In this document: positions 1 through 64,000 of the stretch, piece after piece
Layout: each line of letters starts with the position of its first letter
How positions within the stretch are numbered: the first letter of the stretch is position 1
NCBI RefSeq assembly: GCF_009834535.1
Contig: NC_045711.1
Location: 25,234,001-25,298,000 of the forward strand
Source: Camelus ferus
Taxonomy: Eukaryota
Direction of reading: 5' to 3'
Length of the DNA: 64,000 nucleotides
Program-made: the position numbers and the translations under genes
Notes under the pieces: model-generated
The model's input: the letters and a program-made list of their open reading frames with translations, nothing else
Told to the model about the DNA's origin: nothing
Databases searched by the model: none

Positions 1-156
1 TCCTGATTGTGATTTAAAAACTCATCCTGGAAAAATAATTTTGGTGAAAATTCCACTCTGGGGCCGGCAGAGAATGGGTAGTTGTATGATTCATTCCTGG
101 GGGTCTCTGGGTGGGTACATGAGCTGAGCCCTGCTCCCTGTGTCTCTGCTGGGGCT

Positions 157-327
157 TCAGGACAGCACGTAGACCTCCAGCAGGCTGGAGACAGCATGCA
201 TGCGGTAGAAGATGCCGAAAGGCAGGCAGATGTTGACGATGGCTGCCCAGAGGGAGTAGCCGTAGAAGTCCACCTCCACCGTGTTGCTGAAGTGAGGGCG
301 GGCCCCGAAGGCAGGCATGATCCACAG
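157..327 (-). CDS. OTOP2: Otopetrin-2 proton channel, last coding exon (LWIMPAFGARPHF...LLEVYVLS*)
   Basis: Acceptor ccccacAG before 327, TGA at 159-157; typical otopetrin C-terminus (FYRMHAVSSL). Summed CDS 313+137+59+134+878+171=1692 nt = 563 aa + stop. Confidence 0.96.
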   Translation of the reverse strand: MWIMPAFGARPHFSNTVEVDFYGYSLWAAIVNICLPFGIFYRMHAVSSLLEVYVLS

Positions 328-1885
328 CTGTGGGGAGAGAGGAGTGTCAGGACCTGGCTGGGACTCAGTCATTCTGCGGGCTTTGCTGGGTGTGCTGCGG
401 GGGGGGGGGGCAATGACAGGATGGGGGTCCTAGCCCTCTGATTTGGTGGACAGCAAGGGCTGGGTGTTGCTGAGTGGGGACCTCTCTCCAGCTCCACCCC
501 CACTCCCTGCCCCCTCCCCTGGTCTGGGAGGAGGTGGAAGCTGGAATTCTGCTTCCTCTCTGGCTTCGAGCTCAGATGGTTCAGGTATGGGGTGAGAGGC
601 AAAGAACAAAGGCTTCTAGGCTAATCCCACTCTCCCCACCCCAAGTGTATCACATCCTTGGGCACATCACAGCCCAGATCTGAGCCTGCTTTTGTCCTAT
701 AAAATGAAGGAGTTGGAGATGATGCTGGAGTTGATCCAGGCTCAGATGCTTGGAGCAAAAGCCGCATCCCAGGTGACTCCCAGCCTGTAGACTCCACCTT
801 GGAAGAAGGTGAGGGCGGGGCCAGGGCTGGGGGCCACACCGGAGCTGGAAGGAGGTTTTGAGCCTTACTGCTTCTACTGGTAGGTCAGAGATTAGTGATC
901 AGTCTTTTTTTTATAGGTTCCCTGTAGGAGGGATATTCACAGTGAGAACTTCACCAAGAATGCGCCTCAGTTAAGGGCACGTATTTCATGTAGACCTCAC
1001 TGGGGTGGAATCATTTAGATGTGTTCTATATTGGGATATACCCACAATTAGGCTGTTTCTGTAATAGGAGTATTTTCCTATTAGAGGTTACAGCTAAAAG
1101 GACTGTTTTACACTGAGCGAAACTTCACTGCGGTGTGCGCTCTATGTGGGGTGCATTCTCATGGGTATATGTTTCTGTGTTAGAGATTTCCCTCCTGGGG
1201 ATTATGTCTGCACTGGGGCTCTTCTCTGTTGGGCTGTAGCTACACGAGGAGTATTTCTCTATTGGGGTTCACCTTCACAAAGAGGGTTCCCATACAGGAG
1301 GTCCGTTTGTATTGGGTGAAGTCTGCTGTTAGCCAGAGGAGTTTCTCTCAGAAAGGAAGGGGCTTGGCTGAGTCACTGGGTCGGGGTTGGTGGTTGGGGA
1401 TGCTCCCATTCCCAGCCAGCCTGCACTCGGCTAACAGACCACTCACACTTACGCTGGGCTCTGCCACTTCCTGTTGCTGCTCTAATTATTCTAAGAAGCA
1501 GCCTGGTCACAAGTTCCCAGGAGCAGTCACACCTCCCATCTGGGAGTGAGGGCCCCTACTCTCCACATCAGTTTCACAGCTCCCTCTCACCTCTGCCCAG
1601 CCCCCATGTCAGCATTCTCTGGGGCTCTCTCCAGCTCCATTCGCTGTCTAGATGCCAGAACTCTGGGATTTCATTCTCTCTGTGTGCCCTGAGATGCTGT
1701 TTGCCCCGGGGGCTGCACCAGACCTTCGCTGAGTCTGCTCCTTTCCCAGAGAGCCATACAGATTCTCAAATGGGCTCGGAGCAAGACGGGGGGGGGGGGG
1801 GGCGGGCAAGCGAACAAACCTGAAAGAGCATCTTTCCTCAGCCTTGTCTTCCCCCAAGCCCATCCCCATCTCCAGCGTTACTCAC

Positions 1886-2763
1886 GATGATGTTGCAGAG
1901 CAGGAGAAACAGAGAAATGTCCTTCAAGCACCTGCTTCTCCAGTGGTCCTTGGGGGCTGAGGTGATGCTCACTGCTTCCTGAGGTCCTGCTGGGCTGGGG
2001 CCAACCAGCTCGGCGGGGGGCGGGCAGGCAGGCAAGGTGTGGAGGGCATCCAGGTTGGCAAAGGTAAGACCTTGGCAGGGCTCCCTGGGGGGAGTGCCAT
2101 GAGTCTCATCCCCGGGGGGTCCCCGGTGGAGACTCTCAATGATGAACACATTCTGGAAGATGTGCTGCGCAATCATGAGCAGAGCATGGGCTAAGTTGAG
2201 CCCTGCCAGCAGGTCCCTGGGTGTGCCCACCACCACGGCCACGATAGAGTAGTAGGAGATGGCATACTGGCCCAGGGCAGCACCCATCAGCAGGGCCACG
2301 TCCAGGGTGCGCGTGGGGTTCTTATGATGGTCCATGGCTCGGCGGTCAAAACGGTAGATGACTGAGCCACTCAGGCTGACCAAGGTCATGAGCCCCAGAC
2401 AGACGATGTTGAAGATGTAGTAGATGACCAGGGCCTGCTGGGTGCGGCCCGTCTCCCCGCTTACTTGGACCTCGTAGATGATGAAGACGGCCAGCCCTAC
2501 CACGAAGAGTATCAGGCCCAGGATGGGACCAACAAAAAAGGTCTCCCGGAAGAGGCTGATGGGGGATGGGGTGTGGCTGTGGCCGTGGGTCGAGGAGGCC
2601 AGCAGCCTGCCCACGTTCTTCCACATGACGTAGAGCATTGTAGAGGCAAAGAGGCTGTACTCGATGTTGAAGGGATACAGGTAGAAGTAGCCCTGCTGGA
2701 AGACCTGGCAGACGGCCGTGTTGCAGGAGCAGTCTCCTCCGGCGGCGCTGCCTGCACGCTCCC
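1886..2763 (-). CDS. OTOP2: Otopetrin-2, coding exon 5 (878 nt)
   Basis: Within ORF 1838..2917; ctctccgcAG acceptor, GTGAGT donor at 1885; contains FQQGYFYLYPFNIEYSL, HKNPTRTLDVALL, FQNVFIIESL otopetrin motifs. Confidence 0.96.
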
Positions 2764-3299
2764 CTGCGGAGAGAGGGGCACAGAGCTGCCCTCCCACCCT
2801 CCGGAGGTACCCACCCCGAAGAACCTCACCCCTAGACCGTGACCTTTGGAAGGGCAGGGTTGCTATCTGCCACCACCATATCCCACAGCCGGCACAGGGC
2901 CTGGCACGTTCATTCACACCACAAGGATTTACTGAGCACCTAGTATGTGCCAGAGACTGTGGGACACATCAGTAAACAATAGCCAATGTGCAATGAAAAA
3001 AAAAAATCTGAACTGCAGAATTGCCTGCTTCACACTGTCCCATTCCCTCGGAAAAATACTCCCAGTGTGCCTCTCTGTACCCCTGCAGCCCCAGCACGTT
3101 AGGTGGTTCTTTGTCAGTCTTGCTGGGCTGGGGTCTTCTGTAGGTCTGGATGCAGGCTTTCCATTCCTGGACCCTCCTATACTGGGTGTGTGTGTCTTCA
3201 GGTGAGGTCCAGATGGACTTGGTCATCTAGTCTGAATTTAGCTGGTGGTGTGGCCCTAAAGAAGTCCAGAGGACCAGGACTGGGGGTACAATTCTTCAG

Positions 3300-3535
3300 G
3301 ATAGCATACTGGTTCAAAGCAAAGATGGATCTCAACACTAGTTCTCCCAATTTCAAGTTCTGTGACCTTGGGCAAGCTACTTAATCTCTCTATGCCTTAA
3401 TTTCTGCATCTGTAAAAAGGGAATGTGAATAGTACCCATCTCATAGGGAGGTTGCAAGGGTTAAGGAAGATAGTGTTTAAGACATTTAGCACAGCACCTG
3501 ACACATAGGGCTCAGTGAATTGTCACTATTGTCAT
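3300..3535 (+). mobile_element. MIR SINE
   Basis: MIR core tgtgaccttgggcaag...catctgtaaaa...acctgacacatag. Many other MIR fragments occur (about 12120, 16205, 17550, 19930, 25330, 31770, 36200, 38910, 41850, 47090, 54610, 59570, 63290). Confidence 0.85.
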
Positions 3536-3905
3536 CGTGATTATTTCTACCTTCTCCTTCTTGCCAGGCACTCCCATCTGATCCTATAATTCCATTCTCA
3601 AATCACTCTGTCTCCCTTCCCTTCTCTCCAGCCTGATCACTCTCGTGCTTTCTTCCTGGAGCATGAATCCCTTCTTTGCTGGGATGAAGACCTGGACAGT
3701 GGGTCCGAGGCTGTATCATCCAAGATGAAAAGATGCAGCTCCATTCTTCCTCCTGGGCCACCCACATCTAAACTTCTTCAGAGGTGTAGCCTGGAGCAAG
3801 AGGAGGTTCCTGGCCTCCACCTGGCTTCCCTCTACAAGTCCACAAAGCACCCAGCCCAAGGTCTGGCCACCACAGGGCCAGGGTTAATCTGAAGTGGGCA
3901 CTCAC

Positions 3906-4039
3906 AGTCCTGAGTGAGGCGGGTGTAGCTGGTGTTGCCATGAGAACTGCTGTGGGAGTGGGCCTGGTGCACGGATTCATCCACCACGGCTGCCATCCAG
4001 ATAGCCAGGTTGGTGGTGAGGGTGAACATGAGACCACAT
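3906..4039 (-). CDS. OTOP2: Otopetrin-2, coding exon 4 (CGLMFTLTTNLAIWMAAVVDES...)
   Basis: ccccaaacAG acceptor, GTGAGT donor; 134 nt, phase-compatible with neighbours. Confidence 0.93.
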
Positions 4040-4522
4040 CTGTTTGGGGAAGGAGAGCAAAGAGGCCAGGGAGAGTCTTTGGCTCATCTTGGGTTTCTGG
4101 CAAGGTGGAGAGTTGGGGATGCTGTACTGGGAGATGGTGCTGACAAGCAAGCAAGCCATCAGGCCCCTGTGTGAACAGGGTAGCTGAGTTTGGAAGGTAG
4201 ACTTAGCCTGGCTGGGATGCCAGCCAAGAGAGGGCTGGGCACACCCAGAGACTCAGGCCACTGCTGCTCCCTTCACTAGGGGAAAGGACATTTGTACACT
4301 ACACACACCATCCCACCAGGTGTGCCAAGTGTGCACATGCTTGCACACACACAGAGCACAGGGTCGTAGAAATCAGGCTGACCAAGTCAGGGAGCCTGGC
4401 TGAAACTCCACCTGGGGGCAGAAAGAGGACCTATGGCCCAGGTTGGGAAACGTTCATCTCATGCCAAGTGAGCCTGGCCCTGTGCATGGACATTGAACCA
4501 CGGACATGAAGTAGGCACTCAC

Positions 4523-4581
4523 CTTGTCAGATCCAGGTGGGTGTGAATACAATCTTTGGCGGAGACCCAGAGAAAGTAAGT
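4523..4581 (-). CDS. OTOP2: Otopetrin-2, coding exon 3 (TYFLWVSAKDCIHTHLDLTR)
   Basis: 59-nt exon absent from the ORF track, read manually: caacacAG|ACTTACTTT...ACAAG|GTGAGT; restores frame. Confidence 0.92.
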
Positions 4582-5723
4582 CTGTGTTGAGAGAGAGTGG
4601 TGGGGTCATTTCCTCTGCAGACAGGATCAACCTGGGAGCGCCCAGGTCCACGCCGACCACTATGTCCTGTCCACCTCATGAGCCCCGGTACTAAGTGATC
4701 AAGTTCATTGCATCCTTACTGAATGAGACACGAGCTCTCTTTCTATTCTCTGAATCAATTTGTATCAAATAGTTCTCTGTTCTTTAAAAATCTGCAAAAA
4801 TGTCACCTGTAAGCTCTCTGGCATGCGGTTTGTTTTCTGTTTCTTGGCAGGGTAGAGGAGGAGGAGTTTTGACTGCCTATTTACTTATTCCTGGGAGCAG
4901 GCCTCAGGCTAGGTCTTGTTCAAAGTAGAAAGAATCTGGGAAGCTTCTCACTTCTTTTTGGCAGCATCCCCTGCCCCATCCTCATCCTTGGCTGCCCTGC
5001 AAGTAATGGCTCTCACTGGCTGCCCACAAATCCTTGCTGTGATATTGATTGTGGTGGGGTATCTGTATTTCTGTTTTGCCTAAATATTCTTCAAACTCAT
5101 AAAATGTAAAATTAAAACAATATAAATGCCAGAGTCATAAATGTGTTAAAAATTGTGGAGACTTGGGCAGCAGGGGTGATGTTTCAGCAGAGGGAACCAC
5201 ACACTTGGTCATTCTGATTATGATACAGGGCTGGGGTCTGTTCTGGTCCCATGTAGGACTAGTCCTGCCTCAGGTCAATCAGAAGATCTTTTCAAGTGTT
5301 ACTTATGCAACAAATAAAAACTTGAACTTGTTTGAAAAATCCCACGTATCGGATGCCCTATTTCCTGAACAAATACAGAATATAGGGGATGAGACTGAGG
5401 TCAAACTGGCCATGCCCACAGCAGACCCTGAGCTGAGATCGATGCCTTCTATGGGCACCCACAAAGGGCAGGGCAGGTTCTAGGAGACCCAGCAGCTGCC
5501 ACAAGTGACACCTCCTAGGTGTTAACTGCTTAGGTTGAAATGAAATTGCGGGGCCCATAAGTAGGCACTCACATTACCAAGTGCTTCATGATTTATGAAC
5601 TCATATGATCTGCACTACAATCCTATCCCCACCTTAACTGATTGCTCAGCGTAGAAGAGGAGTGGAGCTTGGGTCTCCTGACTTCAGGCCAGGTGTTGGC
5701 TCCTTTTCACTCCTCCCACCCAC

Positions 5724-5860
5724 CTGGACAATGACAAACACAGCCTGGGTGAGAGGATGCAGGATCTTGATGGCTGACTGGCACTCAAAGAAACTGGAGT
5801 AGTAGCCGGTCTTGAAGACGTCCATGACGAGAGTGCAGATCCCAAACAGCACCAGCCCAC
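5724..5860 (-). CDS. OTOP2: Otopetrin-2, coding exon 2 (GGLVLFGICTLVMDVFK...AVFVIVQ)
   Basis: cattcccAG acceptor, CAG|GTGGGT donor, 137 nt; within ORF 5646..6065. Confidence 0.94.
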
Positions 5861-5920
5861 CTGGGAATGGGATGGGGGTGGTGGTCAGGGAGACAGAAGA
5901 GAAGGCTGATAGATTTGAGG

Positions 5921-6048
5921 ATGGATGGCTAAGTAGTTGTATAGTTGGGTGGATGGATGGATGAATGGGGTAGGTGCAAGGATGGTTGGATGGGTGGATG
6001 GATGGATGGAAGGATAGGTGTAAGACTGAGTCAGTGGATGCATGGATG
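5921..6048 (+). repeat. Degenerate (GGAT/TGGA)n microsatellite in OTOP2 intron
   Basis: Repeated ggatggat units. Confidence 0.85.
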
Positions 6049-6387
6049 TCCAATTGAGCCCCCATCTCTTTGGGGCTGCATAGATAAGCTTAGCCTGGAT
6101 AGGCTCTTTTCATTGCATCTATCATCTTTTTGCTCTCCATCAGAGTCTCTCCCGTGACCCCCTCTTTCAGTCTTTAGACAGGGCAAAGAAGTTCCACTCA
6201 TCCCTCTTGCAGGACTCTTTCTCTTCTCTCTCAACAGCTGCCCACCTCACCCTCAGACACATCTAGTCTTCCCTAGGGGAACATCTCACTGGTCTACGTC
6301 GAAGAGCACCCCATAGTTCCTCTGAGAGTCCCAGCCTCCAGCTCCGCGCCGAGCCCACCCCACTTCCGATCCCACCTCCCCTGGCAC

Positions 6388-6700
6388 CTCGGAGCCAGAT
6401 GGGGCCGGCGTGCGCGTCCCGGTAGGGGACGGCGCCTGGGCAGCGCACGGTGCGAAGGAGGTAGAAGAGAATCCAGAGCACAGCCAGCAGCATCATGGTG
6501 GTGAGCAGCGCGAACACGTCGGTGTCGTACACCGCCACCTTGTTGAAGGCGCCGCCGCTGATAAGCGTGCAGGCGAGGAGGAGCACGTTCACGGCCAGCA
6601 GCACCGACAGCAGGCGGCCGCCCTTCTTCCACACCTCGCGGGGGCCTGCCCGCGGCGCCGGCGGGCTCTCCTTGGGGCCCGTGGCCAGCTCCTCGGACAT
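6388..6700 (-). CDS. OTOP2: Otopetrin-2, first coding exon (MSEELATGPKESPP...PIWLR)
   Basis: ATG 6700-6698 in cctgccATG context; donor GAG|GTGCCA at 6387; upstream acceptor tctcccacAG puts the exon start at 6730. Confidence 0.95.
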
Positions 6701-6968
6701 GGCAGGGGTGACTGGAGATTGGAGGGGTCACTGTGGGAGAACAGCGGACAGGAGCCCAGGTGAGCCCCCCCCCAGGGCTCTCCTTCCTCCATCTTATCCC
6801 TAGATTTGGGGACCGAGGAGCTCCTCACCCGTCAGGTAGGGGCTGCAGGTGGTGGAGGAAGCGCTGGGGAAGGGAAAGAGGAAAGCCTACCGTGCAGGTC
6901 TCGCGCTCGACGGGAGGAAAGGAGAAGCGATTGCAGCCCCATCGGACCCTGTCCAAGGTCCCACTCAC

Positions 6969-7040
6969 CAAATCCGTCTGCCGGGTGGGCCAGGAGCCCG
7001 CGCAGAGCTGGGGGGCAGGGGGCGGCAAGTGTCTCCTCTC
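6969..7040 (-). other. OTOP2: Candidate non-coding first exon of OTOP2
   Basis: Strong donor TTG|GTGAGT at 6968 and TATAAAG at 7070-7064 about 30 nt upstream of the inferred start; TSS is inferred. Confidence 0.45.
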
Positions 7041-8101
7041 TCTCAGGCCGGGCTGGACAGGCGCTTTATACCAGGGAGGGCAAGGTGATTTACAGCCGCG
7101 GGAACTCAGCTCCATAAACCTCTCAGTCCCACTCACATGATCCATCTTTTTTCCGAGCTGAATTTAGGGAAGAGCGTGCGGTAGCCAGATAAGGTGAGAT
7201 TTATATTTACCCATTAAGAGGCGCCCCCTCCCCCGCCGCCCTGTCACCTCGGCGCAGCCAGGCTCGGGCGCGGCCCCGCACTGCGGCACCCAGAGGGCAC
7301 ACCGCCCCCGGCGCCCACCGCGCCCTGGCGCCCCGCGATGCCGACGCCCTGAGAACTGAGGCTCAACACAAGCCCACGGGCCCTCAGGCACCCCGACGCC
7401 TTTCCAGCCCCGGCGCGCCCGGTACTTTCGTGCTCCCCTGTCGCTGGACCAAGATCGGGACCCTGGTGCCTCTTTCCCCGACACCCTCAACAGTGGTAGA
7501 AGTTTCCTCTTCCGCTATCCCTACCTCTGCGTCCTTGCTCCGCTGGATGAGGCTAAGTCCGGCTTTTGGACGAAGTTCTCCGGCGGCGCACGGAGTCGGC
7601 GCCCAGTCTTCCAGCGCCCCCTGCTGGAGCGCGCCGGGCGACCTCTGAGCAAGCTGGTGGCGGCCAAGACAGCCGAGTCTTGCTCCCTGACAGTCTGACC
7701 GTCGGTCCTCGTAACCCTCTTACGCCCACTGTCCCATGGGTCAGGACTGCCCTCAGACACCCCTCTGCCGCCCTTGGCCCGTTCCTTTAACTGGTGGAGA
7801 CGTCGGGTTCTCAGAGCCGGAGCTCTAGTTAGGAGAGACCGCCTACTATCCCCAACTGTCCCCACGGGGCGGGACGCTGGGGTGGGCACTTTTGGAGAGA
7901 GATAGGCCCGGTGTGTTCGGGAGCTGGGTCACCCCGTGCGGTCGGGAGCAGGGTGTTTAGGACCCAGGGGCAGCCCGGGGCGGCCCTCTGGGCCGCAGGA
8001 GATCCTCCCCCCGCCTCTTCCCCGCCGGGCGAGCGGCTCAGATGTCCGAGTAGCGGCGGCCGGGGCGCTCCGCATCTTCTGTCTGCGGCGGTGGTGGCTA
8101 G

Positions 8102-8392
<291 letters not shown>

Positions 8393-10535
8393 TGAGTATC
8401 TCCTGTCCTGGGGCATCTGGGAGCCCCTGAAGACCTACCCTCACCATCCTTCCCACTCCATGGCATCTTCCCGCCTCATCTGAGCCACCCCTTTCCCTAA
8501 GACGGACCCTGAGGTGGAACTTTGGAGATTGACAGTCGTGGGAGGGGGAAACAAGCTGAGGCTTGTGTGACACTTGTGACCTGGATGTGGGGCCAGGGAG
8601 GGAAGGGACTGGGACTTGGGGGTCCACTATTGTGGGAGGGGTTGGAGAGTAAGGGGAAGGTGGGAGGGATCTCCTCCTGGGTGGGTGGCATCTGGAAGCA
8701 AGAGCAAGGGAACAGTGAGAAGGGGGGAGGAGGAGCAGAAGCCTCAGAGGGGCCAGAAGGGGGGCTGGGAAAGGAGAGGCTCTTCACTGACTAACCCCCC
8801 AGTCCAAGGGCTCCCCCGGCCAGTGCCCACACCTCGCCACTAGCTGGTCTCACACAGCTCTCTCCCTCCACATTCCTAGGATTTATGAGCACTGTCCACT
8901 GTACCAAATGTCACTGGGTTCAGCCACCCCATAACTCCCTCCGTGCTCCTCTCCCACAACACACTCCCTCCCTCTCCCTTTGGAGTCATCTGTGGGGAGG
9001 AGTGGGCATTGAATCCAGGTGTCAGGGCCTGGGAAGGGATTTGGAGGTAGCAGTTGAGGAATGCGGTGTCCAGGGCCACTGACGTGGGCTCCCTAGGGCT
9101 GAATGATGCTGTGGACAACTCTGCCAGCCCCAGCAGTTTTATAAAAAGAAGTCAGGTTGAACTGGACATAAGGGTGGCCCGGACAGGGAAAAAGAGTTTA
9201 AGAGATGCCCCAGGAGGGTTAATATGATTATCTCAGACCCTGGGAAATCATGGTGGAGGGGAAGGGTCCCAGCTGGCCCTGGTGCCATGCACTGGCCTGT
9301 GGTTTGAGCATGTGGTGGGTGGGGAACCCTCCTTGCCCTCCTTCCCCGGCTGCTCCTCGGGCCCAGCAGTAGATGGGAACATCCCTAAGCCCAGGAAGCT
9401 GAGCCACGTTCCGAGAGGCTGAGACTGGCCCCTGTTTAAGCCAGGAGGGCACACAGTGATCCTGCCATCCTGCTCCCTGCTCAGAGAGATTCATAGGAGG
9501 AGGGGGAAAGGGGGGCCCCTTGGTGCACCAAACACCCCAACTCCTACAGAGAGCACCAGTAGGTGTTTTGTGGGCTGTGGGCCAGATGCCGAGCATCCCA
9601 CATTGTCCCACAGGACTTGGAGACCAGTAAGGGAAGTGAGGAAGGGGTTGTGGGGGGAGCTGTTGAGACAAAGAAGTGATTCTTCCTCTAGTCCTGCGGG
9701 GCAGCCTCCTCATTAGCGTGGGGCAGAGGCTGAGCTAGGCCCCTGAGGGAGGGGCGAGCTTGGAGGAGCCAGCAGGAACGTGTCCAAGGCGAGCACAGTC
9801 TGATGTGGAGGGTGTTGGAGGGGGCTGCATGGGACCCCTGGCCAGGCCCAAACCAGCCTGCCTCACAGGGCTCCCAAAGATGGGGCAGTCCGAGGTAGGG
9901 AGGGCAGCTGGGCCCAGGTTCCGACTGCCCTCCCCCTCCCTCCATTCCTGGCTGCTCCCACGCTCCCCTCCTGGCCCAGGCCAAGACCCGACACCTGCTC
10001 TCACACGCGGCCTTGCTAGGCCTGGCCCTGCTCCCTGCCGACGTGGCCGTGCCCGCCGACAGGCAGGCACACACCTTCACACACTCATTCACTCAGGGCT
10101 CAGGCCCAGGACACACCACCCTCTCCTCCTCTTTTCCGTTCACTCCTGCACTGGCAGCCACACTCGCCGCCACGCCTGCCTAGAGACCCACACTCGGCCC
10201 TGGCCCACCACCTCTCTGGGCCAGCTCCCCGCTGGGCCCCATGAATAATTCACTCCTTTCTCTCCGGGCATCAAATATTTATCCCCTGAGATTCCCAGCC
10301 CTCAGTTCTCTAGGGGAAGGCCCCGCCCAGGCCCCGCCTTCTCCGTCGCCCCACCCCTTGCGCGCCTGGGGCCATTTTTAACCCTGGGCTCGCTCTAGTG
10401 GGGACGGGTGGCCCAGGGCTGCGTGTCTCCTGCAGTCAGAGGAGGGACCATCGAGTCCCTCTCGTGTGCCGGTGGGGAAGCTCAGCCAGGCTGGGGGCTC
10501 CCCACACCTGCAGCCAGTGCCGACTGCCTGCCTGA

Positions 10536-11798
<1,263 letters not shown>

Positions 11799-12789
11799 TG
11801 AGTGCCCAGAGCCTCGATGATACAGGAAGATAGGGGTTATAAGGCCCTGGGGTGGGGGTGGATCTGCCTTTTCGGGAGTGGGAGTGGGAGTGGGAGTGGG
11901 ATAAATTTAAGTCGCCATCAGTTACAAGAAGCCCCACTTATTTACCCCCACTTTGGAAAAAGAAGCTGCCAATTTACACCACCAATGTAGAATGCGCCTC
12001 GATTTTGGGGATGTCAAAATGCATCTTTATATGGATGAGATGCAGTAGTCATAGTAATCACAGCCAGGATGATTTGAGCCCTCCTATCTCCCGGGTACGG
12101 GAGATGCACTTGCACGAGTCCTCTCATTTATTCAACTATCATGTGTGGGGCTATAGCATCCCCATTTTACAGGTGAGCAAGTGGCGGTTCAGAGGTCAGA
12201 GTATCTCACTCAGGGTCCTGCTGCTGCTCAGTGCAGAGCTGGACTTGATCTCTGGTCTGTGTGGCTCTAGAGCCTGGGGACAAGGTAACTGCCATGGAAT
12301 GGAGAGTGTGGCAGCCAGTCGTCTCCCCAAATGCCCCAGCCCTCAAGGTAGATATTTTACCTGCTGGTCGCTGAACCCTGTACCCAAGAGCATGAGCAAA
12401 TGCTCTCAACAGGGCCAACAGCAGCCTTGAGGGCAGAAATGTCACATTCAAAATGCCATCAAGGGGAGCTTGAGGCTGCTGTCACACTGGTGGTACTGTT
12501 GGCTCATCCCTGGCCTGCCCCTCCATCATGGCATCCCACATGTCCAACAAACCCTGCTGTCCCCTTTTGATATCTATGGCCTTTACCCTGCACAGCTGGA
12601 CAGGGGTGGATGTGGGGGGAAGTCTGGTCTAGAGTTTGGAGGATGAGGAGGGGACCCCTAGGCCATTAGCCCCATCCCTGACTATCACTCTGCTCAGAGA
12701 GGGTAAGTGATCAAAATTGCTGTTCTTGGCTTAAAATGATGTCTCCAAAGGCCCTTATCTGAGGTCTGTTTCTGTCTCTTTCTCCACAG

Positions 12790-12793
12790 ATAA
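12790..12793 (+). CDS. USH1G: USH1G exon 3 coding part (A TAA: last base of terminal Leu plus stop), followed by 3' UTR
   Basis: Pyrimidine tract tttctgtctctttctccacAG|ATAA; CT|A TAA completes Leu-stop; total CDS 164+1218+4=1386 nt = 461 aa. Confidence 0.85.
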
Positions 12794-15284
12794 CAGAGAG
12801 TTCCTCTCCCCAGACCAAAATGAATTGCAAGTTGCCACAACTCATGGTGGGGCCACAAGGTCCTCACAGTTGCCAGCCTTGCAGCTCCCCGGCCCCTCCC
12901 CAGCAGCAAAGACCATGTGGGTCATCTTCCTTGAAAGCCTGTCCACACTCTGCAGCAGAGGGTATGGCTGGAGGCACCAGAAGGCCAAGAGAGAGACCCA
13001 GAACATCAATTCTAAGGGGCCCTGGAGCCCCTAAGCCACCTGATCTGAGTGGCCCTAAAGGAAGACCAGCCCCAGTGGAAGGGGGGGTTGGGGGTAGGCA
13101 TAGCCCATCCCCAGGGCCATTGTCTCTTCCCACCCCTCCTCCAAGGGTCCTGTTGTCACACTCAGGCTGGAGACTCATTCATCTCCTACATTTTTGTGAA
13201 GGGAAGAGTTTGGGCTGCCTCCCCATACACCCGGAAGAGGAGGGTCCCAGCTAGACTCTTCAGCCAAACACCTTAGCTTTAGTCCCCACGCCTGCCCTGA
13301 GCACAGCCAGCCTCCTCCTCCCACTGGCTGTGCTAGGGAGCTGGAGTGCCAGGCTGGGGTGGGTAGGGGTGACTGGCCCCCTTCCAATTTATCCCGGGGC
13401 AGGGCTTAGCTTGACTCCACCCTTCCCACCCTGTCCATCTCCACTCTCTCCTCAGTTGTGGGGCCTGGCTCTTCCCTCCCCCAGGATCCCAGAGGGTCAG
13501 GGCAATAGATGCAAGGTGCTAGGGCATCGGCTGCAGTATTATGGCCCCAAGGCCTGGCAGGCATGCTCTGGGCAGGGGAAAGGCATCTCCCAACTGGCTC
13601 ACAGTCTCCCAGGCCCAGGATAGGAAGACACTGGTTGTGGCTGGGTGTCCAGCCTAGTGTGGGCGAGTCCTGTGATGTGGACAATCTAAATTGCTGATTG
13701 TCCCCAGGGCTCTGTGTTAGGAGATGGGTTGGTGGATTTTCACTCGAGGTCTGGAAGCTGCCTGGTTCTGTATGGATAGTGGGTAAGAGAGAGCTCAGCA
13801 TGGGTTCCTGCTCTGTGATGCTGGTGAGACCACGGGAAAGGCCAGCCTCAGGTGGTCCTCAGACCAAGGTCACAGATGTGGGAGATCACTCAGGAGCCCA
13901 CACACGTGTGTGCACATATACATCCCCCTGCAGATGTGCCCTTCCTCCTCTGTCACCAGGGGTCCCCCTGTCCATGACCTTCAGCATGGGAAGCAGCTCC
14001 CACTGGGAGTATTGCCACAGACCCCAGCTCCTTCATGGACCCCTCCTTGGCTGGGGCAGGGGAAAGAGAACCCCCAAAGAAGGACAGAGGTGGTCCCTCT
14101 TCCTACACTGAAGGCTTGGCTGCCTGCCACTGGCACCCTGAGCCCACCCCAGTCCCTCTCCCCATTCTCTGGGCCTAGGCCTGGGGCCACCCCAAGTGCC
14201 GACTCGACTTTCCCGGAGCCCCAGGTGCTGCCCTTTCCCTCCTGTTCTCTGTCCATATACTGCCTCAGCCCCTCCTGGTTCTCTCAGTGCTGGGGTGGGG
14301 CAGGCTCCCTGATTCCCACCACTGTGCAAAGCATCCCTTTGGCAGGCTTATTATAATTTTTCTAGAGAACACTCTATCCCTGTCATGCATGTGTCTTGTT
14401 TTAATTATTTGGGGGTGGGAGATGGGTGGGATGAAGGGAGCAGGTGGGTGGAGGCGGGAGAGGGAGAGGGTCTTTTTGTACCTATGAGGACTTGGTCCTC
14501 TTCCTTGGAGGGGGTCCTGGGATAGATGATTGGGCATGCCCCCCACCCCTCTGCCGTACATCTCTGTAGGGCCTTCCCTCATCCCTGCTCTCTCTGGGCC
14601 CAGAATTTAGAGCTGATGGGGAGGGAGGGCTCAGAAGAACTGGGACAGGAGAGCCCCCAGCAGCTGCATGAGGAGGATGGTCCAGGCTCCAGCTCTGTTC
14701 CCTGCAGCTGCTAAGGGCAGGATAACACCTTCTGCCTTACCAGCCGTATGCCTGGGCTTCTCCAGACATGGGCAGAAGCTGTACACTAAGAGGCTGCTGT
14801 CTATCACCTAGGTCCCATGAGCCCTGACCGCAAGGCCCCAGCTCACCCCTGGGAGGCCCCCACTGGGGTCACCATTTCCCTCACCACCCCAGGCAGCCCT
14901 TGGGGCAGCCCTGTGTAGAGCCCTCCTTTCTCTTTGGCCGGGGGGGGGGGGTAAGTCTCCCCTTCAGCATCAGGACAGTGGGCTCTGTTTTCTCAGTCAG
15001 TTCTGGGAAAGGGCCCTGGAGTCATTTTATTTCATTCCCTAAGGCTGTTGGGCCAAGAGCTTCTGCCAAGGGCAGTTGAAGACAGCTTCCCGCCTCCATT
15101 ATCAGTCAGAAAGGTCCACAGGACATCAGCGCAGCAAGACTGCCTAGCAAACATCCTGCGATTCTAGACCACCTCCCTCCCCTTTACAGATGGAAAACCT
15201 GGTGCCTTCGGAGGGGAGGTCCAGACCTAGACGCAGGCCTCGTGCTGCCATGCTTTCCTCAACCTCCAGGCTGCCAAAGGGGCC

Positions 15285-15290
15285 AATAAA
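15285..15290 (+). terminator. Candidate USH1G polyadenylation signal AATAAA
   Basis: First canonical AATAAA I found downstream of the stop (about 2.5 kb 3' UTR); usage unverified. Confidence 0.5.
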
Positions 15291-15685
15291 CGCGAGATTC
15301 TGCCCGCCGATGCTCCACGGGTTCCTCCGCCCTGCGACCCCTACTGGCCGTCCTGGTTACTGCCGACCTACCTCACGAAGGACCCGCCTCCTGGTGCGGT
15401 CGGTGGAGAGAAGGACATGGGGTTGAGGACTCGCAAAGACATCACAGAGAACAGATCCGAGCTTCAGCGCGGAGGCAGAGACTAACCGGAAGCAGTGGGC
15501 CCGGGGGTCTTCACGGGTCAATGTAGCTGGAGGGTGCAGGAAGCCTGAAGGGACTTTAAACATAGTGAAGGGAAGAATTTTACAGGGTATGGGCTCAACT
15601 TCCTCGACTCATTCCTCAACTTCCTCAACTCATTCCCCTAAACATTTAGATCGAGGTTAGGGAAATTCTAAAAAGCTAGAATAAT

Positions 15686-15844
15686 CAGTGGTTCTTAGCT
15701 TTGGGGGAGTAGAATCTGGTGCCAACACGGACACCTTCCTTGGGAAAACGCACACTGAGCGCACATACACTCACACAGTTTTCCTTGTAATTCTAGGCAG
15801 CTCGTGGAGCCGGCAGAAGTCCAGGGACCTCAGGTTAAGAAGCC
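15686..15844. mobile_element. hAT-Charlie MITE (MER5/MER112/MER117-like)
   Basis: Terminal inverted ends cagtggttctta... / ...aggttaagaa; subfamily uncertain. Confidence 0.65.
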
Positions 15845-16976
15845 TTATTTAGACTGCTGTGAAGTTACGTCAATAGACTGGATTACTGATTTGAGGAGGT
15901 GGAGGTGGTAGAATGAATCAGCGTCAGGAAGGGCCTCCGGGTGTGTGGCACAACCTTCTCATTTTGCAGATGAAATAACTGAGGCCAGAGGCAAGGGGCT
16001 GGCCAAAGACCACTGAGCAGCCAAGTGGATAAAGAAGCATTAGGTCTCCTGATGCATCCCAAGGTGCCAGCTGCCTCCTGTCTTCTTATTAGACCAGTCA
16101 TACCCCTGTCCTCCCAGCAGGTGCCTGTGTCACCTTCTCTGAGACAAGCCTGGGGTGTACGGGAGGTGGCAGTACTCAGGAGACAGCCAAACCTGGGCAG
16201 CAAAGCTGGTTCTGCCCCCTTCTAGCTGTGTTGCCTGGGGTAAGTTACCCAGCCTCTCTGAGTCGGTTTCCTCATCTATAAAATAGGTATTATAATGTAA
16301 GTGTTAACCCCACAGGTCATTAGGAGGGTGAAATGATAATGAATGTAAAGCACTTAACACACTGCCCGATATTTAGTGCACATCAGTAATAATGATCGCA
16401 GTTACCGGTGGTCTGAAACAGGCCTACGGGGCACTCTTTGCATTTGTGGCCCCAGCTGCCGCGTAGGTGCGTCCTAGGCAGTCCCAGGGAGCGGTCCTGC
16501 TTTTCTGACGCCTATATGAGAGTAAGCTCCAGCCCCATCCATCACACTCGCTCCTGGAGAGGGCCCTGGGCGCATCCTCATCTGACCAGCAGGGGGCGTT
16601 GATAATCCAACCCCGTGGTTAAGGAACAGTCAGCCAACGGTGGGCCAACCATAGAACTCACCTGTCCAGGATGGGTAGAGGGGCTGGGCTGAGAGAGGGC
16701 AGGTTGGGTCATGGGGTCACTGGACAGGATACTGAGGGGCTGTTTGGGAGGGTAAAAGCTTTGTGTCTCTAGCCTTTGTGTCCCCATCCAGAGATGGGGG
16801 AGCAAGCCTGCAGAAGCATTTCCTCCCAACCAGAGAATTCTACGTCTCCTTTCTGTCTTCTTGTCTCTTGGTCTCTCTGTCCCGTTTCTCCCTGTGACAC
16901 TGGGACTCCTGGTCTCATCATCTCTCCTCACCTTTCTGTTGTCTCATCACTCTAGGTCTCAATGTCTCGTGGTGTC

Positions 16977-17510
16977 TGTGACATAATAAGAACTATGTAA
17001 CTAGTCTCTGCNNNNNNNNNNNNNNNNNNNNNNNNNNNNNNNNNNNNNNNNNNNNNNNNNNNNNNNNNNNNNNNNNNNNNNNNNNNNNNNNNNNNNNNNN
17101 NNNNNNNNNNNNNNNNNNNNNNNNNNNNNNNNNNNNNNNNNNNNNNNNNNNNNNNNNNNNNNNNNNNNNNNNNNNNNNNCCCTCATCCTTTGGAGGGAAG
17201 GGAGAGGGGCTGGAGATTGAGTTAATAATTTATCATGCCGACATAATGAAGCCTCCATAAAAATCCCTAAACTATGGGGAGTCCGGCACAGAAGCTCCTG
17301 CCCTTAGGCCCCTCCTGGACCCTATGTGTCTCTTCACCTGGCGTTTCACGCATGTCCTTTACAATATGCATTATAAAAAAAAAAAAACGGTAAATGTAAG
17401 TAAAGTGCTTTCTGAGCTCTGGGAGCGGCTTTAGCAAATTACTGAACCTGAGGAGGCGGGTTGCGGGAAACCTCGTGTCTGTAACCAGATTGTCTCAAAC
17501 CTAAGCAGCC
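16977..17510 (+). mobile_element. MER21-like ERVL LTR, interrupted by gap
   Basis: tgtgacataataagaa start; gagaggggctggagattgagttaa and gtaaagtgctttctgagctctg...ctgaacctgaggagg match the recalled MER21 consensus. Confidence 0.8.
17012..17179. other. Assembly gap (168 N) within MER21-like LTR
   Basis: N run. Confidence 1.
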
Positions 17511-20500
17511 TGGCTCCTGCTTGGCTGTGTCTCTTCATGATGCAAGGCATTTATTGAGCGCCTGCTGTTTGTCAGCCCTTTACATCTGTGATTTCAGTGC
17601 AACCTCACAACAGCCTCATTTATTAAAGACAGGGGCTTCTTAAACCCATTTGATAGAGGAGAAAACTGAGACTCCAGAACACTAGGTCACCATCTGAGTC
17701 ACACAGCTGGTAGGAGAGGTGACAGAGCCTGACTCCCCACGTGCCTGACCCGGGACCGACTGCCTCTCATGGCCCCATTTCTATTGAGAAGGTTGAGGGC
17801 AGCAAGCCCTCCCCAGATTTCTATAGCTGAATGACTAAGTCCTCTGGGGTTTCGAGCCCGAGATGGGGAAACTTCCGGCAAGTCCATTCAGAGCTACAAA
17901 TGCCTGGTCTTTAGAGAAAAGCCCTTGCGGCATGCCAGTGTGGTGAGCCCTGGGAAGCCTTTTTATAAAGCTGCAAATCCCACGGGCCCTGTTGCTCGCT
18001 TCATTCAGTCTGGCTTCTTTATTCCACGGGCCTAGGTGAGTCTTCAAGGGCAAGTGTTCTGAGGGCAGTGGGACCCTCTCCCTGCTCCGGATATGTACGC
18101 ACCTGCCCCACAGGGGCTCCCCCTATCCCACAGAACCAACCACCCCTCAGAGCATCGTGTCTTCAAGTCTTACAACAGCCATCTGAGCTGGGCCAGGGCA
18201 GGAAGGCATTATTTACAAGCCCCATTTCAGAGATGCAACAACTGAAGTTCAGGGGGACAGATGACCTGCTAGCAAGTGCATAAACCAAGATGTCTATTTG
18301 CACTGCTGCACATGGCCAGCTGCCTTTTCAGAACACATATCTTGCACTTTCTACATCCCAGGAATGGCAAACCTGTGAGAACAGTATCACTGCCCCATCT
18401 CAAGGTAAGGCGATCAGGGCTCAGGCAGGCTAAGTCATTTCTCCAAGCCTCTGAGTGCAGAAGTGTCAGGGCTGTGGGATTCAGCGCCCAGACCCTGGCT
18501 CTTTCCATAGCTGCCCCAGCCTCTCCACACCCCATTCCCTGAGCCGCCTCCCCAGGTCAGAGCAGGAGCTCAGCTGGCAGGACTTGGAGAGGTGGGATGG
18601 GGGACAGATGGGACTCGCTGCTTCCTTCTCTTCCTCCATTCCTGTCATCTCCTCCTGTTCAGCCTTGAGTTATACCACAGACTGTTCTGTGCTTGTGTGC
18701 CCGTGTGTGTGCACGCGTGCGCGCGCGCGCACATGTGTGTGTGTGTGATTCGGGTGAGGATCCTGACTCAGAGCTTCCCGCGAGGCTTGCATATTTCTGT
18801 GAGCCTGAGTGTGCTTGTGTGTCTCTGTGGTTTTGCTCCCTAGTCTTTGCTCCAGGGCTTCCAAGTTTCCCGGAGGAGATATATGTGCACACATGTGTGC
18901 GTGTGTGGGTGTGAGCACACACACACACACACGGAGGGCCCCACCACTTTGTCTGGAGCCTATTTTAGACTCCTCCTCCCACTTTATCTATTTTTAGGGC
19001 CCAGCTTCTTCAGACAGAAGGTGGGAGCTCTGGGCATCCACTTTCTCTGGCCTCATCCCTCACCCTGAACCGAGGGTTCCAGAAAAGCTTCCTCCAGCCT
19101 CCCTCTCGGGGGCTGCCTTGTTGGGGGTCAGAGCCCCAGGGGCGGGTGTGGGCAGTAGGGGGAGAAGGACCACTGGTCCAGAAGGTGGGGAATGAGGTAG
19201 AAACAAATCTACCTTGTTGGGCAGCCAGGGTACCGAGCGACCTGGTGGGCCCTTCCCCTGGGCCGCAGTCCCAGGTTGGACTCATGGCTCTGACATTTGC
19301 TGGGGAGGCTAAATGTGATTCCAAGCCTCGATGTTTTCATCTGTAAGTGGGGATAATTATACCCCATGGCATAGGCCAGTTGTGGGGATAAACTACATAA
19401 AGCACTGGCCTTGACAGCCAGGAGGTGGAGGAGCAGCCCAGGGCCTGGCGGACAGGAATGTGGGGACTGGGGGGGCTCCATGAGCATCAGCCAGGCCTGG
19501 GCATCCCTGAGCTGGTGGCAGAGAGAACTGACATGCTGGATTGTCCCCAAACTCCCCTTCCCATGCTCAGCACAACTTCTGTGCAGCCTGTTTGGTATTG
19601 CAGAGCAGAAGTGGGAGGAATCAACATGCTCCCGAACCCCAGCCCTCTACACAGATGCACACACAGAAAACATGGGAAAGGAGGAGAGGGAAATAGGACT
19701 GAGCATAGTCAGGCCCTTTTCTCACTGGAAATGGAAACGATTTATTAGCATCATTACCGATACCAATATATGTGAGATTCAAATCATACCAATAGCCAAT
19801 ATAACAATAATGTGATAATTATAATAGTGCAAGGAATGGTATTAGTGATCATGTATCTACTGTGAGCATTTTCCCTTTTATTACATACCTGGTAAAGTAC
19901 ATAGCATCACCCTCATCCACTCCCAATCACCCTCTCAGAAAACTGAGGCTCAGAGAAGCCAAGTGACTTACCTAAGGTCACACAGCAAGGACTGGAACCT
20001 GAGTGTGTCTGTGTTCAGAGCCCCGCTCCAGACACTGTTCTCAGCTGCCTCCACACCGTGCAAGCACCACAGCCCTCACTCCCCTTCCAGCCCTGGCACT
20101 GGCCCCCCATCCCCAGGCCCAACTCACAACCTTGGGGCTACTGCATACCTCAGAGTCACTCACACACACTGGACTGTGGTGTTGAACTGACGCAGGGGGA
20201 GGGTCCAGGTGACCCTTGGAAAAATCGCACAAGGCAGGAGTCTGGGTTGCTAGGATCTCCAGCTTTGGGTTTTCAAGGACCTAAGTTGCTGAGGAACTTG
20301 GACAGGTAGCCTGGGCCTCTGTTTCCTGTAAGGTGGGGACAGACTAATGGCCCTTGAAGCTTCAGTAGTGTCCCCACAAGGTCAAGGTCAGCCCCTTTTC
20401 CTTCACCCCTCTCACTCCCTGACCTGCCTCTGGGCCATCACCAACCTGGCTTTGTCCCTGCAGAATGGGTAGCAGCCTGGAAGGTGGGGTGGAGGCTGCA

Positions 20501-21609
20501 AGGAGCTGTGGCCAGCTGAGAAAAGGTCCTTGGATGCGAGGCTGATGCTGAGAGACCCCGTCCGTGTGGCCCTGTGCTGCTGGAGCCAGGGGAGCTTGGG
20601 GTGCTAGTCCCACTCTCAGCTGACCAAGATCTGAGCCAGAGGCCAGGCCACTTCTCCCCTAGCTCACTCAGCCCCACCCCTGTGAATAATGCCACTTGCC
20701 TCCCGGAGCTGAGCCTCACCGGGCTTTGATGACTTGGCGGGTGGCATGAATGGGTGGAAGACAAAAAAGGGTTAAAGACTCAGTCACCTGGGCTTCAAGT
20801 GTAGAAATGGCTACCTTGCTGGCAGGAGGTGCCTTTCTAATCCACCCTGTGCCCCCCAGCCTCCCATACCAACCCTCCAGGTCTCCAAACCCATCCCTGA
20901 CTCTCAGGATCCCCCTCCAGGTCCTGGGGACAGGGCAGGGCTCCTTCCCACCCTACACCAACCACAACAATAATTAACCCCACTGAACCCCAGCAAGTAA
21001 AGATCTGAATCGCAGAAGGGAGGAATCATCGCCGCCCCAGGGAGGGGAACTCTGGAGGTCCCAGGAAGGCCAAATCCAGCATCACCTGACACCCCAATTC
21101 CCATGCTACTAATGCCTGGGTGGGCCCATGGGTGCTCAGCCCGGTGGGGGCCGGGATAGGGGCTCACCCTGTCTCAGGTCTGGATTGGAATCTTCTCTAC
21201 CATCTCATTTGTTTTAAACCTTTTCTCTCTTCCTTCTTTCTCTGGAGTCAGTTTCCATAATCTTCCCAAGCCTCCATCTAATCATTTACATAGCAAATGT
21301 TTACTGAACACCTACTACATGCCATACACTGTGTAAGGCCCAGGGAAGCAGTGTTGTTCAAAGAACAGGAAGGACCTGTCTCTCCAACAAGCCCCATTGC
21401 CTTCTCCTTCAGGCAGCCTGTTTTGACTCACACAAGTCTGCCCATCAGCTAGTAAATATCCAGCAGTGCTACAAGACACAGCGCTGGGCCTGACGGGTGT
21501 GAGTCTGTGTTGGGGGGCTGGGCAGTTTGGATATTATAGAGGAGGTTCAAGGAAAGATAAGGAAGGTGTGTGCAGGGCTGGTGCCCTCAGGAAGCTCCCT
21601 GTGCAGTCG

Positions 21610-22002
21610 GTGATGGGACAAAAACTGGCTGCATGGTCATTAATACTACTTCCTCTTCTGGGCATACAGGAAGGCTACAATCTGAAGTCTACCTGAGGTT
21701 AGGTTGGGGCTATCTGCCTGGGTTCTGGCCCAGGGGATGCAGATGGAAGTGACACAAGCCACTTTCAGAGCTGGAGCTAACACTACCTTTCTGTGTGTCC
21801 CTTCCAGTCCCAAGGCAATCACAGCGGCCTGTGTTGGAGATGGAGGCGTCACAGGAGGGAAGGGGCCTGAATCCCCAAGTCCCTACCTGACCCATAGTGG
21901 ACCATGATGTGAGCAAGAAAGTAAACCTGTGTTTTGTTTAGTCGCTGGGATTTTGGGCTTATTTGTCACAGCTGCGAGTGTTAACGTCTCCTGGTTAATA
22001 CA
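21610..22002 (+). mobile_element. MLT1-type MaLR LTR fragment
   Basis: 3' end ...tgtgagcaagaaagtaaacc...gggatttt...tttgtcacagc...ttaataca typical of MLT1J/K. Confidence 0.75.
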
Positions 22003-23165
22003 GGCAAATGACATAAAGCACATTGAACCCTATGGCCAGATCACAGTGTGAGAGAGGGACCGCTGCCGGGCAGTACACAACGGCTGATGTCTAATGCAAG
22101 CTGGGAGATGAGGAGGTCAGAGGAAGGGAGAGACACAGAGCTGGAGCACCCGACATACAGTACGTGCTCAGGAAAACTGGTTGAATGAGTAGAATATATG
22201 CTTTGGAAAAGCTTTACAGGGGTGGCTGAAGTGACCAGAGCCCCAGAGGATGGGTGGGGCTTGGATGAGGGATGAGAGTAGAGAAGTGAGAAAGCATGAT
22301 ACTTATCCAGGGGTCAAAGGTCAGGGAGCAGTCACTCTGGCCCAAGCAGGAGAGTAGTCAGAGATGGAGGTAGAACTTGGAGGCCCTCCAAGGCCGAGTT
22401 GAGCAATTTAGACTTTTGGTCATGGGCTAATGGTCTCCAAAGGGGGGTGTGCACACAATCTTTGGGAGGTACAGGGAGAAAATATTAAAATTCCTATTGA
22501 AGTTTATCTCACTCCATTTTTAGTGTGTATGAAGCTACTAAGGCTAAGAGAAGTTGAGTAACTTACCCAAGGTCACACAGTTAGCATGCCAGATTCCAAA
22601 GCTGTGCTCTGCACATATGCTGAATCTTGTGCAGACAGGAGAGGGGTTAAGCAGGGGCAGAGGCAGGTTTAGAGGAGGTGGCTGGGAGGCTGGAGACAGC
22701 CCCTAGCCCTGGGTGTCTCTGCCTTAGCAGCGGGCCTGCAGCCCATTGTAGGCAGAGGACAAGGAGCCTGCCCAGACCTGCCCCCAGCACCTGTTGTGAG
22801 AAGCCAAGCAGAGAGCCCTGATGGGGGCAGGCCTGCCTGGCCAACCACCCAGAGCCTTTCACCCCAGGCTCCGTTCTCACAATTTATTCTCACCTTTGCT
22901 GGGAGCTGGGAGGCAGAGGACGGGGTCTGAGAGCTCACAATGGGATGACAGAGAGAAAAGGAGAAGAGTTTGGTACATCAGCCACTCTGCCACTCCCACA
23001 CGCTCAGCTGCTAACCCCCAAGGCCAAGGGAGCCCAGGCGCCAGCCTCACCCTGCTCTCCTGCACTTTACTTACTGTGCTGGATTTATGGATGACATCTA
23101 CCTTCTGGTTTATGCCTCTGAAAAAAAACCCAATTATTCCCCAATTTTAAAAACAAAATAAAAAT

Positions 23166-23436
23166 ATTGGAAGTATAGTTGATTTACAATATTGTGCTAG
23201 TTTCAACTATACAGCAAAGTGATTCAGTGATACATATATATGCATATGTATGTATGTCAGATTATTTTCCATTATAGGTTATTATAAGGTATTGAATCTA
23301 GTTCCATGTGCTCTACAGTAACTCCTTGTTGCTTATCTATTTTATGTGTAGTAGTTTGTATCTGTTAATCCCATACTCCAAATTTATCCCTCCCCCTACC
23401 TCCTCTCCCCTTTGGTAACCGTAAGTTTGTTTTCTA
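23166..23436 (-). mobile_element. L1 3' end (cetartiodactyl/camelid type)
   Basis: gaagtatagttgatttacaat...cagcaaagtgattcag...ggtaaccgtaagtttgtttt; related copies at 25841-26065, 37555-37932 and 42263-42459. Confidence 0.85.
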
Positions 23437-23439
23437 AAA

Positions 23440-24860
23440 TAAAGCAAATGTTTTCATTAAAATAGAGTATACATCCAGAAAAATGTACACATCATAACAA
23501 GGTAGCAGGATGAATTTTTACAAACTGAACACAGTCAAGGATAATTAACATCCTATCAAGAAACAAAGTATTTACCAGCCTCCAGAAATCCCTTGTGTGC
23601 CCTGGTTACTACCCCTTAGGCGGTAACGGCCGCCCTAAGCCTGTTTTTGAACTTGTATGAACGGAATAAGATTGAGGCTGGGCTCTGCTGTGTTTGGTCT
23701 CTCTTGTTCAACATCAGGTATGGGCTGAATGGTACTCCACGGCATGTGTACACTACATTTTATTTATCATTCTCCTGCTGGGGTACATTTGAGTTGTCCC
23801 CAGTTTTTGCCTATTTTGGGTAACGTTGCTGTGAACGTTTGTGTATGTTTATTCATGTTTCTGTTGAGTACCTCAGGAAGCCATGTGTCCAGCTTTAGTG
23901 AAGCTCTTGCCATTTTAAAGGAAGACCTGCTTTGTTGTCTTGTTTTTCCTTATTCGACTTTATTGACGTCTAATGAACTATAATAAGACGCACCCATTTT
24001 GAGTGTGCAGGTCAGTTACTTTTGACAGATGTATGCACCTGTGTAAACACCACCACAATCAAGATACAGAGTATTTTCATCATCCCAGACGGTTTCCTCA
24101 TGTCCCTTTGCAATTAGTATCCCCCACCCACTCCTCCCCAGGCAAGGACTGACTTGATTTCTATCACTAGGTATTGGTTCTGCCCATTCTTGGACTTCTT
24201 ATAAATGGGATCATACAGTAAGTAATTGTATCTTCTTACCCTCCTCATAATTTCTGAGAGATTATACCTATCAGAGCATCCAGTGTTACTGGACCGTCTC
24301 CTCCTTGTTATGAGGTAGGCTGTCTGCATCCTAGTTGGTGTATCCATTCTCCTGTTGGTGGACATTTAGGCTGCCTCCGCTTTGGCTGTGATGAATGACG
24401 CTGCAACGATTGTCCAGGTTCACATCATCCTTCCTTTCTGGAGGGGGAAGGTAATTAGGTTTACCACTTGAGCTATACCCTCCCCCCAACATCTTAACAT
24501 GGTCACGTATTTCATTACTCCTGAGTGAATACCTGGGAGCTGAATCGCTGTGTCATAGGGTAAGTGCATATTTACCTCACAAGGAACTGCCGAACTGTTT
24601 TCCAAGGAGTTTGTACAACTTTTCACTCTTAGCAATGAAACAGAGGTCGGTTACTCCGCATCCCCTTGCCAACGCTCAGTGTTGCCTGGCTGTTTAATTT
24701 TAGCCATTCTCCAGGTCTGAAGGACTCTCTCATTGGGATTTTAATTTGCATTTTCCTGAAGACTAATGACGTGGAGCATCTTTTCATGTGTTTATTGGCC
24801 ATTTGTACCTTTCCTTTGGTGAACTGTTAGTTCAAGTCTATTCCCCCATCTCCCATTCCA
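23440..24860 (-). mobile_element. Ancient L1M (L1MB/MC/ME-type) fragments
   Basis: aaactgaacac, caccacaatcaagatacagagtattttcatc, gaatacctgggagctgaatcgctgtgtcatagggtaag, actaatgacgtggagcatcttttcatgtg motifs. Confidence 0.8.
24436..24487 (-). mobile_element. Internally deleted vic-1-like tRNA-derived SINE
   Basis: Minus strand GGGGGGAGGGTATAGCTCAAGTGGT joined directly to AAACCTAATTACCTTCCCC; box A present, box B absent. Confidence 0.65.
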
Positions 24861-25518
24861 CAGCCCCGCCCCTGCCACCTACACCCTCCGTACCCTCTTG
24901 TTTGAGTCTGTTCTTAATTGTCTGCCTCTCTCCAAGGAGGCTACCAGTCAGCCCCATCCCACGGGGATTCTTGGCTCTTCCAAGCTCCTCTAATACGTCT
25001 GCCTCTGCTCCTGTTTGACACAGCACATCTCCTTACAGCATCACTTAGATGTCCAGCAGGTTACCAAAGCCTGGAGAGGGGCTTCTTGGTACCAGGAAGT
25101 TCCCTAGTCTATATAATAAAACCAGTGGGATTCTGCCTTTATCAAATTGTAATGTTGCATATTAATATCGAATATGCTTTTAAAAATTGTAGATATCCCC
25201 TTCCTGAAAATGCTAGTATATTGGAGAGGGAGGAACTTGAAGGTGGGATAGGGAGGGGGAAGTGCAACTCCCCCTTCTCTGTCTTGGGAATCTCTGATAA
25301 AAACAAAAGATAATTGGATTTAGAGGAGACGTCCTGGATTAGAGTTCTACTTCTGCCATTTTGGCACTGTGGGGTGGGTGTGGGCAGATCAGTTCATCTC
25401 TCTGGGCCTCCATCAATTAAATGGGGATGGTGTCATCCTTGCAAGTTGTTGTGAGTTGTAGGGACTAGACAAGACCTGATGAGTATGTGGAAGTCAACAG
25501 TAAACTCTAAGGAGCCAG

Positions 25519-25520
<2 letters not shown>

Positions 25521-25562
<42 letters not shown>
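25521..25562 (+). repeat. (GT)21 microsatellite
   Basis: Perfect dinucleotide run. Confidence 0.95.
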
Positions 25563-25564
<2 letters not shown>

Positions 25565-26739
25565 CGGCGGGGGTGAGAATTGGTCTATTAAATTGTAAGC
25601 CCTTCAGAATACCGACCTGATAAAGAAACCTTGCCTTTTTCTGAAACAGTGGAGAGATAAACTCATAAGAAATGAAGAGAAAAGCCGAGGAAGACAGAGG
25701 AATCAGTCCTAAGTGTTCCTGCCCCTTCCTCACAGGTTTTTGCTCCTCCGGCTCTCCCTCTGCCATTCCTCTTTTCCAAAGGTCTCCTGCTGCCAGTACT
25801 GCTGCCCGCACCATCCCAGAGCTCACTTTAAAAAAAAAAACTGAAAGTTTAGCTGATTTACAAAATTGTGTTAATTTCTGTACAGCATAGTGATTCAGTT
25901 ATACATACATACATTCTTTTTTATATTCTTTTTCATTATAGGTTATTACAAGTTATTGAATATAGTTCCCCGTGCTATACAGTAGAACCTTGTTGTTTAT
26001 TCTGTGTATAGTAGTTTGTATGTGCTAATCCCAAACTCTCAAATTATGCCTCCGCACCTCCCCCACATCCTGACCTCATTTTCAAAGGCACTTCAGTGGG
26101 AAACCAGGGGGAAAGTTAAACAAAAAAGAAAAAGGGGAAAGGACCCTCAGAAACTGAGAAGGGAGTTTGTTGAACGCAGTGGCTTGTGCTCCCAGGGCCA
26201 AGGCCACCCTCCAGCAGCGCTGGGTCAGGCCCTGGGCTGAGAAGGGACTAGGCCAGGTGCTGCTCCCAAGTCTTGGGTGCTGTTTGTGGGGCCTTCAGAG
26301 CTAGGCAGGCACCCCTGAGTGAGTGGCACTGCAGAGGGTGTCCACCGGGAACGGTGACCTCTTAGTGTGTTTTCTCTATAATTATGCCTTTTCACCCACT
26401 AGGCTGGAGAGCCCACTCTCCACAGGTCAACACTGCTAAAGCTGGACTTGGAGGGGACCCCCGCTCCCCTGTTGGTCTGGGTAGCATGAGTGCCCATGAA
26501 TTCAAAAACATTTCTGCGCCACACACCGTTTTAGGTACTGAAGACACAGCCCAAGAAAAAGCGGCAAGGTGAGGCCAGCCAGCATCAGCGCCTAGTCTGT
26601 TGGCAGAGACAGACAGGGACCAAATGTCCTTAAGTCTGGGAGCGGCTGCTAAGAGCTACTAAGAAAAATACTCAGTCTGTGGGAGAAAAACGGTGCCACA
26701 CACCCAAGGACGGTGCTGGGCCAGGGAAAACGCGAGGGA

Positions 26740-27360
26740 GTTATTTGAGGCCAGGCGGTTAGGGAAGGCCCTCCGGGGTCTCCCCTGGGGTCTCAGCGCC
26801 CCCTCCCCGCCCCCGCCGGCTGCCCGCTCGCTGCTGCTGGCTTCCCCACCCCCGCGCGTCTGCGCGCTCCTCCTGCGGCGGCTCTGGTCCCTCCTGCCAG
26901 GAGGTGGCCCGAGGCCGGGCCGGGTCCCGCCGCGCGCAGCAGGAGGAGCTCAGGTGCCCAGCGCGCACCGTGACACCAGGGGTGGGTGTCCCCACGGCGC
27001 GCGTGACTCCGCCCCGGCCCCCCCCCGCTCGCGCTGCGCGCCTCGCCCGGCGCCGCACACGCTGCCGGTCTTCCCCGTCCTCCGCCCGCGCCCGGCCCGG
27101 CGCCTGGAGCCCATGGAGCCCGCGGCCGGAGCGCCCCGGGGGAGCGGCGGCGCCGAGGCGCTGCTGGGCGAACTGGAGGCGAGGGTCCAGGACGTGGTGA
27201 GGGCGAGCTCGTGGTGGGAGCGCCATGGCGTGGACTGCGCCATCCTCGCGCTCAGCCTCCTTGCCTTGCCGCCCGGTGAGGGACACGGGGACACAGGGAC
27301 AGGACGATAAGGGGCCCGGGCTGGGGTGAGAGACGGTGGGACGGTGGGTGCGGGGGAGGG
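26740..27360. promoter_or_regulatory. CpG island / FADS6 promoter and exon 1
   Basis: CpG-dense, multiple GC boxes around the FADS6 ATG. Confidence 0.8.
27113..27275 (+). CDS. FADS6: Fatty acid desaturase 6, exon 1 (MEPAAGAP...WWERHGVDCAILALSLLALPP)
   Basis: gagcccATGG start; GTGAGG donor at 27276; 163 nt. Confidence 0.92.
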
Positions 27361-27960
27361 TGACGGACAGGGCTGGGAGGCGGCAGGGTGGGGTAGACGG
27401 CACATGCCTGGGACTCTAGGGCAGAGGGTCACACTCCAACCCCGAAAGTCTGGTTGGGGTGTCCTGCCTTGTGTACCCAGAGAAGCCCTGATGGCATGAA
27501 TGGCGGTGAAGGAGAAAATTGAGAGGAGTCAGGGAGAGGCCAGGAGGGACGAGGTGGCTTGGGGAGGGGGAGGATGATCCGCGGGAACACGAAGTACAGG
27601 ACGAGGGGAGTGAGAGGGAGGATGAGAGTTTTCCCTGGACCTCCCCTGGTCTGGACCACCCCCTATGCTCTGGCCCCATCCCTCCTCTGGCTGGGGTGCA
27701 GAATCAAGACTCCCAGCATCTCCTTGGTGAGTCAGTGGGGCTCTGTTTTGTCCCCAATACTGTAGAGAGAGGCAACCCATCCCCCTCAGGCCATCGTGGG
27801 ACCTGCCTCGCCGCTGTTCTCTATGGCGGCTTGCAGGGCTGGGCCCACATTGGCTGGGCTCCAAGGGATGGAGGCTGGGGTGTTTGGGCCCTGAGCCAAA
27901 AAAAGACCCTGCCCTTACCGCCCGCCCCACCCCCAATCCCAACTCACCCTTCTCCACCAG

Positions 27961-28127
27961 GGTTCCTGTGCCTGCGCTCAGACAATCTTCCGGTCTTTGC
28001 CCTGGGCATCACCATCCTGGGTGTGTGCCACTACACGCTCACTGTCAAGGGCAGCCACCTGGCCACTCATGGTGCCCTCACCGAGTCCAAACGCTGGAGC
28101 AAGATCTGGGCGCTCTTCTTCGTGGAG
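27961..28127 (+). CDS. FADS6: FADS6 exon 2, with first histidine box HLATH
   Basis: tctccaccAG acceptor, GAG|GTGAGC donor, 167 nt. Confidence 0.95.
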
Positions 28128-31100
28128 GTGAGCCTGGGGCTGGACGGGGTAGGAGCAGCTGCTGGTACTGCGTGGGCAACCTCATTGTTCTGTCAGGAAG
28201 GCAGAGGTTTCTGGCCAGGTCATGTTTCTCTCTGGACTGGCCTCAGGCCTCTCAGTTCCTCTGAGTCCTCCCTTCCTCCCTTCCAAGCAGCCCCTCCCAT
28301 GGCCACCCATATCCCTTATGAACAAATATGAAAGCTGGTACCAGAAACAGCCCTTTGCTACTGGGGACTGGTTACCATGATCGATGAACTCAATTATTAA
28401 TTTTTAATAAATTTATATAACTTTATAAAACTTTACTTAACTACACACACACACACACACACATTTGATAAAATTATACCACATCAGTTGGGAGAGAGGA
28501 ACCACTTCTTATCCAGCACACTCTCAACTCCCCAGCACCCACAAGAGGTCCTGTTGGCCATCTCATGCCCACCTCTCCCACCCGCACATGTTTCTAAAGT
28601 GCTAAGGACAAGAGGAACCAACAAGTTCCTAATCCTCAGGGCCCATTTCCAGAAGCCCTCCTTCCCAGGGACCCTGGGCGCTGTTCCAGCTAAATGCTAA
28701 GGCACAGCCCGAACCCAGGAGTCAGAGTCAGATGCCCCCCCAGGTTTGTCATTCCGGGCAGGGGAGAAACTGGGCAATGTTGTGCAGTCACGTGGGGACA
28801 CAAGAGAGGAGAGTGAGCTCTGTCTAGATTTGTCAAAGCTGTGCTGAGTGCCAGGAGCCTGGGGGGCAGCTGAGAATGAAGAGGCATTGTGGGTTCTGGA
28901 TGATCTGACTTCGGGGGATCCCACAGTGCAGAGATGGCCCAGTGGTTCTCGAACTTCCGTGTGCAGCTGAATGGCTGGAGGCTCAGGCTTGTTGGAGGAG
29001 AAGGCCCCGGCCACTGTATTTACCAAGTTCCCCAGCTGGATCTGATACTCTGGGCCTAGACTCCTGGGGAACACAGGATCTCTTCTGGGGCTGAGCTTCC
29101 CACTGAGAAGTCTCCCCAGGTGCCCCCCTTCAGCTAGAGAGCCCCCATAGAGCCACAGAGCATGACCCACCCACCCTGAGGGGCCCAGGTGGCCTGGTGG
29201 CTGTGCATTGTCTTGTCCTCATGAACCCCGGGGAAGTGGCCTCGTCTTTGCCTCTTTACCTCTTTAGCTCCTGGCACAAGGCTGAGCTCAATATTTGTTG
29301 ACAGTGACCCTGCAGGTGACGTAGGGGGACAAGGTCCAGGGAAAAGCTGGCTGATGGAGGGTCATAACCTAGAGGGGGAGGCTTGGCTCCCACCTCCGCA
29401 TAGTGACACTGGCTGGTATACCGCAGTCCACCGCAGGGCAGGTCACACATGGTCTGTCAGCAGGCTAACCTGAGTGGAAGGCCTCTGCTTTTCTGTCCCC
29501 CAGGGCACGACTCTGGCTCCACTCCAGGGAAGACTCAGTTCCCAGTGTGAAGGAGAGGGTGGCTCCGTCTCTTCAGCCCACTGGTATCAGTGGGGCGAGT
29601 GGAGTCCTTGGTCCCATCGGCTGGGCAGGGGACAGTGTCGGGGGCACAGTCTTTGGACACACTGGCTGCCTGACCTTGGGCAAGTTACTTCATTCCGCAT
29701 CTAAGGGTTAGTCCCATCTAGTACATGAGAGTAGTAACACAGCCTCTCTCAGGAAGCCAGCGTGAGTTTTGAACGAGACGTCGTAGATCTTAACTCAGGG
29801 TCCGGGCCTGACTCTCATGCTTGCCGGGGTGAGCTTCCCTGGTTCTTTCCCCGGAGGGAACTCAGCTGCAGGAGAAGGGTTGGTAGTTTTTGTTGTTATT
29901 TGTTAGTATTGTTTATTTTTAAACTGAAAGGTCGACCAAGTTATGCAAAGCTTGATGCAGCTGTGTGTGTGTGTGTGTGGTGAGGGGGCTGTTTGCCGAG
30001 GCCCCGGATGACCATCTGTCCTCTGCATCACACAAAGTACCAGTTTTCGCTGCCCAGGATCTCAGGAGCTCAGTGGATGACCTGCGACTCCTGGATCCCT
30101 GACCCTCCCCCTGTGCCCAGTCCTGTTGTCTCTTGTTAGTCCTCCTCTCCCCCAACCATGACCCTCAGGTAGCACCATCACTAGAGAAGAATCTCATCCT
30201 CTAGTTGCAACCTCAGGGGTCTGCTGAGTGTCACTGGCTTTCCTGGGACACCCAGCTTTTGCTGGATTTATCCTCAAGGTCACTGGCAAGAGCTGGGGGT
30301 GAGACAGGACCTCACTCTCTCTGACCCATTGGATCTGAGCAGAGGGGCGAGCAGGATGGAGGGGGCGGCTGACATCCAGGTTATTGTTGTTTGTCTGCTA
30401 AGATATCCAAAGTCATACACCCCTCCCATTCCACGGTGAACTTCCCTCTAAAGACCCATTTCCAGTCTACGCTAGAATGTTCCATTCCCCCAAGTAGCGT
30501 ACCTCTGACCTTCTACCCTGCCCACTCATTACCCTGGTCTGTCCCTCCCTGTGCTGGCCTATGTCATGGGTATATTCCTGGGGACTGCCAGTGAAGGGCC
30601 ATAGGAATGTGGGGGACAGGCTGGGGCAGGCAGAGCCACCATGGTTTACAGTTTATGTCCTGAAGCTTGGGGAGTGTTAACTCCTGCAGTCAAGAGGGCT
30701 TTAGGAACTCCCCCACAAGTCACTCACAATCAAGATGTTCCCCTGAGTGGGAGGGAACAGGCCGTGCCAGTTGCTAAGCTCTGTTGTGTCTCAACTTCAA
30801 ACCCTCTTTCTAAAGTCAGCTTTGTGCTACGGGGGTGGAGTCACAGCTGGTCCAAAGAGAGCAGAGGCTGGCTGTGCTCTGGGGGAGGGGTGACGCCCAG
30901 GGGAACCTTCATCCAGTCCCATGTGGTGGTGGTGGAAACAGAGCTCAGAACCCCCAGCCTGACCATAATTCTGGAACGTTCTCTTCCCACGAATTCAGTG
31001 TGGCTACTATTATCCTCAGGGCTGTTTCTGATCTTTCTGCTAGTCCCCACACGAACCTCGAGGGGCGGTAATCTGAGTGTTGCTCCACTATGATTTTTAT

Positions 31101-32029
31101 CCGCAGTACAAAATATACTTTTGTAAAAAAGTTTTTTAATTTTTGAAATAATTATATAATAATATAAATTCACAGGACATTGCAAAAATAGAACAGAGAG
31201 GTCCAGTGGACCCTTCACCCCATTTCTTCCAATAGTTATCCATTGACATTGGTGTGTGCACGTGTTGTGTGTGTGTGTGTCTGTGTGTGTGCAATTTTAT
31301 CACATGTGCAGATTTATAAAATGTACTTTTAAGGGGTCTCATGGCGAGTCCCACTCTTGTGGGTCTCTAGAAGCCTGGCTCCGGGTGTGTTACATCGCCC
31401 CCTAGAGGCGGGGGGCCCTGGGGCAGTATCAGGTGCTGGTCTGTAGGTGGCAGCACTGAGTCTGATAAGTGGCCCACGGGGAGGGGCTTGGAGAGAAAAG
31501 GGTAGGGTTGCTTGGAGGCGCGCAGTGGCTGCCCAGCTGGGAGAGGAGACTTGGAGGGAGGCTTGGTTTGATGGGGAGCTTCGGGGGCTGAGACAGTGTG
31601 GGTCGAGGCGCTGCGTGGGCGATGACTGGATGGCTGAGCAGTACACTCAACATCACCGAGCCTCTGCTCCCAGGCGAGCCCTCTGCCAGGTGCTGGGGAC
31701 ACACAGTGAACCAGACCCTCTTTCAGTTCCCCAAGGGCTCAGTGGGGAAACAGACACACACATATGACATGAAAATAACAAACCTCCTAATTACACCGGC
31801 TGACCCTTATTGGGTGCTTAGTGTGTACTTTACCTAAATTATCTCATTTAATAGTCACGCCTCCCTATTAAATATCACCTTTACTCTGTAGATGAGGAAA
31901 CACTGGTTGGGGAGGTTAAGTCACTTGCCCCAGGCTGCACAGCTGGTTCGCAGCACAGGACCAGGGCAGGCAGAATGTGGCAGCAGCATCAACCAGGTGA
32001 TGTGAAGGCTGTGAGAGCACAGAGAGGAG

Positions 32030-32228
32030 AGCACGTGACGGGGACACGGGTAATGTCTGCAGACGTTTGTGGCTGTCACAACTGGGCTGTGTCGGTGTCT
32101 GTGTGCACATGTGCTAAGGGATAGAGGCCAGGAACGCTGGTAAACATCCTACAATGTACAGGACAGCCCTCCAGAACATAGGATGACACCGCCCCAAATG
32201 TCAATAGTGCCAATGCTGAGAACCCCTG
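32030..32228 (+). mobile_element. MER20 (hAT-Charlie)
   Basis: aatgtctgcagacgttt...aaacatcctacaatgtacaggacagccc...aaatgtcaatagtgcc...gagaacccctg. Confidence 0.9.
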
Positions 32229-32629
32229 GCGACAGTGTCTGGAGGAGACGCTGGCCAGGCCCAGAAGCCGGAAGGTGGGTTCAGGCTGAGCAGACATACA
32301 GACAAAGGCGTGGATATGGGAAACAGCATGGTTCTTGAGAGACCCACAGAAATCTGGGGTTGCTAGAATCTAACAGGGACTCTGGAGCAAATTGGACGAG
32401 GAGGCCCGTGTGCCAAGCAGAGGAGCTGGGAGTTTCCCAGGACAACGGCTGAAAGGGGAGAGAATTTTGTAGATGTAGGATCAGCGCCCACTACATCCAG
32501 CCTAACGAGGGGCTCGGGCTCCTCCTTCACCACGGCCCCTCTCTTACCTAAAGGTGCTAACACATTGCCACATCCCATGGAGCCTGCGGAAGAACCCGCG
32601 TGCCCTTGGAGAATTGTGTGCTCACTGAG

Positions 32630-32795
32630 TAGGGCTGTCAGATGCAGCCAATAAAAATACAGGATGCACAGTGAAGTCTGAACTTCAGATAAATGAATGC
32701 AGGCAATATTTGGGATATAGGTCTACAAACAAGGACTGGTTATTTTGTCCAAAACTAATTTATCTGGGTGTCCTATACTTTATCTGACAAACCCA
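32630..32795. mobile_element. MER53 hAT MITE with internal deletion
   Basis: Inverted ends tagggctgtcagat / atctgacaaaccc; aataaaaatacaggatg and gggtgtcctatactttatctg. Confidence 0.85.
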
Positions 32796-35700
32796 ACGCT
32801 GAGGACTGTGGAGCCTCAGGGACCCCTCCTGCTGACTCTGAAGCCCATTGTGAAGGGGCTGCTCAGCCCTGGGGTCAGTGGGAGAGGGTTTGGAGAGAGG
32901 AATGGGAGCTGGGATGAGCCACAGTCCCTCTTTCTCCTCCTCTCCACGCCTGAAGCCCTCTTCTCCTGTTGCCCTCTCCGGAGTGGTCCCATTGTGCCCC
33001 TGGCCTCGATCCCACCCCCATCTCTGCCCTTCCTGTCCTCACCTCTCGCCACATCCCTCACCTGCAGCCTCCCACCCATCACCTGCGTTGTCCTACCCCT
33101 CCCCTTCCAATCCAGTCAGGTCACCTGTGTAAAACCCAATGGCGTGTCATAATCTCATAATAAATAAACTGAAAGGGGAAAATACTAGGGAACATGTAAG
33201 AGATTGAGGACCTCCCTCACCTCCCAAGAGGAAAATAGGGCAGCCGGGGGTGAGGTAGGAAGAAGACTCGTCACTGTGAGCTATTTGAATTATGTAAACG
33301 TATCACCTGTTCAAAAAATAAGTTACCAGCTGGGATAACTACCTGTGGCAGCTGGTGGAGGTCTGAGGATGCTTACGTGAACAGACAACTGAATGAAGGG
33401 ATGAATGAACAAATGAGAGCCGGGGCCCCCGATTTTAGCAGAAATAAGATGTCAAGAGGAACTGCAGACATCTGCCCGCACACGCTCTGCCTGTTTGCAA
33501 AACCTGAGTGCAGCTAAGGGATGGGGACTCTTAAGTTTCCCTGAAGGGCACAGAAGGTGGTGATATCAAGAAGCTTCTGGAACTTTCTCTGGGTCTGGAT
33601 GTGAGATCCTCTTGGGTGAGACCTGTAAATAATCCTTCACAGCAGGACTGCCCCCGCAGTGCGTGGCCACATCCCCCTGCCCTCTGGGTGGTGGGATCCC
33701 ATGAGCCAGGCCACAATTAGTGTCCAGTCGCCCCTTCTCCCAAGCCCACCGCTTTCCCTCCCGCTCTGGAAAAGGCATCTAGATGGGAGGGAGAGGTCCA
33801 GTGTTACAGAAACAGCCTCAGATCTGTTGTTATTCATATAAAAAGTCAAATCGCATGCAGATTTGGGAAGCATGTTCTGAGTCACAAACCATGTGTTACA
33901 TACCACACAGGTGGCTTGTCGCCTCCACCCTGTCCCTGCCCCATCCTCAACTGGGCACGTGGCAGAGAGCCCCACCAGGTCCCCAAGGGTTGAGTTCCTA
34001 ACAATCTTGGCCAGGTTCAGGCCCCTGGTCATTTCTGGCTTTGCTACTCAAAGTGTGGTCAGCTGCTGCTCTGAGAGGGGATGCATAGCTTGGGACAGAA
34101 GGAAGGGCAACTTTGACCCTAAGCAGATGGCTGCGTTCAGCTGATGTTTCTTGAAGAAGGACGCTGTGCAGATAGGGTGGGTCCTTGGAGCAGAAATGCA
34201 TGGAAGGAGCAGTTAAAAACAGTTGCTTCTTCCAGTTACAGAACCACGAGGTTCAAAACACACACTTCTAGGCCTTGGGCAGAAGCAGGCGGGCCTCCCA
34301 GCAGACCCCGGCTGCAGCCCCTGTGTTGAACCAACCTAACTGCCTGACCCTCTTAAGCAGCAAATTCTTCGAGATCATTGGGCCTGGAAGAGACATCACT
34401 TTGACAGTTTACCTGCCCGGCCTCTGCAGCCTCCCACAGGTTCCATCCGTCTGCGAGGTTTCAGAAACAGAACAAGCCCATCCCTCCCCGGTTTTACGTC
34501 ATCTGAGAGCAAAGCGCCTCCTGATTTTGTGGACTCCAAAGCCACGCAGTCACTGAACCAGCCTTTCCTTTCATGCCCCCACCCCCCTTCAGAGGGGCCC
34601 GCACAGTACTGGTTTGACACATTTTCCGTGTCTGTGGTAGGACTGCCGTTGTGACGTGCTCCCCAGCGCCCTATGGACAGGGCTTCTGGCTACGTTTCAG
34701 TTTCATTTCATTCCAAGCGAGAAAGTCTTTGCAGATGGTATGAAGACAATGTCGTTCCTTATCTGTCTTCTCCTGGTTTTGCTTCTGCTGCCTGGGCCCC
34801 GAGCCGGGTTCGTGCTCTGTTGTAGCAGGTGGCTCACCCTAGGGGTCTCATGGCTTATCTTGGATGGAACCTGGGTTCCAGTCCCACCTCTGCCACCGAC
34901 TTAGCTGAGTGCCCTGGGGTGGTCACATGGCCTCTGTCTCAGTTTCTGCTTCTGTCAACTGTGAATAATAACATCACTGACTCCCTCGGCTTGGAATATT
35001 AACAAAGTCACGCGTGTGAAGTGCGGAATGATAAGCGCTCAACCGCATGTGTTCTGCTGTCTTTCTGGGGCTCACGGTGACTGGCATTGGGAAACCCTTC
35101 ATGTTCTCCTGGAAATAGGCAGGCAGCGTCTTCAATAAAATTAGCAAAATCTGGCATGGATAAAACATGGGAAGAGGCTGATATCTGCATGTTCATTTGC
35201 ATACATCTGTATAAGAAACACCTTAGCACCTCTTTTGCATTCAGAATGACTGCTCTTCTTGGAGTCAGAAAGCTACTGCTGCTCACTCCCAGCTCCAGAG
35301 AATCCCACGTGGGGTCACGTCAGAGAAGAGTCATCCCTGGGAAAATGGTCACTCTCAGCCCCCCACCAGGGCACCCTCAATCTGACTGCCACCCTTGTGG
35401 ACATTTCAGGAGATGGCCTCCCTTCGCCCCCAGACCGCTCCTGTCCCCCTCCCCTCACTGCTATGGGGTCAGAATACAAAGCAGTGTTAGGAAGGTACAG
35501 ATATTTCCCAGATAAACTTGCACAAAATAATTGCCGTCGGATGCCAAGAGCTCCACCTGCAGTGCATCCAGTCCTCTGAGAGCCCTCTCAGGCTTGCGGG
35601 CTGCAATCAGCAGGGCTGGCCTCCCGCCCCGAAATGCTTTGCAGCACCATGCCAAGTGGATGAAGTTGGTTTGATCGGCTGCCACACGGTGGTCATGGAT

Positions 35701-35865
35701 ACCAGAGAGTTGATGGTCAAAGCTGATGAGCCGGGGGTGTAAGGCAGGAAGGCCCTGGAAATGCAGGGATCTGGGGAAGGAGGGTGTTCTCAAGGCTCCA
35801 AAGGTCCTCTTTGCTCGCCTCTGCCTGATATGGACCCCAGCGCCCTTTCTGACTCCCTCCTCTAG

Positions 35866-36046
35866 GTGTGCACATCCTTCACTGCAGAGTACGCCAAGTA
35901 CGGGCACGTCAAAATGCACCATGGCTACACCAACGTGCTGGGCCTGGGGGACTCCAGCACGTGGAGGCTGCCCTGCCTCAACCGCTACGTCTACATGTTC
36001 CTCGCTCCTCTCTTGATCCCCCTCATAACGCCGCTGGTGGCTGTCG
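35866..36046 (+). CDS. FADS6: FADS6 exon 3, with second histidine box HVKMHH
   Basis: ctcctctAG acceptor, GTGAGT donor, 181 nt. Confidence 0.95.
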
Positions 36047-36665
36047 GTGAGTAGGCCAGGGACGTGCCCCCCAGATACCTGGCCCCCTCTATCCTTCCTT
36101 CCTCTCCTCGCTTCACAGAGGCTTCGTGGAGGAAGTGAGGAGCCCTGAGTTAAGACCAGACAGCAACTTTCTGAGACAACTAGGCAGGGTGGAAAGAACC
36201 TTGGACCTGGGGCCAAGTCTGGCTCTGCCACTTACTGGCTGGTGACCGCAGGCAGGTAACTTAACCTCTCTGAGCCTTAGGTTCTCACCTGCTCCTCAAG
36301 GATGGTGTGAAAGCATCCTGAGGTCATAGCTGGAAAATGCTTTGTAAATGCCTCACACTCTAGTGCATGTTATGACTTTTAATATCACAGGAGCAATATC
36401 ATACGGTGGAAGAAGCAGGGGCCACGGGGCCACCAGACTGGGGTTCAAGCCCCAGGCCACCACTTACTATCAGAGTGGCCTTGGTCAGGTTGCTGAATGC
36501 CATTTTCTCATCCATAAAATGGGCAAATCTACTTTTCAGGGCTGTGTGTGGATGGACTGAACACCTAGGGCACCCTAGTTCACACCATTGAGCCACCAGG
36601 GAGCCAGCTTATGTTGAGATTGGAGCCTGGCCGGGCCTCACCCTGTTTCTTGCCCCCTCTGGCAG

Positions 36666-36853
36666 AGCGGCTGAGAGAGGTGGAGCTCAGGACGGCCCTG
36701 CGGACGCTGGGCCTGATTTCCCTGGGCCTTTATTCTCACTACTGGCTGCTCCTGAACGTGTCTGGCTTCCAGAGCCCCGGCTCGGCCCTGGTCTGCATGT
36801 TCATCACCAGGTCCCTGCTGGCCCACCCTTACCTCCACGTCAACATCTTCCAG
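36666..36853 (+). CDS. FADS6: FADS6 exon 4 (ERLREVEL...HPYLHVNIFQ)
   Basis: cctctggcAG acceptor, CAG|GTGAGG donor, 188 nt. Confidence 0.95.
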
Positions 36854-37932
36854 GTGAGGCCTCCTCTACCCTGAGCTTGGTGATGGGGGACGCGGGGACC
36901 ATTCTCCAGGGTGCCTGGCCGCAGGCTGGACTCTAGGTTTTGGGGGGAGAGAGGCCACCTGAGGAAGCATCCCCTCGCCTCCCACCCACCCCTCTGCCCT
37001 TCTCTCTGTGGGTCATCACAGAGAGTTTTGGTCCCAGGTAAGGAGTTTGCTTCTCTTCCACACTGGCTGCTGTTCACACATGGACTGGAGATTTATTAAG
37101 AACCTTCTCTGCACAGGTCAGTTGATTAAGCTCTGTGGGGACACAAGTGAATAGGACCCCAGCTCCTACCGTCAGGGTTTTCACTGTGATAAGCCCAAGG
37201 AAAGTGAAACAAGTGCATGGCAGAGGTCCCAGCGCACATGCTGAGAGGAGCTGGAGATGGGAGGTCCTCGTGGGAGGCCAGCTCAGTTCTGGGGCCATTT
37301 CCATAGGACCAGTGAAGACCCCAGTTTACAGCATCCTGCATGCGACCATCCCAGCACTTACTGCATAGCCATCAACGACTTAATCCCATCTGTGGCCCAT
37401 CTGTTTGTCCTGCTAGAGTGGAAGCTCCCGTTCACATCCACATCCTCTAGACCTAGGACAGTGCCTGGAAGAGGAGGCATTTATATATACTTGCTGAACA
37501 AAAAAATATACAAGGATGTGCAAACTTGATCTTGAGCCATGAACAGGATTTCTTTTTAATTGATATAGTCGGTTTGTAATGTGTTAATTTCTAGTGTACA
37601 GCAAAGTGATTCATTTATACATATATATATTCCTTTTCATATTATTTTTTATTATAGGTCATTACAAGGTATTGATTATAGTTCCCTTTGCTATACAGTA
37701 GGACCTTGTTGTTTATCTATTTTATTTATAGGAGTTAGTATCTACAAATCCTGAACTCCCAATTTATCGTTCTCCATCTCCTCCCCCACTGGTAACCATA
37801 CGTTTGTTTTCTATGTCTGTGAGTCTGTCTCTGTTTTGTAAATAAGTTCACTTGTGTCCTTTTTTAGTAAAGATTCCACATATAAGTGATATCATATGGT
37901 ATTTTTCTTTCTCTTTCTGGCTTACTTGGTAT

Positions 37933-38150
37933 NNNNNNNNNNNNNNNNNNNNNNNNNNNNNNNNNNNNNNNNNNNNNNNNNNNNNNNNNNNNNNNNNNNN
38001 NNNNNNNNNNNNNNNNNNNNNNNNNNNNNNNNNNNNNNNNNNNNNNNNNNNNNNNNNNNNNNNNNNNNNNNNNNNNNNNNNNNNNNNNNNNNNNNNNNNN
38101 NNNNNNNNNNNNNNNNNNNNNNNNNNNNNNNNNNNNNNNNNNNNNNNNNN
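37933..38150. other. Assembly gap (218 N) adjoining an L1 fragment
   Basis: N run. Confidence 1.
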
Positions 38151-38560
38151 TTTTCAAATTATATGCCCAGGAGAGGGAATCATGAGCAGGACTTGAAAAG
38201 AGAGCAGAGAAGGGTCTCTCCAGGATGAAGTGAAGGAACAGGGATGTGAGAGACTGTGGTGGGCAGTCGTGGGCTTTAAAGTATCACAGGATCTGAAGGA
38301 TACCCAAGCCAAGCCCCTCACTGCACGGATGGGGAGAGAGGCCCAGAGAGGGGACAGATTCAGCGCAGAGCACAGACAGGGTCGTCTTGGAGCTGGGCTG
38401 AGAACCTCAGCCTCCTCATGTCTCTACCAGGTCCCGATGGAGTCGGGGGCAGAGGAGGGAGGGCAGAAGAACCCACAGGTCCCCCAGTGCTAGGTGAGGA
38501 TGCCTGGGGCAGGTGGAGAGGCACAGTGCTGCCTGGCGTGACCCTTGTTGTCTATGACAG

Positions 38561-38740
38561 CACATCGGACTGCCCATGTTCTCCCGGGACAAGAAGCCCC
38601 GACGGATTCACATGATGAGCCTGGGAGTGCTTAACCTGCCCCGGCTGCCCGTGCTGGACTGGGCGTTTGGCCACTCCCTCATCAGCTGCCACGTGGAGCA
38701 TCACCTCTTCCCCAGGCTCTCTGACCACATGTGCCTGAAG
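38561..38740 (+). CDS. FADS6: FADS6 exon 5, with third histidine box HVEHHLFP
   Basis: tctatgacAG acceptor, AAG|GTAGGT donor, 180 nt. Confidence 0.95.
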
Positions 38741-39333
38741 GTAGGTGAGGGTCAGGCTGAAGGGGCTCAGAAGAAGGAACTCTCTGAGGGCAGAAAGGGA
38801 GTCTCCTCCAGGGTTCTCTGAGAACCTGGCCTGGTCAGAGATTCCCAGAAAGGGCAGCCCAGGGTACAAGCAGCAGTGTGGGTTTCCTACCAGAGACACC
38901 TGGGTTTTTCACTAGCAGTGCGACTCTGGACAAGTTAACTGAATGGCTCTGAGCCTCAGCTTCCTCACCTTTCAAATGGGATTAGGCAGTGCTTACACTG
39001 ACAGGCTTTGAAGATGAAATGAAGAAGTGGATCTGAAATGTTGGGCACACCATAAGTGCTTGATAAAAGGAGCTATGGTGTTTATTGCCCTGTGCTAAGG
39101 ACGACTGTCAAACAGTCTGGAGTCCTGGCGGAGGATGTTGGGGAGAAGTCCACCCTTTTCCCTTGCCTGCTAGAAATGGGGAGGCAGGAATTCTCCAAGC
39201 CCTTCAGCTCCCCCAGAGCATCATGGGACAAAGCAGACAGGAGCTGGGGCTGGGAAGAGGAAGGGTCTCCATGGGGAGGGACCTGTCCACAGTCCCGGCT
39301 CAGCGGCCCCTCCTCCTGCCCATCTTCTGGCAG

Positions 39334-39483
39334 GTGAAGCCCGTGGTGTCCCAGTTCCTTCATGAGAAGCAGCTGCCATACAACGAGGACTCCTACCTGG
39401 CTCGCTTCCGGCTGTTTCTCAATCGCTACGAGGAGTTCATGGTGCAGACGCCCCCCATCACAGAGCTGGTGGGGCTGCAATGA
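39334..39483 (+). CDS. FADS6: FADS6 exon 6 (VKPVVSQF...TELVGLQ*)
   Basis: cttctggcAG acceptor, TGA 39481-39483; total 1029 nt = 342 aa; no cytochrome b5 HPGG motif. Confidence 0.95.
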   Translation: MKPVVSQFLHEKQLPYNEDSYLARFRLFLNRYEEFMVQTPPITELVGLQ

Positions 39484-39724
39484 TGGGTGGACTGGCACAG
39501 TCACCCTGCCCTCCCTCCCAGGCCCAACCCTGGCTCTCCTGCTGGTCATCCCTGGGGCCGGGAGGGCACAGGCCCTTGCCCAGTGAGTGTGGCTCTGCCA
39601 CTGGTGGTGGACTTGGAATGTGGAGGCACTGGGCGGGCAGCGAGGTGGGGAGTTCATGCCAGGGGTCCTGGGGATCACTGCCCTGCTTGCTTTTCTGGGT
39701 TTCAAGGACTATCTGGGGGAAAGG

Positions 39725-39730
39725 AATAAA
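39725..39730 (+). terminator. Candidate FADS6 polyadenylation signal
   Basis: AATAAA about 240 nt after the stop; usage unverified. Confidence 0.45.
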
Positions 39731-40657
39731 GGTGGCTGGGCATTATGGTTAGTCTGGACCTCCATCAACTTCATCTCAGGACTAAACAGCTGGATTTCTC
39801 CCCTGCTTGCTCTGAGCCTTGGTAGGGCTAAGGGATGGGGTTAAGGAGAGTCCCTATGTAGGGAGAAGGCTAGTAGGGGGCGCTGAGAGAGAAGGGTCAG
39901 CCCCCTGGGTAGGGCTTCCATGGCGCCGGGAGCCCCACACTTAGCTACTGCTTCTTCCTGTGCCCTTTTGAGGTTCTGGCCCCTAGGGAGCCCTCTCCAC
40001 AGGGACCACAGGGAGCGATTACTTTTGGCAGACCTTCCGAGTTTTTCAGCCAGGAAGCCTGTGCGGGACACTGGCCCAGCAGCTCCCCAGATCCACAGCA
40101 TCTGGGAGATCGCAGTGTGTGTTTTGTGGGGAGAGCACTCCAAGGGAAACAAGGGCAGAAATGGTGTAAATAGCTTTGCGCATGACCTTGGCTAGCTCCA
40201 GAAGTCTGCTTTCTTCCATGATGTTTATAAAGAGTGGAAGGATTATCCATTGAGAGAGAGAGAAATTACTGGCAGGGTAGCTGAGGCTGGAGGGGGGTTA
40301 TGGGAACATGGTTTGGAGGTCGGATGGCCTTAGAGAGAAGAGGGAGTGGGGGGCAGGGAAAGGTACAGACACCAGATCTGGGAGTCGAGGGCTAGGCTTG
40401 TGTATGGAAGGATGTGCTGCAGCCTGGAAGTGAGGCACTGTAAGTGCTGCAGCCAGAGGATGAGGTCGAGGGACTGGGGATGGTATCGAGACTCAGCCTA
40501 ACTGAGTCTCAATACCAAGGCCAACTTGAGAGGGGGCTGGGAGCTGCCCTGGCTGGGGGCTGGATGAGTGGGTGCAAAGAAGGGTCCAGCTGAGGCTGAG
40601 GGAGGAACAGAGAAGGAGCTGAGCCTGTGAGAAGAGGCCAGAGCAGTTAGTTTAAAA

Positions 40658-40866
40658 CAGGGTTTCCCACCTCAGCATCATCACATTTTGGCCAGATATT
40701 TCTTTGTCGTTGGGACCAGTCCTGTGCATTGTAGGATGTTCCCCAGCATCCCTAGCTTCTACCCACCTGGTTCCAGGAGCCCAAGTCATGACAATCAAAA
40801 ATGTCTGCAGACATTGCCAAATGTCCTCTGGGGAGTGGGGCAAAAATCATCTCCAGTTGAGAACAT
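40658..40866 (-). mobile_element. MER20 (hAT-Charlie)
   Basis: cagggtttc...tcctgtgcattgtaggatgtt...aaaaatgtctgcagacattgccaaatgtcc...gttgagaac. Confidence 0.9.
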
Positions 40867-41099
40867 GCAAGTCTGTTCTGAGTACATAATTGCCTTATTT
40901 TTCAGTGAAGTCCTTGGATGAGGCGAAGGGCACGCTGACCCTGACCATGGGGAGGCTAAATGCCAGCAGAAGGGGTGGCAGAGGAGTCAGACGGCAGGTG
41001 AAGGCATTCTCTGAGCCTGGTCCTGTTGAAAAAACCATCTCTGGTGTGGCCTTGGTTGGCTGTGCTGGCTACCTGTCTCCAGATCCATTCCCCTCTTCT

Positions 41100-41364
41100 C
41101 CACCCTGCCTTCCTCCCCCAAAGCCCACAGCTGCTGTCTGGCACCCTCTCCTCCAGCTACAGCTCTCACTGCTTCCAAAACAGCTCTCTCCTTTTGCTTT
41201 TTCAGGGCCTGGGGGGGAGTGGCTTCTGGCTGTTGCTTGCCCAGGAGTGCTTCACCATTTCTTTAATCCTGCTACACCTCTGTACAAAACCCCTTCATTA
41301 AACTCTCTTCAATCAGCCCCTTTGAACAGACCATCTGTTTCCTGTTGGGAGGCTGACTGATAGA
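41100..41364 (+). mobile_element. Old ERVL-class LTR 3' part (LTR33/LTR16-like)
   Basis: ccccttcattaaactctcttcaa...tttgaacagaccatctgtttcctg...ctgactgata. Confidence 0.65.
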
Positions 41365-42262
41365 GCAGAGTTTGGGATCCAAGCAGCCCTTTTGGAATGA
41401 CGCAGGTTTGGCAGCCTCCTGCTTTGCTATAGGTTACTGCTGCTCTTTGGAAATGCATTAGCAACTCAAAAATGGCCTTAAGTTCTGGGAATGCGATCAA
41501 TCAAACTGCTAATTCCCCATATGAAAAATGCAATGTCAGAAAAGGCCCCATTGCACAGTCCTGGCTAATGATTAAAACCATCCTAAAATGACTCACTGTT
41601 ATTGATCTGGGCCCAAGTGCGAAAAGGACTGCAGCTGGACACCCTGGTACCAGATGTGGCTGTACAACAGGCGCCCAGGAACAAGTCACTCCATCACTTT
41701 GAGGCTTAATTTTCTGTTGCTTGATTTCTCTGAGGATATGAGTTGGGAATGAGTGGGGCTGGTGAAATGAGGGGAGATGACAGGAGTGAATCAAGCCCTT
41801 CCAAGGCTCTGCAGTGACCTCAGGTCTAATTTACAGAGGCACGTCGGAGGTCATAACATTGATGATGATGGTAGCAAATGCCTGTTCAGAACTTGTGGCC
41901 CTTGTTTATCTATGCTACCTAATTTTCATCTTTACAAGAAGTTGGTACTATTTTCCCCTCACATTACGTATTGTGAAGATAAGCCTTGGAGAGATTAAAC
42001 CTATCAATGTCATATAGCTAGTAAGTGGAGGAAGAAAGATTCAAACCTAGTGTGTCTGATTCCAGAATCCTTTCTCTTAACCACCAGACATACTACCGCT
42101 GGGTAGGGAGCCCTATAGGGCTTTCTGGGGTTTCTGATCCTGAATCTCCTTCTGTTTCTCCCATGTGCGAGGATAACAAATGGATCATTAAGACAAACTC
42201 TTGATGAACTTCCATTATGTACCACGTACCGTGCAAAGCTCTGGGGATGTAAGAGTGAATGA

Positions 42263-42459
42263 TTTAGAGATTTGCAGATACTAACTACTATATGGAAAAC
42301 AGATAAACAACAAGTTTCTACTGTATAGCACAGGCAACTATATTCAATATCTTTTAGTAACCTATAATGAAAAAGAATATGAAAAGGAATACATGTATGT
42401 ATACGTATGACTGAAACATTATGCCATACACCAGAAATTGACAAAAAAACCAAAAACAA
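42263..42459 (+). mobile_element. 5'-truncated L1 insertion with 12-bp TSD inside an L2 fragment
   Basis: TSD aagagtgaatga (42251-42262) / aacagtgaatga (42460-42471); A-rich tail; flanks rejoin as L2. Confidence 0.85.
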
Positions 42460-42508
42460 AACAGTGAATGAAATTGGGCCCCAGTCTCCTGGAGCTTGTT
42501 GTCTTGTG

Positions 42509-42815
42509 CAGGAATTTACAAACTTTTCCAGTCAAAGGCCAGAGAGTAAATATTTTGTAGATGATACAGTCTCTGTCACAACTACTCAACGGCACCATCA
42601 AAGTGCAAAACAGCCAGAGACAATATGTAAAGAAATGAGCATCATTGTTTTTCAATAAAATTTTTAAAATTTTATGTAATTTTCACATTACAGAATATTA
42701 TTCTTTACAGTGTTTAAAAACTTTTTAAGAATGTAATACACTATGAACTTGTGGGTTGTACAAAAACAGGTAGTGGGCAGGATTTGGCCTGCAAACTGTA
42801 GTTTGCCTAATCCTG
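42509..42815. mobile_element. MER58B-type hAT-Charlie element
   Basis: TIRs caggaatttacaaac / gtttgcctaatcctg; degenerate 8-bp TSD gtcttgtg / gtcgagtg. Confidence 0.85.
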
Positions 42816-43004
42816 GTCGAGTGGGACAAGCACAAAACACAGTGGCTTATTAGAAGTCAGAGCAGTATTTACTTCTCAGTACCAGGGAGGGGAAGTGACT
42901 AGAAGGGGCACAAGGAACTCCTGGGGGTGCTGGCCATGTTCTATTTATTGATCTGTGTGGTGATCACATGGTTACATCTTGTGATGATTCGTCAAACAGT
43001 ACTT

Positions 43005-43237
43005 TCTTTTCCTATTTACTTATTTACTTTTTTAAAAACACCTTTATTGTGGTATGATTCCTGTACAGTAAACTACACATATTTCAGATGTGCAATTTGA
43101 TGAATTTTGATAGATGTTTACACCAGTGAAACCACCACCACCACAATCAAGGTAGCAAATGGAGATACCAGGGATTGAACCCAGGACCTCATGCATGCTA
43201 AGCATGCACTCTACCACTAAGCTATACCCTCCCCCCA
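43005..43237 (-). mobile_element. Composite retroposon: tRNA-Ala(AGC)-like vic-1 SINE head plus ancient L1M 3' end, inserted in an L1ME-type fragment
   Basis: Box A TAGCTTAGTGG, box B GGTTCAATCC; perfect 13-bp TSD tcaaacagtactt at 42992-43004 and 43238-43250. Confidence 0.85.
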
Positions 43238-43282
43238 TCAAACAGTACTTATAATTTGTGTGCTTTTCTGTTTGTTACACTT

Positions 43283-43734
43283 TGTAAAGAAAAAAATGTT
43301 GCCTGCTATTCCAGTTCTACAAGGATCAAGCCATTAGTCACTGTAGTCACTCACCGACTGTTCCCTGAGGGGAATTCAGGATGGGGAAAAACAGAAAGCA
43401 TTCTGCAATGATTTGGATATACAGGCCCCTAGATAAGTTACATATTTAAGAGAAAAATGTCAATGATCCTAGATTCTTCCATCTTCCCATATATGGAAAA
43501 GCACTAAAATCATTAACTCGAGTTATCTGTTCTGTGTGATGAGCAGTAATCTTTTTATGCTTGACTTCATGTTTTTCCCAGCAAGAAAAAAAGTTTATAT
43601 ATATCTTGACTCCTCCCTTACCTCTTTGGAGCAGTTTCTCAGAATAATCCGAGAGCCTGTCTCCTGGGCTACAGTTCTAAGATCTCAGAATAAAACTTAA
43701 TTCACAACATTGTGCATTTTTCTTTCAGTTGACA
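43283..43734 (+). mobile_element. Solo ERV1-type LTR (452 bp)
   Basis: TG...CA termini (tgtaaag...cagttgaca), 4-bp TSD actt/actg with one mismatch, TATA-like tttatatata near 43594-43603, AATAAA 43689-43694. Confidence 0.75.
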
Positions 43735-43879
43735 ACTGCAGTAAATAAGATAATTAAAAAGCTATAAAGCAGTATAATAAGTAATGATGGGCTGGAGTGT
43801 TGAGGGGACAAAAAGGGGCCCTAACCCAGCTTGGGAGAGGATGGGTCAGGGAAGGCATCTCCAAGGATGTGCTTGACAA

Positions 43880-43880
<1 letters not shown>

Positions 43881-43922
<42 letters not shown>
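43881..43922 (+). repeat. G42 homopolymer
   Basis: 42 consecutive G; shorter runs at 399-410 (G12), 1788-1802 (G15), 14940-14951 (G12). Confidence 0.9.
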
Positions 43923-43923
<1 letters not shown>

Positions 43924-44189
43924 CGGCGGAGGGAAGGTGGCTTCAGAATTATTGGGTTAGATGTGACCACAGATCCTGTCATTTAAAAGTCCATTTTGTT
44001 CATCATGGATTTTTTTTGGAGATCTAGCTTTGTCCTTAGTACGAAGGGCAAGCAGCTCCTCCTCTGTTCCCTCACCTACGTAAAGGGGAGGATGGTTAAG
44101 CAACAAGATCTTCAAGGTTTAAAATTCTCCCGGGCCTGACCTGGACAGCATCTTGCCGGGGCCAAATCTGTACAATGCTCGGCATCGGA

Positions 44190-44768
44190 GAAAGGGGTGG
44201 CCAAGGTCCTGGCGGGAGACTCTTTTTTGCAGACTTCCGGACTCCGTGATTATTACCCAATGGGCAGGGAGGCTCGCTTGGGCCTGGCTTGTGATTGGCT
44301 GGGACGCGGTGGGGAACGCCATCAAATCGGAAAGGGGCCTTGCGTCATCAGAGAGAGTCGAGAGCCTCCGAGAGGGAGCTGCTAAGTAAAGTAAGCTCCT
44401 TTTTAATTGGCTCCCTCTTTCAGGCGGCATTGAAACAGCAATGGGGATTTGCTCTCTTCCAACCCTAGGCTCCAGATAATCGGAGAGACGTTGAAGATTG
44501 GGGAGAAATTTATTGAGTCACGTACGGCCCGGAAGCCATGGGGGGCGGGTCTTCAGCAGAAGTGGGTGGGCCCGAGAGGGAGGGATTCTTTTGGGGCTGG
44601 GGGTGGAGTCGCTACTCAAGGCTTTCCCGGAGCGTGGGAGGCGGGATTTGGGGGCGGGCCCCCGATTGTGGGCGTGGTCGGAAGAAGGGCGGGGGCGGGG
44701 TCGGAGCGGGCGCGGAGCACGGGGTAGTCTCCGGGATAGGATCGGCTGGCCGGTTCCTGTTTCTAGGC
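44190..44768 (+). promoter_or_regulatory. FDXR promoter (CpG-rich, CCAAT boxes, CRE-like element, GC boxes)
   Basis: ATTGG at 44294 and 44406, TGCGTCA 44341-44347, GGGCGG at 44652, 44687 and 44693, directly upstream of the ATG. Confidence 0.7.
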
Positions 44769-44847
44769 ATGGCTCTGCGCTGCTGGCGCTGGTGGCACTG
44801 GTCAGCGTGGCCTCGGAGTCGGCCGCCTCCTTCTGGGAGCACCCCGA
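44769..44847 (+). CDS. FDXR: Ferredoxin (adrenodoxin) reductase exon 1, mitochondrial transit peptide ([20 protein letters not shown]...)
   Basis: aggcATGG start, GTAGGA donor at 44848, 79 nt; Arg/Trp-rich presequence without acidic residues. Confidence 0.93.
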
Positions 44848-45616
44848 GTAGGAGCAGGACACCTCTAGGTCTGGATAAGAGCGCGGGGACGCCTGCGAGC
44901 GCGAAGTGTAGGGGTCGAGGCCGAGCTGGGGCAGGGCTGGAGAGGGGAGAGGGAGGGACCAGGGTCGAGACTGGAGGGGCCCACTCATGCAGATAAGATA
45001 GGGGTGGTGTACAGGGGCAGATGGCGGCCCATGCGGTGAGATACGAGGCTCCTGGGGTGAGACAGGGGTCAACAAAGGTGAGAAAGGAAGACCGTGATGT
45101 CCACAGGTGTGAGGAGTGTATGGGGATGATACAGAGGCCTGTGGGGCAAGAGGGAAGTCTGGGGCCCAAAGGGGCAAAAACGGGCTTTGTGATGAGAGAG
45201 GGACTAGAAGAGGTAAAATGGGGCATTGTGGGGAGATCTACAGGGGTGAGACTGGGATGATCTGGAGTCTGTTGGAAGGATGTGGTATTCTAGCTGGGTA
45301 GGTAGGGAACCCAGTAAGAAAAATTAGAAAGTACTGTGTAGGGCAGCCTCAGGGGTGAAGGGAATTATTGAGTAAACTATCTTCAGTGGTACAGTAAGTT
45401 CACAGGTGAGATGGCAGCTCTGGATGGAGACAAAGCCTCTGGGGGTTCAGAAGAAGTAAGGGACCCTGCAGACACCAGAGCTTTGAGGAAGAAGGGAAGG
45501 AGGGTGCAGATGAGGTTGAAGCCTGGGAGGCTCATCTTCTGTTCCACACTGAAGTTGGTTTGGGACTGGGGAGGGAGCCTTGACCTGACTTTCCTTCCTG
45601 GTCCCCCCAACCGCAG

Positions 45617-45714
45617 GCTTCTGCCAGCAGTTCTCCACCCAGGAGCAGACCCCTCAGATCTGTGTGGTGGGCAGTGGCCCAGCGGGCTTCTACACAGCTC
45701 AACACCTGCTGAAG
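45617..45714 (+). CDS. FDXR: FDXR exon 2, FAD-binding motif [12 protein letters not shown]
   Basis: aaccgcAG acceptor, AAG|GTAAGC donor, 98 nt. Confidence 0.96.
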
Positions 45715-48700
45715 GTAAGCCACTTCCTCCTGCTTCCCTTTCCCATAATTCATCTGCTGCTCCAATCCTAAGATCAAGCCCCACTCTCTTTTGGTTTGAA
45801 AAACACTCCTGGATCCCTGATGGGGAAGGGGCTCCTGGCCTATCTAGATGGGACACTTCCTACCTGCTTTATCACCTACATCTGGGGCTCCCCACTCTAG
45901 GGTCTCAGCTGTGGGAGAAGTGTGTTTGCCTCATGGGTGATGGTCAGTGGTCCATGGCAGATGGTGGGCTATGCCTTCTTGACCAAGTACTCCACAGAGC
46001 TTATGTACACCGGCACGATGATTTTGTCCTGCCCCTCATCTTCCCTTCTTTCTCCTCTGTCTCCACTCTGTCTCCAACATTCTGCATCTTGCGGCTACCC
46101 TTCTTCTCAGGGCTTCTGTAACTTGAGGCACCTCGCCATCCTCTCCTCACCAGCTGCTCCAGCCCTTCCTGTGCCATGCTGGTCTTTCAGCTGGCCCCAC
46201 CTCCCTATTCCCCCCCACCCCACACTCATGGTCAGGGTCTCAAGGTTTATAGTGTTGGCCTTCGTGGGCAGGGCCCCAAGGCTGCTGGTTGCCCTTGAGA
46301 CTTCAGCAGATCTTGGTGGGAGGGAGGAGGGAGGGAAATCATGGGTTGGGGTGGGGGGAGGGTGCGGGAGACCTAGGATGACTAAGACATAGGACCGTGG
46401 CCTTGCTGAGGAGAGACAGGAGAAGGGATGAATATATTAATTATACACACACATATACAGATACTTCAAAGGTAGGGTGACCCACCTCACCAGTTTGCCC
46501 AGGACATGAGGCTTTCAGTGTTAAAACTGAGAGGGTCTTGGGGAGACTAGGAGGAGTTGGTCACCCTGCTGAAAAGTGACCTAAGCATGCCTTCCAAGCC
46601 ACCGAGGTGATAGAGCTGATTGCGGTGATGTGGTCAGCCTGAGCCTGGTTAGGTGGGGTTGGACAGAAAGTGTTTCCTGGAGAAGGTGTTTGAGTTGCAT
46701 GGAAGGAGGCTGGGCTCTGGAGAGGGCCTCCCCTGCATGGGGAGTCATCCTGGGGCAAATTTTCACGTGTTAGGTCAGCCCTGGGCTCTGGGATGGAGAC
46801 CAGGGATCTCATAGGGGCTGGAGAGGGCTTTCTGTAAGGGGCACTGTGGGAGCTGAGCCTGAATTGGGGGAGGGAGGAGACTGGGCCTTCCAGGCAGGAT
46901 TCTCAGTGCCCTCAGTGTGAACAGAGGCTCTAGCCTGCACTCAGCTGGCAAACACTTACACACTTTTCCTGTGGGAGGTGCTGGGGGATGGACCCAGAGA
47001 CCAATTACAAGGTGGTCCTTGCCCACTGGGAGCTCCAAGCTATTGTCTATGCTCCCGTGGCAGGAATGTAGGCAACACGTTTGGGACAGTGGCACTTAGC
47101 TTAGTCAGGCACTGTCTGGACAGCATCTCATCGCATCCTCAAGACAACTTGTGAAGCATGTGTCATGAGTGTTGCTTCACGGGTGAGGACACTGAGGCTG
47201 AGCAAGATTGCCCAAGGCCCCACCACTGAGCAGGGAAGGCGCTGCATTCTGAGCACGGGCAGTCCGACGACAGAGCCGGCTCATAAGCACCATGTGGGCC
47301 ATTCAGTAATCAATCACAGGACACTAGCACATTCCCAGGCACAGGCACTGCACTGGGAATGCGGGTGTGAGCAGGACAGATGTGGTCCCCATGCTTAAGG
47401 ACCTGACAGTCTAATGTAGGGAGGGGAAGAGGCTTTGCATGGAATTCTAGGGCTCTGATGTAGGGGCAGAGGGCATGTTCAGGAGTGGGCACATAACTCA
47501 GCCTGGAGGAGGTGATGTTCAGGTTGCTGTCTGAAGGACTGAAGGAGCTGTTGGATGGGGTGGGGGTGGGTGGGTAGGAGGCTAGAGGGCCCCAGGCACA
47601 GAGAACCGCAGGACAAAGACCTGGAGGAAAGAGAGAATGCGGGTCTGGGGACAGGTGAGTTCAGGGAGGTAGGCGTGTGCAGTGAGGATGGAGAGGTGAT
47701 TGCAGAGGCTGGAGGAGGTAGGTGGGCCCAGATCCTGGGGGCTTGGAAGTCACTGATCAGCTTGGATTCACGCAGTTTCTCTTGGTGCTGTCTGCCCTCC
47801 TCCCTCTATCCGAGCCCCCTGGGGGACTTGTTAAAACTCACATTTCTGGGCCTAGTTTATACCTAATCAGACTGTGGCTGAGGCCCAGGAATCAACATTT
47901 GTAAACAAGCCCCTGGAGAGGTCTGCTGCCTGTCACTCTAGGTGGCTAGCATCACCAAAGTGTTTTAGGCAGGGACTGAAGGCTCACCATATTTGATCTG
48001 GAGCTCTCTCTCTGCCTGCAGGGCAGACAGCAGGGCGGGGAGGCAGGGCCGTGGGCCGGGAGGGCAGTAGGGAGCTGCTGCGGTGGCAGTGGGGAGGGTG
48101 GCGGTCTGATTGGACAGAGTTGAGGGGAGTCAGGGAGGAGCCCCAGATTCTGGCTTGGGCTCTGGGTGGATGGGGTGGAAGGAAGCCCAGGAGCAGAAGG
48201 GGAGAGGTTTGGGGGAGGGGGTACTGGCTCTCATCTGGATGGACATCAGGTGTCTGGGGTGAGCTGTCCAGGGGTCTCAGGCTTGGTGACAGGTCTGGGC
48301 AGGAGAGAGAGAGTAGAATGCCATCAGTAAGTCCACGGGGAAGAACCTCAGAGAATATTTTTTTAGCGGGGTGGGGAGGGCAGAAGAAAAGGGGCCTGGA
48401 AAAGAGCAACCAGGGGGTTGGAGGGAACTGCGAGAGTTAGGGAGGAGAGGCTTCCTGGAAGAGGAAGCCAGCTGTGTGAGAACCAGTAAATAGGTCCAGC
48501 GGGTTTAACCTTATAGAAGTGGCCTTGGAGAGGGCCATGTGACCTGGTGGGAAGGGTCCATAGCAGGAAAGAGGGGAAGATAAGATGAGAATTGGACTGT
48601 GCATGGTACTGACCTCCAGGCTAAGCAGTTTAAACTTTGTCCCATGGCCGGGCAGCCAGGGAAGTTTTGTTAGGAAGGCTGAGTCATACAACACGACAGC

Positions 48701-49999
48701 AGCTGCAGTGGTGGTAATGGCAGCAGCGGTCAGGCCCTGGGGCTCAGTGTGCAGGCCTTGCTCATTTAATCTTGAGCATCACCCCAGAAGGAATGTGCTG
48801 TTGCCCAGAGAAGTTAAGAAATATTCCAGGGGCAGCACGGAATCAGATAGCAGAGGGCCTGGGCTGGCCCCCTCCGTGGTTGACTCCAAAGTTGCAGTTC
48901 TTCTGCGGGTATCATGTCAGTGGGGCTGGAGGGAGATGGTTCTGGCGCCACCTGCGGCTGGTCCGGGTAGGGAGAGTCAGGAGACACGATGCACGGGTGG
49001 GTGGGCAATGGGGGCCTGGACTTGGGTGCAGGCAGTGGAGTAGAAGGGAAGAAGGGATGTGGACGGAGGCAAAGAGGTAAGTGTGAGGCCTGCTAGATGG
49101 CAGGAGCTCATTTTCTTTGAGTCCATTGCATTGGGAGTATTGAATTGGGCAGGAGCCGAGATGGGGGTGTGAGGCAGGGCAGTGACATCCATAGGGGTCC
49201 CGACTGCTTGACTCTGAATCTGCTTGTGGCCCAGAGTCTCTCACCATCCTGACTTCCTGATGATTCACAGCCACCCCGAGAGTGTCCCAGTTTGCAGAGG
49301 AAGAGACTGAGCCCCAGCAGATCCTGGGACTTGCCAGGGCTATGTGGCTTTTTGGTAGCAGAGCCAGACCACACGTCTGCCCAGACCCATGCCTTCCCTA
49401 CGGCTCTTGTAGGTGCCCCGAGGAGCAGGCAGTGTGGGACTGACATGTGAGTGACATTGCTTTCTTCTAAGACAAAGAGTAAGGCCACTTCCATCTCCCT
49501 TTGCCTGCCTTATACTCCAGCTGTGTCCCCAACTCTCTGTCCTGCTGGTCCTCTTTCCAACAGAATGGTCTTGGAGACTAAAGCTAAGGCAGGTATGGAT
49601 TTCAGAAAGTGGTTCTCAGGGCATCAGATGGGCTGGGCAATTCTCAAAGTGTCCAGGAGTTCTAGTGCAGGGCAGTGTATCACGCCGGACCCAAGCAGTT
49701 GACGAAGCTCCCCTGATACAACTCCAGTGGAGGGCGAGCTGCCGCCTTCCTTCGCTGGCCGGGGTTCTCCCTGTCTCGCTGGGCTGGCAGTCCTTGCAGC
49801 CTGGCCTCGGCCATCCTGGCTCTGTGCTGCCAGTTCCTCTTGTCTGGCTCTCTAGGAAGACGGGGACTTTTCTCCTTGCAGAGGGTCCTTGTGTCCTCAG
49901 CCCACTGAACTGGGCTCTCCTGCTCTGTCCTGGGAAGGGCAGGACCCGTAGGGGCCCAGCCTCACCCTCAGCCCCACCAGCTGCCGCCCTCTCCCCCAG

Positions 50000-50095
50000 C
50001 ACCACCCCCGGGCCTGTGTGGACATCTTCGAGAAGCAGCTTGTGCCCTTTGGCCTGGTGCGCTTTGGTGTGGCGCCTGACCACCCGGAGGTGAAG
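50000..50095 (+). CDS. FDXR: FDXR exon 3 ([32 protein letters not shown])
   Basis: ctcccccAG acceptor, AAG|GTGGGT donor, 96 nt. Confidence 0.96.
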
Positions 50096-50294
50096 GTGGG
50101 TGTCTCTGGCCTCAGAGCAGGAGTTTGGAGGCTGCGGTCAAGGTGAGGAGGGAAGGGAGGCTCCCGGGCCGCACGGAATGACCCCAGGCCCTCTGCTGTG
50201 GATACCACCTAGGATTTTGGGGGGTGAGGGTGGCACAGCCATGGTCCCCGGAGCTGCCCCATCATCTAACCCCTCCCACTCTGGGGCCCGGCAG

Positions 50295-50417
50295 AATGTC
50301 ATCAACACTTTTACCCAGACGGCCCGCTCTGACCGCTGTGCCTTCCATGGCAACGTGGTGGTGGGCACGGATGTGACTGTGCCGGAGCTGCGGGAGGCCT
50401 ACCACGCCGTGGTGCTG
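50295..50417 (+). CDS. FDXR: FDXR exon 4 ([11 protein letters not shown]...AYHAVVL)
   Basis: cggcAG acceptor, GTGAGT donor, 123 nt. Confidence 0.95.
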
Positions 50418-50591
50418 GTGAGTGCAGCCGGGTGGGCGGGGCCACCGCCGTGGCGCGTGGCAGAGGGCTGGGAGACAGGGTGAGGGCCAGGGTGGAAGCT
50501 ATGGAGGAGGAGCTGGAAGGAGGCTGCTGGGAGCCTGGTGGGGTCTGCCTGGCCCCTTAACTGGTGCTGAGGCCTCTGGGTCTTTCCTCAG

Positions 50592-50705
50592 AGCTATGGG
50601 GCAGAGGACAACCAGGCCCTGGAAATCCCTGGTGAGGAGCTGCCTGGTGTATTCTCAGCCCGGGCTTTTGTGGGCTGGTACAACGGGCTTCCCGAGAACC
50701 GGGAG
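50592..50705 (+). CDS. FDXR: FDXR exon 5 ([15 protein letters not shown]...GLPENRE)
   Basis: tttcctcAG acceptor, GAG|GTGAGT donor, 114 nt. Confidence 0.95.
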
Positions 50706-51013
50706 GTGAGTTCAGGGAGCCCTCCCCCTGCCTTTTCCTCCCCACTTCTCAGCCAGGGCCAGTGGCAACTTTTGGATGCCATAGCTGGGGAAAGAGGGAG
50801 GCCTGGGAGGTTCCCAGTGAGAGGAGATTTGAAACATCGTGCCGAAAGAGGGGGAGGCCTCTGGAAAGAGGGGGCACTCGTAGAGGAAGAGGGCCCTTAG
50901 TTGCAGCTCAGGTAGCTGAAATTTCCCCCTGAGTGTTCACCCCATCTACTCAGAGCCCAAGTGTCGGGGAGCCTGAGGGCAGGGCTGGGGACCTGGCATG
51001 AGGCTGAGATTAG

Positions 51014-51175
<162 letters not shown>

Positions 51176-51779
51176 TAGGTCGGGGGCTGGAGGGGTGGAG
51201 CAGGGGTTACACTGAGGAGAGGGTGCCGCTGCCTGAAGGGTTCGGGCCTCGTCCCTCCATGCTGAACACAGTGCTTCTCTTTCCCCATGGTGCCAGGCAG
51301 AGGCCTTCTGAAAGGCAGCCCGTGAGCCTCGTCTCATACCATTTCTCCCTTCACTTTCTGCAGCTACATAGTTAACCTGTATTCATCTTTTAGTTCTTGA
51401 CTCAGTTGTGTCTTCCTACAGGATGCCTTCCAGGACCATCCTGAAGAGGTCCATTTCCCTGTAATACCTTCCTCCCATAGACTTGGCTACTCCTGTTTCA
51501 GAACAAACACACACACACCTACCACACACACACACACACCCCTACCTCTCCCTGCCCCTTGCACAGTGCCTGGCATGTGGTAAACAGTAAACACTTGTTG
51601 AAGAGCTGGGCCTGGTTTGCTGCGAGTTGGGGCCATTTGCAGAATTGGCAGCAGTGTTCTGTCTAGCCACCGGGGGGGGCAGTGGTGCAGTTTCGGGCCG
51701 CCCAGGGTAGGGTCACCAGCAAATGGAAAGGCCTCTTCCACCACCCTGATCCGACTTTAAGGACCTCCTTTTGTGTCAG

Positions 51780-51887
51780 AAAACGGACATCACGGAGGCT
51801 GCCCTGGGGGTACTGAGACAGAGTCAGGTGAAGACGGTGTGGATAGTGGGCCGACGTGGACCCCTGCAAGTGGCCTTCACTATTAAG
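51780..51887 (+). CDS. FDXR: FDXR exon 7 ([10 protein letters not shown]...[13 protein letters not shown])
   Basis: ttgtgtcAG acceptor, AAG|GTGCTG donor, 108 nt. Confidence 0.95.
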
Positions 51888-52131
51888 GTGCTGGGGCCTG
51901 AGGGAGAGGGTCCAGGGTCCCAAGTAGATGGTCTGCCCTTAGGAGGTGTGGCAGGGCAGAGCTGCCTGTGGTGGAAGAGAGGGAGCCAGGCAGGGCCCCC
52001 CAAGGTCCAGTGCCTTCTGTGGTGGTGGGTGGTACTGGTGTCTCCCACCTGGGCTGGGTTCTGGGGTGGGCTGAGGCTGGACAGTGCTCTGGGCCTGACC
52101 TCTTCCCCCACTCCCCACCCCCACCCCCAAG

Positions 52132-52216
52132 GAGCTCCGGGAGATGATTCAGTTACCAGGAACTCGGCCCATATTGGATCCTGCGGATTTCTTGGGCCTC
52201 CAGGACAGAATCAAGG
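52132..52216 (+). CDS. FDXR: FDXR exon 8 ([10 protein letters not shown]...LQDRIK)
   Basis: cccccAAG acceptor, GTGAGG donor, 85 nt. Confidence 0.94.
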
Positions 52217-52349
52217 GTGAGGGGCCCTGGCCTGGCCCCCCAGCTCACTAGAGAGGGGATGGTCTAGGTCAGAGAGGGCTTGGGGGAGGATGTTCGGGGA
52301 GAAGGCTGGAACCCAAAGATAGCCCTGAGATGTTCTGTGTTGCTGACAG

Positions 52350-52549
52350 AGGTTCCTCGCCCCAGGAAGCGGCTGACGGAATTGCTGCTTCGAACAGCCA
52401 CAGAGAAGCCAGGGGTGGAGGAGGCTGCCCGCCAGGCATCGGCCTCCCGTGCCTGGGGCCTCCGCTTTTTCCGAAGCCCGAAGCAGGTGCTGCCCTCGGC
52501 AGATGGGAGGCAGGTGGCAGGCGTCCGCCTGGCTGTCACCAGACTGGAG
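52350..52549 (+). CDS. FDXR: FDXR exon 9 ([13 protein letters not shown]...AVTRLE)
   Basis: gctgacAG acceptor, GAG|GTGAGT donor, 200 nt. Confidence 0.95.
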
Positions 52550-52632
52550 GTGAGTCTCCTGTTAGCCAAAGACACCCCCATTCTTAAGTGTTCCCACCCA
52601 CAGCCTGGTATTGCCCACACTGTCCCCAGCAG

Positions 52633-52804
52633 GGTGTCGGTGAGGCCACCCGGGCAGTGCCCACTGGAGATGTGGAGGACCTCCCTTGTGGGCTGGTGCT
52701 AAGCAGCATTGGGTATAAGAGCCGCCCCATCGACCCCAGTGTGCCCTTCGACCCCAAACTTGGCATCATCCCCAATGTGGATGGCCGGGTCATGAATGTG
52801 CCAG
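52633..52804 (+). CDS. FDXR: FDXR exon 10 ([12 protein letters not shown]...SSIGYKSRP...VMNVP)
   Basis: CAGCAG tandem acceptor, CAG|GTGAGA donor, 172 nt. Confidence 0.94.
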
Positions 52805-53384
52805 GTGAGAGGGTGCAGTGGGGGACAGGGAGGCTGGTGTCTCCTGGGGTCATTCCCATTCATTCATTCATCTGGTGACAGGTACTGAGAGCCAGGCCGT
52901 GTCCCAGGACCCCATCCTGGGACTTAGTTTAACTGAGATGCCCACACCTATGCCTGGTTATTAAGTCATTCAGTTTACTGAGGCCTGCTCTGAGCTAGGC
53001 CTAGTTCTGGGATTGGAGATTAGGCAGCAGCCCCTGTAATCGGCAAGCTTGCAGTCTGATTGTATATTCACATACCAGTCTAGTCATTAATTCATTCAGT
53101 TAATGTTTACTAAGAGCCTGCTGAAGCAAGGTGGGCAGGACTCAGCTCCTACAGGGAGGTCCTGGTCTACAGGGACACTGAGGGGTAAGGGGGGATGGCA
53201 TGGTAAAAACAGGTTGGGAAGAATTGAGAGCAGTGGGCCAGCAGCCACAGTGGGCCCACTGACAGATGCTGGAAGGCCGTGGGGTCAATGGATGCATGCA
53301 CATGCAAGTTTGTATGGGGGCTCAGGCTTGCCAAGGGTGTCCAGCCCACTCCCCATTACTTACACCTTTGTTACTCGCTCCCAG

Positions 53385-53555
53385 GCCTCTACTGCAGTGG
53401 CTGGGTGAAGCGGGGCCCCACAGGCGTCATCACTACCACCATGACCGACAGTTTCCTCACAAGCCAGATTCTACTGCAGGACCTGAAGGCCGGGCAGCTT
53501 CCGTCTGGTCCCAGGCCTGGCTATGCAGCCATCAAGGCCCTCCTCAGCAGCCGAG
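53385..53555 (+). CDS. FDXR: FDXR exon 11 ([16 protein letters not shown]...LLSSR)
   Basis: cgctcccAG acceptor, GAG|GTCTGG donor, 171 nt. Confidence 0.95.
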
Positions 53556-53695
53556 GTCTGGGCCCCATGTGAGCTCCAAAGAGGTGGGGTGGTGGTGGGG
53601 GCATCCCTGGACCTTCCCACTGTTTGGGAGTTGGGTGTTCGGGGCTAGAGTGGAGGAGGCGGTGGAGGCAGTGACTCGTTTTCCCTCTGCCTCAG

Positions 53696-53826
53696 GGGTC
53701 TGGCCTGTCTCTTTCTCGGACTGGGAGAAGCTGGATGCTGAAGAGGTGTCCCGGGGCCAGGGCACTGGGAAGCCCAGAGAGAAGCTGCTGGATCCTCAGG
53801 AGATGCTGCGGCTGCTGGGGCGCTGA
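53696..53826 (+). CDS. FDXR: FDXR exon 12 ([17 protein letters not shown]...MLRLLGR*)
   Basis: ctgcctcAG acceptor, TGA ends 53826; total 1479 nt = 492 aa. Confidence 0.96.
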
Positions 53827-54115
53827 GCCCAGATCAGGCATGGACAGGAGTCCTGTGCAGGGGAGAGGGACTGAGCCGGACTCCGCTCCACAGCTGCATC
53901 ATTTGCTGGTCCTGGCGTGGGGCCTTGGCTGCCTCTTTTCCAGGGGGTTCTGAGCACTTCCTCCTGCCAGAAGGTCACTCTTGCCAGTGTGGATTTGACT
54001 CTCAGAAAGGAGATAACCTTAGTTAGGGATGGGTGCCAGGTGCAGGCTGATCTTCCTCCCTCCTACCTCTCTCCTGCTGGACTGTGGAGGGTCACCAGGT
54101 TGGGAATAGGCTGGA

Positions 54116-54121
54116 AATAAA
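54116..54121 (+). terminator. FDXR polyadenylation signal AATAAA
   Basis: Canonical hexamer about 290 nt after the stop, followed by GT-rich sequence. Confidence 0.75.
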
Positions 54122-54829
54122 ACACCTGCAACCCAGGATCAGTGGTTGATGTGCGACTTCTTTGGGGGCCCCGGGTCACCTTCCAGCTGCAGCTCCCCTC
54201 CAGTCACCAGGTGGCGCTGCAGGGCCAGCTCCCTGCTCAGGGGCCTCTTGGGGGCTTGAGGGGTTTTGGCAGCCAGGCCTGGCACCCACCCTCTTTTCCT
54301 CAGCTTGTCCCTGCTGCTGCGGCCTGCGTGCCTTCTGCACACACTGCAGGCACCCTTTGACCCCAATCTGCTTGCTCTGCTGGCTCCACTGCCTGGTCCC
54401 CTCCCTGGTGAGTCCCCAGTACAACCAAAACAAGAACAGAAGAGAAAAAGTGGGAGTGAGGGAGCTAGGCAGCAGCTTGTCAGAGCTCCTCCCTGTGGCC
54501 CCTCTATCTGGTGAGGGTCCCCTACTCCGTGGCTTCCAACACCTTCCTGCTTTTTCAGTTTTCAGCCAGACCGACAAGCCTTTTAAAAATAGTACCTGAA
54601 TCTTCGTAGTGCTTTACAGTTTGCAAAGCGTGTTCACCGTCTTTGTGCTAGCCCCCAAGATGCTGGCCTCACTTTATAGACGGATGGATTCTCGAAATTA
54701 ACTGGCCCAAGGTCACACACCCAGTGAGCTTCGGGCTCGAACCCAGGGCTCCGGGCAGCCCGTTTTCTCCGAGGCTGCAGTTGGCCCCGTGTGTCGGGTC
54801 TGGGGACACAGCCCTAGAGACGGGAGGAG

Positions 54830-55750
54830 GGACCCAGGCGCCTGGCGCACTGGCGGGCAAGGAGGGGCCTGGAGCAGCGCGGGTGCTGGCGGCGGGGTGG
54901 GCCGGCCGAGGCGGGCCGGGGCGGGGCGGAGGCGGCAGGCCCCGGTGGGGCGGGCCCGCGCGGGCGGCGGCGAGCGCTTCGCCACAGCCGGCTGGCTGGC
55001 TGGCCCCGGGAGCCGGAGGCACGGCGTGCAGCGCAGCCCGGGACGGAGCCGGGCGCCTAGCGGGCCACGGGAGGGGCGCGGGGCGCGGGGCGCGGGGCGC
55101 GGGGGCGGGCCCGGCCCAGCCCGCCAGGCCGCGCCACGGGCACTGGCCCCGCGGCGCCCGGGCTCAGGCGCCCGCCGAGCTAGGACAGAGCGCGCCAGAG
55201 CGCGGAGCCGAGGCGGCGGGACATGCTCCGCGCGGGAGGCGGCCGGCGCGGGCTCTGGGCGCGGGCGCAGCGCCCCTTCCCCTCGGTGAGTGGCAGGCGG
55301 CGAGCCGGGGGCGTCAACTTGGCCAACTTGGGGCTGGGCTCAGGCGACGCGCGGGCAAGGACGACGGAGACAGAGGCGGGACACCGGGGAGAGTCTGGCT
55401 GGAGCAGGGAGCCCGAGGAGGGGGGCGGTCGGGGGACCGAGACTCTCGGGGTCCCTGCCTGGGGTTTGGACCGGGGCGGGCGGAGAGGAGGTGAGGAAGA
55501 GAGGCCCAGGTGACAGGCGCGCGGCGGACGCGAGGGAAGGACGCGGGCGAGGCGCCCAAGACATTCGTCTCCCGGGTCGCCGAGCCCTCCAGCTCCTTCT
55601 CCCGGCGCCGCGGCACCGCAGGGGAGGGGGCGGTGCGGGACGCGGGAGTCTGGGCTGCCGGCCCCGCAACTGTTGCTGCTGGAAGCCGGGCGGGGTGGGG
55701 AGGGAGCGGGGCTGTGAGCTGGGGCCCTGGCTGGGTTCGCCAGAGAGAAG
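54830..55750 (+). promoter_or_regulatory. GRIN2C: CpG island, upstream GRIN2C promoter with candidate non-coding exon ending at 55285
   Basis: Extreme CpG density, many GC boxes, donor TCG|GTGAGT at 55286; exon start not determinable. Confidence 0.6.
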
Positions 55751-56859
55751 GGAGCTGGAGAGGACATGGGGCAGAGAGGACGAAGAGGGGTTGTCGGTGG
55801 TTCCCGAAGCCCAGCCCCCTGCTCCCGGAGGTTTGCTGAGCACCTACTGCGCACATCTGCCTTCACACCCCTGCCCCTTCACCCGCCGTGAGTCCCCCCA
55901 GGTCCTCCCCTCCTAGCTCTTCCTTTTCTCCGCCGCCCCGCATAACGCTCCCTCCTCTGACCTCAGGGAATCAGCCTGGGCTCCACCCGTTGGTGGGATC
56001 TTACCAAACGCTGACCTCACTCCCAAGCGGACCCAGGCTCCGAGGATGGGAAAGGACGGGTGGGCAAAGAGGACCCGGGACAGCCGTGAGCCCCTGTGCT
56101 CTGGGCCCTGGCTGCCGCACCAGCGGGTTGCTCTGGTCTGCTGGGTCTTCCATCAGGATCCCCGACGGCGGGGAAGGGAAACCTCGAGTATCCTGCTGCG
56201 GAAGGCCGTTCGTGCCTAGGCCTAAGCGCGCAGGGCCAGGGCCATGAGAAGTCAAAGGCAGCCAGCAGCTAAAAAATCCCAAAGGGTGCATACCACGACA
56301 CATCCAGAAGTCCTGCTGGGTGAGTGAAGGGGGAATTCTCACTGGACCCTGAGCTCACTCCACTGGCCCTAGCCCTGCTCACCCGATGGGACTTCTGGCT
56401 CGGTCCCCAGCCCTCTGATGGTGACACTGCCCTGGCTGGGTCCTGACCCTGGCCATGGTGGAAACTGAGGAAAGGAACTTGGAGGGGACCAAGTAGGCTC
56501 TATTTCGGAGCCCGTCTAGTTTCTGGCTGTGCAAATAGGTTGGGAGCCTGCTTCAAATAGACTCCATACTAGAAACTCGAATAGCATCGTTAAAGGGATC
56601 GGGTAAGCCGGGAACCAAACTCCCGACTCCTGGGTTCGCCCTAGGGCAGGCCCGGGGTGGTACCTTCCCACAGCCCCGCCTGCCAGGCGAGCTCCGCAAC
56701 CCCTACCCGCGGGGCTTGAGGTGGCGACCAACTTGGGGCAGTGGGGAAGGGGACCTAGGAGCCAGAACGCTCGCAGCGGGTAGCCGCGAGGCGAGGGGCG
56801 CGGAGTGCGTGGTGCCCAGCTTGGCCGCCAGGAGGCGTGGCGCGGGTCCCGGCGCCCGG

Positions 56860-57023
56860 AGTCGCCGCTGCCGCCGCCGCCGCATCGCGAGTGTCCTTGA
56901 GCCGCGGGTGATGGTGGCTTTCGCCGCTCGCGCCCCCTCCTCCCTCGGGGGGAGCCTGATGCCACGTTCCCTATGAATTATTTATCGCTGGCCTAAAAAT
57001 ACCCCGAACTTCACAGCCCAAGT
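56860..57023 (+). other. GRIN2C: GRIN2C non-coding 5' UTR exon (5' end approximate)
   Basis: Resembles the human GRIN2C mRNA leader as I recall it (...ccgcatcgcgagtgtccttgagcc...cttcacagccc); donor AGT|GTAAGA at 57024 joins to gaccctccggtggacATG. Confidence 0.7.
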
Positions 57024-58378
57024 GTAAGAGATTCCCCCGGGGGGTCCGGGGCGGAATCAGCGGGGAGGGGGGAGTTAGTCTTGGAGGAGGGAGACCTCGG
57101 TGCCCGCGCCAGTAGGGGCGTGATGGAGAGGTGGTCGTCTCCCCTGACGCCTGGGTTCGGGTTTTAGCTCGGCAAAAGGGGGGGAGGGAAGCCCGACGGC
57201 AAAGCAGAGGCCGCTCACTCGGAGGGAAGTGGATCCAGAGGAGCCGCGGAGCCTGGGTCCCTCGGCTCCCCGGAGGTGGCGCGGCTGGTGGGTGGGGCCG
57301 ACTCTTGGGACCGAGGCTCCTGGCCTGGGAGAGAGGATATCCGTCAGATGTCTGGAGTGTGAGTCTGTGTGCATGTCCGTGTGTGGGAGCCTGCCTGAGA
57401 TTGGGGGAGCACATGGAGATGCTCAGGCGGTTCAAAGTGATGCTGAGTGTTCCGGAAGACTGACCACTGTTACCCTTCCCCTGGACCCTTTTTGGGGTCC
57501 GGATATTCATCAAATATTAACAACCCGTTTGTGAAAGGGGTGGACCCCAAGTGGGTGGGCAGAGATCTCTAGAGACAATAGTCCAGTGTGGGTCGGGGGC
57601 ATCTTGGGCTGGCAAATACCTGCCACGGGGCAAAATGAGGGAAACCGTGGCAGAGGAGCTCCCCAACCCAGGAGAAGTGGGGGTGTGGGGTGGGGGGAAG
57701 AAGGGCAACCAGCCTAGAGCCAGACCCAGACCTTCTGTCTTGTCACCCGTGTTTCCAGAGCCTGGAAGGACTAAGGTAGGTGCTCTGTGGGAGGAGGACT
57801 GAGGTTGGGCTCTGGAAATTCTGGAATTTGTTGGGTAGACAAGACAGAGGTGGTGGGAAGAGGGCATTCTAGCCTGAGGGAACAGCAGAGCAAAAGCCTA
57901 GAGGCGAGGACAGTAGGGTCATCCCTAGGTGGCAGGAGTGTGGGGTCCAGGGAGGGGAGGACAGTTGGTTGGGATCAGGGTGTGTGGGGCTCTGTCCATG
58001 AGACCCAATGTCTGGACTTAATTTGTGGGCACCAGGGAGCAGCTGTGCTGTTCGAGGAGGGGTGCAGTGGCCAGACGAATGTTTCAGGCCAGTGGGGCCT
58101 CCCCTCCTGCCTTGTGCAGGAGGCTGGACACCATGTGGTGCTAAGATTCTGGAGTCTACATCTCTTTGAATCTGCCCGTTGCTATTTTAAATTCACAGAC
58201 TTGCCTGATTGGGACCCCTCCCTTCAGAGGCATCCTGTGATCAGTTTCTGTGAGAGGCAAGACCTGCCTCAACTTTCCTCCTCAACTCCTGTCCTGGAGG
58301 ACACCTTCCAATCAGAGGGAGTCTCTGGGGACAGCACCCCCTTGGAGCTGAGGGAGGACCTGGGTTCTTCATCTAGAG

Positions 58379-58664
58379 CCACGTTGTCCAAAAGAAACCA
58401 AATGAGAGCTCATGTAGACACATTAGAAAAAGTAAAAAGAAAGGTGAAATGAATTCTAAGGCTGTACTGTGTTTAGCTCAGTGTATCTTAAATGTTCTTT
58501 TGACATGTAATCCATAAAAAATATTAATGAGATGTTTTCTTTTTTGAATACTATGTTATCAATAGCCAGTGTGTATTTGACACGACATGCCTCAATTCTA
58601 ACGACACACATCTGAGTGCCCGATAGTCACACGTGACTGGAGGCTGCTGTATTGGACAGCAGAG
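58379..58664. mobile_element. MER33-type hAT-Charlie element
   Basis: gttgtccaaaagaaa...aaaagtaaaaagaaaggtgaaatgaatt...attaatgagatg...gtattggacagcag. Confidence 0.85.
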
Positions 58665-59483
58665 ACCTGGACCTCAGAGCTGGGAGGCAGAGGTGGGGGA
58701 AGCTTTGGGCTTCCCAGAGGGTGGGGAACCTACAGGGACGGTCAGGGATGAGCACAGAGAGGCCTTGCCAAGGGCAGACAAGCATGGCAGTGCCCTTTTC
58801 AGGTGTAATTTGAAATCTCTGGTTGGAGGTAGCTGCGGGCACAGCACGCTCAGGCTCACACACAAGACGCACATGCGTCTCCAGGCTGACATTCAAAGTC
58901 AGTGTACTAAGAAATCATACACAGGGGGAATTTCAAGGGCACAAAAATGAGTATGGTATTCTCTCCCCTGCCAAAAATCCTGTCTTCTTATCCTGAATTA
59001 AACCAGGCCCAGCCTGGTCACACTTTGTCTCTTCCCTGTTCAAAAGTTTTGTCGGGGATGTGATGGAGATGGAGAGAGGGCAAAGCTGTGGCTGATGGCC
59101 AGCTGGGAGGGAGAATTGCATCCGTGGGTACCACTCACTGGCGTGGCTATCGGTCCCAGTCCAAAGCAATGATTCTCGTTTAGCAGGGATACACGTCAGG
59201 CCCTTGGGTTATGGTAAAAAAAAAAAAACAAAAAACAACAACAAAAAACCCCCTCATATCAGTGATGGCCTAGGGAGGCAGCTCATGTGTGAGATACCTC
59301 CGGGTTTCAGGTGACTCTGAGCCCTGAACAAATCAACTGTGTCACATGCCTGCTGTAGAAGAGCTGCTACTTATTGAGGCAACGGGGGTAGGGTAGGGAT
59401 GTCCAGTGCCCAGGAAGAGCCATGCAGGGTTATTGCAGAGCAGGGTCCTCGGAGATGTTAGGTTCAGTTTATGATGGAGAAGG

Positions 59484-59487
<4 letters not shown>

Positions 59488-59537
<50 letters not shown>
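59488..59537 (+). repeat. (GT)25 microsatellite in GRIN2C leader intron
   Basis: Perfect dinucleotide run. Confidence 0.95.
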
Positions 59538-59540
<3 letters not shown>

Positions 59541-60136
59541 AAGAGCTGCCTGCCTCCCCCTGGCTGTGGGGCTGTCACCTGTAGGATAAGGATGCTGAGA
59601 ACAGGGGGAAGCCCTCACACCATTGTGAAGTAGGTCCTGTGATTGTTGCAGGCAAGAAAACATGGCTCAGAGAGGCTAAGCAACTTCCCAAGATCACACA
59701 GTTAGTACGTGGCAGAACTGGGACTTGAACTCAAGTCTCTCCAACTCAAATCCATGCACTTGGCACCAGATTAGCATTTGCTGTGTACCTTCCTGAGGCA
59801 GAACCCAGATGGATGAGTTTCCAAACATGGTGTTCAACCATAAAATGGAAGGAATGAGCACCTAGTCTGGCATGTTCTTCCCAGCCCCTGCCCTCTGGGC
59901 TGCACTTGGACACTCAGCTAACCTCTGTCTCTTTCTCTTTGTCTGTCTGTGTCTGTCTGTCTCCCCCTCTCTCTGCCTCTCTTTGTGGTGGGAGGTTCCC
60001 CCTCTTCTCTTTCATCCTCTGGATGTGTGTCCCTCTGACTCTGGCCTTTGTCTCCTCTCTGCCACTCTTTCCTCTCTGTCCCTCTGCCTCCCTCCCCATG
60101 CCTATCCTGGTCTCTCCACAGGACCCTCCGGTGGAC

Positions 60137-60535
60137 ATGGGTGGGGCCCTGGGGCCAGCCTTGCTGCTTACCTCACTCCTTGGTGCCTGGGCAGGGCCGG
60201 GCCCTGGGCAGGGTGAGCAGGCTGTGACAGTGGCCGTGGTGTTTGGCAGCTTGGGGCCATCGCAGGCCCAGGCCCGTATCCGCCTCACCCCCCAGAGCTT
60301 CCTGGACCTGCCCCTGGAGATCCAACCACTCACCGTGGGGGTCAACAACACCAACCCCAGTAGTCTTCTCACCCAGATCTGTGGGCTTCTGGGTGCTGCC
60401 CGCGTCCATGGCATCGTCTTTGAGGACAACGTCGGCACTGAGGCCGTGGCCCAGATCCTGGACTTCATCTCCTCCCAGACCCACGTGCCTATCCTCAGCA
60501 TCAGTGGGGGCTCTGCCGTGGTCCTCACCCCTAAG
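60137..60535 (+). CDS. GRIN2C: NMDA receptor subunit GluN2C, first coding exon (signal peptide [20 protein letters not shown], start of amino-terminal domain)
   Basis: Acceptor ctccacAG puts exon start at 60122; ggacATGG start; AAG|GTGCCT donor; 399 nt. Confidence 0.96.
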
Positions 60536-62124
60536 GTGCCTGTTCAAAATCATGTCCCTCGTCCCTGGAGCCTAGAGCCAGGCTGGGGCTGGGGGAGTGG
60601 GGCTGAGTCTGGGCCAGGGAGACACTCAGGTCCTGGGAAGCTGGGACTGGGTGGGATCAGCAAGGAGGTGGGGGCTGAGGGAGACATGGATGAGGGAGGA
60701 GAAGGCTGTGGGAATGATGTTCCCATGTTTTAGAAGAAAAACTTTCTGGGCTGCTTTGACATTCATGTCTGGATGAGGGCTGGGCAAACCCACCTCTGGT
60801 TCTGGGGGCAACCCTGGCTCACCTTCTCCCTGTTTCTCTGGCCTTCCTTGGTCAGGATCCGGATCCAGGGGCAAAGGGACAGGCTGGGATCTGATGTAGT
60901 TGACCGGCAGGGGAGAGCATCCCGGGACAGGTCACTGCCCAAGGCCTGGGGGTGGCAGGCCCTTGCAGAGCTTGCCGTCCTGTGGGGAGAAAGTTCCAAA
61001 CACACTGCTGCCATCACAGGTGGGATAAGCATCCCGAAGGAAGATCACAGGATGCCATGCCACAAGGGAGTCTAACAGGACCCCCTGTGGGTCAGTGGTT
61101 GATCAGAGAAAGGGTCTTAAGAAATATATCGAAGCTGAGACCTGGAAGGTGAGGGAGAGTTGACAAGGTGTGTGTGTGTGTACGGAGTCGGGGTGAGGGT
61201 TCCAGGTAGAGGGGGCAGGTGGTGTGAATGCCCAGAGGTGGGGAGGAGCTTGGAGTTTCTGAGGGACAGAGAGAAGCCTGAAGAAGGTGGTGGGGTCCCA
61301 ACCACATAGGAAGATATTTGGGTTTTACCCTAAGTAAGTGGGGAGCTGAGGAAGGTGTTGAGGGGAGAGACTGATCTGATTTGCATTTCTTTTATGATTT
61401 TTTTTGTTGTAGGGAATTTTGAGCAGACACAATGGTAGACAATTATAATTCCATGTACCCCTATCCACCCCAGGCTGAGCATGCCTCATCCTTACCCCCA
61501 CCCACTTCCCCCTCGTCTGTATTATTTTGAAGCAAAGCCCAGACATATTTATATCATTCATAAATACTTCAGTTCACATCTCTAGATGATAGGGCTTTAA
61601 AAATAATAAAACCACCATACATCATCACGTCTAAAAAATAATAAAAATTCCTTAATCTCATAAAATACCCAGGCAGTGCTCAAATTTTCCCCATTGTCTC
61701 ATAAATGTCATAAATGTTTATTTTTAAGTCGGTTGGCTTGAATCAGGAACCAAATTAGGTTCCCACATGGCGATTGGTTGACAGGACTTCTGAGTCTCAG
61801 TCTCTAGACTCCTTCTCCATCTCTTTTTTCCCCTTGCTGTTTGTTTGTTGAAGGAACTGGGTTACTTGTCCTGTAGGGTTTTCTTGGAGTTGCTTTTAAA
61901 AAAAGATTGGGACCGTCAGAGTGTGGTGAAATCTTGGAGGGCCCGCAGTGGCAGCAGGGAACCCACAGTTAGGAGAGGATTGTGCTAGCTCAGGCTCCAA
62001 CTGGCAGCGAGTGCCCTGGGCATTTGTGGTGGCAGAGGCAGTGGAGAGGCTGAACTTTCTCATTCCCAGGGCTCCCCGGAGGATAGTGATTTCCCAGTTA
62101 CCTTGGGGCCTGACATTAGCTCTC

Positions 62125-62450
62125 AGCACAGTGGTTCTCCACCCTCATTAGTGCTTTAGAAAAATGCAGACGCCCAGAGTTCCATCTCAGAGATTTCCAT
62201 TCAGTAGGTCTGGGCTAGCGGTTTCAAGAGCCACGTGAAGAGCTTGTTGAAATACAGATTCCTGGGCGACATACTCAGAGATTCTCATCCAGTAGTGCAA
62301 TGCGCCCGAGAATTTGCATTTCCTCAAGCTCCCAGGTGACGCTGCTACTGCTGGTTTTCGGTCCAGCATTGGTTAGGTGGGGGTCGAGCACGCATATTTT
62401 AAAAAGCTCTCCAGGTGATTCTAATGGGCGGCAGGGGCTGGGAACCACGT
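62125..62450. mobile_element. Nested MER5-family MITEs (MER5A-like inside a MER5A1/5B-like copy)
   Basis: Outer cagtggttctc...aggtgattctaatg...ggaaccac split by inner gagcttgttgaaatacagatt...gagaatttgcatt...cccaggtgacgctg. Confidence 0.7.
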
Positions 62451-62613
62451 CCATGGCAGGAGGGAGAGAGGGTGTGGCGAGACAGGGGTTCCCGGGACGC
62501 CTAGCATCTTCCGACTCAAAGGAGTGTGGGGGTTGACTAGGGAGCAGAAATTGGGGCGGGGCGGAACTCGGCTCGCCCCGCCCCGCTGATGCCCCGCCCC
62601 CTCCCGCCCCCAG

Positions 62614-63212
62614 GAACCGGGCTCCGCCTTCCTGCAGCTGGGCGTGTCCCTGGAGCAGCAGCTGCAGGTGCTGTTCAAGGTGCTGGAGGAGTACGACTGG
62701 AGCGCGTTCGCCGTGATCACCAGCCTGCACCCGGGCCACGCGCTCTTCCTCGAGGGCGTGCGCGCCGTCGCCGACGCCAGCTACCTGGGCTGGCGGCTGC
62801 TGGACGTGCTCACGCTGGAGCTGGGCCCTGGAGGGACGCGCGCGCGCACCCAGCGCCTGCTGCGCCAGCTCGACGCCCCCGTGCTGGTGGCCTACTGCTC
62901 CCGCGAGGAGGCGGAGGTGCTCTTCGCCGAGGCGGCGCAGGCCGGCCTGGTGGGGCCCGGGCACGTGTGGCTGGTGCCCAACCTGGCGCTGGGTAGCACC
63001 GACACGCCGCCTGCCGCCTTCCCCGTGGGCCTCATCAGCGTCGTCACTGAGAGCTGGCGCCTCAGCCTGCGCCAGAAGGTCCGCGACGGCGTGGCCATCC
63101 TGGCCCTGGGCGCCCATGGCTACCGGCGCCAGTATGGCGCCCTGCCCACCCCGGCTGGGGACTGCCGCGGCCACCCCGGGCGCATCAGCCCTGCCCGGGA
63201 GGCCTTCTACAG
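62614..63212 (+). CDS. GRIN2C: GluN2C second coding exon ([16 protein letters not shown]...AREAFYR); gene continues beyond the window
   Basis: cgcccccAG acceptor, CAG|GTGTGC donor, 599 nt; GluN2 ATD motifs ([21 protein letters not shown]). Confidence 0.96.
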
Positions 63213-63558
63213 GTGTGCACCTGCCCAGGGCATGGAAGTGAGGGGGGCGCTTCAGGGAACTTGGCGGCAGTGAGCTTGGGCTTGCTGGCCACACCTCCCA
63301 ACTAGCTGTGTGTCTGGGGCCAAGTTACCTCCCCTCTCTGGGCCTTAGTTTCTTCATCTGAGAAAAGAGCCTGGTAGGCTCTGGTGGTGAGGATCTCAGA
63401 GGTCAACACAGGGAAACACAGGACAATAAGTACACAAAAGCTACCTGTTGGTGGTGGTGATGAGGCAGAAGGTGGGGGAGGGGCGTCTTGGTAGGGCTGC
63501 AGGCTTGGCTAAGGGGACACTGGCTTCTCCTCCCTCACAGGCATCTACTGAATGTCAC

Positions 63559-63690
63559 NNNNNNNNNNNNNNNNNNNNNNNNNNNNNNNNNNNNNNNNNN
63601 NNNNNNNNNNNNNNNNNNNNNNNNNNNNNNNNNNNNNNNNNNNNNNNNNNNNNNNNNNNNNNNNNNNNNNNNNNNNNNNNNNNNNNNNNN
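63559..63690. other. Assembly gap (132 N) in GRIN2C intron
   Basis: N run. Confidence 1.
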
Positions 63691-64000
63691 CTCTCCTTTT
63701 GTCCCCACCTATTGTCCCACAGCCGAGAGTCCCTACTGTCCCTCATCCAGCCCCTCATCCTTCAGGTCTCAGCTGAAACATCTCCACTGAGAAGCCTTCC
63801 AGGCCCCCCAGGGTGGGTGAGGCACCTCTGCTCAGGGCTCCCACAACACCCCGGCCTCCCTCCGCTGTAGAATTTACCAAGCACTCTTGTTACATTGTCC
63901 TGCCCCAGGAGGGGTAACCCACAGCTGTGCTGGCTAGATGGCCATGTTAACTAGTAGAATTTGGGATCAGTGCTTGAGAAGAAATGTTTGCAAAGCATTA

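Follow-up and report, generated by a model that had tools for sequence, protein, structure and literature searches.

In a 64-kb stretch of DNA from the camel Camelus ferus (hereafter the window), we characterized a composite retroposon in which a tRNA-Ala-like SINE head and an L1M-type 3' end were inserted together, as one unit, by L1-mediated TPRT, a conclusion that is well supported. The composite has the testable properties of an L1-mediated chimeric retrocopy, a known class, and its host is a camelid. The origin that we favor, with a probability of roughly 0.45, is a one-off event in which the RNA of a SINE head was joined to a poly(A) RNA carrying the L1M-type 3' end; the resulting chimera is probably single-copy or low-copy.

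Results

A Single Target-Site Duplication Encloses Both Parts

The insert is bracketed by a perfect 13-bp target-site duplication (TSD), TCAAACAGTACTT, whose two copies match exactly (Table 1). The 13-mer occurs exactly twice within the 64-kb window, and two matches were seen in 0 of 100 shuffles. The span between the copies is 233 bp (43005–43237) and reads on the minus strand. When re-read and recomputed, the positions given in the original prediction for the TSD, the 233-bp block, the AATAAA, and the TTTTT were all correct, and a scan for T-runs agreed that TTTTT is the first run of at least four T downstream of the head.

Table 1. Features of the composite insert and its target site (positions in the window)
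Feature	Positions	Strand	Basis
TSD copy adjoining the A-rich tail	42992–43004	.	exact 13-mer, one of two in the window
Decayed A-rich tail, 29 nt, 69% A, GTAAATA-type pattern	43005–43033	-	direct reading and composition
TTTTT, first T4+ run past the head; possible Pol III terminator or native L1 3' UTR end	43034–43038	-	
GGTG spacer between AATAAA and TTTTT	43039–43042	-	
AATAAA polyadenylation hexamer	43043–43048	-	aligned to its counterpart in the L1M 3' end near 23960
Body, about 111–120 nt, homologous to the final ~115 nt of an L1M-type 3' end	43049–43159	-	alignment to 23958–24075 (minus strand), translation
tRNA-Ala(AGC)-like SINE head, ending at the discriminator A of ...CTCCA	43160–43231	-	ARAGORN, Rfam tRNA, direct reading
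SINE family 5' leader TGGGGG, 6 nt, G-rich	43232–43237	-	also opens the truncated copy, at 24488
TSD copy adjoining the 5' leader; plus strand continues with ATAATT	43238–43250	.	exact 13-mer

The same prediction held that the block arrived as one insertion, and this stands: the duplication is perfect, an A-rich tail lies by the 3' TSD copy, and the nick site, ...ACTT/AT, is L1-like. Read on the plus strand as ...ACTT/ATAATT, the site is an acceptable variant of the L1 endonuclease consensus TTTT/AA and near its preference. Because the sole TSD brackets both parts and the sole tail follows the L1 part, the insertion was of a single unit. We considered and rejected the insertion of a SINE beside a pre-existing L1 piece, as the head has neither a TSD nor an A-tail of its own and the TSD surrounds both parts. 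A later L1 insertion into the A-tail of a SINE was likewise rejected; in that case an A-rich TSD would separate the parts, and instead ...CTCCA is followed by TTTGCTACC. The filled site was recovered from two organisms of the run index, with 0.94–0.96 of the sampled words present, and the insertion is thus common to at least two taxa.

The Head Is Complete and Ends at the tRNA-Like 3' Terminus

The head was the sole tRNA-like call of ARAGORN in the 64-kb window, as tRNA-Ala(agc), and it matched the Rfam tRNA model over its full length with 50.7 bits (gathering score 29). By direct reading, box A (TAGCTTAGTGG, at about 43224–43214) and box B (GGTTCAATCCC, at about 43181–43171) are both intact and lie 32 nt apart. 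The SINE head is full length and in sense orientation, extending from the family 5' leader to the discriminator base, and L1M homology begins within 1–2 nt after it. Together with the alignment of the body described below, the ARAGORN and Rfam matches bear out the claim that a SINE head is fused to an L1M-type 3' end. Past ...CTCCA the sequence runs directly into TTTGCTACC, and an A-run between the head and the L1 part is absent.

The camel tRNA-Ala SINE vic-1 is a simple SINE made of a head and a tail, with no body (SINEBase, PMC3531059). We infer that the head is that of vic-1. In a vic-1 simple SINE the head would pass directly into an A-rich tail, whereas here an L1M 3' end of about 120 nt intervenes.

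The SINE family of the head is represented once more at about 24440–24488 on the minus strand, inside the L1M at about 23950–25000. This copy consists of a 27-nt 5' end, TGGGGGGAGGGTATAGCTCAAGTGG..., a short 3' end, ...CCCCCTCCA, and a purine-rich tail that begins directly after ...CTCCA. It is an internally deleted SINE copy of about 65 nt that was inserted into decayed ORF2 sequence of the L1M and may have a short TSD of the GATGT type. The copy carries no L1 part and is the only other trace of the head in the 64-kb window.

The Body Resembles the 3' End of an Old L1

The body is colinear with the 3' end of the decayed L1M at 23958–24075 on the minus strand (66% identity over 113 nt, E = 7.5e-9), the alignment extending from the CTTGATTGTGGTGG motif to a shared AATAAAG. 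The L1M at 24 kb continues upstream into remnants of ORF2 with many stops and an HMKRCSTS motif at 24790, and the translation of the body (...YLDCGGG...QNSSNCT...IIPQ) follows the frame of the L1M tail in that copy. We take the body to be an L1MB–ME kind of 3' end and assume that the body and the 24-kb copy have each diverged by roughly 20% from consensus. As judged from this resemblance, the L1 piece is likely to come from an ancient L1 lineage. No young L1 was seen in the GC-rich 64-kb window.

Searches for relatives of the insert found neither the junction nor the body a second time, and no paralogue of the flanking host repeat, putatively L1ME-type, within the 64-kb window. At the protein level, the 41-codon open frame within the body brought up no candidates, an exact look-up of the 57-aa ORF spanning the tail and flank gave no record, and a full-text literature search for strings from the body gave no match. 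The 21-mer covering the junction (43145–43165) had one match each in the metagenome and genome contig collections and none in viral contigs, all of them collections without camel DNA. The matches fall in AT-rich bacterial coding DNA, in a JGI metagenome contig (L001, 5276–5296) and in Halanaerobium saccharolyticum (L002, 3816–3836). We rejected them as relatives of the insert, such matches being chance hits in AT-rich coding DNA.

Discussion

Origin of the Composite

Three properties expected of a chimeric retrocopy are present in the insert: a single TSD surrounds both parts, a poly(A) tail is accompanied by an L1-type nick, and the 5' partner is full length, in sense orientation, and reaches its natural 3' end. 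In the scenario that we favor, reverse transcription would have been primed at the poly(A) tail of a transcript whose final ~125 nt were an L1M-type 3' end, AATAAA included. This transcript would most likely have been a product of Pol II from the cell that had used the polyadenylation signal of an old L1M copy, and less likely the mRNA of an active camelid L1. The cDNA would then have continued onto the RNA of a complete tRNA-Ala SINE head whose 3' end was the tRNA-like terminus, this head RNA being either a tRNA-like processed molecule or a short primary transcript. The two RNAs could have been joined by a template-switching reverse transcriptase during TPRT or by an earlier ligation.

The feature that best separates this scenario from its competitors is the junction, and it favors the chimera: a join exactly at the tRNA-like 3' end is as expected if the head RNA had been processed and the jump or ligation took place at its physical 3' end. 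The apparent age of the L1 partner argues the other way, as the partner in human Alu/L1 chimeras is usually a concurrently active L1 and pairs of an old L1 and a young SINE are rare. Should the body indeed derive from an old L1M, a cellular transcript polyadenylated at an old L1 signal would have served as 3' partner, and the presumed resemblance to L1MB–ME elements makes the joining of a SINE RNA to such an RNA a rarer event. In addition, the arrangement of AATAAA, 4 nt, T5, and A(n), together with a body free of T4, also matches the needs of the origin put forward in the original prediction, a SINE 3' transduction. According to that account, Pol III transcription started from a tailless head, ran through ~120 nt of dead L1M, and stopped at TTTTT, after which the RNA was polyadenylated through the AAUAAA of the L1M and retrotransposed by L1. 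In its favor, both promoter boxes are preserved and the first bases of the insert are those of the family 5' leader; a run of T4 or longer is absent before the T5 that adjoins the tail, with the AATAAA 4 nt upstream. A UGUA about 20 nt before the AATAAA resembles the tau signal of B2, and experiments on T+ families have demonstrated that Pol III SINE transcripts are polyadenylated in an AAUAAA-dependent manner (PMC8466645). On closer inspection these cues are not specific. Absence of T4 is not significant (P = 0.32, 32% of shuffles of the body composition lacking it too), the other L1M 3' end in the window is also without T4, and an AATAAA before the tail is what a native L1 3' end has. T+ polyadenylation needs beta and tau signals besides AATAAA (PMC8466645), and a CATG(G/T) beta-like signal is absent downstream of box B. 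As a vic-1-type copy consists of a head and an A-tail, read-through from a normal copy would carry an A-tail into the middle of the insert, where there is none; a source with the head abutting the L1M exactly at the discriminator base additionally requires that an insertion was tailless or that a deletion was precise, and either would be rare. The T5 and PAS layout favors read-through and the priors favor the established chimera mechanism. Template switching or RNA ligation fits slightly better, and we regard Pol III read-through as unlikely. On the chimera reading, the AATAAA–T5–A(n) layout would have come with the L1 3' end and would be no evidence of Pol III termination.

The insert might also be an ordinary member of a multicopy camelid SINE subfamily, whether or not Dfam/Repbase lists it, whose consensus consists of the head and an L1-derived 3' module, with either of the above origins having taken place in one master copy. 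The composite structure is fully intact and holds promoter boxes, PAS, terminator, and tail, all the parts of a Pol III-driven, L1-mobilized element, and the birth of SINEs from chimeras of tRNA and LINE 3' ends is documented for RTE-type LINEs. Three weak points stand against this: the listing of vic-1 in SINEBase as a simple SINE without a body, the lack of a further junction or body in the 64 kb, where the other head trace has no L1 part, and the lack of a literature match to the body strings in the full-text search. We consider membership of such a family somewhat unlikely. The bolder version, in which the composite is a member or founder of an undescribed camelid SINE subfamily whose head gained a PAS and a Pol III terminator from a dead L1M in one step, in the style of a T- to T+ transition, is doubtful. 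Finally, the AATAAA and tail would fit the 3' processing of a Pol II transcript, an mRNA 3' UTR or lncRNA in which a SINE head adjoined an L1M 3' end, of which the insert could be a 5'-truncated processed retrocopy. As this account needs truncation to fall within 1 nt of the first base of the SINE, the chance of which is well under 1%, as well as the unusual tailless adjacency of head and L1M in the source, we find it highly improbable.

Comparison with Known Chimeras, SINEs, and Transductions

The composite resembles the Alu/LINE-1, U6/LINE-1, and tRNA/LINE-1 chimeras (Buzdin-type chimeric retrogenes) in its full-length sense Pol III RNA 5' of a truncated L1 3' end, its poly(A), its one TSD, and its L1-endonuclease-like site. 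In human, 113 Alu/L1 loci, mostly with full-length sense Alu, and 21 tRNA/L1 loci with TSDs of 9–19 bp are known, and the L1 partner is normally a contemporaneous active L1 (Law & Burns 2025, bioRxiv 10.1101/2025.02.02.635956). Ligation as a route to joining has a precedent in RtcB, which ligates U6 either to L1 RNA or to other RNAs of the cell (Moldovan et al. 2019, PMC6789731). Unlike the human chimeras, the composite has a camelid host, its 5' partner is a tRNA-Ala simple SINE, its L1 part is very short (~125 nt) and apparently from an ancient L1M, and the A-tail of the SINE is not kept at the junction.

With the T+ SINEs (such as B2, Dip, Ves, Can, and C; Vassetzky et al. 2021, PMC8466645), the insert shares a tRNA-derived head with A and B boxes, an AATAAA, a T4+ terminator, an A-tail, and a UGUA upstream of the PAS. 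The T+ order of AATAAA, T4+, and A-tail is present at 43048–43005, although a plain L1 3' end gives the same layout. Where the T+ SINEs have a family-specific body, the insert carries a recycled L1 end as its 3' module. The insert also differs in having just one PAS and no beta-type signal after box B, in being known from a single copy, and in that its polyadenylation is putative. The composite is like vic-1 in its tRNA-Ala-derived head, its camelid genome, and its mobilization by L1 (Lin et al. 2001; SINEBase, PMC3531059), and it differs from the head and tail of that element in that about 120 nt of L1M 3' end replace the start of the tail.

If the insert did arise by read-through, it would be like the 3' transductions of L1 and SVA in that flanking genomic sequence was carried to a new site. 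In those transductions, Pol II transcription overruns the end of the element as far as a poly(A) signal further downstream and takes the flank along, and the tail or PAS of the element is kept in the middle. This hallmark, the element's own tail between element and flank, is missing from the insert, and the promoter would be that of Pol III.

As a one-off, the composite is a further example, here in a camelid, of RNA-level recombination by the L1 machinery, and a clean case of a SINE part that ends exactly at the tRNA-like 3' terminus, hinting that the head RNA was processed like a tRNA before joining. Should sibling copies exist, they would show a tail-dependent simple SINE acquiring a terminator and PAS module from LINE debris, and would bear on the origin of T+ SINEs and of LINE-tailed SINEs.

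Surroundings of the Insert

Six RNA-seq runs, reproductive-tract libraries among them, contain 40–94% of the sampled words of the 861-bp stretch 42700–43560, flanks included. This coverage of both insert and flanks indicates a longer transcript or DNA carry-over and gives no evidence for a Pol III unit. The insert sits in an AT-rich repeat island, with a GC content of 0.40 at 42–44 kb. From 44000 to 58000 there is a long, strongly positive GC skew (0.08–0.22), with a CpG-island-like peak of GC 0.69 at 54–56 kb; the skew suggests plus-strand transcription units just downstream of the AT-rich island. Pfam domains were not found in the long ORFs of 44000–58000. Runs of N, either gaps or deliberate masking, occupy 10742–10881, 11214–11385, 17012–17179, 37933–38150, and 63559–63690, two of them inside long ORFs at 10.5–11.8 kb. 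The search for a neighbor of the insert recognized one gene only, an otopetrin gene at 1.8–6 kb with minus-strand exons at 1841–2917 and 5649–6065; its large last exon matches Pfam PF03189 (1.2e-21), and a weak N-terminal match lies at 5.6–6.1 kb. In part from these exons, we take the window to lie in the OTOP3/OTOP2/USH1G/FADS6 neighborhood.
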